Shown piece by piece: positions 1-49,887 of a stretch of DNA of 49,887 nucleotides. Under the pieces are notes generated by a model. That model did not search any database and had not been told where the DNA came from. It saw nothing but the letters and a program-made list of their open reading frames with translations. Numbering within the stretch: position 1 is the stretch's first letter; every line of letters starts with the position of its first letter. The DNA is taken from positions 1-49,887 of the forward strand of contig JBEVEC010000153.1 of NCBI GenBank assembly GCA_040512975.1. The letters run 5' to 3'. A program made the translations under genes and the position numbers. Source of the DNA: Tardiphaga sp. (GTDB lineage: Bacteria > Pseudomonadota > Alphaproteobacteria > Rhizobiales > Xanthobacteraceae).

Positions 1-849
1 CACGCCGCGGATCGGCTCGATCGTCGCGTACGGCAGCAGCAGCTCGATATTGCCGCCGCGGTCTTCCATGTCGATGTGCAGCCGCACCAGGATCGCGGCA
101 TTGGCCGGGCGGCTGATGGCGGCGAAGCGCGGGTTGGTTTCCAGCCGGTCGATGCTGAAGGTCACCGGCGACAGTGGCCGGAACGCCTGTTCGGCGTCGG
201 AAAGCACCACTTCGATCAGCCGCTTCACCAGATTGGTTTCGATGGTGGTGTAGGGGCGCCCTTCGATGCGCAGCGACGCCTGGCCGCGGCGGCCGCCCAG
301 CAGCACGTCGATCATCGAATAGATCAGGCTGGAATCGACGGTGGCGAGACCGAAGTTCTCCCACTCTTCCGCCTTGAACACGCACAGCACCGCCGGCAGC
401 GGAATCGAATTCATGTAGTCGCCGAAGCGCACCGAGGTGATCCGGTCCAGCGAGACTTCGACATTGTCCGAAGTGAAATTGCGCAGGCTCGTGGTCATCA
501 ACCGCACCAGACGGTCGAACACGATTTCGAGCATCGGCAGACGCTCATACGACACCATCGAGGAGTCGATGATGGCGCGAATGCCGGAGTTTTCGTCGAG
601 ATTGATCTCATTGACGCTGAAGCCGAGGAGATTGTCGATCTCCTCCTGCGACAGCACGCGTTCGCCGCCGTTCTTGCCGCCGCCGAGATCGCGGCCGCCA
701 TCTTCCACCATGGCGGCCCATTGCTCGGCCATGGTGCCGGTAAGTTCGTTTTCGGCAGCAGCTCTCGCGGCCTCTTCGGGATCCTCTGAATCCAGAGACG
801 CTTCCCATTCGGCGGCAATTGCGTCCTGATCGACCTGTTCGGTAGACAT
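1..849 (-). CDS. fliM: Flagellar motor switch protein FliM (3' end runs off the window)
   Basis: Not in the ORF track because it is truncated. Manual translation from ATG at 849 gives MSTEQVDQDAIAAEWEA...MVSYERLPMLEIVFDRLVRLMTTSLRNFTSDNVEV...GRPYTTIE, typical alphaproteobacterial FliM. Lies directly downstream of fliL. Confidence 0.95.
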   Translation of the reverse strand, partial: MSTEQVDQDAIAAEWEASLDSEDPEEAARAAAENELTGTMAEQWAAMVEDGGRDLGGGKNGGERVLSQEEIDNLLGFSVNEINLDENSGIRAIIDSSMVSYERLPMLEIVFDRLVRLMTTSLRNFTSDNVEVSLDRITSVRFGDYMNSIPLPAVLCVFKAEEWENFGLATVDSSLIYSMIDVLLGGRRGQASLRIEGRPYTTIETNLVKRLIEVVLSDAEQAFRPLSPVTFSIDRLETNPRFAAISRPANAAILVRLHIDMEDRGGNIELLLPYATIEPIRGV

Positions 850-868
850 CAGCTTGAAGTCCCAGTCC

Positions 869-1360
869 TCACTGAATGAGGATTTCCTTGAACAGAACGG
901 CGTTGACCTGGTTGGGCGCGATCGCCGCATTGACGCGGCGGGTGAGTTCTTCCTTGAGCCTGAACAGGCCCACGGAGCCGTTGAGGTCGCTGGAGCGCAG
1001 CTCGCGCAGATAGGTCTGGAACATGTCGGTGATGCGCGGCATCGACGGCGTAATCTTTTCGACCAGCGGCTGCTCCTTCACTTCGAGCACGATCTTGGCC
1101 TTGAGATACTGCACGCGATCGCCCGGATTGCCGGCGAGGTTCACCAGGATCTCGGGGACGTCGATGAAGGCCAGCGGCTTCACTTCCACCTTGGCTTCGG
1201 CGTGATTGTCCTTGGGATGACTGAACAGGAAGAAATAGGCGCCGCCGCCCGCCGCGAGCACCAGCACCACGACGATGATCGCGATCAGCTTGAACTTGCT
1301 CTTAGGCGCGGCCGCTTCGTCTGCGGTCGGCACGCCGTCCAATGTATCCGTATCCGCCAT
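869..1360 (-). CDS. fliL: Flagellar basal body-associated protein FliL
   Basis: N-terminal TM segment (LIAIIVVVLVLAAGGGAYFF), then ILVNL, PRITD and a C-terminal VLFKEILIQ. Start moved to ATG 1360 (MADTD). Confidence 0.93.
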   Translation of the reverse strand: MADTDTLDGVPTADEAAAPKSKFKLIAIIVVVLVLAAGGGAYFFLFSHPKDNHAEAKVEVKPLAFIDVPEILVNLAGNPGDRVQYLKAKIVLEVKEQPLVEKITPSMPRITDMFQTYLRELRSSDLNGSVGLFRLKEELTRRVNAAIAPNQVNAVLFKEILIQ

Positions 1361-1444
1361 CGTCTGCCCGTCCGGGAGGAGATCGGCTCGGCGCGATGGC
1401 GGCTTCACGAAATTCGAATGAAAGCTGCCGGCGCGAAAGGCCCT

Positions 1445-1476
1445 GTTAACCATAACGCTAGGTCGCAATGGTTAAC
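1445..1476. promoter_or_regulatory. Inverted pair of CtrA-type TTAACCAT half-sites upstream of fliL
   Basis: GTTAACCAT (1445-1453) and ATGGTTAAC (1468-1476). TTAACCAT is a known CtrA-associated motif and fliLM is a class II operon. Confidence 0.6.
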
Positions 1477-1572
1477 GGAACCTTTCGGCGGGCTGTCCGA
1501 CTAGGAAAATTCTGCCGACAGATATGGTCAACAACACCTTTCTGCCGCCCTGCCCGGCCGGTAGCTTTATCC

Positions 1573-1585
1573 TAAGCTATTGATA
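1573..1585 (-). promoter_or_regulatory. IHF site upstream of the flgF sigma54 promoter
   Basis: Minus strand TATCAATAGCTTA is an exact WATCAANNNNTTR match. It sits between an ftr-like sequence (~1504-1517 GGAAAATTCTGCCG) and the -24/-12 box. Confidence 0.65.
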
Positions 1586-1603
1586 AGACGGCATTTTAGG
1601 CGT

Positions 1604-1619
1604 TGGCACGGGTTTCGCT
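1604..1619 (+). promoter_or_regulatory. Sigma54 (-24/-12) promoter of flgFGAH
   Basis: TGGCACGGGTTTCGCT with GG-N10-GC spacing. Predicted +1 is about 1629-1630. Confidence 0.85.
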
Positions 1620-1628
1620 ACTCCTTCT

Positions 1629-1710
1629 GTGAACCGCGGCTTGGGAGAGCTTGAGCGGTTCACGGGATCCACGGTCAGCCTGGGAGGGCGGGTCGCGGAG
1701 CTTAGGGGAG
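1629..1710 (+). ncRNA. Structured 5' leader of flgF, probably the flg-Rhizobiales RNA motif
   Basis: Hairpin 1 has stem GTGAACCGC(1629-1637)/GCGGTTCAC(1655-1663) and loop UGGGAG (1642-1647). Hairpin 2 is GCC-UGGGAG-GGC (1678-1689) within a longer stem. The position upstream of basal-body genes fits the described motif. The family assignment is from memory and was not checked with a covariance model. Confidence 0.7.
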
Positions 1711-1718
1711 ATCAACCG

Positions 1719-2483
1719 ATGGAGAATGCACTTCTCGTCGGCCTGTCGCGCCAGATGACGCTCGAGCGTCAGATGGATGTCGTCGCCAACAATCTTGCGA
1801 ACGTGAACACCGCCGGCTTCAAGGGTGAGAAGTCGCTGTTCGAGGAATATCTCAGCCCGGGCGCCCGCGAGGACAATTTCCGCGGCCGCGATCGCCGCGT
1901 CTCCTTCGTGCAGGACCGCGCCACGCTGCACGACATGGTGAGCGGTCCGGTCGAGCAGACCAAGAACCCGCTCGACGTCGCCATCAAGGGCGACGCCTTC
2001 TTCGCCGTGCAGACCGCCGGCGGCGAGCGCTACACCCGCGACGGCGGCATGCAGATCAACAACCAGGGCCAGCTGGTCAACGTCGCCGGCGCGCCGGTCT
2101 TGGGCACCAACGGCCCGATCGTGTTCCAGCAGACCGACCACGACATCAACATCTCGCCCGACGGCACCGTGACCGTGCTGGAAGGCACCAACCGGGTCGA
2201 CTCGGTACGCGGCAAGCTGCGCATGGTCTCGTTTCCCCAGGCGCAGCAACTCCTAAAGGACGGCAACAACCTGTTCGCGGCCCCCACCGGCGTCACGCCG
2301 CAGGCCTCGACCACCGCGACCGTCAATCAGGGCTTCATCGAAAAGTCGAACGTCAATTCGGTCACCGAAATGACGCGCATGATCGACGTCAGCCGCGCCT
2401 ACACGAACATCTCGGCGATGTTGAACGCGCAGGCCGACCTGCAGAGGTCGGCGATCACCAAACTCGCTGACGTTCCGACCTAA
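1719..2483 (+). CDS. flgF: Flagellar basal-body rod protein FlgF
   Basis: VVANNLANVNTAGFK, PLDVAIKG, YTRDG and EKSNVN motifs. RBS GGGGAG precedes ATG 1719. Confidence 0.95.
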   Translation: MENALLVGLSRQMTLERQMDVVANNLANVNTAGFKGEKSLFEEYLSPGAREDNFRGRDRRVSFVQDRATLHDMVSGPVEQTKNPLDVAIKGDAFFAVQTAGGERYTRDGGMQINNQGQLVNVAGAPVLGTNGPIVFQQTDHDINISPDGTVTVLEGTNRVDSVRGKLRMVSFPQAQQLLKDGNNLFAAPTGVTPQASTTATVNQGFIEKSNVNSVTEMTRMIDVSRAYTNISAMLNAQADLQRSAITKLADVPT

Positions 2484-2494
2484 GGACCCCAACC

Positions 2495-3283
2495 ATGCGC
2501 GCTCTTTACACCGCAGCGACGGGGATGGCGGCCCAGGAACTCAACGTCCAGGTCATCTCCAACAATATCGCCAACATGCGTACCACCGGCTACAAAAAGC
2601 AGCGGGCCGCATTCCAGGACCTGATCTACGACCACATCACCCGCGTCGGCGCCCAGGCGTCGGACCAGGGCACGATGATCCCGGTCGGCGTCGACATCGG
2701 CGGCGGCGTGAAGACCGTCGGCACCCCGCGTTTGATGACCCAGGGCACGCTGTCGACCACCGGCGGCGACCTCGACGTCGCCGTGCGCGGCGAGGGCTTC
2801 TTCAAGATCCAGATGACCGACGGCACCTTCACCTATACCCGTGACGGTACGTTCTCGCTGGACTCGCAGGGCCGCATCGTCAACGCCCAGGGCAACCTGC
2901 TGCAGCCGACCATCACCGTTCCGACGGGCGCCTCGCAGCTCACCATCAATGCCGGCGGCTCGGTCTCGGTGCTGGTGCCCGGTTCGACCACGCCTACCGT
3001 GCTCGGCACCATCAGCCTGACGCGCTTCATCAACAAGGCCGGCCTCAGCCCGATCGGCGACAACAATTTCGTGGAATCGCCGGCCTCCGGCGCGCCGCAG
3101 GACGGCGTCGCCAATGCCGACGGCTTCGGCGATCTGCAGCAGCGCAATCTCGAACAGGCCAATGTCGAAGTCGTCACTGAAATCTCCGACCTGATCGCCG
3201 CCCAGCGCGCCTACGAGATGAACGCCAAGGTGATCAGCGCCGCCGACCAGATGCTGCAGTCCGCATCCGCCATGTTCCGCTGA
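2495..3283 (+). CDS. flgG: Flagellar basal-body distal rod protein FlgG
   Basis: MRALYTAATGM, ISNNIANMRTTGYKK, YTRDG, LEQANVEVV and AQRAYEMN motifs. Confidence 0.97.
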   Translation: MRALYTAATGMAAQELNVQVISNNIANMRTTGYKKQRAAFQDLIYDHITRVGAQASDQGTMIPVGVDIGGGVKTVGTPRLMTQGTLSTTGGDLDVAVRGEGFFKIQMTDGTFTYTRDGTFSLDSQGRIVNAQGNLLQPTITVPTGASQLTINAGGSVSVLVPGSTTPTVLGTISLTRFINKAGLSPIGDNNFVESPASGAPQDGVANADGFGDLQQRNLEQANVEVVTEISDLIAAQRAYEMNAKVISAADQMLQSASAMFR

Positions 3284-3288
3284 GGACG

Positions 3289-4401
3289 ATGATCATGACC
3301 ATCACCATGCGCTCCCTGCTGCTGGCCTCCGCGCTGCTCACCGCCGGCGCCACCGCGGCGCTCGGCCAGGCCCGCACCGGCGACCCGATCGCAGCACCCG
3401 TGCTGCGCGCCAATGTCGTCGTCACCGGCGACGTGGTGCGGATCGGCGACGTGATCGACAATGCCGGCCCGACCGCGAACATCGCGATCTACCGCGCCCC
3501 CGATCTCGGCACCATCGGCACGCTGCCGACCGCCCAGGTCATCGCGGCGCTGCGCGCGCATCAGGTGATCGGTGTCGACACCGGCGACCTGCGCACGATT
3601 TCGGTAACCCGGCAGTCGCGCAGCATCGACTCCCGCGACATCCAGAATGAGATCGCCTCCGCGCTCGAGCATCGCAACGGCCTCGGCGACGGCGCCAACC
3701 TTACGGTGACCTTCGACAACGACGTCCAGACCCTGCAGCTCGACGCTGCCAACACCGGCGCGCTGGAGCCCGTCGCGACGCGCTACGACACGCGTAGCGG
3801 GCGCTTCGACATCACCTTCACGATCGGCAACGACAACAACGCGCCGGCGATGAAGCTGCGCTTCACCGGCACCGCCATCGAGACCGTCGAAGCCGCCGTG
3901 CTGGCCCGCGCCCTTGATCGCAATGAAATCGTCAAGGCCTCCGACGTCATCGTCGAGCGGCGGCCGAAATCCGAAGTCGGCAATGACGCCGCGACCCGCG
4001 ACCGCGCCGTCGGCCTCCAGACCCGCCGCGCGCTGCGCGCAGGACAAGCCATCCGCGTCGCCGATCTCGCCAAGCCGGACCTCGTGGTGCGCGACCAGCC
4101 GGTGACCCTGATCTACGAGTCCGCCGGACTGTACCTCACCATCCGCGGCAAGGCCGTGGAGTCCGGCACCGAAGGCGACGTCGTCAATGTACTGAACCTG
4201 CAGTCGAAGCGGACCGTCGCCGGCGTCGTGGTCGGCCGCGGCCAGGTCGCCGTCTCCGCCCCGACGCCGCGCCTGCCGATGAACGCCTCTCCCAATGTTG
4301 CCCCTGCCGCCGACGCTCCCCCGGCCAAGCTCTCCCAGGCAACAGCACCGGTGGCGGTCGCCGCCAACGAACCGAAGCCCGTTTCCCGTAGAGCCGAGTA
4401 A
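3289..4401 (+). CDS. flgA: Flagellar P-ring formation chaperone FlgA
   Basis: Signal peptide and a SAF-like C-terminal region (LVVRDQPVTL...GKAVESGTEGDVVNVLNLQSKR). Located between flgG and flgH, with an Ala/Pro-rich tail. Confidence 0.9.
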   Translation: MIMTITMRSLLLASALLTAGATAALGQARTGDPIAAPVLRANVVVTGDVVRIGDVIDNAGPTANIAIYRAPDLGTIGTLPTAQVIAALRAHQVIGVDTGDLRTISVTRQSRSIDSRDIQNEIASALEHRNGLGDGANLTVTFDNDVQTLQLDAANTGALEPVATRYDTRSGRFDITFTIGNDNNAPAMKLRFTGTAIETVEAAVLARALDRNEIVKASDVIVERRPKSEVGNDAATRDRAVGLQTRRALRAGQAIRVADLAKPDLVVRDQPVTLIYESAGLYLTIRGKAVESGTEGDVVNVLNLQSKRTVAGVVVGRGQVAVSAPTPRLPMNASPNVAPAADAPPAKLSQATAPVAVAANEPKPVSRRAE

Positions 4402-4406
4402 AACCG

Positions 4407-5159
4407 ATGTTGTCCTTCAATCGCTCGTTTTCGACCGCCGCAGCATTGCTCGCGACCGGGCTTGCCGCGTCGGGCTGCTCGTCGATCGACCGCCTCGCTT
4501 CGATCGGCGAGAAGCCGGCGCTGAGCGCGATCGAGAACCCGACGGCGCAGCCCGGCTACAAGCCGGTGCAGATGCCGATGCCGACGCCGGAAGTCGCGTC
4601 CTACAACGCCAACTCGCTGTGGCGCAACGGATCGCGCGCCTTCTTCAAGGACCAGCGCGCGCGGCAGATCGGCGACATCCTCACCATCACGGTGAACTTC
4701 ACCGACAAGGCCAATATCGCCAACGAAACCCAGCGCAGCCGCACCTCGTCGGAAGATTCGGGCATCACCGATTTCGCCGGCAGCAAGCTGCTCAGCGGCT
4801 CCGCCGCATCGGTGCTGCCGGGCCGCCTGCTGAGCGCCGACGGCTCCTCGTCGAGCGACGGCAAGGGCTCGGTGGCGCGCCAGGAAAACCTGCAGACCAG
4901 CGTCGCCGCCGTGGTCACACAGCTATTGCCCAACGGCAACCTGGTGGTCGAAGGCAAGCAGGAGATCCGCGTCAATTACGAAATCCGCGAACTGATCGTG
5001 GCCGGCATCGTGCGTCCGGAGGACATCCAGAGCGACAACACCATCGACAGTTCGAAGATCGCGCAGGCCCGCATTGCCTATGGCGGCCGCGGCCAGATCA
5101 CCGACGTCCAGCAACCGCGTTACGGCCAGCAGGTGATGGACGTGCTGCTGCCGTTCTAA
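4407..5159 (+). CDS. flgH: Flagellar L-ring lipoprotein FlgH
   Basis: Lipobox (AASGC), FFKDQRARQIGDILTI, LPNGNLVVEG and GIVRPEDI motifs, ending LPF. Confidence 0.97.
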   Translation: MLSFNRSFSTAAALLATGLAASGCSSIDRLASIGEKPALSAIENPTAQPGYKPVQMPMPTPEVASYNANSLWRNGSRAFFKDQRARQIGDILTITVNFTDKANIANETQRSRTSSEDSGITDFAGSKLLSGSAASVLPGRLLSADGSSSSDGKGSVARQENLQTSVAAVVTQLLPNGNLVVEGKQEIRVNYEIRELIVAGIVRPEDIQSDNTIDSSKIAQARIAYGGRGQITDVQQPRYGQQVMDVLLPF

Positions 5160-5255
5160 CGCTCACGAGCTCCCACATGGCATCGTGCTCCCACGCGATG
5201 CGGTGTACCAAGCGACGACCTCCGGCAGCTCCCCTGCCGGGGGTCGTTGTTGTTT
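5160..5255 (+). ncRNA. Candidate 3'-UTR structured RNA with CUCCC loops, ending in the flgFGAH intrinsic terminator
   Basis: CTCCCA at 5170-5175. Hairpin GCATCGTG-CTCCCA-CGCGATGC at 5180-5201. Terminator-like hairpin at 5212-5250 with loop CTCCC, followed by a T-rich tract. G-U pairs favour the + strand. Confidence 0.5.
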
Positions 5256-5271
5256 GGGGGAAGAAGATGCC

Positions 5272-5357
5272 GTAGCCCGGATGGAGCGTAGCGCAATCCG
5301 GGACTCACCCATCGCAGAGCCGCTGTCCCGGATTGCGCTACGCTCCATCCGGGCTAC
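5272..5357. repeat. Inverted pair of GTAG-family REP elements
   Basis: GTAGCCCGGATGGAGCGTAGCGCAATCCGGGA ... TCCCGGATTGCGCTACGCTCCATCCGGGCTAC, a perfect inverted repeat between convergent genes. Confidence 0.9.
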
Positions 5358-5360
5358 AGG

Positions 5361-6149
5361 TCACGCCTTGAAATCGACCGTCACACGGCCGAGGCCAGAC
5401 AACTCCAACACGACATCATCGCCGGGACTGAGCCAAATCGTCTGCACCAGGCTGCCGGTCAGCACGAACTCACCCTTGCGCAACGCTCTGCCGTGAGCGG
5501 CAAGATGATTGGCGAGCCAGGCCAGCGCATGATGCGGATGGCCGAGCACATCGGCGCCGGTGCCGCGCCCGGTCTCCACGCCGTTGATAACAGCGCGGCC
5601 GACGACCGAGGTGAGATCCGGCGCCTGCGCGCGCGGCACGGCCATGCCAAGTACGCAGCCGGCGGCAAAGAAATCATCCGCGATCAGCGTCGCGGCATCC
5701 ATGCCGCGCCAGTCGGCATAGCGGTCGTCGACGATCTCGATCGCGGGAAAATACGCCTCGATGAATGGCGCGACATTGTCCGCGGTGAACGGCTCGGCGG
5801 AGGCCACGAGATCGCTGCCCATCCGCACGGCGATCTCGCATTCGACACCGACGCGGACGTAGTCGCCGTAACGCAGCGACGCGCCGGAGGCGTGCACGCC
5901 GGCCATGTAGAGACCGCCGGCGCAAGGGTGTTCGATGCCGAGATAGTGCTGCATGACGGCGCTGGTGCAGCCGATCTTGTAGCCGACCTGGGCGCCGAAA
6001 TCCGGCGACAGCAGATGGTGCAGCGCGTCCTGGACGCGGTAGCCGTCGGCCTCGTCATGCGGGACGCCGTCGGGCGGCAGCGGCGCCAGTGCGGTGCGGT
6101 TGAGGCGGACGTATGCGAGGATTTCGGCGATCGCCAGATGCTTTTCCAT
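5361..6149 (-). CDS. 2-keto-4-pentenoate hydratase / fumarylacetoacetate hydrolase family protein
   Basis: GYKIGCTS, VECEIA, PAIEIVDDR, LGHP..ALAWLAN and VLTGS motifs. Start is 6149 or 6152. Confidence 0.88.
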   Translation of the reverse strand: MEKHLAIAEILAYVRLNRTALAPLPPDGVPHDEADGYRVQDALHHLLSPDFGAQVGYKIGCTSAVMQHYLGIEHPCAGGLYMAGVHASGASLRYGDYVRVGVECEIAVRMGSDLVASAEPFTADNVAPFIEAYFPAIEIVDDRYADWRGMDAATLIADDFFAAGCVLGMAVPRAQAPDLTSVVGRAVINGVETGRGTGADVLGHPHHALAWLANHLAAHGRALRKGEFVLTGSLVQTIWLSPGDDVVLELSGLGRVTVDFKA

Positions 6150-6244
6150 CATGTCCCCCACCGGCCGACGCTGGCGCGCCGTTCAGGACAAAGAGGTAGC
6201 GGCGTCTGCCGGGCTTGGCAATGCAGAGGCGATCGGCGCGTCGG

Positions 6245-6508
6245 CTAGCCAAACACCCGGGTGAGATCCTCATGCAACCGCCGCATGCCGGCGGGACCGG
6301 TGAAGATTTCCTTCACCTCGGCCAGCGCTTCGGTGGTCAGGCTTTCCTCGGACCGCGCACCTAGGGCCGCCGTGGCCAGAATACGCGATGCGATGGCTGC
6401 CTGGTTGCACGACGTCCGGTGCTGCGCCGGCACTTTGGCGACCACCTTCTGCAGCACGTTCCGCATTAAGGCGATGGTGTCGGGATCGTAAGATGCGGCA
6501 AGGGGCAT
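6245..6508 (-). CDS. Small helical hypothetical protein (87 aa)
   Basis: Strong RBS GGAGG before MPLAASYDPDTIALMRNVL...IASRILATAALGAR. Resembles small unknown proteins common in Bradyrhizobiaceae. Confidence 0.7.
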   Translation of the reverse strand: MPLAASYDPDTIALMRNVLQKVVAKVPAQHRTSCNQAAIASRILATAALGARSEESLTTEALAEVKEIFTGPAGMRRLHEDLTRVFG

Positions 6509-6713
6509 GGGTTTGTCCTCCCGTTTTGTTATCGTTATCTTTAAAGCCATTGCCAGATCGTTGCGCTCATATTTGCGTGTTTAACGATCGGGCAGATCTT
6601 TGGGTGCGACTGTATATGCGTGTCGAAGTGTGACAGTCGTGTCATCTGAGACTCGAATATCGGAAGAAAATCGGACCGAAACGGTATCACGCTGCTGCGT
6701 TGGGAAATGACAG

Positions 6714-7991
6714 ATGCCGAACATCGATCGTCGCGCTCTTTTGCTGGCAGGCGCAGGCCTTCTGGCAATGCCAGGACGCGCGGCGGCGGGCGTGCCCCAG
6801 AGCGCCGAAGGTACATTCGGCGACAGTGTCGGCGTCAACGTCCACCTCAGCAGCGAGCCCTATTGCAACGACGTCGGTCGCCTGCGCCAGCGTCTTGCTG
6901 ACAGCGGCATCCGGCATCTGCGCGACGAGCTGCGCCCGTCCAACGACATCGGGCAGTGGCGCGCGCTGCACGCCGATCTCGGCATCCGCTTCAATGTCGT
7001 GGTCTCGCCCGCCACCAACACGGTCGCGGAGATGATGGCCTATCTCGACGCGCTCGGCCTCCCCTGCGTGTCCGCCATCGAGGGCCAGAACGAAGGCGAC
7101 AGCGACTGGTTCATGTCGCTGCCGCTCGCCAAGCCCGACTGGACCAAGACGGTGATCGACTATCAGAAGGCATTTCATCAGGCCCTGCGCGCACGCCCGG
7201 ATACCCAGGCGCTGCCGGTCCTGTCGCCGAGCGTGATCGACTGGAAGCCCGCCGACGCCGTGTTGCTGCGCCCGGCCGCCGACTTCTGCGACATCGTGGC
7301 GCTGCATCCCTACGTGCAGCGCGGCCAGGAGCCGGAAACCAATGACGACTACGCGTCGATCGCCTGGTACCTGCACCACATGCGCGACGCCTTCAAACCG
7401 GGCGCTGCGGTGATGGCGACCGAGACCGGTTATTGCAATGCCATTACCACGCCGGGCAGCGGCGTCTCGGAGCGCGCCGCTGCGATCTATCTGCCGCGCA
7501 TGCTGCTGAACAACTATCAACTCGGGATACGCCGCAGCTTCATGTATGAATTCATGAACGGCGGCACCGATCCCAAAGACGGCGAGCAGAACTGGGGACT
7601 GCTGCACAGCGACAGCGCGCCTAAACCGTCCTATCATGCCATCCGGCGGCTCCTCGCCGCGCTGGGCAATGCCCGCATCATGCCCGGCCTCGACAATGGA
7701 TTTAATATCATGGCCCGCTCACCGCGCGCCGACCTGCGGCAGATCGCTCTGCAGGATGACGCCGGCCGCCGCATCCTCGCCCTCTGGCACGCCGCGCGCA
7801 GCTGGGATGCACCGCACGCGCGCGATATCGAGGTCGACGCGCAGCCCGTCGAGATCAACGGCGACGGACGCCCGACGGCGGCATCAATGAACATTCCCAA
7901 CGACGATGACCAGTGGCGCGATCTCGTGCCATCGCAAACCGGCATCACCGTCCCCGTCGCCGACAAGGTCGTTCTGCTACGCCTGGCGTGA
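6714..7991 (+). CDS. Tat-exported clan GH-A-like glycoside hydrolase
   Basis: Twin-arginine signal (IDRRALLLAGAG...AAA). NE acid/base motif (EGQNE), HPY, nucleophile-like ATETGY and WGLL...PKPSY. Confidence 0.75.
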   Translation: MPNIDRRALLLAGAGLLAMPGRAAAGVPQSAEGTFGDSVGVNVHLSSEPYCNDVGRLRQRLADSGIRHLRDELRPSNDIGQWRALHADLGIRFNVVVSPATNTVAEMMAYLDALGLPCVSAIEGQNEGDSDWFMSLPLAKPDWTKTVIDYQKAFHQALRARPDTQALPVLSPSVIDWKPADAVLLRPAADFCDIVALHPYVQRGQEPETNDDYASIAWYLHHMRDAFKPGAAVMATETGYCNAITTPGSGVSERAAAIYLPRMLLNNYQLGIRRSFMYEFMNGGTDPKDGEQNWGLLHSDSAPKPSYHAIRRLLAALGNARIMPGLDNGFNIMARSPRADLRQIALQDDAGRRILALWHAARSWDAPHARDIEVDAQPVEINGDGRPTAASMNIPNDDDQWRDLVPSQTGITVPVADKVVLLRLA

Positions 7992-8230
7992 GCGCGCTGC
8001 ATCTGCCGCAGCTCCTCGCCTTGCGGCGCTTGCAGGACGCGAACTCGTCCAGGGCATCTGTCAGGGGAGGCATATTACCTTGCTCGCCCGACCGGCAGCC
8101 CGAATGAGAGCAATAGGCAAGGATCAGCCTTAAATCGGCACGCGGTCGGAGGCCGGACACACTAGATGATCTCTTGTCGAGTGGCGCAACCGCCTTGGAC
8201 AGAATTCGGCCAGCAAGAAAGATGATCCCC

Positions 8231-8983
8231 ATGAAATTATCCGGAAAAATCGCCGTCGTGACCGGCGCATCGAGTGGCATCGGTGCCGGCATTGCAAAGG
8301 CGCTCGCGGCTGAAGGCGCCACGGTCGCCGTCAACTATTCCACCAGCCAGGCCGGCGCCGACGCTGTCGTCGCCGCGATCAAAGCTGCCGGCGGGACGGC
8401 GATGGCCATCCAAGCGGACATGAGCCGATCCGCTGACGTCGCCCGGCTGTTTGACCAGGTGATCGCCGATCACGGCAGGCTGGACATATTGGTGAACAAT
8501 GCCGGCGTCGCGGTGTTTGAGATGGTCACCGACATGACGGAAGATGCTTTTCACAAGCAGTTCAACATCAACGTGCTCGGCTATTTTCTGGCGATCCGCG
8601 AAGCGGTGAAGCATTTCGGCGCCGCCGGCGGCAGCATCGTCAATATCAGTTCGATCCTCAGCACCGACCCCTATCCCGCATCGAGCGTCTATGCGGCGAC
8701 GAAGGGCGCCGTGGATACCATGACCTTCGCGCTGGCCCGCGAACTCGGGCCGCGCAACATCCGCGTCAACGCGATCCTGCCGGGCCACACCAACACGCCC
8801 GCGACCGACGGCAACTTTGCCGGCGAATTCGGCAAGACGCTGATTGCCGGCACGCCGCTTGGCCGCTTCGGCGAACCCGAGGACATTGCGCCGGTCGCGG
8901 TGTTCCTGGCGTCCGAGGATTCGCACTGGGTCACCGGTGAGTCGCTTCGTGCTGCCGGCGGCGTTCGCGGCGTGGGTTACTAG
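8231..8983 (+). CDS. Short-chain dehydrogenase/reductase
   Basis: TGASSGIG, NNAG, YAATK and PLGRFGEPEDIA motifs. Confidence 0.93.
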   Translation: MKLSGKIAVVTGASSGIGAGIAKALAAEGATVAVNYSTSQAGADAVVAAIKAAGGTAMAIQADMSRSADVARLFDQVIADHGRLDILVNNAGVAVFEMVTDMTEDAFHKQFNINVLGYFLAIREAVKHFGAAGGSIVNISSILSTDPYPASSVYAATKGAVDTMTFALARELGPRNIRVNAILPGHTNTPATDGNFAGEFGKTLIAGTPLGRFGEPEDIAPVAVFLASEDSHWVTGESLRAAGGVRGVGY

Positions 8984-9049
8984 CCGGCGTTCTGCTCGAC
9001 GCGCGTGGCGGCGTCCGGGTCGAACCGGACGCCGCCACATGTCGACAGG

Positions 9050-9355
9050 TCAGGCGATCAGCGCGTGCCGGACCGGAGAGACCGACCAGCTGACCGTGGA
9101 CTGATCGATCGCCGCGTGGACCGGCGAATGCGCCATCTCGGTGACAACGCCCGCTGCGGCCTTGCGGCCTGCTTTGGCCGAAGCCCAGACCAGCACGTCG
9201 ACGACCGTGCCATCTGCGCGCTGGCAGATCCGGCGGGAGACGAAACCCGGCTGATCGATCAGCCAGGCATCGATGTCCTCGTTGGCCTTGATGAAGCCCC
9301 TCATGGTCAAACCGGCTGCGAGGCGGAAGGTCGTGACCTCGACGGCTTCGGTCAT
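9050..9355 (-). CDS. Small hypothetical protein, probable dimeric alpha-beta barrel (ABM-like)
   Basis: MTEAVEVTTFRL...WLIDQPGFVSRR...DVLVWAS. Its start overlaps the upstream stop (ATGA), indicating translational coupling. Confidence 0.7.
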   Translation of the reverse strand: MTEAVEVTTFRLAAGLTMRGFIKANEDIDAWLIDQPGFVSRRICQRADGTVVDVLVWASAKAGRKAAAGVVTEMAHSPVHAAIDQSTVSWSVSPVRHALIA

Positions 9356-10365
9356 GACGGGTTGCCCATCCGACGGACACCCGCGGTCCCGTCCGAGATC
9401 CGCGTGTCGGCAATGGTTTCCGCAAAGCCGTTGCCGAACAGGCCGGCCGGAGTCTGGAAGCCGGGACGCCGTTCGCCAGCGAGCACCCGGCGGGCTGCCT
9501 CTGCGGAAGCCATCGGCGTGAACGTGTAGCCGTTGACGGTATCCAGCACCTCGCGGACGATCGTCCCGTCTGCGCCCGTCACTTCGACTGCCGCCTGGTA
9601 GCGGTTGGCGTCGCGCTGTTCGGCAGTCGGGCCATCGGGCCATGCCGACATGTCTCCGTCAGGAAATGCGCCTCCTGATACATGAACGAAGGTCTCGATG
9701 TCTGGAATGGTCGTTGCGCGGTGGATGGTCAGAAGATCCGACAGCGTCACCGGAAAGCAGGACGCGGCGCCTGCGCCGAAATCGAAGTCCCGAAGCTCCT
9801 GCGGACTGCGGGCCACCAGTTTTCCTCCGACCAGCCGGAGGCAGTCGGTCATGTTTTCCGTAGCGCTAATGGCCGATCCCCGCGACATCGGGCCCGTCAC
9901 ATGAAGCGCGATGCGGATCTGCGTCGGCTCGGCGACACGATGCGCAGCGTGCCCGGCAAGGCATCCAAGCATGGCGACGCTGCCGCCGCTGCCTGGCAAC
10001 AGCAACACGCCGGCAACCTTGGCCTCCTGGTCGAGCGCGTCGGCCAACGTGTAGCTGTCGAGTTCGGCGGCGATGTCGAGATAGTCGGTGCCGCAACGGA
10101 TCGCCGCCTTCATGAACGGCTTTGCCGTGCGCAGATAAGGCCCGGCGCAGTTCAGCAGAACCGAGATGCCGGAGAGCGCCGCGTCGATTCCGGCCGCGTC
10201 CTCGACGTCAAACACGCGATACTTCACGCCCAGTGTGGCGGCGAGCTGCTTGAGCGGCGCCTCGGCACGACCTGCGATGACGAGATCAAGCCGGGCGGTT
10301 TTCGCATGTTCGGCCGCCATGCGACCGGTGTAGCCGGTAGCACCGTAGATCATCATTGTTTTCAT
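9352..10365 (-). CDS. Saccharopine dehydrogenase-like NAD(P)-dependent oxidoreductase
   Basis: IYGATGYTG, LNCAGPY, YLDIAAE, NGYTFT and GFQTPA motifs. Confidence 0.88.
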   Translation of the reverse strand: MKTMMIYGATGYTGRMAAEHAKTARLDLVIAGRAEAPLKQLAATLGVKYRVFDVEDAAGIDAALSGISVLLNCAGPYLRTAKPFMKAAIRCGTDYLDIAAELDSYTLADALDQEAKVAGVLLLPGSGGSVAMLGCLAGHAAHRVAEPTQIRIALHVTGPMSRGSAISATENMTDCLRLVGGKLVARSPQELRDFDFGAGAASCFPVTLSDLLTIHRATTIPDIETFVHVSGGAFPDGDMSAWPDGPTAEQRDANRYQAAVEVTGADGTIVREVLDTVNGYTFTPMASAEAARRVLAGERRPGFQTPAGLFGNGFAETIADTRISDGTAGVRRMGNPS

Positions 10366-10388
10366 GTGCTGTTACTCTGTCGTTGGTT

Positions 10389-11132
10389 TCAGATGACGTA
10401 GCCGCCGGCGATCTCGATGGTCTGCGCATTGACCCACGCATTGTCATCGGACAGCAGGCTGGCGATCACACGCCCGACGTCGTCAGGCTCGCCGACGCGC
10501 CCGAGTGCGGTCTGCCCGGCCAGCAGCGTTTCGAATTCGTCATTCAGGCCACCGCCGAGCTCGGTGCGGATCGCGCCGGGCGCCACCGCATTGGCGCGGA
10601 TGCGGCGCGCGCCGAATTCCTTGGCCATGTAGCGCGTCAGCACTTCAAGGCCGCCCTTGAAGGTCGCGTAAGGCGCCACGCCGGCGGTCGCCACGCGCGC
10701 CGTCGCGCTTGAAACGTTCACGATGTGGCCGCCGTCGGCCATCAGCGGCAACAGCGTCTGCGTCAGGAAGAACGGTCCCTTGAGGTGCACATTGAACAGG
10801 CCGTCGAACTCGGCCTCGCTCACCGTGGCGATCGGATTGTAGAGCCCGTAGCCCGCATTGTTGACGAGGTGGTCGAAGTCCATTCGATTCCAGTTCGCGG
10901 CAAGGGCCCCGGCGACGGCGTCGCGAAACGCTGTGAACGACGCGACATCCGCGACGTCAATTTTCAGCGCGACTGCCTTGCCTCCTTCTGCCTGCACGGC
11001 ACGCACGACCTCGTCCGCACCTTCCGGATGGCTGTTGTAGGTGATGATGACATCGCCGCCGCACCGTGCGCATTGCAGGGCCATGCTGCGCCCGAGGCCG
11101 CGGCTTCCGCCAGTGATGATAGTGATTGCCAT
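10389..11132 (-). CDS. Short-chain dehydrogenase/reductase
   Basis: ITGGSRGLG, NNAG, YATFK and ALGRVGEPDD motifs. Start set at MAITII (11132). Confidence 0.92.
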   Translation of the reverse strand: MAITIITGGSRGLGRSMALQCARCGGDVIITYNSHPEGADEVVRAVQAEGGKAVALKIDVADVASFTAFRDAVAGALAANWNRMDFDHLVNNAGYGLYNPIATVSEAEFDGLFNVHLKGPFFLTQTLLPLMADGGHIVNVSSATARVATAGVAPYATFKGGLEVLTRYMAKEFGARRIRANAVAPGAIRTELGGGLNDEFETLLAGQTALGRVGEPDDVGRVIASLLSDDNAWVNAQTIEIAGGYVI

Positions 11133-11265
11133 GTATCGTGCTCCGTATTGTCGATGGCTCAGAGGTACAGCGAAGCCGTGACCGACACCGTCCCCGATCC
11201 TGCCGCGATCTTGCCCATTCCTGCTTTCCGCTTGCGCCTGGCGCCGCGTTGGGCGCAGGTGACGC

Positions 11266-12153
11266 ATGGAAACACGATTGACAGAGCTGCGCGCCTTGGC
11301 GGCGCACGCGCAGAACCGGCGCACCGAAACCGGCATCCCGCGCGTCGCCATGGTGCAGGGTCAGATTCCCGAACATCAACTGGCCGCGGTCTACGACCCG
11401 ATGGTCAACCTGATCCTGCAGGGCTCGAAGTCGATGACGATCGGCGATCGCACGCTGCGCTACGATCCGGCGAGCTATTTTGTGATGTCGATCGATCTGC
11501 CCGCAGTCGGCGCGATCCATGCGGCAACGACCGGTGAGCCTTATCTCGCCGTGAGTCTGACCATCGACCCGAAAGTCGTGGCGCCGATGCTGGCGGACGC
11601 GCCGCCGCCCGATCCGTCCGCGGAGGCCAGACATGGTTTCTCGGTCGCATCGGTCACGCCCGTCATGCTCGACGCCTGGGTCCGGATGCTCCGGCTGATG
11701 GAATCTCCTGCAGACATTCCAGTGCTCGCGCCTGCCTATGAGCGGGAGATCCTATACCGCGTGCTGCAGGGTCCCCATGGCTGGATGCTGCGCGACATCG
11801 CCGTGCCGGACACCGCCCTGTCGCGGGTCCGCCTCGCCATCCAGTGGATCCGCAACAATTTTCGCGATCAGTTGCGCGTCGACAGCCTGGCCGAAATGGC
11901 TGCGATGAGCACCTCCGCCTTTCACCGCCACTTCAAGGCAGCAACTGCGATGAGCCCGCTGCAGTTTCAGAAGCAGATACGCCTGTTGCAGGCGCGCATG
12001 CTGCTGATCGCGGGAGCCCCGACGGCATCCTCGGTGGCGTTTGACGTCGGATACGAAAGCGCCTCGCAGTTCAGCCGCGAATATGCGCGCTTCTTTGGTC
12101 TGCCCCCGGCAAGCGACGTGCTCGCAGTGCAACGCTATATCGGCCGCGGCTAG
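11266..12153 (+). CDS. AraC-family transcriptional regulator (YqhC-like)
   Basis: ILQGSK N-terminal domain and C-terminal HTH (MSTSAFHRHFK...SPLQFQK...VGYESASQFSREY). Divergent from the SDR operon. Confidence 0.93.
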   Translation: METRLTELRALAAHAQNRRTETGIPRVAMVQGQIPEHQLAAVYDPMVNLILQGSKSMTIGDRTLRYDPASYFVMSIDLPAVGAIHAATTGEPYLAVSLTIDPKVVAPMLADAPPPDPSAEARHGFSVASVTPVMLDAWVRMLRLMESPADIPVLAPAYEREILYRVLQGPHGWMLRDIAVPDTALSRVRLAIQWIRNNFRDQLRVDSLAEMAAMSTSAFHRHFKAATAMSPLQFQKQIRLLQARMLLIAGAPTASSVAFDVGYESASQFSREYARFFGLPPASDVLAVQRYIGRG

Positions 12154-12192
12154 TCGTCCTGCCCTTAGCTAACGTGCGGGAGCACGTCCCAG

Positions 12193-12230
12193 ATACCAAA
12201 ACGGCCGCCCGATGGGCGGCCGTTTGGTAT
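12193..12230. terminator. Bidirectional terminator hairpin between araC and dksA
   Basis: ATACCAAAACGGCCGCCC-GAT-GGGCGGCCGTTTGGTAT. Confidence 0.75.
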
Positions 12231-12236
12231 TCGAAG

Positions 12237-12653
12237 CTACTCGTCGCGATAAACCTTTTCGCGCTTTTCGTGGCGCTCCTGGGCTTCCACCGAGAGCGTC
12301 GCGATCGGGCGGGCTTCGAGCCGCTTCAGCGAGATCGGCTCGCCGGTCTCTTCGCAGTAGCCGTAGGTGTTGTCTTCGATGCGCTGCAGCGCGGCGTCGA
12401 TCTTGGAGATCAGCTTGCGCTGCCGGTCGCGGGCGCGGAGCTCGATCGCGCGGTCGGTTTCCGAAGACGCGCGGTCGGCAAGGTCGGGGTGATTGACGTT
12501 CTCTTCCTGCAAGGCCTGCAGGGTGATCTTCGATTCACGAAGGATTTCTTCCTTCCATGCCATCAGCTTCGCGCGGAAATATTCGCGCTGCCGATCGTTC
12601 ATGAAAGGCTCTTTGTCGGAGGGGCGATAGCTTTTCAACTTGTCCAAGGCCAA
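12237..12653 (-). CDS. dksA: RNA polymerase-binding protein DksA
   Basis: PDLADRAS coiled-coil tip, RDRQRKLI and YGYCEETGEPISLKRLEARP. TTG start. Confidence 0.95.
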   Translation of the reverse strand: MALDKLKSYRPSDKEPFMNDRQREYFRAKLMAWKEEILRESKITLQALQEENVNHPDLADRASSETDRAIELRARDRQRKLISKIDAALQRIEDNTYGYCEETGEPISLKRLEARPIATLSVEAQERHEKREKVYRDE

Positions 12654-12788
12654 TCCATCTCTGCGTGCGAGGCGGCGGAAATACCGGCCGCGCCGCAGCT
12701 TATATAGCTACGTCATGTGACAGACAATAACGTGTCCGGCGCCGTCCCAAGACCCTTGGAGGCGCCTCGGGAACCCGGCCGGCGGCCG

Positions 12789-13199
12789 TCAGACCTGGCC
12801 GGCCTTGGCCAGCTCGACCTCCACCCGCAATTCGATTTCCGACAGCACGGCGTCGAGGCCGCCGTCGCCGGACGATTCCTTGAGTTCGGCGGCGGCGCTG
12901 CGCAGCCGGGTCAGCATCGCCGGGTTGATCGATCCGGTCAGCAGCGAGATCTTCAATTCGTCGAGCACGTCCAGCGCGCCCCGGCCGCGCTTGACCGAGC
13001 GCTTGCGCCGTTCCGTGGGGTCTTCGACACTCTGCATGGCCAAAAGCGCATCGAGGCTGTTGGCCGCGGGCGGCGCCTGCGTCGGTCGCGTCTCGGATGC
13101 GGTCGGGGCGTCGGGCAACGAAAAGCTGCTCGAGCCGGTTTTCCGGGTGCTAGACGAGGGAGATCCGAATGTGGTGCCGTTCGGCCCGTAAATGCGCAT
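12789..13199 (-). CDS. fliX: Flagellar assembly regulator FliX
   Basis: LDALLAMQ, ERRKRSVKRG..LDVLDELK and EIELRVEVELAK. Divergent from flgI, as in Caulobacter. Confidence 0.92.
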   Translation of the reverse strand: MRIYGPNGTTFGSPSSSTRKTGSSSFSLPDAPTASETRPTQAPPAANSLDALLAMQSVEDPTERRKRSVKRGRGALDVLDELKISLLTGSINPAMLTRLRSAAAELKESSGDGGLDAVLSEIELRVEVELAKAGQV

Positions 13200-13302
13200 G
13201 GCGGTTCCAGCGGAAGGAGACGGCCGACGTCCGGCCTGCGGCATGTCGCCCGGATACGCAGCGGGCACAACGAACCGCATCCCGACGGTGCGCCATTGGT
13301 GG

Positions 13303-13318
13303 TTAATCAATCGTAAAC
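13303..13318 (-). promoter_or_regulatory. CtrA-like site upstream of fliX
   Basis: Minus strand TTTA-N7-TTAA(C), read on the plus strand as TTAATCAATCGTAAAC. Confidence 0.6.
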
Positions 13319-13321
13319 GAC

Positions 13322-13337
13322 CCGGCAAAATCTGCCG
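13322..13337. promoter_or_regulatory. ftr-like (FlbD) enhancer upstream of flgI
   Basis: CCGGCAAAATCTGCCG dyad about 100 bp upstream of a sigma54 promoter. Confidence 0.6.
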
Positions 13338-13432
13338 CAGCCGGCAGTTTCGGGCGTCGGCACGTCCCGCTGACCAGGGCGGTTTAAAAGATTTTTATCG
13401 TTATATCATGCACTTACCTCGCAAATACGCGG

Positions 13433-13448
13433 TGGCACAGGCCTCGCA
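13433..13448 (+). promoter_or_regulatory. Sigma54 promoter of the flgI operon
   Basis: TGGCACAGGCCTCGCA with GG-N10-GC spacing. An IHF-like TATCATGCACTTA lies just upstream. Confidence 0.85.
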
Positions 13449-13513
13449 TAGGGATGGCTGGACCGTGGTCATGGGAGTGACCGCAGGACCGGGACCTCAG
13501 CGGGGAGCAGAGG

Positions 13514-14638
13514 ATGCGTCGTTACCCTTCGACCGGATTCGTACAGGCGGCCTGCACGGCGCTGATGGCGCTGGTGCTGTCGGCTGTGTCCGCGCACGCC
13601 ACGTCGCGGATCAAGGATCTGGCCAATATCGAAGGCGTGCGCCAGAACCAGTTGATCGGCTACGGCCTGGTGGTCGGCCTCAACGGCACCGGCGACACCC
13701 TCAACAACATCCCCTTCACCAAGCAGTCGCTGCAGGCGATGCTGGAACGCATGGGCGTCAACATCCGCGGGGCCACCATCCGCACCGGCAACGTGGCGGC
13801 GGTCATGGTCACCGGCAATTTGCCCGCCTTCGGCACCCAGGGCACCCGGATGGACGTCACGGTCTCCGCGCTCGGCGACGCCAAAAACCTGATGGGCGGC
13901 ACCCTGCTTGTCACCCCCCTGCTCGGCGCCGACGGCAACGTCTATGCGGTGGCCCAAGGTTCGCTCGCCATCGGCGGCTTCGCTGCCGAGGGCGCCGCAG
14001 CGTCGGTCACCCGCGGCGTGCCGACGGTCGGCCGCATTGCCAACGGCGCCATCATCGAGCGCGAGATCGAGTTCGCGCTGAACCGCCTGCCCAATGTCCG
14101 CCTTGCGCTGCGCAACCCGGACTTCACCACCGCCAAGCGGGTCGCCGCCGCGGTCAACGACTTCCTCGGCAGCAAGACCGCCGAGCCGATCGACCCCTCC
14201 ACGGTGCAGATGTCGATCCCGCCGGAGTTCAAGGGCAACGTGGTCGCCCTGCTCACCGAGATCGAGCAGCTGCAGGTCGAGCCGGATCTCGCCGCCAAGA
14301 TCATCATCGACGAGCGCTCCGGCATCATCGTGATGGGCCGCGACGTCCGCGTCGCCACCGTGGCGGTGGCGCAGGGCAATCTGACGGTGACGATTTCCGA
14401 TAGCGCAAATGTGAGCCAGCCCAACGCCCTCTCCAACGGCCGCACGGTGGTGACCCCCACCACCCGGGTCGGCGTCACCGAGGACGGCAAGAAGCTCGCT
14501 GTGGTCAAGGACGGTGTCTCGCTACAGCAGCTGGTCGACGGCCTCAACGGCCTCGGCATCGGCCCGCGCGATCTGATCGGCATCCTGCAGGCGATCAAGG
14601 CCGCCGGCGCGATCCAGGCCGACATCGAGGTGATGTGA
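13514..14638 (+). CDS. flgI: Flagellar P-ring protein FlgI
   Basis: RIKDLANIEGVRQNQLIGYGLVVGLNGTGD, GGTLLVTPL and ILQAIKAAGA motifs. Confidence 0.98.
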   Translation: MRRYPSTGFVQAACTALMALVLSAVSAHATSRIKDLANIEGVRQNQLIGYGLVVGLNGTGDTLNNIPFTKQSLQAMLERMGVNIRGATIRTGNVAAVMVTGNLPAFGTQGTRMDVTVSALGDAKNLMGGTLLVTPLLGADGNVYAVAQGSLAIGGFAAEGAAASVTRGVPTVGRIANGAIIEREIEFALNRLPNVRLALRNPDFTTAKRVAAAVNDFLGSKTAEPIDPSTVQMSIPPEFKGNVVALLTEIEQLQVEPDLAAKIIIDERSGIIVMGRDVRVATVAVAQGNLTVTISDSANVSQPNALSNGRTVVTPTTRVGVTEDGKKLAVVKDGVSLQQLVDGLNGLGIGPRDLIGILQAIKAAGAIQADIEVM

Positions 14639-15018
14639 TGACCGCCATCAGCAATTCCGTCGCCGCCTACCAGGCCAAGAACCCGAGCTACAACGGCCGC
14701 CCCGATCTCGCATTGACCGAGGCGCTGACCAAAGTTTCGCCCGAGACGCAAAAGAAGATCCGGGGCCAGGCTCAGGACTTCGAAGCCATGTTCATCAATT
14801 CGATGTTCTCGCAGATGACGAGCGGCCTCAAGGGCGACGGCCCGTTCGGCGACACCGTCGGCACCGGCGCGTGGCGCTCGATGCTGACCGATCAATATTC
14901 CAAGGACTTCGCCAAGGCCGGCGGCGTCGGGGTTTCCCAGCAAGTCTATCGTTCGCTCATCATGCAGCAGGCCCAGGGTTCTTCGACCGCAGGCCAGCTC
15001 ACCAACCGCGTCAGCTGA
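14638..15018 (+). CDS. flgJ: Short FlgJ (rod-binding domain only)
   Basis: AQDFEAMFINSMFSQM...WRSMLTDQY...AKAGGVG. No muramidase domain. TGATG coupling to flgI. Confidence 0.85.
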   Translation: MTAISNSVAAYQAKNPSYNGRPDLALTEALTKVSPETQKKIRGQAQDFEAMFINSMFSQMTSGLKGDGPFGDTVGTGAWRSMLTDQYSKDFAKAGGVGVSQQVYRSLIMQQAQGSSTAGQLTNRVS

Positions 15019-15035
15019 TCGCAGAGGACAACGCC

Positions 15036-15536
15036 ATGCAACACGCGCACCGTCAGCAAGCCCCGCAGCCCGTCATCGCCACGCCCCGCCCGGCCGCGAC
15101 GCCGGCGGAAGCACGCCAGCTCGCCCAGGACATGATGAACGCCATGAACGACCTGCTGGCGGTGATCGACGACGAAACGGCGAAGGTGCGCAGCGGCCAT
15201 ATCCGCGACGCGATCCTGCTCGAGGTCCGCAAGAACGAATTGTCGCGCCGCTATATCGGGATGATCGGGCTGCTCAAGGCCAGCCAGCCTTATCTCGCCA
15301 AGGCGACGCCCGACCTGCTGTCGGCATTGCGCAAGCATCACGACGTGTTCCGCGCCATGCTGCAGGTCAACCTCACGGTGCTCGCCACCGCGCACGCCGT
15401 GTCGGAAGGCATCATCCGCGGCGTCAACACCGAACTCCAGAAACGCAACATCCCGCAGACCTACACGGCCCGCGGCCAGCAGGCACAGCCCGGCCGCGCC
15501 AACCGGACGCCGATCGTGCTCAACCGCTCGCTTTGA
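15036..15536 (+). CDS. FlgN-like flagellar export chaperone
   Basis: Helical protein after flgJ (LLAVIDDET...RKNELSRRY...MLQVNLTVL...QTYTARG) with RBS GAGG. The position matches the alphaproteobacterial FlgN-like gene. Confidence 0.65.
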   Translation: MQHAHRQQAPQPVIATPRPAATPAEARQLAQDMMNAMNDLLAVIDDETAKVRSGHIRDAILLEVRKNELSRRYIGMIGLLKASQPYLAKATPDLLSALRKHHDVFRAMLQVNLTVLATAHAVSEGIIRGVNTELQKRNIPQTYTARGQQAQPGRANRTPIVLNRSL

Positions 15537-15577
15537 GCGAAGGCGTGCGATCGCAACATCAACGTGATCGGCAGGGG

Positions 15578-15719
15578 CTCTTCACCTCTCCCCGACGGGC
15601 AGAGGTCGGATGTCGGAGCGAAGCGACGGCATCCGGGTGAGGGGCTGTATCGTATACGGAAGAGCCCCCTCACCCGCGCGAAGACGCGCGACTCCTCCCC
15701 GGTGGGGAGAGGTGAAGAG
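15578..15719. repeat. MITE/REP-like palindromic element (CCTCTCCC family)
   Basis: 16-bp terminal inverted repeat CTCTTCACCTCTCCCC / GGGGAGAGGTGAAGAG, with internal inverted repeat CGGGTGAGGGG / CCCCTCACCCG. Confidence 0.85.
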
Positions 15720-15857
15720 GCTCGCGACTCGCGGCTGAACATTGCCTCGCCTTTGAATCAAATCACCGCACACATGTAAGCACCGGATTCAGCCCTCGGG
15801 TGCATGATGTCGTTTGGGAACGGGTCGGGTTCATCGAATGGTGCCAGGAGGGCTGCC

Positions 15858-16244
15858 ATGGGTGCCGACTTCAACATCAAACCGGTGGGGGCATCGGTTG
15901 CCGCGCCAGTGATACGACCCGCGCCGGACGCGGTGCGCGAAGCCGTGCCGACGCAACTGCCGCCGGACAAGACGGTGAGCGCCGCAGCGCCCCTGCTGCA
16001 GCCGAACGTTTCGGCCGCCAATCAGCAGCAGGTCGACAGCGACCGCATCTCCAAGGGCGTCATCATCGACACCGATGCCAACGCCATCGTCTATGTGTCG
16101 GTCGACAAGAAGACCAACCAGATCGTCAATCAGTATCCTGAAGAAAGCCGCCTGCGCACCCGCGCGTATTTGCGCGCGATGGACACCGCCAAACAGAATG
16201 CCAGGACGGAAGACCGCCGTATCGAGACCGACCGCAGCGTCTAG
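15858..16244 (+). CDS. Hypothetical protein with a FlaG-like C-terminal motif
   Basis: RBS AGGAGG. IIDTDANAIVYVSVDKKTNQIVNQYPEE resembles the FlaG V.D..T.E.IRQIP.E motif. Confidence 0.65.
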   Translation: MGADFNIKPVGASVAAPVIRPAPDAVREAVPTQLPPDKTVSAAAPLLQPNVSAANQQQVDSDRISKGVIIDTDANAIVYVSVDKKTNQIVNQYPEESRLRTRAYLRAMDTAKQNARTEDRRIETDRSV

Positions 16245-16618
16245 GCGCGCGACGCCGTGGCCGTATCGAGATAGGTGCTGCCGGTGGCGGCATCCGTGAC
16301 CACGTTCTTGATGGTCGCCGTGTTGGCGTAGGCGTCGCCATAATTGGCCGCGTTCAGCGTGAACTTGGTATCGCCGACGCGAAAGGTGCTGTCCTTGATC
16401 AGCACCTGCTGATACTTCACCGTCCCGCCGCTCTGATACTTCACCTGCGCGCGAAATCCCTGGACTTGCGAGACGCTGATCTCGAACTTCTTGCCGTCGG
16501 CATATTTGCCAGTCCAGCTGCCCTTGTAGGCGTCCGGATCGACGGCGACGTATTTGCCGGCCGTGACCGGCACCGTCGTCTTGTAGGCCGTGGAAAGAAT
16601 GCTCAGAACGTCCGCCAT
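16241..16618 (-). CDS. Hypothetical beta-rich protein (125 aa)
   Basis: RBS GAGG and strongly biased codons. MADVLSILSTAYKTTVPV...GSWTGKY. A CtrA-like site lies upstream. Confidence 0.75.
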   Translation of the reverse strand: MADVLSILSTAYKTTVPVTAGKYVAVDPDAYKGSWTGKYADGKKFEISVSQVQGFRAQVKYQSGGTVKYQQVLIKDSTFRVGDTKFTLNAANYGDAYANTATIKNVVTDAATGSTYLDTATASRA

Positions 16619-16688
16619 CGCCGCCTCGCTCGCGTGCCCGCAGCGATTCGGCCGCGCGCCTGATGCGGCCATTAAGGCGTGTTGGGCA

Positions 16689-16703
16689 TTAAGAGTTGGT
16701 TAC
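16689..16703. promoter_or_regulatory. CtrA-like site
   Basis: TTAA-GAGTTGG-TTAC, with a further TTAA at 16672-16675. Confidence 0.55.
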
Positions 16704-16737
16704 GAACTGTTTCCGCGCGTGTCAGCGCCAGCCACAG

Positions 16738-17103
16738 TTACGGACGGCCGGACAGGCCCGCCGCGATGTTGCGGTTGATGTCGATCAGCGACTGCAGCGC
16801 GCCAACCTCGCGCTTGTGCTGGAGCGCGGTGCACTGGGTCAGCACGAAGATGCCGATATTGGCGATGTTCTGACGGATCTCGATCGACTCGGGATTGGCG
16901 TCGTTGATGGCGTCGCCGACGAAGATCGACCAGAGCTTGCGGTTGAACAGCAGCGCCTCGTCGAGGCCGGAATCGGTATCGGCCCAGTTCGTCATCACGT
17001 CCTGGAGCTTGCGGGCTGCCTTCAGCAGGGCTTGCGCTTCGATGTCTCGTGGTGTCGCCGTCGTCTGGGCAGTACGCGCATAGGCCTGGGCACCAAACGA
17101 CAT
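16738..17103 (-). CDS. flaF: Flagellin regulator FlaF
   Basis: AYARTA, PRDIEAQALLKAA, ALLFNRKLW and LIDINRNIAAGL motifs. Confidence 0.95.
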   Translation of the reverse strand: MSFGAQAYARTAQTTATPRDIEAQALLKAARKLQDVMTNWADTDSGLDEALLFNRKLWSIFVGDAINDANPESIEIRQNIANIGIFVLTQCTALQHKREVGALQSLIDINRNIAAGLSGRP

Positions 17104-17107
17104 GAAA

Positions 17108-17485
17108 TCACCTCAGAAGGTCTTCTTCCCGCTTGATCAGCGGGCGCAATTCTCTCAGTGCTTTGTAGAGGCCGCCGCTTAAAATTAACTTACTGACACC
17201 TTCGATCGGCTCGCGAAAACTCGGCACCGCCTCGATTAATTCCTTGATGAAGCCGAGATACAGCTCCTGGTACGCGGGGATGTCGTTTTCCAGATACATC
17301 ATCTGCACGCAGAGATAGATCCGCTTCACCGGCGTGTTCGCCGTCTCCGCGGTGAGGATGTCCTTTTCCCGCAGAATCGGCGCATCGCCGTCGATCAGGA
17401 ACGCCGTGCGGGTGTCGGAATTGGTGATCACGCTTTGACCGATGATGATTCGCTCACCCGGCTTCAGCTCTACTCGCAAGGGCAT
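17108..17485 (-). CDS. flbT: Flagellin translational regulator FlbT
   Basis: MPLRVELKPGERIIIG, ILREKDI, ANTPVKRIY and YKALRELRPLI motifs. Confidence 0.95.
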   Translation of the reverse strand: MPLRVELKPGERIIIGQSVITNSDTRTAFLIDGDAPILREKDILTAETANTPVKRIYLCVQMMYLENDIPAYQELYLGFIKELIEAVPSFREPIEGVSKLILSGGLYKALRELRPLIKREEDLLR

Positions 17486-17587
17486 TCAGCTCTCCTTCCC
17501 GCGCCATCCTGGAACCCCAGAAATACGCTGACCGATCGAATAATGCCAGCGCCGGCGGAAAATCCGCGAATCGGACACCCGAACGCG

Positions 17588-17614
17588 AAAACGGCGGGGT
17601 TTCCCCCGCCGTTT
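17588..17614 (-). terminator. Intrinsic terminator after the downstream flagellin
   Basis: AAAACGGCGGGG-TTTC-CCCCGCCGTTT. Confidence 0.75.
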
Positions 17615-17638
17615 GGCTGATCTCAATGAAGCGGCCGC

Positions 17639-19894
17639 TTACTGGAGCAGCTTGAGCACGCTCTGCTGCGACTGGTTGGCCAGCGCCAGCGCGGACACCG
17701 CGATCGACTGCCGGGTCGACAGCGCCTGGCTGTTGGCGGCTTCCTCATTGGTGTCGGCCAGCGTCAGGTTGGACGAGCCGGTCTGCAGCACGTTGATCAG
17801 GTTCTTGGCGAAATCCTGCCGGATCTGCACGATCGACAGGTTCGAGCCGAGCGACGAGGCCTGCGCGCGCAGCGCCGAACCTGCGGCATTCAGCGAGGCC
17901 AGCGTCTTGTTGGCCGAGGCGTTGTCGATGAAGTCGGCGCCGGACACCAGCGTCGGCAGGCCGAGGCCCGCCGGGGTCAGCTGGGTGCCGTTGATGTTCA
18001 GGGTCGAGGTGCCGGTTTCGTTGAACACCAGCTTCAGCGTGTCGCCGTTCAGGAGGTTGACGCCGTTGAACGAGGAGTCCTGCGAGGTCGTGGTGATCTG
18101 GTTGATGATGTTGTTGTACTGCGCGACGTAGTTGGCGCGGGTCGCCTGCGACACGGTGTCGACCACCGGCGGCTGCGCGGTGGTGAAGGTCAGCGAGCTG
18201 GTCGCGGTGCCGCCGATCGCGCCACCGTCTTCCACCGAGCCGAGGGTCGAGGACGCGTAGTCGTTGATCGTGGTGATGACGAGCTGGCTGTTGGCATCCA
18301 GCGTCGCCGACATGTTGTTGGCCTGCAGCGCCACGTTGAGCTGCGCCAGTGTCTTGACGGTGCCGTTGGTGCCGTCGCCGAAGGTGACGTTGACCGGCGT
18401 GCCGCCCTTGAACGACGAGAAAGACAGTGTCTTGCCGCTGATGCCACCCATGCCGGCATTTCGGGTCGCCGCGAAGGTGGTCGCCGTGCCGGTGTTGCCG
18501 GCAAGGCCCAGCGAGGTCAGTGCGTTGCCGGTGCCGGAGATGGTCAGGTCGGAGGTCGTGCCGGTCGAGATCTGCAGCGCGCCGCTGATGATCTGCGAGG
18601 CGACGCCGGTGCCCGTGCCGAGCGCAAACGAGCCGTTGGCGGCGATGGTCGCCTTCTGCGCGCCGGTTGCGATATCGATGGCACTGAGCACATCCTGCAT
18701 GCTGCCGTTCTGCAGGTAGACCGTCGAATTGCCGGCGCCGTCGGTAACGACGCCGTTGAGCACGCCCGAGCCGGTCGGCAGGTTGGCGGCCAGCGGCGGC
18801 ACGGCGTTCTTGAAGGTGATGGTCTTGCCGTTGACGTTGAGCGTCGAACCGTCCTGGATCGGGCTGCCGAGCGCGGTCGCGGTGACCTGGCGGCCCTGGG
18901 TCACGGTGGCGGTGCCGGAACCGACCGACGAGGTCAGGCCGAGTGCGTTGAGCAGGTCCGAGCGGCCGGAGACGCTGAGGTCGGAGCCGGTGCCGGTGGT
19001 CAGGGTCAGCACGCCGGTCGCGATGGCGGCGTTGGTGCCCGACGAGTTGCTGAGCGTGGCGGCGCCGTTGGTGATGACGGCCTTCTGCACGCCGCTGGCG
19101 AGATCGATGGCGTTGGTCAGGTCCTGCACGGTCGCCGCGGGCGTCGTGTTGGAGCCGAGATAAACCGTGCTGTTGCCGGTGCCGTCGGTGACGACATTGC
19201 CCGACACGCCGGAGCCTGCGGGGATGACGGCCGAGGCCGGGGTGCCGGCGCGGAACGTGATGGTCTTGCCGTTCACCGACATCGTCTCGCCGTCGACCGG
19301 CGCGCCGTTGGCGGCGATGGTGGTGGCGCTTGGCGTGCCGAGCAACGTCAGGCCCGGCGCGAGCGTCGCCGCGGTGCCGGCGCCGTTCTTGCCGGCGACG
19401 CCGACCAGCGATGTCGAGGTCGCGCCCAGCGTGGTCGCCGCGGTGATCGGATGTGCGCCGCCGGTGGTGCCGTCGGTGATGACCTTGGAGACCGCATTGG
19501 CGCTGGTGAAGCTGGTGGTGCCGCGCATGTCGTCGGGCGTCGCGCCCGCGATGGTGGTCGAGACGTTCGACTTGGTGGAGTAGCCAACCGTGGTCTGCAG
19601 CGCCTGGTTGGCGATCGACTTGGCCGAGTCGATCAGCTTCTGCAGCGAGGTGATGCCGGTATTGGCGGCCTGCAGGATTTGCACGCCGTTGCCGATGCCG
19701 TCGAGCAGGTTGTTGATATCACTGGCGCGGCTGTCGAGCCCGGCTGCGGTGAAGAAATTCGTTGGATTGTCGAGCGCCGTATTGACCTTCTTGCCCGAGG
19801 CAAGCCGGTTCTGCGTGGTCGACAGGAGGTCTGCGGTCGATTGCAACGAAAGCAGGTTCTGACGAACCGAGCTCGAGAGGACGATGCCTGACAT
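17639..19894 (-). CDS. fliC: Flagellin (751 aa) with duplicated central domains
   Basis: N-terminus LSSSVRQNLLSLQSTADLL..TQNRLASGKKVN. C-terminus LTLADTNEEAANSQALSTRQ...SVLKLLQ. Confidence 0.95.
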   Translation of the reverse strand: MSGIVLSSSVRQNLLSLQSTADLLSTTQNRLASGKKVNTALDNPTNFFTAAGLDSRASDINNLLDGIGNGVQILQAANTGITSLQKLIDSAKSIANQALQTTVGYSTKSNVSTTIAGATPDDMRGTTSFTSANAVSKVITDGTTGGAHPITAATTLGATSTSLVGVAGKNGAGTAATLAPGLTLLGTPSATTIAANGAPVDGETMSVNGKTITFRAGTPASAVIPAGSGVSGNVVTDGTGNSTVYLGSNTTPAATVQDLTNAIDLASGVQKAVITNGAATLSNSSGTNAAIATGVLTLTTGTGSDLSVSGRSDLLNALGLTSSVGSGTATVTQGRQVTATALGSPIQDGSTLNVNGKTITFKNAVPPLAANLPTGSGVLNGVVTDGAGNSTVYLQNGSMQDVLSAIDIATGAQKATIAANGSFALGTGTGVASQIISGALQISTGTTSDLTISGTGNALTSLGLAGNTGTATTFAATRNAGMGGISGKTLSFSSFKGGTPVNVTFGDGTNGTVKTLAQLNVALQANNMSATLDANSQLVITTINDYASSTLGSVEDGGAIGGTATSSLTFTTAQPPVVDTVSQATRANYVAQYNNIINQITTTSQDSSFNGVNLLNGDTLKLVFNETGTSTLNINGTQLTPAGLGLPTLVSGADFIDNASANKTLASLNAAGSALRAQASSLGSNLSIVQIRQDFAKNLINVLQTGSSNLTLADTNEEAANSQALSTRQSIAVSALALANQSQQSVLKLLQ

Positions 19895-20109
19895 AGTGGT
19901 AGCCTTCCTGTTCCCCGCGAACGCAGACCTTCGGGTCTGACGACGCTTGGTACGTCCGGGCAGGACTGGTCCTGCCGTGACGTTGCCGGTGAAGTTTGAC
20001 GCCCTTCTGGAAGAGGAATCTCGGCCCGCCTGACGGCGACTCCGGATTAAACGCGGCCGATTCTCGGCCTACCTGCTTCCTACATAGTCCGACTATGGAT
20101 CCCGACACT

Positions 20110-20149
20110 TTAAAATAAGGTTAACGCCGGCTTAAGAAGCTGGATTAAC
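20110..20149. promoter_or_regulatory. Tandem CtrA site array upstream of the 751-aa flagellin
   Basis: TTAA-N7-TTAA-N7-TTAA-N9-TTAAC. Confidence 0.75.
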
Positions 20150-20163
20150 GGATCGAAAATACG

Positions 20164-20260
20164 AAAAAGGCCCGGAAAACAAAGTTTTTCCGGGCCGATC
20201 TTCGATCTGCTTTGAAATGCCTCAGACATGAAAACGGCGGGGCTTTCTGCCCCGCCGCTT
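20164..20260 (-). terminator. Two terminator hairpins after the upstream flagellin
   Basis: AAAACGGCGGGGC..GCCCCGCCG (20231-20257) and AAAAA-GGCCCGGAAAA..TTTTCCGGGCC (20164-20196). Confidence 0.65.
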
Positions 20261-20284
20261 CCTCTGGAGTTCAGTGCGCCGGGT

Positions 20285-22570
20285 TTAGCGGAGCAGCTGG
20301 AGAACGCCCTGCTGCGACTGGTTGGCCAGCGACAGCGCGGAGACGGCGATCGACTGGCGGGTCGACAGCGCCTGGCTGTTGGCCGCTTCCTCGTTGGTGT
20401 CGGCGAGCGTCAGGTTCGACGCACCGGTCTGCAGCACGTTGATCAGGTTCTTCGAGAAGTCCTGACGGGTCTGCACGATCGAGAGGTTCGAACCGAAAGC
20501 CGAAGCCTGGGCGCGCAGCGTCGACGAAGCGTTGTTCAGGGTGGTGAGCACCTTGTTCGTCGCGGTGTTGTCCAGGAAGTCGGAGCCCTTTGTCAGGCTC
20601 GACAGGCCAAGGCCCGCCGCTCCGTCGTCAACGCCGGTGATGTTCAGCGTGGACTTGCCGGTTTCGTTGAACGTCAGCTTCAGCGTATCGCCGCCGAGCA
20701 GGTTGACGCCGTTGAACGACGCATCCTGGGAGGTGGTGGTGATCTGCGTCAGGATGCCGTTGAACTGATCGACCAGGCTGGCGCGGGTGGCCTGCGCGGT
20801 CGCGTCTTCCACCGGATCCTTCGGCGTGGTGAAGGTCAGCGTGTCCTTGAGCGTGCCGCCGATGGCGCCACCAGCCGTTGCCGAACCCAAAGTCGACGAA
20901 GCGAAGTCGTTCGAAGCAGCGATCTTCAGCAGGCCGCTGGCATCGACCGTGGCGGTCAGGTTGTTCGCCGACAGCTTGTCGTTGAGCTGGTTCAGCGACT
21001 TGACCGTGCCGTTGGTGCCGTCGCCGAAGGTTACGTCGACCGCCTTGCCGCCGTTGAACGACGTGAAGCTCAGGGTCTTGCCCGAGACACCGCCGGTGCC
21101 GGCCGAACGCGAGGCGTTGAACGACAGGTCCGTTCCGGTCGCACCCTTCAGGCCGAGCGCCGCCAGGGCATTGCCCGTGCCGGTGATCGCCAGATCGGAA
21201 GCGGTACCGGTCGAGATCTTCAGCGCGCCGCTGGCGACCGAAGAAGCCGTACCCGTGTTGGTCACGGTGGCGACATTGGTCGCAATCGTGGCCGAGCTCA
21301 CGCCGGTGGCGAGGTCGATGGCGGCCGTCAGGTCGGCAAGCGTGCCGCCCTGCAGGAACACCGTCGAGTTGCCCTTGCCGTCGGTGGCGTAGTTGGAGCC
21401 CGAGGGCTTGCCGTAGCCGGTCGGGATGGCGTTGACGTCGGCAGCATTCGCGTTCTTGAACGTGATGGTCTTGCCGTTGACGTTCAGCGTCGAGCCGTCC
21501 TGGATCAGCGAGCCGGTGGAGCCAGTCGCCGAGGCGCGGGATGCGCCCACGGTGGTCTGGGCGGTGCCCGTCGAAGCCGTGAGGTTCAGCGTCTTGAGCA
21601 GATCGGCGGAGCCGGTGATCGAGAGATCAGCGCCCGTCGAGCTCTTCAGCGAAACGATACCAGCGCCGATCGTGCTGGCGGTACCGGAGAGCGTACCAAC
21701 GCCCGACGCCACAGCCGACACGTAGCGGGTGCCGCTGGCAACGTCGACGGCAGCAAGCACGTCGCCGACCGTGGCAGCGGATTCAGCACCCGTGCCGAGG
21801 TAGACGGTCGAGTTGCCCGACGCATCGCTGACGACATTCGCACCGTCGCCAGTCGCGGCGAGGGTCTGGGAACCAGCAGCCAGGCTGCCGGCCGAAGGAA
21901 CCGCAGCGGCCTTGAAGGTGATGGTCTTGCCGTTCACGTTCAGCGTCGCGCCGTCGGTGAACTTCGAAGTGGCCTGCGTGCTGAGACCATTGCCGGTCGC
22001 GCCGCCTGCCGAGAACAGCAGCGTTCCAGCCGTAATCGCCGGGGTGCCGGTGCCGTTGCCGGCGACGGCGCCGGAAGCAACCAGCGTTCCCGCCGTGCCG
22101 CCGAGGGTCGAGGACCCGGTCGCAGCGGTCGTACCGCCAGCCGCACCCGAGAATACGACGTTACCAAGCGCGCTGGCGCTGGTGTAGGTCGTGGTGCCGA
22201 GCAGGTTGTCGGCGGTCGCACCGGTGATCGTGGTGGAGACGTTGGACTTCTCGGAATAGCCGCCGGTGGTCTGCAGCGCCTGGTTGGCGATGGACTTGGC
22301 GGAGTCGACCAGCTTCTGCAGCGAGGTGATGCCGGTGTTGGCAGCCTGGATGATCTGCACGCCGTTGCCGATGCCATCGAGCAGGTTGTTGATGTCGCTG
22401 GCGCGGTTGTTCAGGCCCTGGGCCGTGAAGAAGTTCGTGGGATTGTCGAGCGCCGAGTTGACCTTGTTACCGGTCGAGAGGCGGTTCTGGGTGGTGGAGA
22501 GGAGGTCCGCGGTCGACTGCAGTGAGAGCAGGTTCTGACGAACGGAGGACGAGAGTGTAATGCCGGACAT
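20285..22570 (-). CDS. fliC: Flagellin (761 aa) with duplicated central domains
   Basis: Same conserved N- and C-termini as 17639-19894, with a divergent centre. Confidence 0.95.
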   Translation of the reverse strand: MSGITLSSSVRQNLLSLQSTADLLSTTQNRLSTGNKVNSALDNPTNFFTAQGLNNRASDINNLLDGIGNGVQIIQAANTGITSLQKLVDSAKSIANQALQTTGGYSEKSNVSTTITGATADNLLGTTTYTSASALGNVVFSGAAGGTTAATGSSTLGGTAGTLVASGAVAGNGTGTPAITAGTLLFSAGGATGNGLSTQATSKFTDGATLNVNGKTITFKAAAVPSAGSLAAGSQTLAATGDGANVVSDASGNSTVYLGTGAESAATVGDVLAAVDVASGTRYVSAVASGVGTLSGTASTIGAGIVSLKSSTGADLSITGSADLLKTLNLTASTGTAQTTVGASRASATGSTGSLIQDGSTLNVNGKTITFKNANAADVNAIPTGYGKPSGSNYATDGKGNSTVFLQGGTLADLTAAIDLATGVSSATIATNVATVTNTGTASSVASGALKISTGTASDLAITGTGNALAALGLKGATGTDLSFNASRSAGTGGVSGKTLSFTSFNGGKAVDVTFGDGTNGTVKSLNQLNDKLSANNLTATVDASGLLKIAASNDFASSTLGSATAGGAIGGTLKDTLTFTTPKDPVEDATAQATRASLVDQFNGILTQITTTSQDASFNGVNLLGGDTLKLTFNETGKSTLNITGVDDGAAGLGLSSLTKGSDFLDNTATNKVLTTLNNASSTLRAQASAFGSNLSIVQTRQDFSKNLINVLQTGASNLTLADTNEEAANSQALSTRQSIAVSALSLANQSQQGVLQLLR

Positions 22571-22715
22571 GTTTGGTTACCTTCCTGGTAGACACAACAG
22601 CGACCTTCTTGGTCGACAGAGGGGAAGATGACCTGCAGGTTCTAACATTGCGTAAAAGGAACCGGTCAAAATGAACACCCCCGGTGCGTGTATTCACATA
22701 CGCATGCGCGCGCTG

Positions 22716-22757
22716 AAACGACAAAGCCCGGCTCGCGAGAGCCGGGCTTTGTCGTTT
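22716..22757 (-). terminator. Intrinsic terminator after flgL
   Basis: AAACGACAAAGCCCGGCTC..GAGCCGGGCTTTGTCGTTT. Confidence 0.8.
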
Positions 22758-22852
22758 GATATCAGGCGCTTCCTACCATCGAACCAGCAAGGACACCGGC
22801 CACGTTCGCGGGCCGCTCTGCACCGGATAGGTTGCAGGTTCAGGCCCGCCGG

Positions 22853-24433
22853 TTAAAGAAACTTAACCAGGCTCATCTGATAGAGTTGCGAGGTCGTTTG
22901 ATAGGACGCCTGCAAGGCCGTCTGCAGCGCCAGGATCTTGGTCGCGACTTCGTCGTTGTTGATGCCCTCGATCGAGTCGAGCATCGTCTGGGCCATCGCC
23001 TTGGACTGCACCTGGCGATCGGTGGTGGACTTGATCGACGCCTGCGCGCCCGCGAAATCCGCCTGGAGGTCCTGAATCGTCTGGGTGCCGGGGATTACCG
23101 CAAGGTTCTGCGCCACCCGGGTGTTCAGCGCCGCGATCTTGCCGCTGGCATTGACGTCGGTCACGCTGGTGGTGACCGCGGCGAACACCGCGACGTTCTG
23201 CAGCTGGGTGCGCAAGGCCTGCTCGTCGGCGCGGGCGCCGTATTGCACGGTGATGGAGCCGTCGATCTGCGACACCGAGGAGCCGCGCGCCGAACCGTTG
23301 GCCGCTGTGTTCTGCTCGCCATTATACCAGATCACCGTATTGGCGGGCGTGCCGGCCACCAGCGCGGTCGCCGAACTCGCCGGCGAGGTGCTCACCCGCA
23401 TCGGCGGCTGGTCGAAGAATTCATTGCCGGCCTGGATCGCGGACGCCGCCAGCATCGGACCGTTGGCAAGGTTCTTCACTGCGGTGGTGAGCGCGGTGTT
23501 CAGCGAGGTCGTGGTCGCCGTGGAGTCGGCGCCGATCGGGAAGCTGCCGGTCGGGGTCGGCGTCTGCGACGACGCCGTCAGCACGATGTCTTCAGACGTG
23601 CCGTCGGGCATCGTGAAGCTGAACTTGAACTGGTCGCCCTCCTTCGCATTGGTGGCGCCGAGATCGACCGTCATCGCCACCGGCGACGGCGGGGTCGGCG
23701 GCACGGTCTGCGGCACCGGCGGCGGCGGCGTCGGCGTCGGCTGCGTGACGGTCGCGGTGGTGCTGGTGGTGGAGATGGCGCTGAGCTTGATGCCGAACGG
23801 TGTCGCGGCTACCGGCGGCGTCGCCGTGGGATCGGCGGCAAAGTCCTCGCCGATCTGGATCGAGGTCGGCGTCGGCTGGCTTTGCAGGATATGGCCGTTG
23901 CCGGCGGTGCCGAGATCGGCCTGCCCGCGCTCGGTAATGACCTGCTTCAGGCCGGCGATGGCCGCGCCGTTGCCGTTCATGATCTGGTCGGCGGGAGCGA
24001 CCGGCGCCGTATCGGTGGCGCGGCCGGAAAACAGATAGCGATCGCCCGACTGGGCGTTGAGCATGTCGACGGAGTCGTAGAAGTCCAGCGACGCCGTCTT
24101 CTGCCCGGCGGTCTGGCCGGTATTGTCCAGCGTGCTGCCGGCACTGACGGCGGCGCCCTTCACTTCCGAGCCGATCGCCACCAGCCGCTGCAGCGACAGG
24201 TTGGCGACGCCGATCCGGGTGTTCAGGTTGGTCGCCGTGTCGGCATAGGACGCGATGTTGCTGATCTGCGACCGCAGGCCGATCGCCAGCCCCCTGCCCG
24301 TGCCGTCGCCGGCATAGGTGTTCGAGATTTTTCCGGAGGCAAGCTGCTGCGTCAGCGTATCGAGCTGATTGCGCAGGTCCATGATGCCCGAGCCGATATA
24401 GGATGTCCGTCCGCTGACGCCGCTGATTGTCAT
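22853..24433 (-). CDS. flgL: Hook-filament junction protein FlgL (HAP3)
   Basis: QQLASGK, LNAQSGDRYLFSG and LQTALQASYQTTSQLYQMSLVKFL. Follows flgK. Confidence 0.88.
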   Translation of the reverse strand: MTISGVSGRTSYIGSGIMDLRNQLDTLTQQLASGKISNTYAGDGTGRGLAIGLRSQISNIASYADTATNLNTRIGVANLSLQRLVAIGSEVKGAAVSAGSTLDNTGQTAGQKTASLDFYDSVDMLNAQSGDRYLFSGRATDTAPVAPADQIMNGNGAAIAGLKQVITERGQADLGTAGNGHILQSQPTPTSIQIGEDFAADPTATPPVAATPFGIKLSAISTTSTTATVTQPTPTPPPPVPQTVPPTPPSPVAMTVDLGATNAKEGDQFKFSFTMPDGTSEDIVLTASSQTPTPTGSFPIGADSTATTTSLNTALTTAVKNLANGPMLAASAIQAGNEFFDQPPMRVSTSPASSATALVAGTPANTVIWYNGEQNTAANGSARGSSVSQIDGSITVQYGARADEQALRTQLQNVAVFAAVTTSVTDVNASGKIAALNTRVAQNLAVIPGTQTIQDLQADFAGAQASIKSTTDRQVQSKAMAQTMLDSIEGINNDEVATKILALQTALQASYQTTSQLYQMSLVKFL

Positions 24434-24440
24434 GACTGCC

Positions 24441-26309
24441 TCAGAATGCCTGCATCAGTGCTTTGTACATGTCGTTGACCGTGGTCATCACGCGCGCATT
24501 GGCCGAATAAGCGTTCTGCAGCGAGAGGAGATGGGCCATTTCGTCATCGATATTGACGCCGGACGCCGCCGACATCTTCTGGTCCAGCGTGTTGAGCACC
24601 ACGTTCTGGCCGTCGGACAGCTGCTGCGCCGACTGCGCGGCCGCGCCCTGCTGGGCGGTGAACTGCTGCATGTAGCTCAGCAGCGTGCCCTTGTACGGCG
24701 CGCTGCCGCTGCCGACGCCGGTCTCCGGCCCGTAGCTGAACGTCGCGTTGTTGAGCTGGTTCAGGATATAGGCCGACCGCGTCGTGTCGCCGGACAGCGT
24801 GTTGCTGCTGTAGATCACCAGCTTCGACGGATCGGACACCACCGCATTGTTGACGGTGATGCGGCCGGCGAGACCGGTCGACTGCGAACCGTTGACCGTG
24901 ATGGCGCCGGTATAGGCCGCGCCGTTGTCGTTGAACAAAGCAAGCTGCGGGTCGCCATTACTCATCGCCGTGCTGGTCGTCGTTACCGACGCCGCATCGA
25001 CAGTCGAGAAGTTGACGTTGTTCAGCACCGTCAGCTGCGTGCCGGTGTTGGAGAATTGCAGGTTCGAGCTGCCGAGCGCCGCGTTGAGCTGCGCGGTGAC
25101 CGACGCCATGCCGCCGGAGAAGTCGATGCCGACCACCGTGTCGTTGGCATTCGCCGTCGCCGAATTCGACAGCGGCAGCACCCGCGGATCGTCGACGCGC
25201 ACGATCGAGATCTGCTTCTGCGTATTGGTCGCCGTGTCGGTATAGGTCAGGTTGATGACGTTGCCCGACTTCATGTCGGCGGTGTCGACCTTGAAGCCCG
25301 CCTGCAGGCCGGACGTCGTCGCCGTGCCCGCCGTGGTCTTGTCGGACAGCGTGCTCGACATCGAGGCCGCGAACTGGTCGAGCTGGTTCTGTGCCTGCAC
25401 CAGCGTCTTGTCGCGCAGTTCGGTATAGGCCGCGATGGTGCCCGACTTGATCGCGCCCGTGGCGGTCAGGTCGATCGAGCCGCCGTTCGGGAAATCGATC
25501 TTGACCGAGCCCAGGCTGCTCTTGGTCGGGTCCGCGCTCCACGTCGTATTCGGCGAGACGGTGCCCTGCGCGTTGAACGACAGCGTCGCGGCCTCGTTGC
25601 CGACCAGCTGCACGCCGGATCCGGTGAACACCGTCACCTGGTTGGCGCCGTTGGTGCTGACGCGGATGTCCATCAGGCCGGACAGCTGCGTGATGTACTG
25701 GTCGCGCTGGTCGAGCAATGCGGCCGTTGACGGATCGGTGGAGGTGCCGCCGAGCGGATTGGCCGTCAACTGGTTGTTGATGGTGGCGATCTGCTTCATC
25801 AGCGTATTGGCGGTGGAGACGGCGTCGTTGATGCCGCTTTCCGCCGCGCCGCGCAGGGTCTGGATGCCCTGCGTCATCGAATTCAACTGCTGCGCCATGG
25901 TCTGCGCAGCGTTGATGACGCCGACGCGCGCGGCCTGGCTGTCGGCGCTGGTGGACAGCGCCTGCACGGCCGTGGTCAGGGTATTGAACGAATCCTCCAG
26001 CGTGCCGGTGTCGCCGGGATTGCCGTAGATGCTCTGCACCTGCGACAGGAAGCTCGCGCGCAGCGAGGCGTAGCCCGCGCCCGATGTCTCGGTGCGCAGC
26101 TGCGCCTGGATGTACTGGTCGAGTTCGCGGTTGACGCCGACGGTGCGGACGCCGCTGCCGGCGCCCGAATTGGTGGTGACCTGGTCGGTGGCCTTGCGAA
26201 CGTAGCCGGGCGTTTCCGCATTGGCGACGTTGGACGAGACCAGCGACATCGCGGCCTGGTTTGCACGCAGGCCAGACATGGCAATCGAGAGTGCGTCGTT
26301 CAGACTCAT
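24441..26309 (-). CDS. flgK: Hook-associated protein FlgK (HAP1)
   Basis: SSNVANAETPGYVRK, LLDQRD and SGVNIDDEMAHLLSLQNAYSANARV motifs. Confidence 0.95.
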   Translation of the reverse strand: MSLNDALSIAMSGLRANQAAMSLVSSNVANAETPGYVRKATDQVTTNSGAGSGVRTVGVNRELDQYIQAQLRTETSGAGYASLRASFLSQVQSIYGNPGDTGTLEDSFNTLTTAVQALSTSADSQAARVGVINAAQTMAQQLNSMTQGIQTLRGAAESGINDAVSTANTLMKQIATINNQLTANPLGGTSTDPSTAALLDQRDQYITQLSGLMDIRVSTNGANQVTVFTGSGVQLVGNEAATLSFNAQGTVSPNTTWSADPTKSSLGSVKIDFPNGGSIDLTATGAIKSGTIAAYTELRDKTLVQAQNQLDQFAASMSSTLSDKTTAGTATTSGLQAGFKVDTADMKSGNVINLTYTDTATNTQKQISIVRVDDPRVLPLSNSATANANDTVVGIDFSGGMASVTAQLNAALGSSNLQFSNTGTQLTVLNNVNFSTVDAASVTTTSTAMSNGDPQLALFNDNGAAYTGAITVNGSQSTGLAGRITVNNAVVSDPSKLVIYSSNTLSGDTTRSAYILNQLNNATFSYGPETGVGSGSAPYKGTLLSYMQQFTAQQGAAAQSAQQLSDGQNVVLNTLDQKMSAASGVNIDDEMAHLLSLQNAYSANARVMTTVNDMYKALMQAF

Positions 26310-26365
26310 AACTAACTGTCGCCCTCAACTAGCGAAAGGGGAGGCCCGCGGATGCGGGCGTCCGG

Positions 26366-28222
26366 CTATCGCATGACGTTCAGAAGATCCTGGACCATGG
26401 TGTTCGCCGTGGTGATCACCTTGGTGTTCGCGGAGTAAGCCTGCTGGGTCACGATCAGCTTGGTGAATTCGTCGGCGATGTCGGTGTTGGACGATTCCAG
26501 CGACGAGCCGGAGATGCTGCCGCCCTTGCCGTAGATCGGCTCGCCGGATTCGTTGGTGACCTCGAAGGCGCCGCCGTCGATGCGCTTCAGGAAGTCGGCG
26601 CCGTTGAAGGTCGCAATGCTGACTTCGGCGAGATCGATGTTGCGGCCGTTGGAGTAGCTGCCGACGACGCGGCCCTCGTTGCTCACCGACACGCTTTCGA
26701 GCTGGCCGGCGGCGTAGCCGTCCTGCTGCAGCTGGTTGACCTGGACGTTGCCGTTGGTGTCGGCGAACTGCGTCAGGCCGCCGGTGCCGAAGGCCATGGT
26801 GACGTTGCCGAGGCTGGTACCGGACACCGTGAGGCCGGTCAGCGTGATCTGGCCGACCACCGGCTGCATCTGGCCGTTGGTGCCGAACTTGAAGTCGGTG
26901 CCGACGTTCTGCCACGCCACGGTGTTGCCGGTGGCGCCGGCATTGACCTGGTAGAACAGGTTCCAGGTGTCGGTGCCGCCCTGCGTCGCCGACTCGACCT
27001 TGGCCCAGCGGAACTGGAGCGAGACCGGCGCGCCGTTGCCGTCATAGGCGGTGGTGGCGCCGCCGCTGATCGACTCGTCAAGGAAGGTCTGGTTGTCGCT
27101 GCCGACCACGATGCCGGTGCCGGGCGTGCCGCCGCCGCCGCGCAGGCCGGTCACGGTGCCGGAGAAGCCCATCGCCTGGAATGCGGCCGTGGCCGTGGTG
27201 GTCGAACCGGCGGCAATGCTGAAGTCGTTGGCCGTGCCGGAGTTGAGCGTGATCGCGCCGCCTGCAACCTTGGACGCGGGCGATGGCGAGGTGTTGCCGG
27301 TCAGGGTGTCGATCGTGGTCAGCAGCGAGCCGACGGTGGCCGTCGAGAGGTCGACAAAGGTGGTCCCGGCGACCGCGGCCGGCTGGGTGCCGGTATAGAA
27401 CTGGATCGTCTTGGTGGTGGTGACGCCGGTATTGGTGGTCTTCAGCACCAGCGTGTCGCCCGAGGCGAAGCCCGCCGGCAGCGTGTTGTTGCCCGACGCG
27501 CTCAACAGCGCCGTGCTCGCGGTGATCGGCTGCGGCGTGGTCTCGAAATCGTTGCGCGCGTTGCCGGTAATGCCGGTGTTGGAGAACGGCGTCGCGGCGG
27601 TGCCGAGCGTGCGCGGATTGGAAACGAAGTCGGCGGGGCGCAGCAATTCCGAACCGGGCACCGAGGTGTCGTGCTTTGTCGTCAGCGGATAGCTGGCGAG
27701 GTTGGCGCGGTAATCGATCTTGGTGGTGGCCTGCGACGGCAGGAAGTCGTTCTGGAAGCGTAGCACCTCCGGCGTGCTGCCCGCCGGGTTGCCGGTCGAC
27801 GGGTCGATCTTGACGCCTTCGAGATAGTAGCCGGCGCCGTTGACGAGGTAGCCGTTCTTGTCGAGCGAGAAGTCGCCGCGCCGGGTGTATTTGTTGACGC
27901 CGTCAAACACCGGCGTGGAGTCCGACACGCTGCCGGGCTTCTGCACGGCGAAGAAGCCGTCGCCGTTGATCGCCATATAGGTGGCGACCGAGGCTGACTG
28001 CACCGAGCCCGCGATAGTGTTGGTGCTGCGCGATCCCGCAGTGACCGAGCCCGCGAGCTGCGCGTCGTTGCCGGTGTCGGGGATGAGATCCAAAAAGCTG
28101 GTGTCGATCCGCTTGAAGGCGGTGGTCTGCGAGTTGGCGATGTTGCCGGAAATGTTTTCCAGCGCGTAGGAGTTCGCCCGCAGGCCCGCAACGGACGTGG
28201 TGAGAGCGCCGAAGATACCCAT
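26366..28222 (-). CDS. flgE: Flagellar hook protein FlgE
   Basis: ISGNIANSQTTAFK, YTRRGDF and LESSNTDIADEFTKLIVTQQAYSAN. Start MGIFG at 28222 follows RBS GGAG. Confidence 0.95.
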   Translation of the reverse strand: MGIFGALTTSVAGLRANSYALENISGNIANSQTTAFKRIDTSFLDLIPDTGNDAQLAGSVTAGSRSTNTIAGSVQSASVATYMAINGDGFFAVQKPGSVSDSTPVFDGVNKYTRRGDFSLDKNGYLVNGAGYYLEGVKIDPSTGNPAGSTPEVLRFQNDFLPSQATTKIDYRANLASYPLTTKHDTSVPGSELLRPADFVSNPRTLGTAATPFSNTGITGNARNDFETTPQPITASTALLSASGNNTLPAGFASGDTLVLKTTNTGVTTTKTIQFYTGTQPAAVAGTTFVDLSTATVGSLLTTIDTLTGNTSPSPASKVAGGAITLNSGTANDFSIAAGSTTTATAAFQAMGFSGTVTGLRGGGGTPGTGIVVGSDNQTFLDESISGGATTAYDGNGAPVSLQFRWAKVESATQGGTDTWNLFYQVNAGATGNTVAWQNVGTDFKFGTNGQMQPVVGQITLTGLTVSGTSLGNVTMAFGTGGLTQFADTNGNVQVNQLQQDGYAAGQLESVSVSNEGRVVGSYSNGRNIDLAEVSIATFNGADFLKRIDGGAFEVTNESGEPIYGKGGSISGSSLESSNTDIADEFTKLIVTQQAYSANTKVITTANTMVQDLLNVMR

Positions 28223-28295
28223 TACATCGTCTCCAACTTCGATCCGGGCGGCCCGCCGGGTTGCCAAATTCATGGCCGCTGTCGGAGACGTTGTC

Positions 28296-28310
28296 GCAAG
28301 GCCCGTGCCA
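28296..28310 (-). promoter_or_regulatory. Sigma54 promoter of flgEKL
   Basis: Minus strand TGGCACGGGCCTTGC matches the consensus. An ftr-like GGAAATTATTGCCGGG lies at ~28387-28402. Confidence 0.9.
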
Positions 28311-28438
28311 AGGGCATAAATGCAGCGTTATCAATGGCCTAACAAAAATGCCCCAGTCCAAAGACCGGGGCACTCTTGCCTAGGGTGGAAATTATTGCCG
28401 GGACACCGCCTGATTTCGCCGGGTCCCGCGTAGCCGCG

Positions 28439-28942
28439 TCAGGTCGCCGACGGCGCGGCCGGTTTGAACACCATGCCGAAGCCGTCCATGCAGTAGCGCA
28501 GGCCGGTCGGCTTCGGGCCGTCGTCGAACACGTGGCCGAGATGGCCGCCGCACTGGCTGCAATGGATCTCGGTCCGGACCATGCCGAAGGTGGAGTCCTT
28601 GCGTTCGCCGACGCCGTTCGGCAGGGGCTTCCAGAAACTCGGCCAGCCGGTGCCGCTTTCGAACTTGGTGTCCGACGCAAACAGCGGGTTGTCGCAGCCG
28701 GCGCAGGCGAAGATGCCCTTGCGATGTTCCTTGTTGAGCGGGCTGGAGCCGGGCCGCTCGGTGCCTTCCTGGCGCAGAATCTCGTATTGCTGCGCGGTCA
28801 GCTGCTTGCGCCATTCGGCGTCGGTCTTGGTGATGGGAAATTTCTCATCCGCGGCCTCGGCCGGCGATACGCGCAGCCATTTGAAGGACAACAGCGCGGC
28901 AATGCCCGCGGCGGTGGTGAGCAGAAATCGACGATCGATCAT
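28439..28942 (-). CDS. msrB: Peptide-methionine (R)-S-oxide reductase MsrB with a Tat signal
   Basis: MIDRRFLL signal. GTERP, KFESGTGWPSF, GHLGHVFDDGP and RYC motifs, plus two CxxC. Confidence 0.93.
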   Translation of the reverse strand: MIDRRFLLTTAAGIAALLSFKWLRVSPAEAADEKFPITKTDAEWRKQLTAQQYEILRQEGTERPGSSPLNKEHRKGIFACAGCDNPLFASDTKFESGTGWPSFWKPLPNGVGERKDSTFGMVRTEIHCSQCGGHLGHVFDDGPKPTGLRYCMDGFGMVFKPAAPSAT

Positions 28943-29045
28943 GGTGGTCTCCTCGGGTCGAGACATTGGCTCGTTCGTAGAAAGATACGGGCGGAGCGTG
29001 GGAAAGTTACGGCGGAGGGGGAAATTATCGCAAGGCTGCCTCTGG

Positions 29046-29189
29046 GGCGCCCTCTCCCCGACCCTCTCCCGCAAGCGGGAGAGGGAGCTCCCTGCCGCTG
29101 CCGACCCTCTTTCATTCAAACGGAAACCTGGCCCCACATACGGCGGGTCCCCTCTCCCGCTTGCGGGAGAGGGCTAGGGAGAGAGCGCC
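29046..29189. repeat. Inverted pair of CCCTCTCCCGC(AA/TT)GCGGGAGAGGG palindromes (REP/BIME-like)
   Basis: Two mirror-image hairpin units separated by a ~65-bp spacer. Confidence 0.85.
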
Positions 29190-29222
29190 ACACAACGCGC
29201 CCTCGCCTCATCCCGCCCTCGC

Positions 29223-30593
29223 CTATCCCGCTCTCGGCCCCGTCCCCGCCCGCTCATTCGCCGCCGCCAGTCTGGCCTCCCGCACCCGTTCCCGCGCCTT
29301 AGCCCCCTCGCGATACCGCGCAAACACTCCCGCCACCGCCGAACCCTGCCGTTCCCACAGCCCAACCCCATGGCCGACGATCCGCCCGGTGCGGCCACCC
29401 GCCCAGACCAGCTCGAACGGCGAGAACAGCTTCCAGCGGTCGTCATGGTCCATCATGCCGCCGGCGATCAGCTGCGCCGCCATCGCGGTGGTGTTGAGCC
29501 CATGATGGCCGAAACCGCTGGCCACCCAGAGGCCCTGCCGGATCTGCCCGACCTGCGGCATGCCGTGCACTGTATGGCCCTCCGCACCGCCGAACGTCTC
29601 GGTGATGGCGACCTTGCCCAGTGCCGGAAACAGCCTGGCAATGCGCCGCGCGATGGCGTCGGCATAGCGGCTCGGCCGCGCCTCCCAGGTGGTGCGCGGG
29701 CTCGTCCACATCAGGCGGTCGCCGTCGACGATGCGAAAGTGGTCGACGCCGTCGCTGTCGAACACCGAACCGGGAAAGCGCACCGCTTCGGCCAGGCGCT
29801 CGCCGAGCGGCTCGGTGATCCCCGCATAGCGCCAGATCGGCAGCAGCGTATCCGCCAGCCGTTGTGCGGGGGCGCCGAGATGGATGTTGCCGGCCAGCAC
29901 AATATGCGAGGCGCGCAAGCGTGCCATCGGCGTAACGATGCGCTTGCGGATGCCGCCGGCGTCGATCGAGACCGCCGGGGTCTGCTCGAAAATGCGCACG
30001 CCGGCCTGCTTGGCCAGCGTCGCCAGCCCCAGCAGATAGGCGCGGCCATCGAGCTGGAACGCCTTCGGATAATACACGCCGTGAAAATAGCGCCGGGTTC
30101 TCAGCACGTCGCGCACGCGATCGATCTGCCAGCCCTCGACGTCGGTGCCGAAATCCTCGCTCAGCATCTGCAGCCGCGCGATCAGGCGCTCGCCGGCATC
30201 GACATTGGACACTTCGAGCACGCCGTCGGACAGCGCAAGGCCGGGGATGACATCCTCGGCTGCATTGGCGCGGATCGCGTCGGCGCCCGCCTGCGACAGC
30301 GCCCACAACTCGCGGGCGTCCTCGAAGCCGACGCGCGTGATGAGATCCGACAGCGGCGAGCCGAAGCCGGGCATCACCGTGCCCATCTGGTTGCCCGAGG
30401 CGTTCCAGCCGACATGACGTCCTTCGAGCACCGCCACGCTGGCGCCGCGCCGCGCCGCTTCCAGCGCGATGCCAAGCCCGGCCAGTCCGGCGCCGACCAC
30501 GCAGACATCGACATCGAGGCCGTAGGTCAGCCGCACGCGGTCCTGATCGGCGGCATCCGGCCCAAATGTCACGCTTGCGGAAGTGGCGGTCAT
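29223..30593 (-). CDS. FAD-dependent oxidoreductase (DAO/PuuB-like)
   Basis: DVCVVGAGLAG, VGWNASG and ASGFGHHG motifs. Confidence 0.88.
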   Translation of the reverse strand: MTATSASVTFGPDAADQDRVRLTYGLDVDVCVVGAGLAGLGIALEAARRGASVAVLEGRHVGWNASGNQMGTVMPGFGSPLSDLITRVGFEDARELWALSQAGADAIRANAAEDVIPGLALSDGVLEVSNVDAGERLIARLQMLSEDFGTDVEGWQIDRVRDVLRTRRYFHGVYYPKAFQLDGRAYLLGLATLAKQAGVRIFEQTPAVSIDAGGIRKRIVTPMARLRASHIVLAGNIHLGAPAQRLADTLLPIWRYAGITEPLGERLAEAVRFPGSVFDSDGVDHFRIVDGDRLMWTSPRTTWEARPSRYADAIARRIARLFPALGKVAITETFGGAEGHTVHGMPQVGQIRQGLWVASGFGHHGLNTTAMAAQLIAGGMMDHDDRWKLFSPFELVWAGGRTGRIVGHGVGLWERQGSAVAGVFARYREGAKARERVREARLAAANERAGTGPRAG

Positions 30594-30718
30594 GGCGTTT
30601 TCTTACGGACACGGGGAAGGCTTGTCACCTTGTCCTCATCTTACATGTCCATTAATCCGCTCGTCCAACGACGGCGTGACCGCGCTGCCTGCTTCTCCGT
30701 TCAGATCGAGATCGCGCC

Positions 30719-31243
30719 ATGCGCCGCTTATTGCTGCTCCGCCACGCCAAGACCGAAACCAACGCACCGAGCGGCCGGGATGTCGACCGGCGGCTTGACG
30801 ACAACGGGCGGCGGGATGCGAGCCTGATGGGCAGCTGGCTGCAAAGGCATCCGCCGCTGCCCGATCTCGTCTGCGTGTCGCCCGCCACGCGCGCCCGTCA
30901 GACCTGGGACCTTGTGGCCGCCGAACTGGGCACGCCACCGACCGTCGAACATGTCGACGAACTTTATGGCGCAGGGCCCGCCGAGCTGCTGGCGGTGATC
31001 CACGGCGCGGCGGTGCAGGACCCCCGCCAGTTGATGGTCGTCGGGCACAATCCCGGCCTGCATGAACTGGCGCTCGGCCTTGTCGGAAGTGGCGACGACG
31101 ACGCACGCAAGGCGATCGCCGGCAACCTGCCCACCGCCGGCATCGTGGTCATCGACTTCGCCATCGACGACTGGGGCGACGCCGGTCTGCGGCGCGGTGA
31201 ACTGAAGCAGTTCGTCAGTCCGAAACTCCTGAAGTCCGAATAG
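30719..31243 (+). CDS. sixA: SixA-like phosphohistidine phosphatase
   Basis: LLLLRHAK, SPATRARQT and VVGHNPG motifs. Confidence 0.85.
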   Translation: MRRLLLLRHAKTETNAPSGRDVDRRLDDNGRRDASLMGSWLQRHPPLPDLVCVSPATRARQTWDLVAAELGTPPTVEHVDELYGAGPAELLAVIHGAAVQDPRQLMVVGHNPGLHELALGLVGSGDDDARKAIAGNLPTAGIVVIDFAIDDWGDAGLRRGELKQFVSPKLLKSE

Positions 31244-31297
31244 CCCGCGCCGACCGGCCGCGACCGTGCTACGCTCCATCGGACAATGGAGGTGCAC

Positions 31298-31723
31298 ATG
31301 TACAAATCCATTTTGGTCCCGATCGATATCGCCGAACCCGCGGTGGCACGGCCCGCCATCGCCCAGGCCGCGTTGTTTTCGCAGACTTTCGGCGCCCTTG
31401 TCCGGCTGCTCAACGTGACACCGATGACGCCGGTGATGCTGGCCGAATATGTCCCGGTGGATTTCGACACCCAGCAGCGCGAGAGCTCGGAGCAGACCCT
31501 CGCCGAATTCGCCCGCAACAGCGGCATCGACGCCGCGCATGTCTCAAGCCGCGTGCGCCAGGGCGGCATCTATCACGAAATTCTCGAGGAAGCCGCGGCG
31601 GTCAAGGCCGACCTGATCGTGATGACCTCGCACCGCCCGGCGATGCGGACTTATTTTCTCGGCAGCAACGCCGGCCACGTGGTGCGCTACGCAAAGTGTT
31701 CGGTGCTGGTCGTGCGGCCGTAG
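31298..31723 (+). CDS. Universal stress protein (UspA family)
   Basis: MYKSILVPID, ADLIVMTSH and LGSNAGHVVRYAKCSVLVVR. RBS GGAGG. Confidence 0.93.
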   Translation: MYKSILVPIDIAEPAVARPAIAQAALFSQTFGALVRLLNVTPMTPVMLAEYVPVDFDTQQRESSEQTLAEFARNSGIDAAHVSSRVRQGGIYHEILEEAAAVKADLIVMTSHRPAMRTYFLGSNAGHVVRYAKCSVLVVRP

Positions 31724-31740
31724 TGCGCAACGCAGTCGCT

Positions 31741-31894
31741 CTTCCTTCCCCTCCCCCCTCGTGGAGGAGGGTGAATTGGACGCACGAAGTGCGTCCAAGA
31801 AGGGAGAGGGGAGCCACGGACGCAGAGCGTGCAGCCCCCCCTCATCCGCCTACGCTTCGCTCCGGCACCTTCTCCCACAAGGGGAGAAGGGAAG
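31741..31894. repeat. Degenerate CCTCTCCC-family palindromic element
   Basis: CCCCTCCCCCCTCGTGGAGGAGGG ... CCCCCTCATCCG ... CCTTCTCCCACAAGGGGAGAAGGGAAG, the same architecture as 15578-15719. Confidence 0.75.
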
Positions 31895-31899
31895 CGCAA

Positions 31900-32511
31900 C
31901 TATCTCAGCAATTCTCCAGGCACGGTCACGAATGTATAGCTCCGCGGCCTGTTCCTCCGCAGAAATCCCCTGATCTGCCACGCGAACAACACGCTGAACG
32001 CCACCACGAACGCCGCCCCTGCCCACTCACCGGTCCACACTGCCCGCACCAGCAGCGCCGTCATCGCCAGCGCCAGCAGCGCCAGAACCGTGACGATCGT
32101 GTTGTAGATGCCCGGCCGCAGCCCCGCCCGCAGCGCCGCCGGGCTTTGGACGGCCGCCATCTTGTCATGCAAATTGACAATGAACCCCGCATACCCCGCC
32201 TGCGGCTCCATCAGCGCCACCGTCTGCTTCGATGTCGAGAAAATCGTGATGTGCCGCCCGTCCACATGATCGACATCGGCGCGAAAACGGTTTTGCTGCA
32301 TGCCCATCGGCCGGTAAGACAGCCGGATCGTGGCGATATCCGCATAGGCCCAGACGCCGGAGCGGCGCCCGGTGCGCCATGCGAGACCGTGATCGGTGAG
32401 TTCGTAGCGATGCGCGGCCCCGATCAGCGACGCCTTGTAGGCATAGGCAAGCCCCGGCGCAGCAACGGCGATGTCGGCCCGGTCGCGAAACCTGAACAAT
32501 GTTCTGAACAC
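31900..32511 (-). CDS. Hypothetical membrane protein (soluble N-terminal domain plus two C-terminal TM helices)
   Basis: The ORF fills the gap between convergent genes and has two hydrophobic segments. The start is uncertain. Confidence 0.7.
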   Translation of the reverse strand: MFRTLFRFRDRADIAVAAPGLAYAYKASLIGAAHRYELTDHGLAWRTGRRSGVWAYADIATIRLSYRPMGMQQNRFRADVDHVDGRHITIFSTSKQTVALMEPQAGYAGFIVNLHDKMAAVQSPAALRAGLRPGIYNTIVTVLALLALAMTALLVRAVWTGEWAGAAFVVAFSVLFAWQIRGFLRRNRPRSYTFVTVPGELLR

Positions 32512-32579
32512 GCCGGTCCCTGTGCGATGCGGCCGGCGCTTGCTTGCGCGGCCGCGCCAATCTCCCTTACAAGCTTGCC

Positions 32580-33014
32580 ATGGCCGAGACGACCACGTTT
32601 CCGCGCCGCCTGATCCTGGCCGGCGCGATGATCTCCGGGGTGTTGTTGGCGCTTGCCGTGCACATGCTCGGCCAGAGTTTCGGGCTCGATCTCGGCGGGC
32701 TGTGCCGCAACGATCCCGGCAACTTCATGCCGATCGGCTCCGCCATTGCCTGGTGGCTGATCGCCGCCATGGCCTTTGTCGGCGGCTATGTGACGGCCAA
32801 CCTGATGCACAGCGCGGTGTCGGGCCGCATTCCGCAGCGCATGCGGCAATTCCTGATCGTCATCGGCGTCCTGGTGCTGGCCGGCGCCGGCCGGGCCGCA
32901 TCGGCCCCGGGCACCGTGGCGTCCGCGTCCGGCGTGCTCGCCGGCCTTGCGGCACTTGGTCTCGGCGGCATCATGGCCTTCTGCGGCGCGCATTTCGCGC
33001 TGCGTAAGGCATAA
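32580..33014 (+). CDS. Hypothetical four-TM membrane protein
   Basis: MAETTTFPRR followed by four hydrophobic stretches. A terminator hairpin follows at 33014-33050. Confidence 0.75.
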   Translation: MAETTTFPRRLILAGAMISGVLLALAVHMLGQSFGLDLGGLCRNDPGNFMPIGSAIAWWLIAAMAFVGGYVTANLMHSAVSGRIPQRMRQFLIVIGVLVLAGAGRAASAPGTVASASGVLAGLAALGLGGIMAFCGAHFALRKA

Positions 33015-33070
33015 GAAAAGCCGCGCGGATCTGCACCTGCGCGGCTCTTCGTCAGATACTTGCGCGCGCG

Positions 33071-33577
33071 TCAGCTTGCGGCGCGAATGTTGATCTTGCT
33101 TTCGGCCAGCGAGGTCAGCTTCTGATCGGTGGCCTTTTCCTCGTCGAGAGTCTTCTGCAGCACGGCGGCGCAATCGTTGCGGCCGAGCTGGCGGGCCCAC
33201 GCAATCAGGCTGCCGTAACGCACGATCTCGTAATGCTCGGCGGCCTGCGCCGCGTTGATCAGCGCGGCATCGAGCACCCGCTTGTCCTCAACTTCGCCAG
33301 CGGTCTCGTCGGCTTCCTTGATGATGCCGTCGATCGCAGGGCAGGTCACAGCCTTCACTTCAGCGCCATGCATCTTGAACACCTGCTCGAGGCGCTGCAC
33401 ATGCACCTGGGTCTGGTCGAGATGCTCGAGGAAGCCCTGCTTCAAGGTCGGATCGGTGGCCTTTTCAGCCATTTTAGGCAGCGCCTTTACGAGCTGCTTC
33501 TCGGCATAATAGATGTCCTGCAGCTGGTGCACGAACAGATCGTCCATGGTCTTGATGTCTTTAGTAAACAGTCCCAT
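33071..33577 (-). CDS. YciE/YciF (DUF892) ferritin-like stress protein
   Basis: LQDIYYAEKQ, HLDQT..HVQRLE, AEHYEI.RYGSL and TLDEEKATD motifs. Confidence 0.92.
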   Translation of the reverse strand: MGLFTKDIKTMDDLFVHQLQDIYYAEKQLVKALPKMAEKATDPTLKQGFLEHLDQTQVHVQRLEQVFKMHGAEVKAVTCPAIDGIIKEADETAGEVEDKRVLDAALINAAQAAEHYEIVRYGSLIAWARQLGRNDCAAVLQKTLDEEKATDQKLTSLAESKINIRAAS

Positions 33578-33663
33578 CGTATCAATCCCGTGGTTGATGA
33601 ACGAAACGGCGCGCAGCGGCGTATTGCTGCGGCGCATTGTCTCGTTCGTTGCGATACGGGCTT

Positions 33664-33688
33664 AACCGGCGATGGAAGGACATGTTCC
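33664..33688 (-). promoter_or_regulatory. EcfG (general stress) promoter for the yciF-like gene
   Basis: Minus strand GGAAC-N16-GGTT. Confidence 0.7.
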
Positions 33689-33968
33689 TGCAAATGGCCT
33701 GTTTGGCGCATGGAACAGGCGCTTTGGCGGAGGTATAAGGGAATGTGGCGCAAACACGTCGGCGACAGGCCGGGTCGTGTCGATCGCGACAAGGGTATCG
33801 GACGACCGCGCCGTTCTGACGCTTATGCTGTCAAGGACTGCACAACGGCACGTTTTTGCCGTAAGGATCTGGGCTTGATGAATGAACTTTGCGTATGAGT
33901 GAATTGGTCGCTTTCCGCCCATCGTCCCGATCGGCTGCCACCCTGTTCGCGCTCCGCCGGGAGGACGA

Positions 33969-35042
33969 ATGCAACGAATGCTGACCGCGCTCGGGCGCGG
34001 CTTCAAGCAGCACATCGGCTGGAAGCGGCTGGGTGTGGTCGCGAGCCTAATCGTGATCGCCCTCGCCATCACCCATCTGGTGCATACGCTGAAGGCGCTC
34101 GACACCGCCAAGATTCTGGCGGCGATGGCGGCCAAGTCGACGATGCAGATCGCGATGGCTACGCTGTGCGTCATCGGCGCGTTCTGCACGCTGACCTTTT
34201 ATGACTACTTTGCGCTGAAGACGATCGACAAGAAGCACGTGCCGTATCGCATTGCGGCGATGTCCGCCTTCACCAGCTACACCATCGGCCATAACATCGG
34301 CGCCACCGTATTCACGGGCGGCGCGATCCGGTTCCGGATCTATTCGGACTACAATCTCAACGCCATCGATGTCGCAAAAATCTGCTTCATCTCGGGACTG
34401 ACCTTCTGGCTCGGCAATACCTTCGTGCTGGGCTTCGGCATGCTGTGGCATCCGCAGGCGGCGTCATCCATCGATCTGCTGCCCAATGCCGTCAACCGCC
34501 TCATCGGCCTCGGCTGCCTGGCCGGTATCGCGGCCTATCTGGTCTGGCTGTCGGTCGGCCAGAAGCGCCGCGAGCTCGGCCAGAACGGCGGGAAGGTCGT
34601 GCTGCCGTCGGCCCGGGTGACCCTGCTGCAGATCGCCATTGGCGTGATCGATCTTGGTTTCTGCGCGCTGGCCTTTTACCTGCTGATGCCGGACGCCCCC
34701 GCGATCGACTTCGTGTCACTCGCGGTGGTGTTCATCCTGGCGACCCTGCTCGGCTTTGCCAGTCATGCGCCGGGCAGCCTTGGCGTGTTCGACGCCGCCA
34801 TGCTGGTCGCCCTGCCGCAGTTCAGGCAGGAAGAACTGGTGGCCACCGTCGTCATGTTCCGGATCCTGTATTTCATGATCCCGTTCGCCATCGCCATTGT
34901 CATCATGGGCGCCCGTGAACTCTGGCTGAGCGTGATCCGGCCCTGGCACAAAGGCCGTCCCCCGACTGCCGGCGAGCCATCGACGGCCGCCGCGCCCGTG
35001 GCAGTCCACCATGAGCCGATGAAGCGGCAGTCACGCGGCTGA
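33969..35042 (+). CDS. YbhN/UPF0104 lysylphosphatidylglycerol-synthase TM (flippase-like) protein
   Basis: Multi-TM protein with GGAIRFRIYS, SHAPGSLGVFD and FRILYFMIP motifs. No synthase domain. Confidence 0.85.
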   Translation: MQRMLTALGRGFKQHIGWKRLGVVASLIVIALAITHLVHTLKALDTAKILAAMAAKSTMQIAMATLCVIGAFCTLTFYDYFALKTIDKKHVPYRIAAMSAFTSYTIGHNIGATVFTGGAIRFRIYSDYNLNAIDVAKICFISGLTFWLGNTFVLGFGMLWHPQAASSIDLLPNAVNRLIGLGCLAGIAAYLVWLSVGQKRRELGQNGGKVVLPSARVTLLQIAIGVIDLGFCALAFYLLMPDAPAIDFVSLAVVFILATLLGFASHAPGSLGVFDAAMLVALPQFRQEELVATVVMFRILYFMIPFAIAIVIMGARELWLSVIRPWHKGRPPTAGEPSTAAAPVAVHHEPMKRQSRG

Positions 35043-35117
35043 AGCGTTGCGACATCGCGGCGTGCCATACCTCTTACTTCTGCCCCATACGTGACGAAGA
35101 ACTGGGTCATGGCCGCG

Positions 35118-37064
35118 ATGCGTTACCGAATTCTGTTTATCTGTCTTACGACGCTCGGCGCTTTGCTCGGCGCCCAACCGATCGATCGCGCCGCGGCGCA
35201 GGGGGCCGGCAACAGCCCGGTGCAGATCACCTGGGAGGTGCGCAACCGCTTTCGCCTGTTTCGCGAGGAGCGCGACTTCCAGCTTCATGTGGACTCCATG
35301 CGCGGCAACAGCGTGCTGGCTGCAGAGCGCGGTCTCGAAGTCCAAAGCGATGGCCGCGGCTGGGCCCGCAACACCGTCAACCGGCTTTGCGTCGATCTGG
35401 CCGGCCGTGTCAGCGAGCCCTGCACCCGCGACACGGTCAAAGAAAGCTACCTGACGCCGACAGACCATCCGGTCACGGTTCGCCTTGCCGGCAACGTGCC
35501 GGTCGGCGCGGTCTGCGCCTGGACCTTCGACGACGGCGAGGGGCCGCGGCAGTCGACCCTCGACTGTGCCGAGCCGGTCAACTTCCGCGTCATGTATGGC
35601 CGCCACACCACGGCGACGGTGGACGTCACCAGCGGCGACGCCGCCGCGCCGCTGCGGGCCACCGGCGACATCATGGTGCGCGACATCCTGATCGCCGGGC
35701 TCGGCGATTCCATCGCGTCGGGTGAAGGCAATCCGGACCGCCCGGTGAACCTGTCCGACGACGGCTTCTGTTTCCGCTCCTATCTCGGCGGGCCAAGCGG
35801 CCAGTTCTATCGGCCGAGCCGCGCCGGCTTCAAGGGCGGCCGCTCGTGCGATTCCTACGAGTCGCTGCAGGCCTGGCAGCGTGCCGGCGCGCAGTGGCTC
35901 AACGCCGCCTGCCACCGCTCGCTGTACAGCTACCAAACCCGCGCCGCGCTGGCGCTTGCGGTGCAGTACCCGCATATCGCCGTGACCTATCTACCGCTGG
36001 CCTGCTCCGGTGCCACCATCGCCGACGGCCTGCTGGGTTCGCAGCGCGCGCGGGAGTGTCTGAACACCAAGAACGCCAGCAGTTGTGCGGGCAGCGTCAA
36101 TGCCCAGGTCGCCGAACTGCGCGACGCGATGGCGGCGGCCAAGCGCCGCCAGCCGGCGCGGCGGCTCGACATGGTGCTGCTGTCGGTCGGCGCCAACGAC
36201 ATCGACTTCTCGGGACTGGTGGCCGACGTGATCGTCGACAACGCCACCGAACGCGCGCTGTTCAAGCGCGGCGGCGTGCTCGGCGCCGTGGACGATTCCC
36301 GCGCCGCCTTGACGCGCGACCTGCCGGCCAGCTTCGGCAAGCTGCGCGAAGCGCTGAAGCCGCTGGTCGGCGGCGACATGTCGCGCGTGGTGTTCACAGC
36401 CTATGGCAATCCCGCGATGTCCGGCGGCGCGCCCTGCCCCGGCGGCCCGGCAGGCTTCGACGTGCATCCCTCGTTCAATGCCAACCCCGGCCGGCTCGCC
36501 AATGTGGTCAATTTCGTCGAGTCCGAATTTCTGCCGCAACTGAAAGCCATTGCGACATGCCAGGGGGGCGTGCTGTGCCGCAATCCGGATTCGGATCGCA
36601 TGACCTTTGTCGATGCGCATCAGGCAGCTTTCGCCAATCACGGATTTTGCGCGCGTGGGGCGTCCGATCCGGAATTCGATCGCGCCTGCTTTTCCGCCAA
36701 GGGCGACAGCTTCGACGCCAGCCTGGTGGACAGCGCGGCACAGCCATTGGTGTGCGGTCACGGTGCCAGCGAGTTCCGCGCCTATCTGCCGCGCGCCCGC
36801 TGGATCCGCGATGCCAATGACAGCTATTTCGCCGCCATGACGTATCCGCAGGGCTATTCGGCGGCGATCCAGCCGGCCGACATCCACGACGCGACCTGGG
36901 GCATTCTCTCCGCGGTGTATGGCGGCGCGATCCATCCCACCGCCGAAGGCCACGCCGCCATGGCCGACGCCGTCGTCCCCGCCGCCGCCGACATGCTGCG
37001 CCTCGGCGTCGAGTCCGACGTGACGCAGGAACCGCTGGCCCCGGTGCAGCCAGCGGCAAGGTAG
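35118..37064 (+). CDS. Secreted cysteine-rich SGNH/GDSL-type hydrolase
   Basis: Signal peptide. Block I GLGDSIASG, block II ACSGA, block III VGAND and a C-terminal HP. Start is 35091, 35109 or 35118. Confidence 0.78.
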   Translation: MRYRILFICLTTLGALLGAQPIDRAAAQGAGNSPVQITWEVRNRFRLFREERDFQLHVDSMRGNSVLAAERGLEVQSDGRGWARNTVNRLCVDLAGRVSEPCTRDTVKESYLTPTDHPVTVRLAGNVPVGAVCAWTFDDGEGPRQSTLDCAEPVNFRVMYGRHTTATVDVTSGDAAAPLRATGDIMVRDILIAGLGDSIASGEGNPDRPVNLSDDGFCFRSYLGGPSGQFYRPSRAGFKGGRSCDSYESLQAWQRAGAQWLNAACHRSLYSYQTRAALALAVQYPHIAVTYLPLACSGATIADGLLGSQRARECLNTKNASSCAGSVNAQVAELRDAMAAAKRRQPARRLDMVLLSVGANDIDFSGLVADVIVDNATERALFKRGGVLGAVDDSRAALTRDLPASFGKLREALKPLVGGDMSRVVFTAYGNPAMSGGAPCPGGPAGFDVHPSFNANPGRLANVVNFVESEFLPQLKAIATCQGGVLCRNPDSDRMTFVDAHQAAFANHGFCARGASDPEFDRACFSAKGDSFDASLVDSAAQPLVCGHGASEFRAYLPRARWIRDANDSYFAAMTYPQGYSAAIQPADIHDATWGILSAVYGGAIHPTAEGHAAMADAVVPAAADMLRLGVESDVTQEPLAPVQPAAR

Positions 37065-37115
37065 GACGCAAATAAAGGTTTTGGCTTGTGTGGTTCAGCG
37101 CACGACCATCAGCGA

Positions 37116-37242
37116 GTCGTTTCTGCGAACGCAGGGACCCATACGGCGAGGACTCGCGAATCCAGCAGGCAGCAGCCGGTTGATCGGACTGTGACCAAAG
37201 CCGGCGCCGGTGATTATGGGCCCCTGCGTTCGCAGGGACGAC
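37116..37242. repeat. Inverted REP pair (GTCGTCCCTGCGAACGCAGGG type)
   Basis: GTCGTTTCTGCGAACGCAGGGACCCATA ... TATGGGCCCCTGCGTTCGCAGGGACGAC. Confidence 0.85.
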
Positions 37243-37278
37243 CCATGGAAGCGTTTGCGTTCGAACGCTGACGCCTGA

Positions 37279-37899
37279 TTACTTCGCGACGTTGCTTGCC
37301 TTCTTCACCGCCGCGGGTGCTTTGGCGGCGCCGGTGGTCGGTGGTTTGGCGGCAGCGTAAGTCGGCATCCATTTGCCGAGCACCGTCGGGTCAAGGGTGG
37401 CGATGTCGGTGTCCGGCAGACGCGACCAGGTCTCGTCCTTGCCGAGCAGCGCGATGCCCCAATAGCCGCGCACCGTCAATTCCTGACCGTCCTGGCTGAC
37501 ACTCATCTTGGCCTTGTAGATCTTGCCGTCGCGCGGATCGAGGATATTGCCGTTTTCGTATTTCAGCCCGTCTCGCTTCATGTCGCGGATGAAAGAAATG
37601 CCGAGCACCGGCGCGTTCTTGCGATCGTCGACGCACTTGCTGCAGATATCGTCGCCGGGCTTGTCATTGGGGTCGACAAACGTCTTGGCAATCGCGCCTT
37701 CGAAGGTGCCGCTATGGTCGACCACAAGGACCCAGACGACCGGAAGCCCCTTTTCGGTCTTCTGCCAAAGACCGGCTGCGGTCGGCTCTGCCGCCTGCAC
37801 CGGGCCGAGCAGCATCGCGACTCCCGCCAATGCTGCAGCGGCCGTAATGGCAAACCGCCGAACCGGACGGACAAATGAGTGCGATAGAAATGTAGACAT
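37279..37899 (-). CDS. DUF2147 domain exported protein
   Basis: Signal peptide, then [21 protein letters not shown] and LTVRGY.GIALLG...W. The start is uncertain (37899 or 37905). Confidence 0.85.
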
Positions 37900-38214
37900 C
37901 GGCATCCCCGAAACGTTGGTCGTAAGGCAGTGCGCGTTCATGCGATTGATGCGGCTGCATGAACTATCAAAGTTCCGCGACCAGAGAGTGACCGTCGTTG
38001 ATGGCTTTTGCAAGATAGCCCTCGATGCGGAGAATGTCCCGATATGTCTGAAGTCGTCGTCCTGAAGCCATCGTTCAATGCTTGTTCATCGTCGCGCCAA
38101 TCAATGCGGCGTCCAAACCGATGCGCCCGGCTGCAAGTATCCGAACACCATTCGCACTCGTTTGGCGGTCATGTCGACGTTTCTGCAAGATCCGGCTGCA
38201 GGCGGTAAATCCTC

Positions 38215-38239
38215 GGAACGGATCCTCCGCTTCGTCGTT
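38215..38239 (+). promoter_or_regulatory. EcfG promoter
   Basis: GGAAC-N16-CGTT, an exact consensus match. Confidence 0.8.
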
Positions 38240-38273
38240 GAGTTTCAGTGAAACCATCTGGAGATCTGTCATT

Positions 38274-38519
38274 ATGAAGAAGATCATTGTTGCCGCCGCG
38301 ATCCTCGGCCTGTCCGCCACCGCCGCTTTCGCCCAGTCCGGCGCCAATCCGAGTGCTCCGCAGCCAGGTTCGACTGGCGTCGGCGTCAACCAGCCGGGCA
38401 CCACTGCTACCGGTACCGCCGTCGATCGTCCGACCACCGGCAGCAGCATGTCGAAGGACACGATGTCCAAGGACAGCATGAAGAAGGACAGCATGTCCAA
38501 GGACCACATGAAGAAGTAA
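38274..38519 (+). CDS. Small secreted protein with C-terminal MXKDX pentapeptide repeats
   Basis: Signal peptide MKKIIVAAAILGLSATAAFA and tail MSKDT-MSKDS-MKKDS-MSKDH-MKK. RBS GGAG. Confidence 0.85.
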   Translation: MKKIIVAAAILGLSATAAFAQSGANPSAPQPGSTGVGVNQPGTTATGTAVDRPTTGSSMSKDTMSKDSMKKDSMSKDHMKK

Positions 38520-38676
38520 GCGAGTTCACATTCGCTACGGCGGATCGGGCCGCGCTGTGCACAACGCCAGCGCGGCCTTTCGCTTGTCTGGCGCAAGCGA
38601 GATGGCTGTGTGTCCTTGAGGACTTGTCCGGACCGCGCATCTGCGCTGTAACAGCGCAAATGCTGGAGATCGCTTC

Positions 38677-39129
38677 GTGACTGCAACCGCCCGCGCGCCG
38701 ACGCCCAGACTGGACGACTATCCTTACCGGCTGAAAGACAATGTGCGCTTCGCGGACCTCGATCCGAACCAGCACGTCAACAATGCGGTCTACGCCAGCT
38801 ACTTCGAAACCAGCCGCGTGATGCTGGTGAAGGAGCCGCGGCACGGGCTCATTCCGCCCGGCCAGAGCTGGGTGCTGGTGCGACTCGACATCCATTACCG
38901 TGCCGAACTGCACTGGCCGAACACCATCGATCTCGGCATCGGCGTGACGAAACTCGGTCGTACGTCGGTGACGTTCGAACAGGTGGTTTTTTCCGAAGGC
39001 CGCTGCATCGCGTCGGCGATCGCGACCACCGTGATGGTCGGACTCGAAAGCCGCGCTCCGACGCCGCTTCCACCGGAAGTGATCGCGCGCTTTCAGCCGT
39101 GGATGCTGCGCGACACGAACGCACCCTGA
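38677..39129 (+). CDS. Acyl-CoA thioesterase (4HBT hot-dog family)
   Basis: VRFADLDPNQHVNNAVYASYFE and LGRTS motifs. Confidence 0.9.
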   Translation: MTATARAPTPRLDDYPYRLKDNVRFADLDPNQHVNNAVYASYFETSRVMLVKEPRHGLIPPGQSWVLVRLDIHYRAELHWPNTIDLGIGVTKLGRTSVTFEQVVFSEGRCIASAIATTVMVGLESRAPTPLPPEVIARFQPWMLRDTNAP

Positions 39130-39165
39130 GAGACAGGCGCCGCGATGATCGGGCGCCGTGCTGGA

Positions 39166-39486
39166 TCAGGCCTGCCGTTCCGGTGTCACGATGACCAGGC
39201 CGTCGAGCGCGTCGCTGATCTTGATCTGGCACGACAGCCGCGAGTTCGGCTTGATGTCGTAGCCGAAGTCCAGCATGTCCTCTTCCATCGGGGTCGGCGA
39301 GCCGACCCGCTCCTGCCAGGCTTCGTCGACATAGACGTGGCAGGTTGCGCAGGCACAGGCGCCGCCGCATTCGGCCTCGATGCCCGGAATGGAATTGCGG
39401 ATTGCCGCCTCCATCACGGTTGAGCCGGTCTCGGCGTCAACGGTGCGGGTTTCGCCGGAATGGTCGACAAAGTTGATCTTGGCCAT
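39166..39486 (-). CDS. 2Fe-2S ferredoxin (adrenodoxin type)
   Basis: [11 protein letters not shown]...RLSCQ. Confidence 0.95.
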
Positions 39487-39581
39487 GATGCTCGCGCTGG
39501 GAAAGAACTGTAACTTCTGTCCTATACCGGCTCGATCGGGATCGCGCCAGCGTCCCGCCGACCTCCTCCCGTGCAAAGCCG

Positions 39582-39959
39582 TCAAGACCGGTTGAGAAGG
39601 CCGTCGATCTCTGCCCGGGCCTCGAGCACCGCATCCGTCAGGGTCATCAGGGCCTCGGCATTGTCGCGCCCCTCACGGAGCATATCGATCAGCCATTCAG
39701 CAGCGTCCGCGATGCGGAATGCGCCGACCGCCTGCGCAGACCCCTTGAGCTTGTGGGCCAATTCGCCGGCACTGGGCTGGAGCCGAACGATTCGCTCGAT
39801 CAGGTCGCTGGCCTGGGCCGCGAACATCGCGAGGACCTCGTGCTCGAGACCGGCATCGCCCAGCGTCATCTGGCGGAGATGCTCCATATCGATCGGTCCG
39901 TCATCGGGAACCAGCGGCGGTGACGGCATCCATTGAACCCGTTCGAAGTGAAGCGGCAT
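39582..39959 (-). CDS. Stand-alone HPt domain protein
   Basis: [14 protein letters not shown] phospho-His motif in a helical bundle. Confidence 0.85.
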
Positions 39960-40146
39960 GATGATGACCCAGATCGGCGCCGCGCGGGACGCTGCGGACG
40001 CATTTGCATCAGCCAAACACCAAATTGGTTAACAGAACGTTCCCGGTACAAAGCCGACTTCCGCCGTCCTGCCGACGTGAAATCGCCACGATCATCGGTG
40101 GGCCAGACGCATTTCAGGTTGCACAGCGCGATACCAGTGGACCGCG

Positions 40147-40172
40147 TTAACTATCCTTAAGAATGTCTTAAC
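40147..40172. promoter_or_regulatory. CtrA box in the HPt/GPR divergent intergenic region
   Basis: Perfect TTAA-GAATGTC-TTAAC (40157-40172), plus an adjacent TTAA (40147) and another GTTAAC at 40028. Confidence 0.8.
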
Positions 40173-40348
40173 CAGAACCATTTCATTCGCGCGACCAAGC
40201 CAATAGGATGTTTGCGGAAGTAGCGGACAAGCCGAGCGACCGGCTGTTCGACGATCGTCTTGCAGGGGAGCATCCGATAAGCCGGATGTGGCAGGGCCGA
40301 ATCGTACGAAACTTTCGGACGGGCGTTTTTAAGGGGTGTGGGACAACG

Positions 40349-43300
40349 ATGGCAAACAACACCAAAAAGGCCAAGGATCCGACCGAAGTTGCGCTGTCTG
40401 CTATCCAGGAAGCCCTGAATATCAGTGACTTGTCAGGTTCCGAACGCGAAGCCGCGGCGATGCGCGTGGACGAGGCCGCAAGCGCCATCCGGCAGCCGGT
40501 CGGAGGCTTCGACGATTCCGGTTTTGATCCGCGCGCCGCGCTGGACCGGCCGGCTTTCGATGCGGTCGACGACGGCCGCTTTCAGCGCCGCCCCGCCAAC
40601 GATGATCGCGAGACCATCGGCGAGATTCTGCAGGCGATCCAGAAGGGCCGCCCTGCCCGCAATGTCTACACCCTTGCCACGCTGTTCGCCGGCGTCTGGG
40701 TGGTCGGCGCAGGCCTGCTGACGGTCGCGTTCCTGCCCTCGCTGCAGGCCCTGCTGGGCCAGGGCGGCGGCGGCACGCTGGCGCTGGCCGGCCTCGCAGT
40801 GCTGTTCTTCGCGCCGATCCTGCTGTTCTACTTCCTCGCCAGTCTCGCCTGGCGCGGGCAGGAGATGCGCCTGATTGCCCAGTCAATGGCGCAGGTCGCG
40901 ATGCGCTTTTCCGAGCCCGAAGGTGCTGCCAGCGATTCGATGGTCACCGTCGGCCAGGCGATTCGTCGCGAGGTCGCCGCCATGGGTGACGGCGTCGAGC
41001 GCGCCATCGCACGCGCCGGCGAACTCGAGACCCTGGTCGCCAACGAGGTGTCCGCGCTCGAACGCGCCTACTCCGACAACGAGGTGCGCATCCGCGCCCT
41101 GCTGCAGGACATCGCACACCAGCGCGACAACCTGGTCGGCCAGGCCGAGCAGGTCCGCTCCGCCATTTCCGGCGTGCAGATCGACCTGCGCCACGACATC
41201 GCGCTGATCTCCGACGCCATCGCGTCGCGCGTCGACGAGGTCGCCAAGAGCATCACCGGCGCGCTCGAGGAGCGCGGCGAGCACATCACCCGCTCGCTCG
41301 GCACCGCCGGCGACAACATGATCATCGCGCTCGGCGAGCGCGGCGGCGACCTCCTCGACCGTCTCGAGGAAGCCTCTTCGGAAACCACGCGCGCGGTGCT
41401 CGACGCCAGCGAGCGGCTGACCACCAGCCTGAATTTCAAGACCGGCCACGTCCATGACGAATTCGTCGACCTCGCCGACCGCGTCCATGAAATGCTCAAT
41501 GAGCGCATGGACCGCATCACCGGCGATTTCGAGCAGCGCTCCGCCAGCATCGTCGACCGCATTTCGGAGCGCACCGAGCAGGTCCACGACTCCCTGAAGA
41601 ACTCCAGCGATTCGCTGCTGCTCGAACTCGAGCTGCGCAGCGGCGACCTGGTCAGCAAGATTGATGACGCCGGCAACCGCCTGGCGACGCAGATCCTCAC
41701 ATCGGGCGACAAGGCGGGCGAGTCGCTCGACGCCACCGTCAATACCCTGGTGGCGAAGGTCGCCAGCCAGACCGAGACCGCGCACGACACGCTCAGCCTG
41801 CAGATGAACGCCTTCGACGAGCTGGTGAAGGAACAGGGCGCCGAGCTCGCCGAGCGCTTCTCGCGCGACAGCGGCAATCTGGGCGCGCTGATCACCAAGC
41901 ACATCTCTGAATTCGACCGCACCGTGAAGACCTTCGGCGGCGAAGTTGTCGACCGCCTCGGTCAGCGCACCCAGGACATCTCCGACACGCTGAAGACCTA
42001 TGTCGACACGTTCGACGCCCGCGTCGCCTCCAATGTCGGCGGCATCGGCGCCTCGCTCGACGGCCGCCTCGCGGACTTCTCGACCAAGTTCGAAGACCGC
42101 GTCGCCACCCTCGACACCTCGCTCGACGGCAAGATCAAGTCGTTCGACGACACCGTCGAAGGCCGCATCAGGAATCTCGAAGAGACCTTCGACGCCCGCG
42201 CCCAGTCGGTCACCACCACCATCGACAGCCGTCTCGAAAATCTCGCCAACACGCTGTCGCAGGGCGCCAACCAGGCGGTCGATTCCGTCGATGGCCGCCT
42301 CACCCACCTCGCCACGGCACTGACCGAAGGCGCCGTGCAGGCGATCCACTCCATCGACGATCGCCTGAGCTACTTCACCACCTCGCTGACCACGGGCACC
42401 TCGCAGGCCATCGCGGCGATCGACGGCCGCATCAGCCACGTCACCGACACCATCGACAGCCGCACGGCGCACCTCGCCGACACCATCGAGAACCGCAGCG
42501 CCCTGCTCGCCGACACCTTCACTGCCCGTTTCCAGGTGGCCCATGACGGCATGGAGAGCCGCGCCGGCGCCATTGCCACTGACATCGAGACCCGGGTCGA
42601 ACAGTTCGAGGAATTGCTGGGTTCGCGCATCGAGGCCGTAGCCGGCCGCATCGAAACGTCGGGTCGCACCGCCAGCGAACAGCTGATGGCACGCGCCGAA
42701 GAGCTGTCGTTCGGCATCAAGGGCCATGTGGACGACGCCGAGCGTTCGCTGACCCACCTGATGGTGTCGACCAGCCAGACCATCCAGGCCGGTGCCCGCG
42801 CCGCGCAGGAGTCGCTGATCTCGGTGTCGACCGATGTCGGCGCCCAGCTCAAGCTGACCTCGGCGGATATCGAAAGCTCGCTTACTGCCGTCGGCACCAC
42901 CGCGGCGTCGGCGATCGTCACCAGCGCGCGCGAAGCCCAGACCACGCTCGTCAGCGTCTCCACCGAGACCTCGCTCCAGGTCAGGTCGCTGTCGGCTGAC
43001 GTCGAGCGCACCCTCACCAATGCCGGCTCCGCCACCTCGGCCGCCCTGCTCTCCAGCGCCCGCGAAGTGCAGACCACGCTGGTCACCACCACCACCGATG
43101 TGACCACCCAGATCCTGTCGCTGTCCGCCGACGTCGAGCGCACGCTCACCACGGTCGGCACCGCGACCGCGGACTCGGTCCTGTCGGGCGCACGCCATGC
43201 GCAGACCATCCTGGTTACCGCGTCGACCGATGCCACGCAGCAGGTCCGCAGCCTCGCCGCCGATGTCGAACGCACGCTGATCGCCGCCGGCAGCGCCAGC

Positions 43301-46147
43301 GCGGACTCGATCCTGGCCAGCACGCGCAACGTCCAGGCGTCGCTGATTGACGCCTCGACCGAAGCCGCCAACCACGTCCGCACCCTAGCGGCCGAGATGG
43401 AGCGCAGCCTGACCACGGCCGGCGCCACCACCGCCGAATCGATCGTGGCCGGCGCGCGGGAAGCGCAGACCACTTTGCTGTCGACGTCGTCGGAAACCGC
43501 CGCCCAGGTCATGGCGCTCGCCGCCGATATGGAACGCAGCCTCACCACGGCTGGCTCCTCGGCCGCGGATTCGATCGTGGCCGGCGCTCGCGAGGCGCAG
43601 TCCACCCTGGTCAACGCCTCGTCGGATGCCGCCCAGCACGTCAAGTCGCTCGCGGCCGATGTCGAGCACAGCGTCACCGCGGCCGGCGCCTCGGCGGCGG
43701 CCTCCATCGTGGCCGGCGCCCGCGAGGCGCAGACGACGCTGGTCAACGCTTCGTCGGATGCGGCCCAGCACGTCAGGTCGCTCGCGATCGACGTGGAGCG
43801 CAGCGTTACCGCGGCCGGCTCGTCGGCGGCGGACTCGATCATGTCCGGCGCGCGCGAGGCCCAGTCCACGCTGGTGAACGCGTCGTCCGACGCAGCCAAC
43901 CACGTCAAGTCGCTCTCCGAAGACGTCGAGCGCGCGCTGACCGCGGTCGGCGCCGATACGGCGGCGGCGATCCTCACCAGCGCCCGCGACGTCCAGACCT
44001 CGCTGGCGACCTCGTCGGCCGATGCGGCGAACCAGATCAAGTCGATCTCCGCAGATGTCGAGCGCGCGCTGTTGCACGTCACCGCCAGCACCACCGACAA
44101 TATCCACGTCAGCGCCGTCAACGCGCAGAACGCGCTGGTCGCCGCCTCGAACGAAGTCTCCACCAAGATCAAGACCACCTCGTCGGAGATCGAGCGTTCG
44201 GTCTTCGCTGCGTCGGGCTCGTTCGGCACGACGATGACGGCGAAGACCGACGAGATCGTCTCTTACGTGCAGCAGCAGACCGACCGTCTGTCGCAGTTGG
44301 TCGACAGCAAGCGCGGTTCGCTGGTCGAAGCGATCGGCAGCAAGGCCACGCAGTTCACGGTCGACATCGACCGCGTCACCGCGGCCGCCCTCAAGGCGAT
44401 CGAAACCCGCGGCCAGACCTTCTCGCAGACCATGCTGACCTCGAGCAGCGACGTGGCGCGCTCGATCACCACCGCCGGCGAACTCGCCTCGGGCGCCGTC
44501 AACAAATCGCTGAAGGACCTCGAGCAGACCTCGCGCGCGGCCATCGAACAGTCACGCCAGGTGTCGATCACCGCGGTCACCGAAATGCAGGAGACCAGCA
44601 AGATCCTGCGCACCGACACGGTGGCGCTGTTCGAGCGCCTGCGCGAAGGCAACATCCTGCTGCAGGAAGTCCTCACCGGCGCCCACGACAACCTCAACTC
44701 GCTGGAGCGCGCGCTGGTGACCCGCGTGGCGGACTTCGTGTCCACCATGAACGACGTGACGTCGCGCAATGGTGTCGCCACTCAGGCGCTGGAGGACCAG
44801 CTCACGGTGTTCACCGGCAAGACCTCGCGCGCCCTGGAAGACCTGGGCTCGCTGTCGACCCAGTTCGAGAGCCACGGCCGTGCGCTGGAAGACGCCGCGA
44901 CCCTGGTCGAGCAGAGCAACCGCGCCACCATGTCCTCGGTCGGCGACCGCAAGGCGGCGCTGGAAGCGCTGGTCGACAGCATCGACACGCGCACCACCGA
45001 TCTCGATCACCGGCTCAACCGCTTCACCGGCCTGCTCGATGAATCGCTGGCCGCCGCCGAAGAGCGCGCCCGCGACATCGCGCGCGTCGTGGCCGAGACC
45101 GCCGGCGCCGGCTCGTCGGCGATCAGCCGGCAGTTCGAAGCTGTGCGCAGCGCGGCCGAGGAGGAGCGCCGCCTGACCTCGCAGGCCATGAGCGAGATCT
45201 ATCAGCAGGGCACGTCGGAAGCGGATGCCATGTTCAAGCAGTCGGCCGAGAAATTCGCCGACCTCGTCGGCAGCATGAAGGCGATGGCCGCTGAGATGCA
45301 TGGCGAATTGGAGAACACCCGCAGCGAGTTGCGCCGCGGCGTGTTCGAGATGCCGCAGGAGGCCGCCGAGAGCACCGCGCAGATGCGCAAGGTGATCGTC
45401 GATCAGATCGAGGCGCTGGCCGAACTCAACCGCATCGTCGCCCGCCATGGCCGCGGCCTCGACGTGGTCGCGACCAACCGCCCGGCTGCGCGCCGCGAGG
45501 AAGAGCCTGTTGCGGCTGTCGTGACCGCGGAACGCGCCGAGCGTCCGGAGCGCGTCGAGCGGGCCGAGGTCCGCCCGGAAGCGGCCCGCCCCACGCCGCG
45601 CCGCGAAGCGCCGATCACCGCCGTGACCAGCCTGCCGATGCCGGATATCGGCGGTCCCGGCCCGCGCCGCTCCGAGGCGCCATCCATGGCGCCCCCCATT
45701 GCTGACCAGAGCCGTGACGGCTGGCTGTCGGAACTGCTCGGTCGCGCTGATGACGAGGAGCGCGAGCCTTTGCGCCGCGCGCCTGCCCCGCAGCCGCCGG
45801 CCGCCAGCGTCAATCCGCTGGAGTCTTTGTCGCTCGACATCAGCCGGCTGATGGACCGCAACCTGGCTGCCGAGATGTGGGACCGCTATCAGCGCGGCGA
45901 GCGCAAGGCCTTCAGCAAGCGGCTCTATACGCCCGCCGGCCAGAAGGCGTTCGACGAGGTCGCCCGAAAGTATCGCGGCGAGCGCGCCTTCAAGGGCACG
46001 GTGGATCGCTACATCACGGAGTTCGAGCGCCTGCTCGACGAAGTGGCCCGCGACGAACGCGGCCCCGCGGCACTGCGCGCGCACCTGACCTCGGAAACGG
46101 GCCTGGTGTACACGCTGCTGGCGCATGCCGCGGGACGGCTGGGGTAA
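40349..46147 (+). CDS. Giant membrane-anchored apolipoprotein-like repeat protein, probable GPR/RgsE polar growth protein homolog
   Basis: About 1930 aa with two N-terminal TM helices, long 11/22-residue amphipathic repeats and a Pro-rich linker. The C-terminal domain reads MWDRYQRGE...RLYT..GQ..FDE...VDRYITEFERLL. Homology recognised by eye. Confidence 0.75.
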   Translation: MANNTKKAKDPTEVALSAIQEALNISDLSGSEREAAAMRVDEAASAIRQPVGGFDDSGFDPRAALDRPAFDAVDDGRFQRRPANDDRETIGEILQAIQKGRPARNVYTLATLFAGVWVVGAGLLTVAFLPSLQALLGQGGGGTLALAGLAVLFFAPILLFYFLASLAWRGQEMRLIAQSMAQVAMRFSEPEGAASDSMVTVGQAIRREVAAMGDGVERAIARAGELETLVANEVSALERAYSDNEVRIRALLQDIAHQRDNLVGQAEQVRSAISGVQIDLRHDIALISDAIASRVDEVAKSITGALEERGEHITRSLGTAGDNMIIALGERGGDLLDRLEEASSETTRAVLDASERLTTSLNFKTGHVHDEFVDLADRVHEMLNERMDRITGDFEQRSASIVDRISERTEQVHDSLKNSSDSLLLELELRSGDLVSKIDDAGNRLATQILTSGDKAGESLDATVNTLVAKVASQTETAHDTLSLQMNAFDELVKEQGAELAERFSRDSGNLGALITKHISEFDRTVKTFGGEVVDRLGQRTQDISDTLKTYVDTFDARVASNVGGIGASLDGRLADFSTKFEDRVATLDTSLDGKIKSFDDTVEGRIRNLEETFDARAQSVTTTIDSRLENLANTLSQGANQAVDSVDGRLTHLATALTEGAVQAIHSIDDRLSYFTTSLTTGTSQAIAAIDGRISHVTDTIDSRTAHLADTIENRSALLADTFTARFQVAHDGMESRAGAIATDIETRVEQFEELLGSRIEAVAGRIETSGRTASEQLMARAEELSFGIKGHVDDAERSLTHLMVSTSQTIQAGARAAQESLISVSTDVGAQLKLTSADIESSLTAVGTTAASAIVTSAREAQTTLVSVSTETSLQVRSLSADVERTLTNAGSATSAALLSSAREVQTTLVTTTTDVTTQILSLSADVERTLTTVGTATADSVLSGARHAQTILVTASTDATQQVRSLAADVERTLIAAGSASADSILASTRNVQASLIDASTEAANHVRTLAAEMERSLTTAGATTAESIVAGAREAQTTLLSTSSETAAQVMALAADMERSLTTAGSSAADSIVAGAREAQSTLVNASSDAAQHVKSLAADVEHSVTAAGASAAASIVAGAREAQTTLVNASSDAAQHVRSLAIDVERSVTAAGSSAADSIMSGAREAQSTLVNASSDAANHVKSLSEDVERALTAVGADTAAAILTSARDVQTSLATSSADAANQIKSISADVERALLHVTASTTDNIHVSAVNAQNALVAASNEVSTKIKTTSSEIERSVFAASGSFGTTMTAKTDEIVSYVQQQTDRLSQLVDSKRGSLVEAIGSKATQFTVDIDRVTAAALKAIETRGQTFSQTMLTSSSDVARSITTAGELASGAVNKSLKDLEQTSRAAIEQSRQVSITAVTEMQETSKILRTDTVALFERLREGNILLQEVLTGAHDNLNSLERALVTRVADFVSTMNDVTSRNGVATQALEDQLTVFTGKTSRALEDLGSLSTQFESHGRALEDAATLVEQSNRATMSSVGDRKAALEALVDSIDTRTTDLDHRLNRFTGLLDESLAAAEERARDIARVVAETAGAGSSAISRQFEAVRSAAEEERRLTSQAMSEIYQQGTSEADAMFKQSAEKFADLVGSMKAMAAEMHGELENTRSELRRGVFEMPQEAAESTAQMRKVIVDQIEALAELNRIVARHGRGLDVVATNRPAARREEEPVAAVVTAERAERPERVERAEVRPEAARPTPRREAPITAVTSLPMPDIGGPGPRRSEAPSMAPPIADQSRDGWLSELLGRADDEEREPLRRAPAPQPPAASVNPLESLSLDISRLMDRNLAAEMWDRYQRGERKAFSKRLYTPAGQKAFDEVARKYRGERAFKGTVDRYITEFERLLDEVARDERGPAALRAHLTSETGLVYTLLAHAAGRLG

Positions 46148-46168
46148 GTTCGACCGTAGCGCGAATGC

Positions 46169-46200
46169 AAAAAGCGGAGGCAGTGATGCCTCCGCTTTTT
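46169..46200. terminator. Intrinsic terminator
   Basis: AAAAAGCGGAGGCA-GTGA-TGCCTCCGCTTTTT. Confidence 0.85.
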
Positions 46201-46242
46201 CATTGGCGCCGTTGTGATCGCAGGCGCCCTCCCAAGCACAAT

Positions 46243-46342
46243 GTCATCGCCCGGCTTGACCGGGCGACCCAGTATTTCAGAGCACTGATGTTCATCACCA
46301 ATGCCCTGGGATACTGGGTCACCCCTTTTCGCGGGTGATGAC
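46243..46342. repeat. 100-bp REP-doublet element, copy 1
   Basis: GTCATCGCCCGGCTTGACCGGGCGACCCAGTAT...ATACTGGGTCACCC..TTTCGCGGGTGATGAC. Confidence 0.88.
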
Positions 46343-46395
46343 GCAGTATGTGGGGTTGGGCCGCGCTTCAGCACCACGCCGGCGAACATTCGATC

Positions 46396-46776
46396 CTACG
46401 GCATGCGCTCGACGAGATGCGCGCGGGATGGGCCTGGGGCAAAACCATCGGCAAAGTACTGGGTCTCATGCGCGACCAGGCCGTCGCGGAATTGCATGAT
46501 GCTGACCACGTAGGACGGCACGCCGTCATAGGTCAGGGTGAATTCGCTGACCCAGAGATCGCCGCAGCCCGTGATCCGTCGCACCGTGAAGCGCTTGGCA
46601 TTGGGCTGAACCGTGCGGCTTTCCAGGATATTGTGCCGGCCGCGGATGCGTTCGCCGGACTGCGGATAATCCAACACGGCGTCGTCGTGATAGATGGCGT
46701 GCTCGGCGGCGAAGTCGTTGGCGTCGGATGCTTGCCAGTGGCGGTCGAGCGCGGCGCGTATGGTTTGATTATCCAT
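46396..46776 (-). CDS. SnoaL/NTF2-like protein
   Basis: EHAIYHDDAVLDYPQSGERIRGR and FRDGLVAHETQYF. Confidence 0.85.
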   Translation of the reverse strand: MDNQTIRAALDRHWQASDANDFAAEHAIYHDDAVLDYPQSGERIRGRHNILESRTVQPNAKRFTVRRITGCGDLWVSEFTLTYDGVPSYVVSIMQFRDGLVAHETQYFADGFAPGPSRAHLVERMP

Positions 46777-46808
46777 TGCGAGCTCCTGTGAGCCATCACA
46801 CACAAACT

Positions 46809-46908
46809 GTCATCGCCCGGCTTGACCGGGCGACCCAGTATTCCAGGGCGCTGATGTTCAACACGAATGCTCTGGAATACTGGGTCACCCGCTTTCGCGG
46901 GTGATGAC
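46809..46908. repeat. 100-bp REP-doublet element, copy 2 (direct repeat of 46243-46342)
   Basis: Same termini, same length and a similar spacer (CTGATGTTCA). Confidence 0.88.
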
Positions 46909-46927
46909 AGCTTCGTTTGAAACGATG

Positions 46928-47803
46928 CTAGCCGAAACCAATCCGCTGCACGAATTTTCGCGTCACGCCCACGTCGATATGCATCACGCCCGGCTTGTCG
47001 GCGAATTCGCCGTCGAAATCCACCGGGCTGGCATAACCGTGCCACGGCTCGATGCACAGGAACGGCGCGCCGGAGGGCTTCGACCACAGGCCCAGTTCGC
47101 GAAACCCTTCCCAGGCGATGTCGATGGTCGGGCCGCCCGGCCCGCTATAGCTCAGCGCCTGGCTCGCGGGATGGTCGAGGATCATCGCGTCTTTCGTGAA
47201 CAGCGACTCCGACAGCGCCAGTGCCCCGCCCTGCACCGGCGACGGCTCGGACCCTGGCAGCAGCAGCCCATCATCGAGGCGACGGATCGGCGCAGGCTCG
47301 GCCGCGTCGAAAATGATGCTGTGCGCCCGCTTGTCGCCGCCGTCGACCAGCGGCCATTTGAACGCCGGATGGGCGCCGATCGAGGCCGGCAGCATCTCGT
47401 CGCCGGTGTTGGTGATGGCGTAGCCGATCACCAGCGTGTCGTGGTCGATGGCAAAATTCACGTCGAGCCGGAACGCGAACGGATACTTGGCGCGCATCGT
47501 GTCGTTGTCCTGCAGTGACAGCGCGCAGGACAGCGGCGACTGCGCGGCCCAGGTGAAGCGCTGGTCGCGCGCAAAACCGTGCTGGGTCATGGCATAGCTC
47601 TGGCCGCGATGGCGCAGCACGTCGCCCTTGAGGCGGCCGACGATGGGAAACAGGATCGGCGCGTGGCGCGGCCATTCGGGGCCGGCCTGCCACATCACCT
47701 CGTTGCCGTGGATGTTCTTGAGCGAACAGAGCTCGGCGCCGTCGGCCTTGATGGTCGCGGTGACGCGGCCATTGCTGATGGTGAAACGATCCTCGGTCTC
47801 CAT
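46928..47803 (-). CDS. Aldose 1-epimerase family protein (LacX-like)
   Basis: GAELCS, APILFPIVG, QHGFARD, GAHPAF and FLCIEPW motifs. Confidence 0.9.
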   Translation of the reverse strand: METEDRFTISNGRVTATIKADGAELCSLKNIHGNEVMWQAGPEWPRHAPILFPIVGRLKGDVLRHRGQSYAMTQHGFARDQRFTWAAQSPLSCALSLQDNDTMRAKYPFAFRLDVNFAIDHDTLVIGYAITNTGDEMLPASIGAHPAFKWPLVDGGDKRAHSIIFDAAEPAPIRRLDDGLLLPGSEPSPVQGGALALSESLFTKDAMILDHPASQALSYSGPGGPTIDIAWEGFRELGLWSKPSGAPFLCIEPWHGYASPVDFDGEFADKPGVMHIDVGVTRKFVQRIGFG

Positions 47804-47840
47804 CAGCATTCTCCAGGTCTGCGTTGATGCAGCAAGCGGC

Positions 47841-48776
47841 CTAGCGACGACGCCGGCGCTCCGGCACCGGGTCGGCCGGCGGCGCAACCGGCGGCGGCGA
47901 TGCCGCGGCAGGCGCCGGTGTACTCCCGCTGCCGGCACCGAACAACAGCCGCGTCGGATTGCGGTCGAGATTGTTCACGGCGCGGCTGATGTCGCCCAGC
48001 GTACGCCGGCCGTCGAGCATCAGCGCGCCGGAGCGCTTGTCGAGATTCTCGGTCAATTCATGGAAGGATTTCACGGCAGCCGTCAATTCGCCGCCATCCT
48101 TGCCGCCGGCCAGCGCGTCGAGGCCGAGCAGGATATTGTCGGTGCGCGCTACCACCGTGTTGGCCTTGCCCATGACGCCGTCGGCCTTGCCCATCACGCT
48201 GTCGATCTTCAGCATGATGGCGTCGATGACCTCGGAATTCTTGGCCAGCGTCGCGGTGAACACCTCGACGTTCTTCATGGCGCCTTTCAGCGTCTCCTGA
48301 TTGTCGGCCACCAGACGGTTGACGTTGTTGAGCGTGGCACGGATCGATTCCGAGATGTCGCGCAGCAATTCCGGATCGGCGGTGAGGACCGGGATGCCGT
48401 CGGTGTCGAGCGGCACCGGCGGCGCGGCTTCGTCGCCGCCCTTCAGGGCGATCGCCGCCACACCCGTCAGGCCCTGGAATTCAAGGCCGACCTGAGTGTC
48501 CTTGCGGATCGGCGCGACGTTCTCGACCATCGCCAGCGCCACCACGCGCTTGGGATTGTCGAGCTTGACCGAGACGACCTCGCCGACCCGGATGCCGTTG
48601 AAGTTGACGTTGCCGCCGTTGCGCAGGCCCGAGGCGGCGCCTTCGAAGACGATGCGCAGCGGCGTGCGCGCCTTGGTCGAATGCAGGTTCTGAAACCACA
48701 GCACGAAGCCGAACGCGGCAGCGATCACCGCCAGCGTAAAGGTTCCTATCAGGACGAAATTCGCCCGCGTTTCCAT
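47841..48776 (-). CDS. MlaD/MCE family substrate-binding protein
   Basis: N-terminal anchor, MCE motif ASGLRNGGNVNFNGIRVGEV and GLTG, then a helical tail. Confidence 0.92.
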   Translation of the reverse strand: METRANFVLIGTFTLAVIAAAFGFVLWFQNLHSTKARTPLRIVFEGAASGLRNGGNVNFNGIRVGEVVSVKLDNPKRVVALAMVENVAPIRKDTQVGLEFQGLTGVAAIALKGGDEAAPPVPLDTDGIPVLTADPELLRDISESIRATLNNVNRLVADNQETLKGAMKNVEVFTATLAKNSEVIDAIMLKIDSVMGKADGVMGKANTVVARTDNILLGLDALAGGKDGGELTAAVKSFHELTENLDKRSGALMLDGRRTLGDISRAVNNLDRNPTRLLFGAGSGSTPAPAAASPPPVAPPADPVPERRRRR

Positions 48777-48781
48777 CCAAC

Positions 48782-49591
48782 CTACTCCGCCACCGAACCG
48801 ACAACCGCGCGCGCGCGCTTGCCATGGAAATATTCTCTGAGCCAGGGGTGCTGCGACGCCAGCATGTCGGCCATCGTGCCCTGCGCGATGATCTTGCCGC
48901 TGCCAAGAACGGCAATGCGATCGCAGGCGGTATGCAGGCTGTCGAGATCATGGGTTACCATGAAAACCGTAAGCCCCAAAGTTCGCTGCAGCGTGCGCAC
49001 CAGATCGTCGAAATCGCCGGCGCCGATCGGGTCAAGGCCCGAGGTCGGCTCGTCGAGAAACACGATCTCCGGATCGAGCGCGAGCGCACGCGCCAGCGCC
49101 ACGCGCTTGATCATGCCGCCCGACAGTTCCGACGGATAGCGCTCGGCGACCTCGGGCTTCAGGCCGACCATGGCGAGCTTGGCCATGGTGATCTCGTCGA
49201 GCAGCCGCGGCGACACTTTCAGATATTCGCGCACCGGAAACTGGATGTTCTGTCGCACCGTCAGCGACGAGAACAGCGCGCCATGCTGGAACAGGATGCC
49301 CCAGCGCCGCTCGACGCCGCGCCGTGCCTTGTCGTGGCCGTCGAGATCCGTGCCGAACACCTCGATGGTGCCCGCCATTTTCGGCATCAGCCCGATGATG
49401 GTGCGCATCAGCACCGACTTGCCGGCGCCGGACGCGCCGACGAAGCCGAGGATCTCGCCGCGCCGGACGTCGAGATCGAGGCCGTCGAGCACGCGGCGGC
49501 TGCCGAACGCCACCGTGAGGTCGCGCACGCGGATGATGGCCTCGGCGTTTTCGTCGGGCGCCGTCGTCGGCATGGGATCGACCGCGGTCAT
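48782..49591 (-). CDS. ABC ATP-binding protein (MlaF/Mkl family)
   Basis: Walker A GASGAGKS, signature LSGGM, DEPTSGLDP and VTHD. Confidence 0.93.
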   Translation of the reverse strand: MTAVDPMPTTAPDENAEAIIRVRDLTVAFGSRRVLDGLDLDVRRGEILGFVGASGAGKSVLMRTIIGLMPKMAGTIEVFGTDLDGHDKARRGVERRWGILFQHGALFSSLTVRQNIQFPVREYLKVSPRLLDEITMAKLAMVGLKPEVAERYPSELSGGMIKRVALARALALDPEIVFLDEPTSGLDPIGAGDFDDLVRTLQRTLGLTVFMVTHDLDSLHTACDRIAVLGSGKIIAQGTMADMLASQHPWLREYFHGKRARAVVGSVAE

Positions 49592-49592
49592 A

Positions 49593-49887
49593 TCAGATCC
49601 CGATCGTCGCAAAGAAGATTGCGAACACGCCGTCCATGACGATCACGAAGAAGATCCCCTTCACCACCGACGAGGTGGTGTGCTGGCCGAGCGACTCCGC
49701 ACTACCTTCGACGGCAAGGCCCTCGACGCAGGCGACGATGCCGATCACCAGCGCCATCACCGGCGCCTTCACCATGCCGACGATGAAGTGATTGATGGAG
49801 ATCGCCTCACGCAACCGCGACAGGAACGAGCTGGGATCGACGCCGCCATAGACCCAGGCCACGAGCCCGCCGCCATACAGCGCGGCC
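49593..49887 (-). CDS. MlaE family ABC permease (5' part outside the window)
   Basis: GMVKAPV...GLAVEGSAESLGQHTTSSVV. Confidence 0.9.
   Translation of the reverse strand, partial: AALYGGGLVAWVYGGVDPSSFLSRLREAISINHFIVGMVKAPVMALVIGIVACVEGLAVEGSAESLGQHTTSSVVKGIFFVIVMDGVFAIFFATIGI

What the first reader, a model, noticed from the sequence alone, without database searches (positions are those of the whole stretch)
1629..5255. Complementary hairpin loops at both ends of the flgFGAH transcript: candidate kissing-loop or 3'-UTR sRNA circuit
Seen in sequence: the flgF leader carries UGGGAG in two hairpin loops (1642-1647, 1681-1686) and GGGGAG at the RBS (1705-1710). Immediately after the flgH stop there are three complementary motifs: CUCCCA (5170-5175), CUCCCA as the loop of GCAUCGUG/CGCGAUGC (5188-5193), and CUCCC(C) as the loop of the terminator hairpin (5229-5234). 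That is a 3-for-3 match, and G-U pairs in the stems indicate both elements fold on the + strand. Established: the flg-Rhizobiales motif is a flagellar leader RNA whose partner I do not know to have been identified, and rhizobial sRNAs such as AbcR1 use exposed CUCCCA anti-SD loops. Inference: the operon 3' end, either in cis (end-to-end pairing) or as a processed ~95-nt sRNA, is the partner of the leader. That would give feedback on rod/ring translation or mRNA stability.
Basis: partly seen in the sequence, partly recalled or inferred. Interest (0 to 1): 0.9.

Follow-up and report, generated by a model that had tools for sequence, protein, structure and literature searches.

The report
Flagellar operon's matching 3' RNA clamp
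A flagellar operon in Rhizobiales bacteria ends in a conserved, uncatalogued RNA structure whose C-rich arms match G-rich sites at the start of the same mRNA and come and go with them across genomes, so it likely binds that start and is predicted to throttle the first gene.

Summary
The flgF leader is the orphan Rfam motif flg-Rhizobiales. Behind flgH lies a conserved RNA with no Rfam match: a single-stranded CUCCC arm, a middle hairpin, and a terminator with a CUCCC loop. Both ends carry at least two sites in 98 of 101 family operons; 2 lost both. In 57 order-wide operons picked without looking at UTRs, 24 have both, 25 neither and 8 one. None of 29 operons outside the order has the 3' element. 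Flanking letters covary in the registers SD-terminator loop and leader loop-arm; phylogenetically independent tests point the same way but are underpowered. Correction: the 3-for-3 match is rare in the family (6 of 92). In 74 of 92 the middle loop holds a palindrome (11 hexamers), which predicts homodimers. The separate flgI leader has the same sites, suggesting action in trans. Best reading: a CarZ/icaR-like multivalent anti-SD autoregulator that damps FlgF. No RNA-level evidence for a free sRNA or for pairing was obtained.

The parts
1604..1619 (+). sigma54-type -24/-12 promoter (GG-N10-GC); inferred start of transcription about 1630, at the foot of leader hairpin P1
   Evidence: sequence; same motif upstream of nearly all orthologous leaders; start site inferred from consensus spacing (recalled), not mapped
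1630..1718 (+). flgF leader = flg-Rhizobiales RNA (RF01736; the model runs on to 1764)
   Evidence: 110.7 bits, cut-off 55
1642..1647 (+). leader site 1, UGGGAG (GGGA loop of P1, closed by U-G)
1681..1686 (+). leader site 2, UGGGAG (loop of P2)
1704..1710 (+). leader site 3, AGGGGAG = flgF Shine-Dalgarno; 7-bp complement of the terminator loop region
1719..2483 (+). flgF (proximal rod); name from operon context and recalled homology
   Evidence: ORF; orthologues; flgFGAH cluster named in PMC6406911 passage
2495..3283 (+). flgG (distal rod)
   Evidence: ORF; name recalled from sequence and context
3289..4401 (+). flgA (P-ring chaperone)
   Evidence: ORF; name recalled from sequence and context
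4407..5159 (+). flgH (L ring), last gene of the operon
   Evidence: ORF; orthologues
5166..5175 (+). 3' arm M1: conserved GAG-CUCCC(A/C), single-stranded anti-SD-like motif
5176..5205 (+). middle hairpin H1; loop CUCCCA (5188-5193) in this genus, a 6-nt palindrome in most relatives
5211..5255 (+). intrinsic-terminator-like hairpin (18-bp stem 5211-5228/5234-5251) with CUCCC pentaloop 5229-5233 and U-rich tail
13433..13513 (+). flgI sigma54-type promoter and leader with hairpin loop UGGGAG (13472-13477) and GGGGAG (13502-13507): candidate second target, in trans

Best explanation
The 3' end of the flgFGAH operon is a conserved structured RNA whose exposed CUCCC arms likely base-pair, several at once, with the GGGAG sites of the flgF leader and are predicted to lower flgF translation as negative feedback from the operon's own output. 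Shown here: the element, its structure, its exclusive position behind this flgH, and its co-variation with the leader. Inferred: it acts after full-length transcription, probably as a stable terminator-protected 3' fragment of about 90 nt working in trans, though end-to-end pairing in cis is possible. The leader loops serve as docking sites, and the terminator loop covers the SD. Single contacts are weak (5-7 bp) and specificity comes from multivalency. The likely purpose is to make less FlgF than FlgG and FlgH and to damp the sigma54 burst; the flgI leader is a likely second target. In most of the family the middle loop is a palindrome that would dimerise the RNA into a four-armed clamp; this genus uses a third CUCCCA arm instead.
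For: Co-occurrence: 98 of 101 family operons have at least 2 sites at both ends, 2 have neither; in the order-wide set 24 both, 25 neither, 7 3'-only, 1 leader-only of 57 (rho 0.85); among the 39 with GC at least 55%, 22/9/7/1. Reverse-sense controls are near zero. Co-losses with intact tree neighbours: L110 (sister L088) and L139 (sister L143, same genus). Compensation cases: L089 leader loops GGGAA twice plus SD GGGAG versus 3' UUCCC twice plus terminator CUCCC; L162, L269, L306, L310 similar. Register: Watson-Crick pairing beside the core exceeds re-pairing expectation for SD-terminator (100 vs 86.5; 52 vs 33.7 of 108) and P1-arm (61 vs 46.5), not for the crossed registers (19 vs 16.9; 52 vs 50.7); tree-paired SD-terminator cognates beat swaps 28 to 14, p 0.044 uncorrected. 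Short two-site leaders go with compact elements whose two loops lie 32-40 nt apart. Stems: 15 of 17 pairs have double changes, 98% paired. flgF ranks 2 of 3006 for three-site binding but 50 for one site. Salmonella stoichiometry 5 FlgF, 24 FlgG, 26 FlgH (PMC11673145 passages). Precedents CarZ and icaR.
Against: No direct RNA evidence: four RNA-seq contig sets show no separate piece for the element (weak test), and the B. diazoefficiens dRNA-seq table lists no + strand start over the operon, not even flgF's own. Independent-pair tests are underpowered: 8 supported pairs, 4.3 same way, 0.0 opposite, median p 0.125; the P1-arm sister test is null (21 vs 16, p 0.51); 11 of 16 genomes with a GGGAA leader site have no exposed UUCCC. 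Outside the family the last leader site lies at SD distance in only 18 of 49, so SD occlusion is not universal. The direction of the effect is taken from precedent only. The P1 loop is a GGGA tetraloop with only 4 free bases. G049 lost the element but keeps GGGAG at flgI.
Confidence: 0.55

Rival explanations
1. The two ends pair, but the result is not repression of flgF. Either a closed loop marks and stabilises or activates only full-length transcripts, or the leader loops act as a sponge that holds the 3' anti-SD RNA away from the SD or from other targets such as flgI, giving a threshold or timer.
For: All co-variation evidence fits equally. In 31 of 49 out-of-family leaders the last site is more than 10 nt from the start codon, and several have a separate SD. 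Two of the three sites are decoy-like loops far from the SD.
Against: In the family the last site is the SD in 98 of 99, and the best-supported register is SD with terminator loop. Known bacterial cases of this layout repress.
Confidence: 0.25
2. The 3' RNA is a general anti-SD sRNA (AbcR or cuckoo style) with many targets, and flgF is only one of them or incidental.
For: CUCCCA is the AbcR M1 seed. 188 genes here have a GGGAG SD and 49 outrank flgF on one site. flgI leaders carry the site in 22 of 25 family genomes.
Against: It is lost together with the flgF leader sites and not found in 15 genomes that hold only the distant flgH. It has decayed in a genome where flgH was not found (G047). 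flgF is unique for three sites.
Confidence: 0.1
3. No RNA-RNA pairing: an RNA-binding protein reads the GGGA loops (CsrA-like), or the loops are standby sites for the 30S anti-SD, and the C-rich loops serve another protein in the same pathway, so both are kept or lost together.
For: GGA in hairpin loops plus SD is the recalled CsrA pattern; shared pathway membership alone can give co-occurrence; phylogenetic tests of letter covariation are weak.
Against: CsrA (PF02599) not found in 0 of 16 genomes that carry the element, with controls positive. It does not explain exact complementarity, matched letter changes such as L089, or matched architecture.
Confidence: 0.08
4. Chance or repeat artefact: C-rich loops in a terminator or REP-like repeat that happen to match an SD.
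For: The genome has repeats rich in CUCCC and GGGAG, and a repeat follows the terminator at 5269-5362.
Against: Single copy per genome and always behind this flgH; kept at constant internal spacing although inserts put it 11 to 209 nt from the stop; 79 of 81 loci match the model and the two misses are the co-losses.
Confidence: 0.02

Closest known systems
flg-Rhizobiales RNA motif (Rfam RF01736; Weinberg et al. 2010, PMC2864571)
   Same: The leader is a full member. The paper lists it as probable cis-regulatory RNA (table passage and supplement rows seen).
   Different: No partner appears in the passages and supplement hits I saw; the narrative supplement was not found by my terms. The leader is wider and more varied than the Rfam model: short one-hairpin forms score under the cut-off or are missed.
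CarZ and OppZ, 3' UTR-derived autoregulatory sRNAs of Vibrio cholerae (PMC7398697; abstract and CarZ section read)
   Same: An RNA at the operon's 3' end, ending in the terminator, complementary to the 5' UTR of the first gene.
   Different: CarZ is shown to be RNase E-processed and Hfq-bound; neither is tested here. Here there are two or three short loop or arm contacts, dedicated docking hairpins in the target, and a palindromic loop.
Staphylococcus aureus icaR 3' UTR UCCCCUG / SD pairing (PMC3868564; abstract and one discussion section read)
   Same: A C-rich 3' UTR motif pairs with the SD of the same mRNA; nearly the same motif as the terminator loop region here; cis versus trans unresolved there too.
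   Different: icaR is one gene with one motif; here the ends are 3.5 kb and four genes apart, the contact is multivalent, and it is conserved over many families of an order.
AbcR1/2 (CUCCCA M1; PMC5461406 passages) and cuckoo sRNAs (CCUCCUCCC loops; PMC4615179 passages)
   Same: Rhizobial anti-SD motifs exposed in hairpin loops, modular copies.
   Different: Those are independently encoded trans sRNAs; no Rfam match here; the cuckoo motif is absent; this element is tied to flgH.
Retroviral dimerisation-initiation hairpins (palindromic kissing loops; PMC4588261 abstract start in search listing)
   Same: GC-rich 6-nt palindrome in a hairpin loop, often after two purines, changing between palindromes.
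   Different: Analogy only: dimerisation is untested here and the loop is replaced by CUCCC or lost in 18 of 92 family elements.
6C RNA (RF01066) and Streptomyces Scr3202 (RF02833)
   Same: Two hairpins with C-rich loops; weak hits of 22.5 and 30.3 bits.
   Different: Far below the cut-offs (47, 52); other phylum and context.

Membership tests
flg-Rhizobiales RNA (leader) | Covariance-model score above the gathering cut-off | tested here: met
   110.7 vs 55 bits
flg-Rhizobiales RNA (leader) | 5' UTR of a flagellar basal-body operon in Rhizobiales | tested here: met
   directly upstream of flgF after a sigma54-type promoter
3' UTR-derived autoregulatory sRNA (CarZ/OppZ type) | Lies in the operon's 3' UTR and ends in its intrinsic terminator | tested here: met
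3' UTR-derived autoregulatory sRNA (CarZ/OppZ type) | Conserved complementarity to the translation-initiation region of its own operon | tested here: met
   SD-range in 98 of 99 family leaders but 18 of 49 others
3' UTR-derived autoregulatory sRNA (CarZ/OppZ type) | Accumulates as a separate, RNase E-processed stable RNA | tested here: inconclusive
   only assembled contigs were available; no own start site listed in dRNA-seq, but flgF's start is missing too
3' UTR-derived autoregulatory sRNA (CarZ/OppZ type) | Hfq binding and repression shown by compensatory mutation | not testable with these tools
   needs experiments
icaR-type 3'-5' UTR pairing | C-rich 3' UTR motif complementary to the same mRNA's SD | tested here: met
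   CUCCCCU with AGGGGAG, 7 bp
icaR-type 3'-5' UTR pairing | Blocks 30S loading and creates an RNase III substrate | not testable with these tools
   predicted helices are 5-7 bp, probably too short for RNase III (inference)
cuckoo / alpha-r14 sRNAs | 2-4 hairpins, each with loop CCUCCUCCC | tested here: not met
   loops read CUCCC(A/C) or a palindrome; no Rfam hit
AbcR / alpha-r15 sRNAs | Rfam model match and independent intergenic gene | tested here: not met
   no match at gathering or E up to 10; always directly behind flgH
CsrA/RsmA target leader | CsrA protein encoded in the genome | tested here: not met
   PF02599 in 0 of 16 genomes, 3 of 14 controls positive
palindromic kissing-loop dimerisation hairpin | Self-complementary hexamer in the loop, kept through sequence change | tested here: met
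   74 of 92 family elements, 11 hexamers, at least 26 changes on the tree; not in the window's own genus
palindromic kissing-loop dimerisation hairpin | Forms dimers | not testable with these tools
   needs native gels

The most novel reading that the evidence does not exclude
A self-assembling RNA clamp: the 3' RNA dimerises through a palindromic kissing loop and uses four anti-SD arms to grip the three G-rich sites of the flgF leader (and the flgI leader). This would give cooperative, concentration-dependent feedback, or join rod and ring mRNAs into oligomers. Arm number is reached either by dimerisation or, as in this genus, by turning the palindrome into a third CUCCC. I found no bacterial regulator of this design in the searches.
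Probability: 0.3. Interest if true: 0.92.

Novelty: new variant of a known kind. Interest (0 to 1): 0.78.

Why it matters
It supplies a concrete, testable partner and mechanism for a riboregulator listed without one since 2010, and adds an uncatalogued RNA family found in many families of Rhizobiales, including Bradyrhizobium (7 of 7 named loci). It would be a post-transcriptional feedback on the rod and ring step of the sigma54 flagellar cascade, and would extend the icaR/CarZ principle to a multivalent end-to-end contact over a 3.5-kb operon. The conserved palindromic loop points to functional dimerisation of a bacterial regulatory RNA, which is rarely documented.

Tried and rejected
RNA-seq: one search returned only assembled contigs with a small share of words. 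Four runs from four studies laid on L174 cover the flgH end and the element in one contig each and run on past the terminator; this shows nothing about a free sRNA, its ends or its level. B. diazoefficiens dRNA-seq table: no + strand start between 6,396,159 and 6,400,214; uninformative because flgF's start is also missing. Methylorubrum start-site table: the flgF operon could not be placed. Idea that the palindromic loop pairs with the leader loops: possible for CCUAGG by wobble, but not for CGCGCG, GCGCGC, UCCGGA, UGCGCA or GGUACC (by inspection), so self-complementarity is the conserved property. Idea that palindromes occur exactly where leaders have three sites and elements two: not tight (L104, L105, L107, L125, L168 lack one; L088, L109, L115 have one with two-site leaders). 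Idea that they are DNA-level perfect inverted repeats: 49 of 74 are off the stem's centre. G282, first noted as a co-loss, is a divergent variant with G-runs and C-runs. Minus-strand decoy RNA with GGGAG loops: fold, G-U pairs and U tail favour +. Model R1 misses short-type elements (G022, G059, G035), so its blanks are not absences for that type. Earlier scan findings: four look-ups returned nothing.
Full report
Observation. The leader is RF01736 flg-Rhizobiales at 110.7 bits, the only Rfam match in the window. It follows a GG-N10-GC sigma54-type promoter at 1604-1619, which places the inferred start at about 1630, the first base of hairpin P1. The 3' region folds on the + strand (z -5.59; reverse complement -2.60) into a free arm (CUCCCA 5170-5175), a middle hairpin (loop CUCCCA 5188-5193) and an 18-bp terminator hairpin with a CUCCC pentaloop. 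It has no Rfam match at gathering score; the best weak hits over it are Scr3202 (30.3 of 52 bits) and 6C (22.5 of 47). With a rough gene call of 3006 genes, flgF is the only one with three GGGAG before its start, and 8 genes have three CUCCC after the stop, most of the others being a self-pairing repeat.

Conservation of the 3' element. I fetched 104 family operons, taken from the top of the flgH hit list, plus 16 order-level regions chosen by weak leader-model hits. The layout GAG-CUCCC arm, hairpin, terminator with CUCCC loop recurs almost everywhere, 11 to 209 nt after the stop because repeats insert in between. A model from 68 sequences hit 79 of 81 loci given; the misses are L110 and L139 (many of these loci were in the training set). 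On the fitted alignment 98.1% of cells pair and 15 of 17 pairs have double changes, above all shuffles and slid controls (the alignment leans towards the model). In 56 whole genomes the model found 17: one copy each (two in tandem in G005), next to this flgH in all but G047. It found none in 15 genomes that hold only the distant, lateral-type flgH. Of 20 genomes without a flgH hit, 2 matched: G010 behind a flgH fragment at a contig end, and G047, a decayed copy that has lost both CUCCC. All 7 named Bradyrhizobium loci carry it.

Co-occurrence with the leader. Of 105 family operons (window included), 101 had both ends readable; L074, L092, L118 (contig ends) and L112 (no promoter found) were dropped. 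98 have at least two sites at both ends, 2 have none at either, and 1 (L089) is a variant. The two losses, L110 and L139, sit beside intact sisters L088 and L143 on the FlgG+FlgH tree. I then took 60 operons from other families of the order, chosen for family spread without looking at UTRs; 57 were readable (L273, L308, L316 dropped): 24 both, 25 neither, 7 3'-only, 1 leader-only, rho 0.85; among the 39 with GC of 55% or more, 22, 9, 7 and 1. Reverse-sense motifs are near absent (mean 0.0 and 0.18). None of 29 flgH 3' regions from other orders of the class has two motifs in 200 nt; 8 have one. Kin are not independent: on well-supported branches there are only 8 independent pairs, 4.3 going the same way and 0.0 the other, median p 0.125; on all branches 13 pairs, 7.5 and 0. 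The direction is consistent but the formal test is underpowered.

Covariation between the ends. In 108 operons, Watson-Crick pairing next to the 5-bp core exceeds the re-pairing expectation for SD with terminator loop (100 vs 86.5, then 52 vs 33.7) and for P1 with arm (61 vs 46.5), but not for the crossed registers. Tree-paired cognate versus swapped energies favour cognates for SD-terminator (28 vs 14, p 0.044, one of four tests, uncorrected) and not for P1-arm (21 vs 16, p 0.51). L089 changed both leader loops to GGGAA and both upstream 3' sites to UUCCC while SD and terminator loop stayed canonical; L162, L269, L306 and L310 show similar matches. Against this, 11 of 16 genomes with a GGGAA site have no exposed UUCCC. 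Eleven family operons with short two-site leaders have compact elements with two C-rich loops 32-40 nt apart.

Correction to 3-for-3, and a new feature. The middle loop is C-rich in only 6 of 92 long-type family elements (this genus, L089, L118). In 74 it holds a 6-nt palindrome of 11 kinds, with at least 26 changes between palindromes on the tree; 12 have neither. One call (L108) lies in the stem and is a false positive. In the wider set 70 of 86 loops have one against a shuffle mean of 14.2 (max 28), and 85 of 607 genomic hairpins. 49 of 74 lie off the stem's centre and 28 follow AA. This is the layout of a self-kissing dimerisation loop (analogy; listing only). Several other families have three C-rich sites, as this genus does.

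Second target. A second sigma54-type leader in the window, before flgI (13459-13513), has a UGGGAG hairpin loop and a GGGGAG site. At least one GGGAG is present in 22 of 25 family flgI leaders and 1 of 11 outside the family (counted by eye), against 188 of 3006 genes genome-wide and 14 of 101 flgG SDs. G084 lost it along with the element; G049 did not. flgI is on another transcript, so this leans towards action in trans.

Mechanism. Accessibility-weighted energies give -6.8 kcal/mol for a leader loop with the middle loop and -6.1 for SD with terminator loop. flgF ranks 50 of 3006 on one site and 2 on the sum of three, behind a spurious ORF in a repeat; flgI ranks 58 (a simple additive score that ignores geometry). 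So specificity needs multivalency. Repression is inferred from SD coverage (98 of 99 family leaders), from CarZ and icaR (PMC7398697 abstract and CarZ section; PMC3868564 abstract and one discussion section), and from need: 5 FlgF against 24 FlgG and 26 FlgH in Salmonella (PMC11673145 passages). Outside the family only 18 of 49 last sites are at SD distance, which keeps the closed-loop or sponge rival alive. CsrA was not found in 16 genomes with the element. RNA data did not decide anything.

Prior knowledge. The motif name occurs in 2 papers of the library. In Weinberg 2010 I saw the table passage and supplement hits only; its narrative supplement did not come up and may say more. Searches on flgH/flgF with sRNA terms for Bradyrhizobium, Caulobacter and Rhodopseudomonas, and on anti-SD CUCCC sRNAs, listed no paper on this element (listings only). 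Subscription journals are largely not covered. Gene names and the sigma54 consensus are recalled, supported by operon context (PMC6406911 passage).

Verdict. A real, conserved and apparently uncatalogued 3' RNA that very probably pairs with the flg-Rhizobiales leader (about 0.8 for pairing, 0.55 for repression as the outcome). It is a new variant of 3' UTR autoregulation, with multivalent docking and a predicted dimerisation loop as its distinctive features. Interest 0.78.

Noticed in passing
window 5269-5362: Long perfect hairpin (z -13) right after the terminator; a REP-like repeat with about 60 similar loci in this genome. Related repeats often sit between the flgH stop and the element in relatives.
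   Followed up: partly
window 5361-12153: About 7 kb of non-flagellar genes (hydratase-like, dehydrogenases, AraC-type regulator, glycoside-hydrolase-like; names recalled) lie between flgH and dksA, whereas many relatives have dksA directly convergent with flgH.
   Followed up: no
L228 (G047:C5:221533-221623): Decayed copy of the element without either CUCCC, beside what looks like a fliP fragment, in a 95% complete genome where flgH was not found: possible relic of a deleted flagellar cluster.
   Followed up: partly
L160 (G253), L154 (G262), L119 (G005): Tandem duplications of the terminator module behind flgH.
   Followed up: no
L260, L278, L281, L282, L285, L287, L296: In several families the flgH 3' region is expanded to 5-9 C-rich sites in arrays of hairpins against two leader sites.
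   Followed up: no
L211 / G063:C19:245654-246751: flgI is split into four pieces in G063 while the flgFGAH operon and both RNA elements look intact.
   Followed up: no
L300, L302 (family f9): The sigma54-type promoter lies so close to flgF that the mRNA would be leaderless; these genomes also lack the 3' element.
   Followed up: no
window 4289-4336: Three CUCCC in the flgA 3' coding region just before flgH; conservation not checked.
   Followed up: no
PMC4842269 supplement 5, positions 6,396,159-6,407,366: No start site is listed for either GGGAG-loop leader (flgF, flgI) although neighbouring flagellar genes have one; may reflect structured or rapidly processed 5' ends. A minus-strand start at 6,400,214 points towards the element.
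   Followed up: no

Follow-up and report, generated by a model that had tools for sequence, protein, structure and literature searches.

A C-rich RNA element downstream of flgH as a candidate partner of the flgF and flgI leaders in Rhizobiales

Background

Occlusion of the SD sequence normally blocks the initiation of translation, and E. coli has small RNAs derived from flagellar mRNA 3' ends. Among the described systems closest to the element reported here, a structured C-rich RNA at the 3' end of flgH, is FlmE (CJnc230) of Campylobacter, which in the available portions of the reports (PMC11187230, PMC4626219) is a small RNA that arises by processing of a sigma54-dependent mRNA, that of flgE, at its 3' end; the same sources present FlmR (CJnc170)/CjNC1/CjNC4 as small RNAs with predicted targets in the 5' UTRs of flagellar genes under sigma54. 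The targets repressed by FlmE are flgM and a second regulator, not its own operon, and its phylum, parent gene and targets differ from those of our element; the Campylobacter RNAs were compared with it by description. AbcR1 and AbcR2 (ar15, RF02345), known from Brucella, Agrobacterium and Sinorhizobium, resemble the element in using a CUCCCA loop motif (M1) for regulation by base-pairing, but in the accessible text (PMC5461406) they regulate transporter mRNAs, whereas the element is tied to the flgH stop. The closest mechanical model is the Staphylococcus RNAIII, several UCCC loops of which contact the SD regions of the rot and coa mRNAs through loop-loop interactions and thereby repress translation (PMC3861533, in part), although that RNA, its organism and its regulon are unrelated to those considered here. 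Agrobacterium QfsR is likewise an sRNA reported to pair with the 5' regions of flgF and flgI, but excerpts of that study (bioRxiv 10.1101/533729) describe it as Ti-plasmid encoded, with a pairing site that includes GAGG, as raising the output of flg reporters, and as acting on the single polycistronic flagellar mRNA of the Rhizobiaceae.

On the side of the leaders, RF01736 was entered as a probable cis-regulatory RNA other than a riboswitch, with no partner named in the available part of its description (Weinberg 2010, PMC2864571). The literature covered, which included few subscription papers, yielded no description of the flgH 3' element, of the flgI leader or of a partner for RF01736. What is new here is a co-evolving candidate partner of the leaders; the flgF leader, as RF01736, was already known.

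Results and discussion

Organization of the flagellar locus

The window, that is, the entire 49,887-nucleotide stretch of Tardiphaga DNA analysed here, contains a gene set including flgFGAH, dksA, fliX and flgI-flgJ (NCBIfam). The features relevant to this study are as follows.

1604-1619, plus strand: sigma54-type site of the flgFGAH operon (sequence)
1630-1764, plus strand: flg-Rhizobiales RNA RF01736, the flgF leader (cmscan, 110.7 bits against a cut-off of 55)
1719-5159, plus strand: flgF, flgG, flgA, flgH operon, with the flgH stop at 5157-5159 (NCBIfam)
5167-5255, plus strand: flgH 3' element, a candidate 3'-UTR-derived small RNA (folding, conservation, covariation)
13433-13448, plus strand: sigma54-type -24/-12 site of flgI, TGGCACAGGCCTCGCA (sequence; conserved among relatives)
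13458-13492, plus strand: flgI leader hairpin P1, loop (U)GGGA(G) at 13472-13477 (folding; covariation)
13495-13513, plus strand: flgI leader hairpin P2, abutting the ATG (folding; covariation)
13514-14638, plus strand: flgI, flagellar P-ring protein (NCBIfam PRK05303/PRK12790 matches, flgI/flgJ, above cut-off)
14635-15018, plus strand: flgJ, following flgI (NCBIfam)

About 7 kb of non-flagellar genes (5361-12153; hydratase-like, SDR oxidoreductase, AraC regulator) separate flgH from dksA, and this interval differs widely across relatives. An 80-nt near-perfect palindrome (5275-5354), which we take to be REP-like, lies directly 3' of the flgH 3' element; in relatives, similar mobile palindromes are often inserted between the flgH stop and the element, which is itself retained. 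In two genomes flgI (G010, G020) and in a third flgH (G023) are each broken into separate matches, which points to frameshifts or to errors in sequencing; the RNA elements checked there are intact.

The flgF and flgI leaders

The flgF leader is a member of the known Rfam family RF01736, a relationship that the initial annotation of this DNA had not recognized. It displays UGGGAG loops at 1642 and 1681, followed by the SD AGGGGAG at 1704-1710. An RF01736 match is present in 107 of the 150 genomes of the family to which the window's genome belongs (hereafter the home family); of the 43 that do not have one, 42 also lack this type of FlgH at E 1e-55, and the remaining one, in which FlgH is present, has both loops of the leader as well as the flgH 3' element.

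Downstream of the sigma54-type site of flgI, the sequence GTGGTCA-TGGGAG-TGACCGC (13465-13484) is present as first described and is predicted to form a hairpin, but its stem is longer than previously noted, reaching 13458-13492, and in place of the UGGGAG hexaloop folding predicts a GGGA tetraloop closed by a U-G pair. The flgI transcription start predicted from standard sigma54 spacing (~13459) coincides with P1. The following GGGGAGC (13502-13508) is the flgI SD, of which GGGGAG (13502-13507) falls in the predicted loop of P2. Its 7-nt Watson-Crick complementarity to GCTCCCC at 5228-5234, which the initial annotation had pointed out, is borne out by the sequence; however, as GGGGAG lies near 39 of 1237 roughly called starts in the window's genome, one such complement alone is weak evidence.

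Conservation upstream of flgI orthologs is seen, with UGGGAG kept in 19 of 20 other leaders from the same genus and replaced by UGGCAG in one. In an alignment of 18 leaders picked out of 34, 94% of cells are paired and double changes occur at 4 of 11 pairs, a covariation score that was reached by none of 500 shuffles and also exceeds slid controls. GGGAG is found in 53 of 55 home-family flgI leaders, 26 of which have two sites, and in 22 of 60 from the rest of the Rhizobiales. The flgI leader is thus a conserved, covarying two-hairpin structure. It resembles RF01736 in its GGGGAG SD and in its position, as a 5' leader, ahead of a basal-body gene of the flagellum in Rhizobiales, but differs in that two UGGGAG-loop hairpins precede the SD in RF01736, whereas in flgI there is one and the second hairpin bears the SD itself. 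It gives no match to RF01736 up to E 10 (cmscan over 13380-13640; cut-off 55 bits) and is not among the six genome-wide matches of that family.

The window shows no enrichment of TGGGAG (13 occurrences against 20.7 expected). In the genome, 3 of 704 occurrences sit in a stem of at least 7 pairs, and the sole one after a sigma54-like site is the flgI hairpin. GGGAG is an ordinary SD (180 of 1237 starts), but its occurrence both at the SD and further upstream is confined to 4 of 1237 starts, two of them flgI and flgF, these counts of starts being based on crude gene calls from a genome that is 82% complete.

The flgH 3' element

The element begins with the single-stranded GAGCUCCCA (5167-5175), followed by a hairpin with loop CUCCCA (5188-5193) and a terminator-like hairpin (5211-5251) with loop CUCCC (5229-5233) and a U-rich tail; its C-rich motifs are, in order, CUCCCA, CUCCCA and CUCCCC, and the fold has z=-6.1. 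Among 23 loci of the same genus, 2 of them interrupted by contig ends, the first and last motifs are kept in all 21 complete copies and the middle loop in 19. Across 18 sequences picked out of 53, 95% of cells are paired, with double changes at 8 of 23 pairs. The motifs of leader and element are predicted to be unpaired on both sides (means 0.88 and 0.92). The CUCCC RNA that had been proposed 3' of flgH is accordingly a real conserved structure, and it co-occurs and covaries with the motif of the flgF leader (see below).

The element pattern was recovered in at least 80 loci, including Bradyrhizobium, Rhodopseudomonas and Afipia, and among the matches listed 79 of 80 adjoin flgH. It has no Rfam match at the cut-off (sub-threshold hits only, to Scr3202 and 6C) and none to the RF02345 covariance model, and it belongs to none of the FlmE, AbcR, RNAIII and QfsR families. 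The window's own genome, at 82% completeness, shows no clear second copy. The best other match (E=0.0095), at G000:C169:7186-7281 on the minus strand (L416), is a single hairpin with a CUCCCC loop and no Rfam match. The element has several traits expected of a 3'-UTR-derived small RNA, namely a conserved structure after the stop, a terminator-like end on the sense strand and an exposed seed complementary to its candidate targets.

The strand on which the element operates bears directly on its interpretation. The initial annotation had offered, as an alternative reader of the loops, a GGA-loop-binding protein, which if of CsrA type is not supported, the CsrA family (PF02599) having been found in none of 28 genomes searched, with positive controls; a CsrA target with a CsrB-type decoy was rejected on this ground. 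A more general form of the idea is that some RNA-binding protein reads the GGGAG loops and that the minus strand of the element is a CsrB-like decoy. Because the reverse complement of the element bears the same GGGAG loops, co-occurrence and co-variation with the leaders are predicted by this arrangement too; furthermore, the downstream genes (5361-6161) are convergent and on the minus strand, the UGGCAG loop of the flgI leader in G001 is still of GNRA type, and folding energy does not favour the plus strand, nor does it discriminate between the strands, the plus strand coming out ahead in 17 of 41 cases and in 31 of 120. In B. diazoefficiens USDA 110 there is a weak minus-strand start at 6,400,214, placed by approximate offset mapping about 200 nt beyond the element; the same table lists no start for the element nor for flgF or flgI, and is therefore uninformative on the plus strand.

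Set against this, in 112 of 120 elements the plus strand leaves the motifs better exposed than the minus strand does, a U-tract follows the last motif in 57 of 120 while an A-tract precedes the first in 16, and no more than 150 nt separate the element from the flgH stop in 112 of 120, dksA being more than 500 nt off in 61 of 101. Internal G-U pairs outnumber A-C pairs by 53 to 13 overall and by 44 to 2 in the home family, as against 9 to 11 outside it; an earlier count was noisy (89 vs 64, with 67 vs 47 in a known-strand control), and the criterion was tightened afterwards. The sequence downstream of the element is not conserved, so that a minus-strand promoter common to these genomes is not apparent. 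Support for the plus strand is good in the home family and weaker beyond it, and together with the lack of CsrA these observations make a minus-strand decoy quite unlikely.

Co-occurrence and co-variation of leader and element

We read 160 Rhizobiales loci, of which 157 were scored and 3 were without a usable leader or 3' region; 69 are from the home family, nearly all picked by their RF01736 match, and 88 were picked by FlgH only. The leader motif was taken as GGGAG or GGGGAA and the element as at least two CUCCC/UUCCCC within 300 nt of the flgH stop, definitions that were fixed after the sequences had been viewed and that replaced a noisier hairpin-based score (92 both, 32 neither, 33 discordant of 157). 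By motif counts, 120 loci have both, 28 neither, 8 the leader motif only, with one CUCCC remaining in each, and 1 the element only; presence is concordant in 33 of 35 families. The 88 loci picked by FlgH give 54, 26, 7 and 1, respectively. Beyond the Rhizobiales, 20 of 64 matches were sampled, and among the 19 flgF leaders read the motif is missing from 18.

Such a pattern might arise if the leaders were no more than structured 5' ends rich in SD sequence, and the element no more than a terminator whose loops are C-rich, their match reflecting common ancestry and GC content. The use of GGGAG as an ordinary SD, the correlation of element count with GC (rho 0.54) and a tree-corrected test that falls short of significance are in line with this: on the FlgG+FlgH tree there are 6 independent pairs on strong branches, about 4 changing in the same direction and none in the opposite (p=0.125), and tests of seed type rest on fewer than 6 pairs. 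The opposite-strand control, however, is empty (0 of 88 loci), and co-occurrence persists in both GC-rich and GC-poor subsets, with co-presence in an AT-rich family (f47) and co-absence in GC-rich lineages. Two genomes nested inside positive clades (G079, G110) have lost both the flgF leader motif and the element, and relatives without the leader motif mostly have a plain terminator-like hairpin with no repeated C-rich loops. The loop sequences also change in pairs: in family f8, all 6 leaders have GGGGAAG and 5 of the 6 elements have CUUCCCC, and G270 combines UGGGAG with CUCCCA, whereas G226, from the family of G270, shows the four-G/four-C form. We therefore regard shared ancestry and composition as a very unlikely explanation.

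Outside the home family, UGGGAG and CUCCCA are both present in 7 loci, both absent in 47 and discordant in 7 (n=61), and 33 of 70 genomes with UGGGAG leaders have CUCCC(C) only and no CUCCCA. Measured as complement length, the flgF leader matches the element of its own family better than swapped ones (8.66 against 7.62 nt; 19 of 21 families). For the flgI leader the same holds outside the home family (7.58 for own and 6.85 for swapped elements; n=19, p=0.005, a permutation value that, like the others, ignores relatedness), while within it the difference is not significant (p=0.33, n=52). In families f22 (L181-L183) and f53 (L233-L234) the flgF leaders have three G-rich sites, among which UGGGAG is mixed with UGGGGAG or CGGGGAG, and CUCCCA as well as CUCCCC motifs occur in the elements. 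In other orders, L396 (G480) and L407 (G486) have CUCUCCUC-rich tracts after flgH and flgF SD regions of GAGAG type, possibly an analogous pairing through another seed.

The looser association of flgI raises the alternative that the element acts in cis only, the 3' end of the flgFGAH mRNA folding onto its own flgF leader as a timer, with the flgI hairpin independent, vestigial or read by another C-rich small RNA. The element is indeed tracked more tightly by flgF than by flgI. Also counting against a reading of flgI by the element, 24 of 95 element-bearing genomes have a flgI leader without GGGAG, uncompensated changes occur in flgI leaders (loop UGGCAG in G001, SD GGAGAG in G066), and UGGGAG persists before flgI in G079 despite the absence of the element. 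The USDA 110 table has no start near the element, and the clade has other RNAs with C-rich loops (Rhizobiales-2 alignment). On the other hand, 71 of 75 motif-bearing flgI leaders are in element-bearing genomes, own-genome matching of flgI is seen outside the home family, and the window's genome (82% complete) shows neither an AbcR-family RNA (RF02345) nor a clear paralog of the element. A role restricted to cis is hence unlikely. If both leaders are read by the element, flgF looks like the primary target and flgI like a second one, elaborated in the Bradyrhizobium-like clade.

Other flagellar leaders

The flgE leader, which follows a sigma54-type site on the minus strand (28310-28295), had been described as lacking the loop, and we find no GGGAG in it; flgE was accordingly rejected as a target. 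It is predicted to form a long hairpin of its own (28222-28294, minus strand, -33.5 kcal/mol), with the GGAGAC SD region base-paired to GUCUCC; this may represent a distinct control of flgE translation, and the flgE start is likely to be 28222 rather than 28273.

Among flgB leaders, the motif lies close to the start in 2 of the 23 from element-bearing genomes and in 1 of the 6 from other genomes, and the flgB promoter region has TTAA repeats, presumably CtrA-box-like, in place of the sigma54 type; flgB was likewise rejected. The proposal that the motif marks the rod/ring operons at large was hence too broad: it holds for the two sigma54 basal-body operons, flgFGAH and flgI-flgJ, and fails for flgB. 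Two flgB leaders, L445 (G264) and L436 (G058), have two GGGAG/GGGGAA sites each, which suggests lineage-specific recruitment of flgB as a third target.

A model for reading of the leaders

Given the C-rich structure at the end of the operon that changes with the leaders, the element likely acts as a small RNA. We consider it probable, on the strength of the sequence comparisons, that the exposed GGGAG sites of the flgI and flgF leaders are read by the flgH 3' RNA, with a block of the ribosome-binding site and negative feedback as the outcome. Sigma54-dependent transcription of flgFGAH would run through to the element, after which either a nuclease might free a stable RNA of roughly 90 nt or the flgFGAH mRNA might act through its uncleaved 3' end. 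The CUCCCA sites would pair with the upstream UGGGAG loops and the CUCCCC loop with the GGGGAG SD; in this genome CUCCCA offers flgI UGGGAG 6 bp (8 with G-U) and GCUCCCC offers its SD GGGGAGC 7 bp, while flgF presents the element with two UGGGAG loops and AGGGGAG. These seeds are short (6-8 nt), and pairing at two sites would give a specificity beyond the reach of a single anti-SD seed.

On this model, pairing with flgI would necessarily be in trans, and that with flgF either in trans or through a 5'-3' contact within one mRNA. Hfq may assist the pairing; its gene was found in 31 of 31 relatives and not in the 82% complete genome to which the window belongs. With their ribosome-binding sites covered, the synthesis of rod and ring proteins would be turned down, and, since the RNA would come from the same sigma54 wave and cover the SD, we infer a delayed negative feedback. 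Regulation in trans, and with it the coordination of FlgH and FlgI originally suggested, is likewise inferred from the sequences.

Conclusion

In its widest form, which we put forward tentatively, the hypothesis is of an order-wide circuit in which a multi-loop anti-SD RNA from the 3' end of flgFGAH would silence flgF and flgI-flgJ by two-site loop-loop pairing, co-evolving with its targets across about 20 families and representing the missing ligand of RF01736. Listed since 2010 as cis-regulatory, RF01736 gains a second putative target leader, that of flgI, and a specific candidate partner. The variants of leader and element would then constitute natural compensatory pairs of small RNA and target. 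If true, the circuit would be an example of a generic anti-SD seed made specific by multiple loops, and would extend the Caulobacter-type flagellar hierarchy by a layer of RNA control in Rhizobiales that live in soil or in association with plants.
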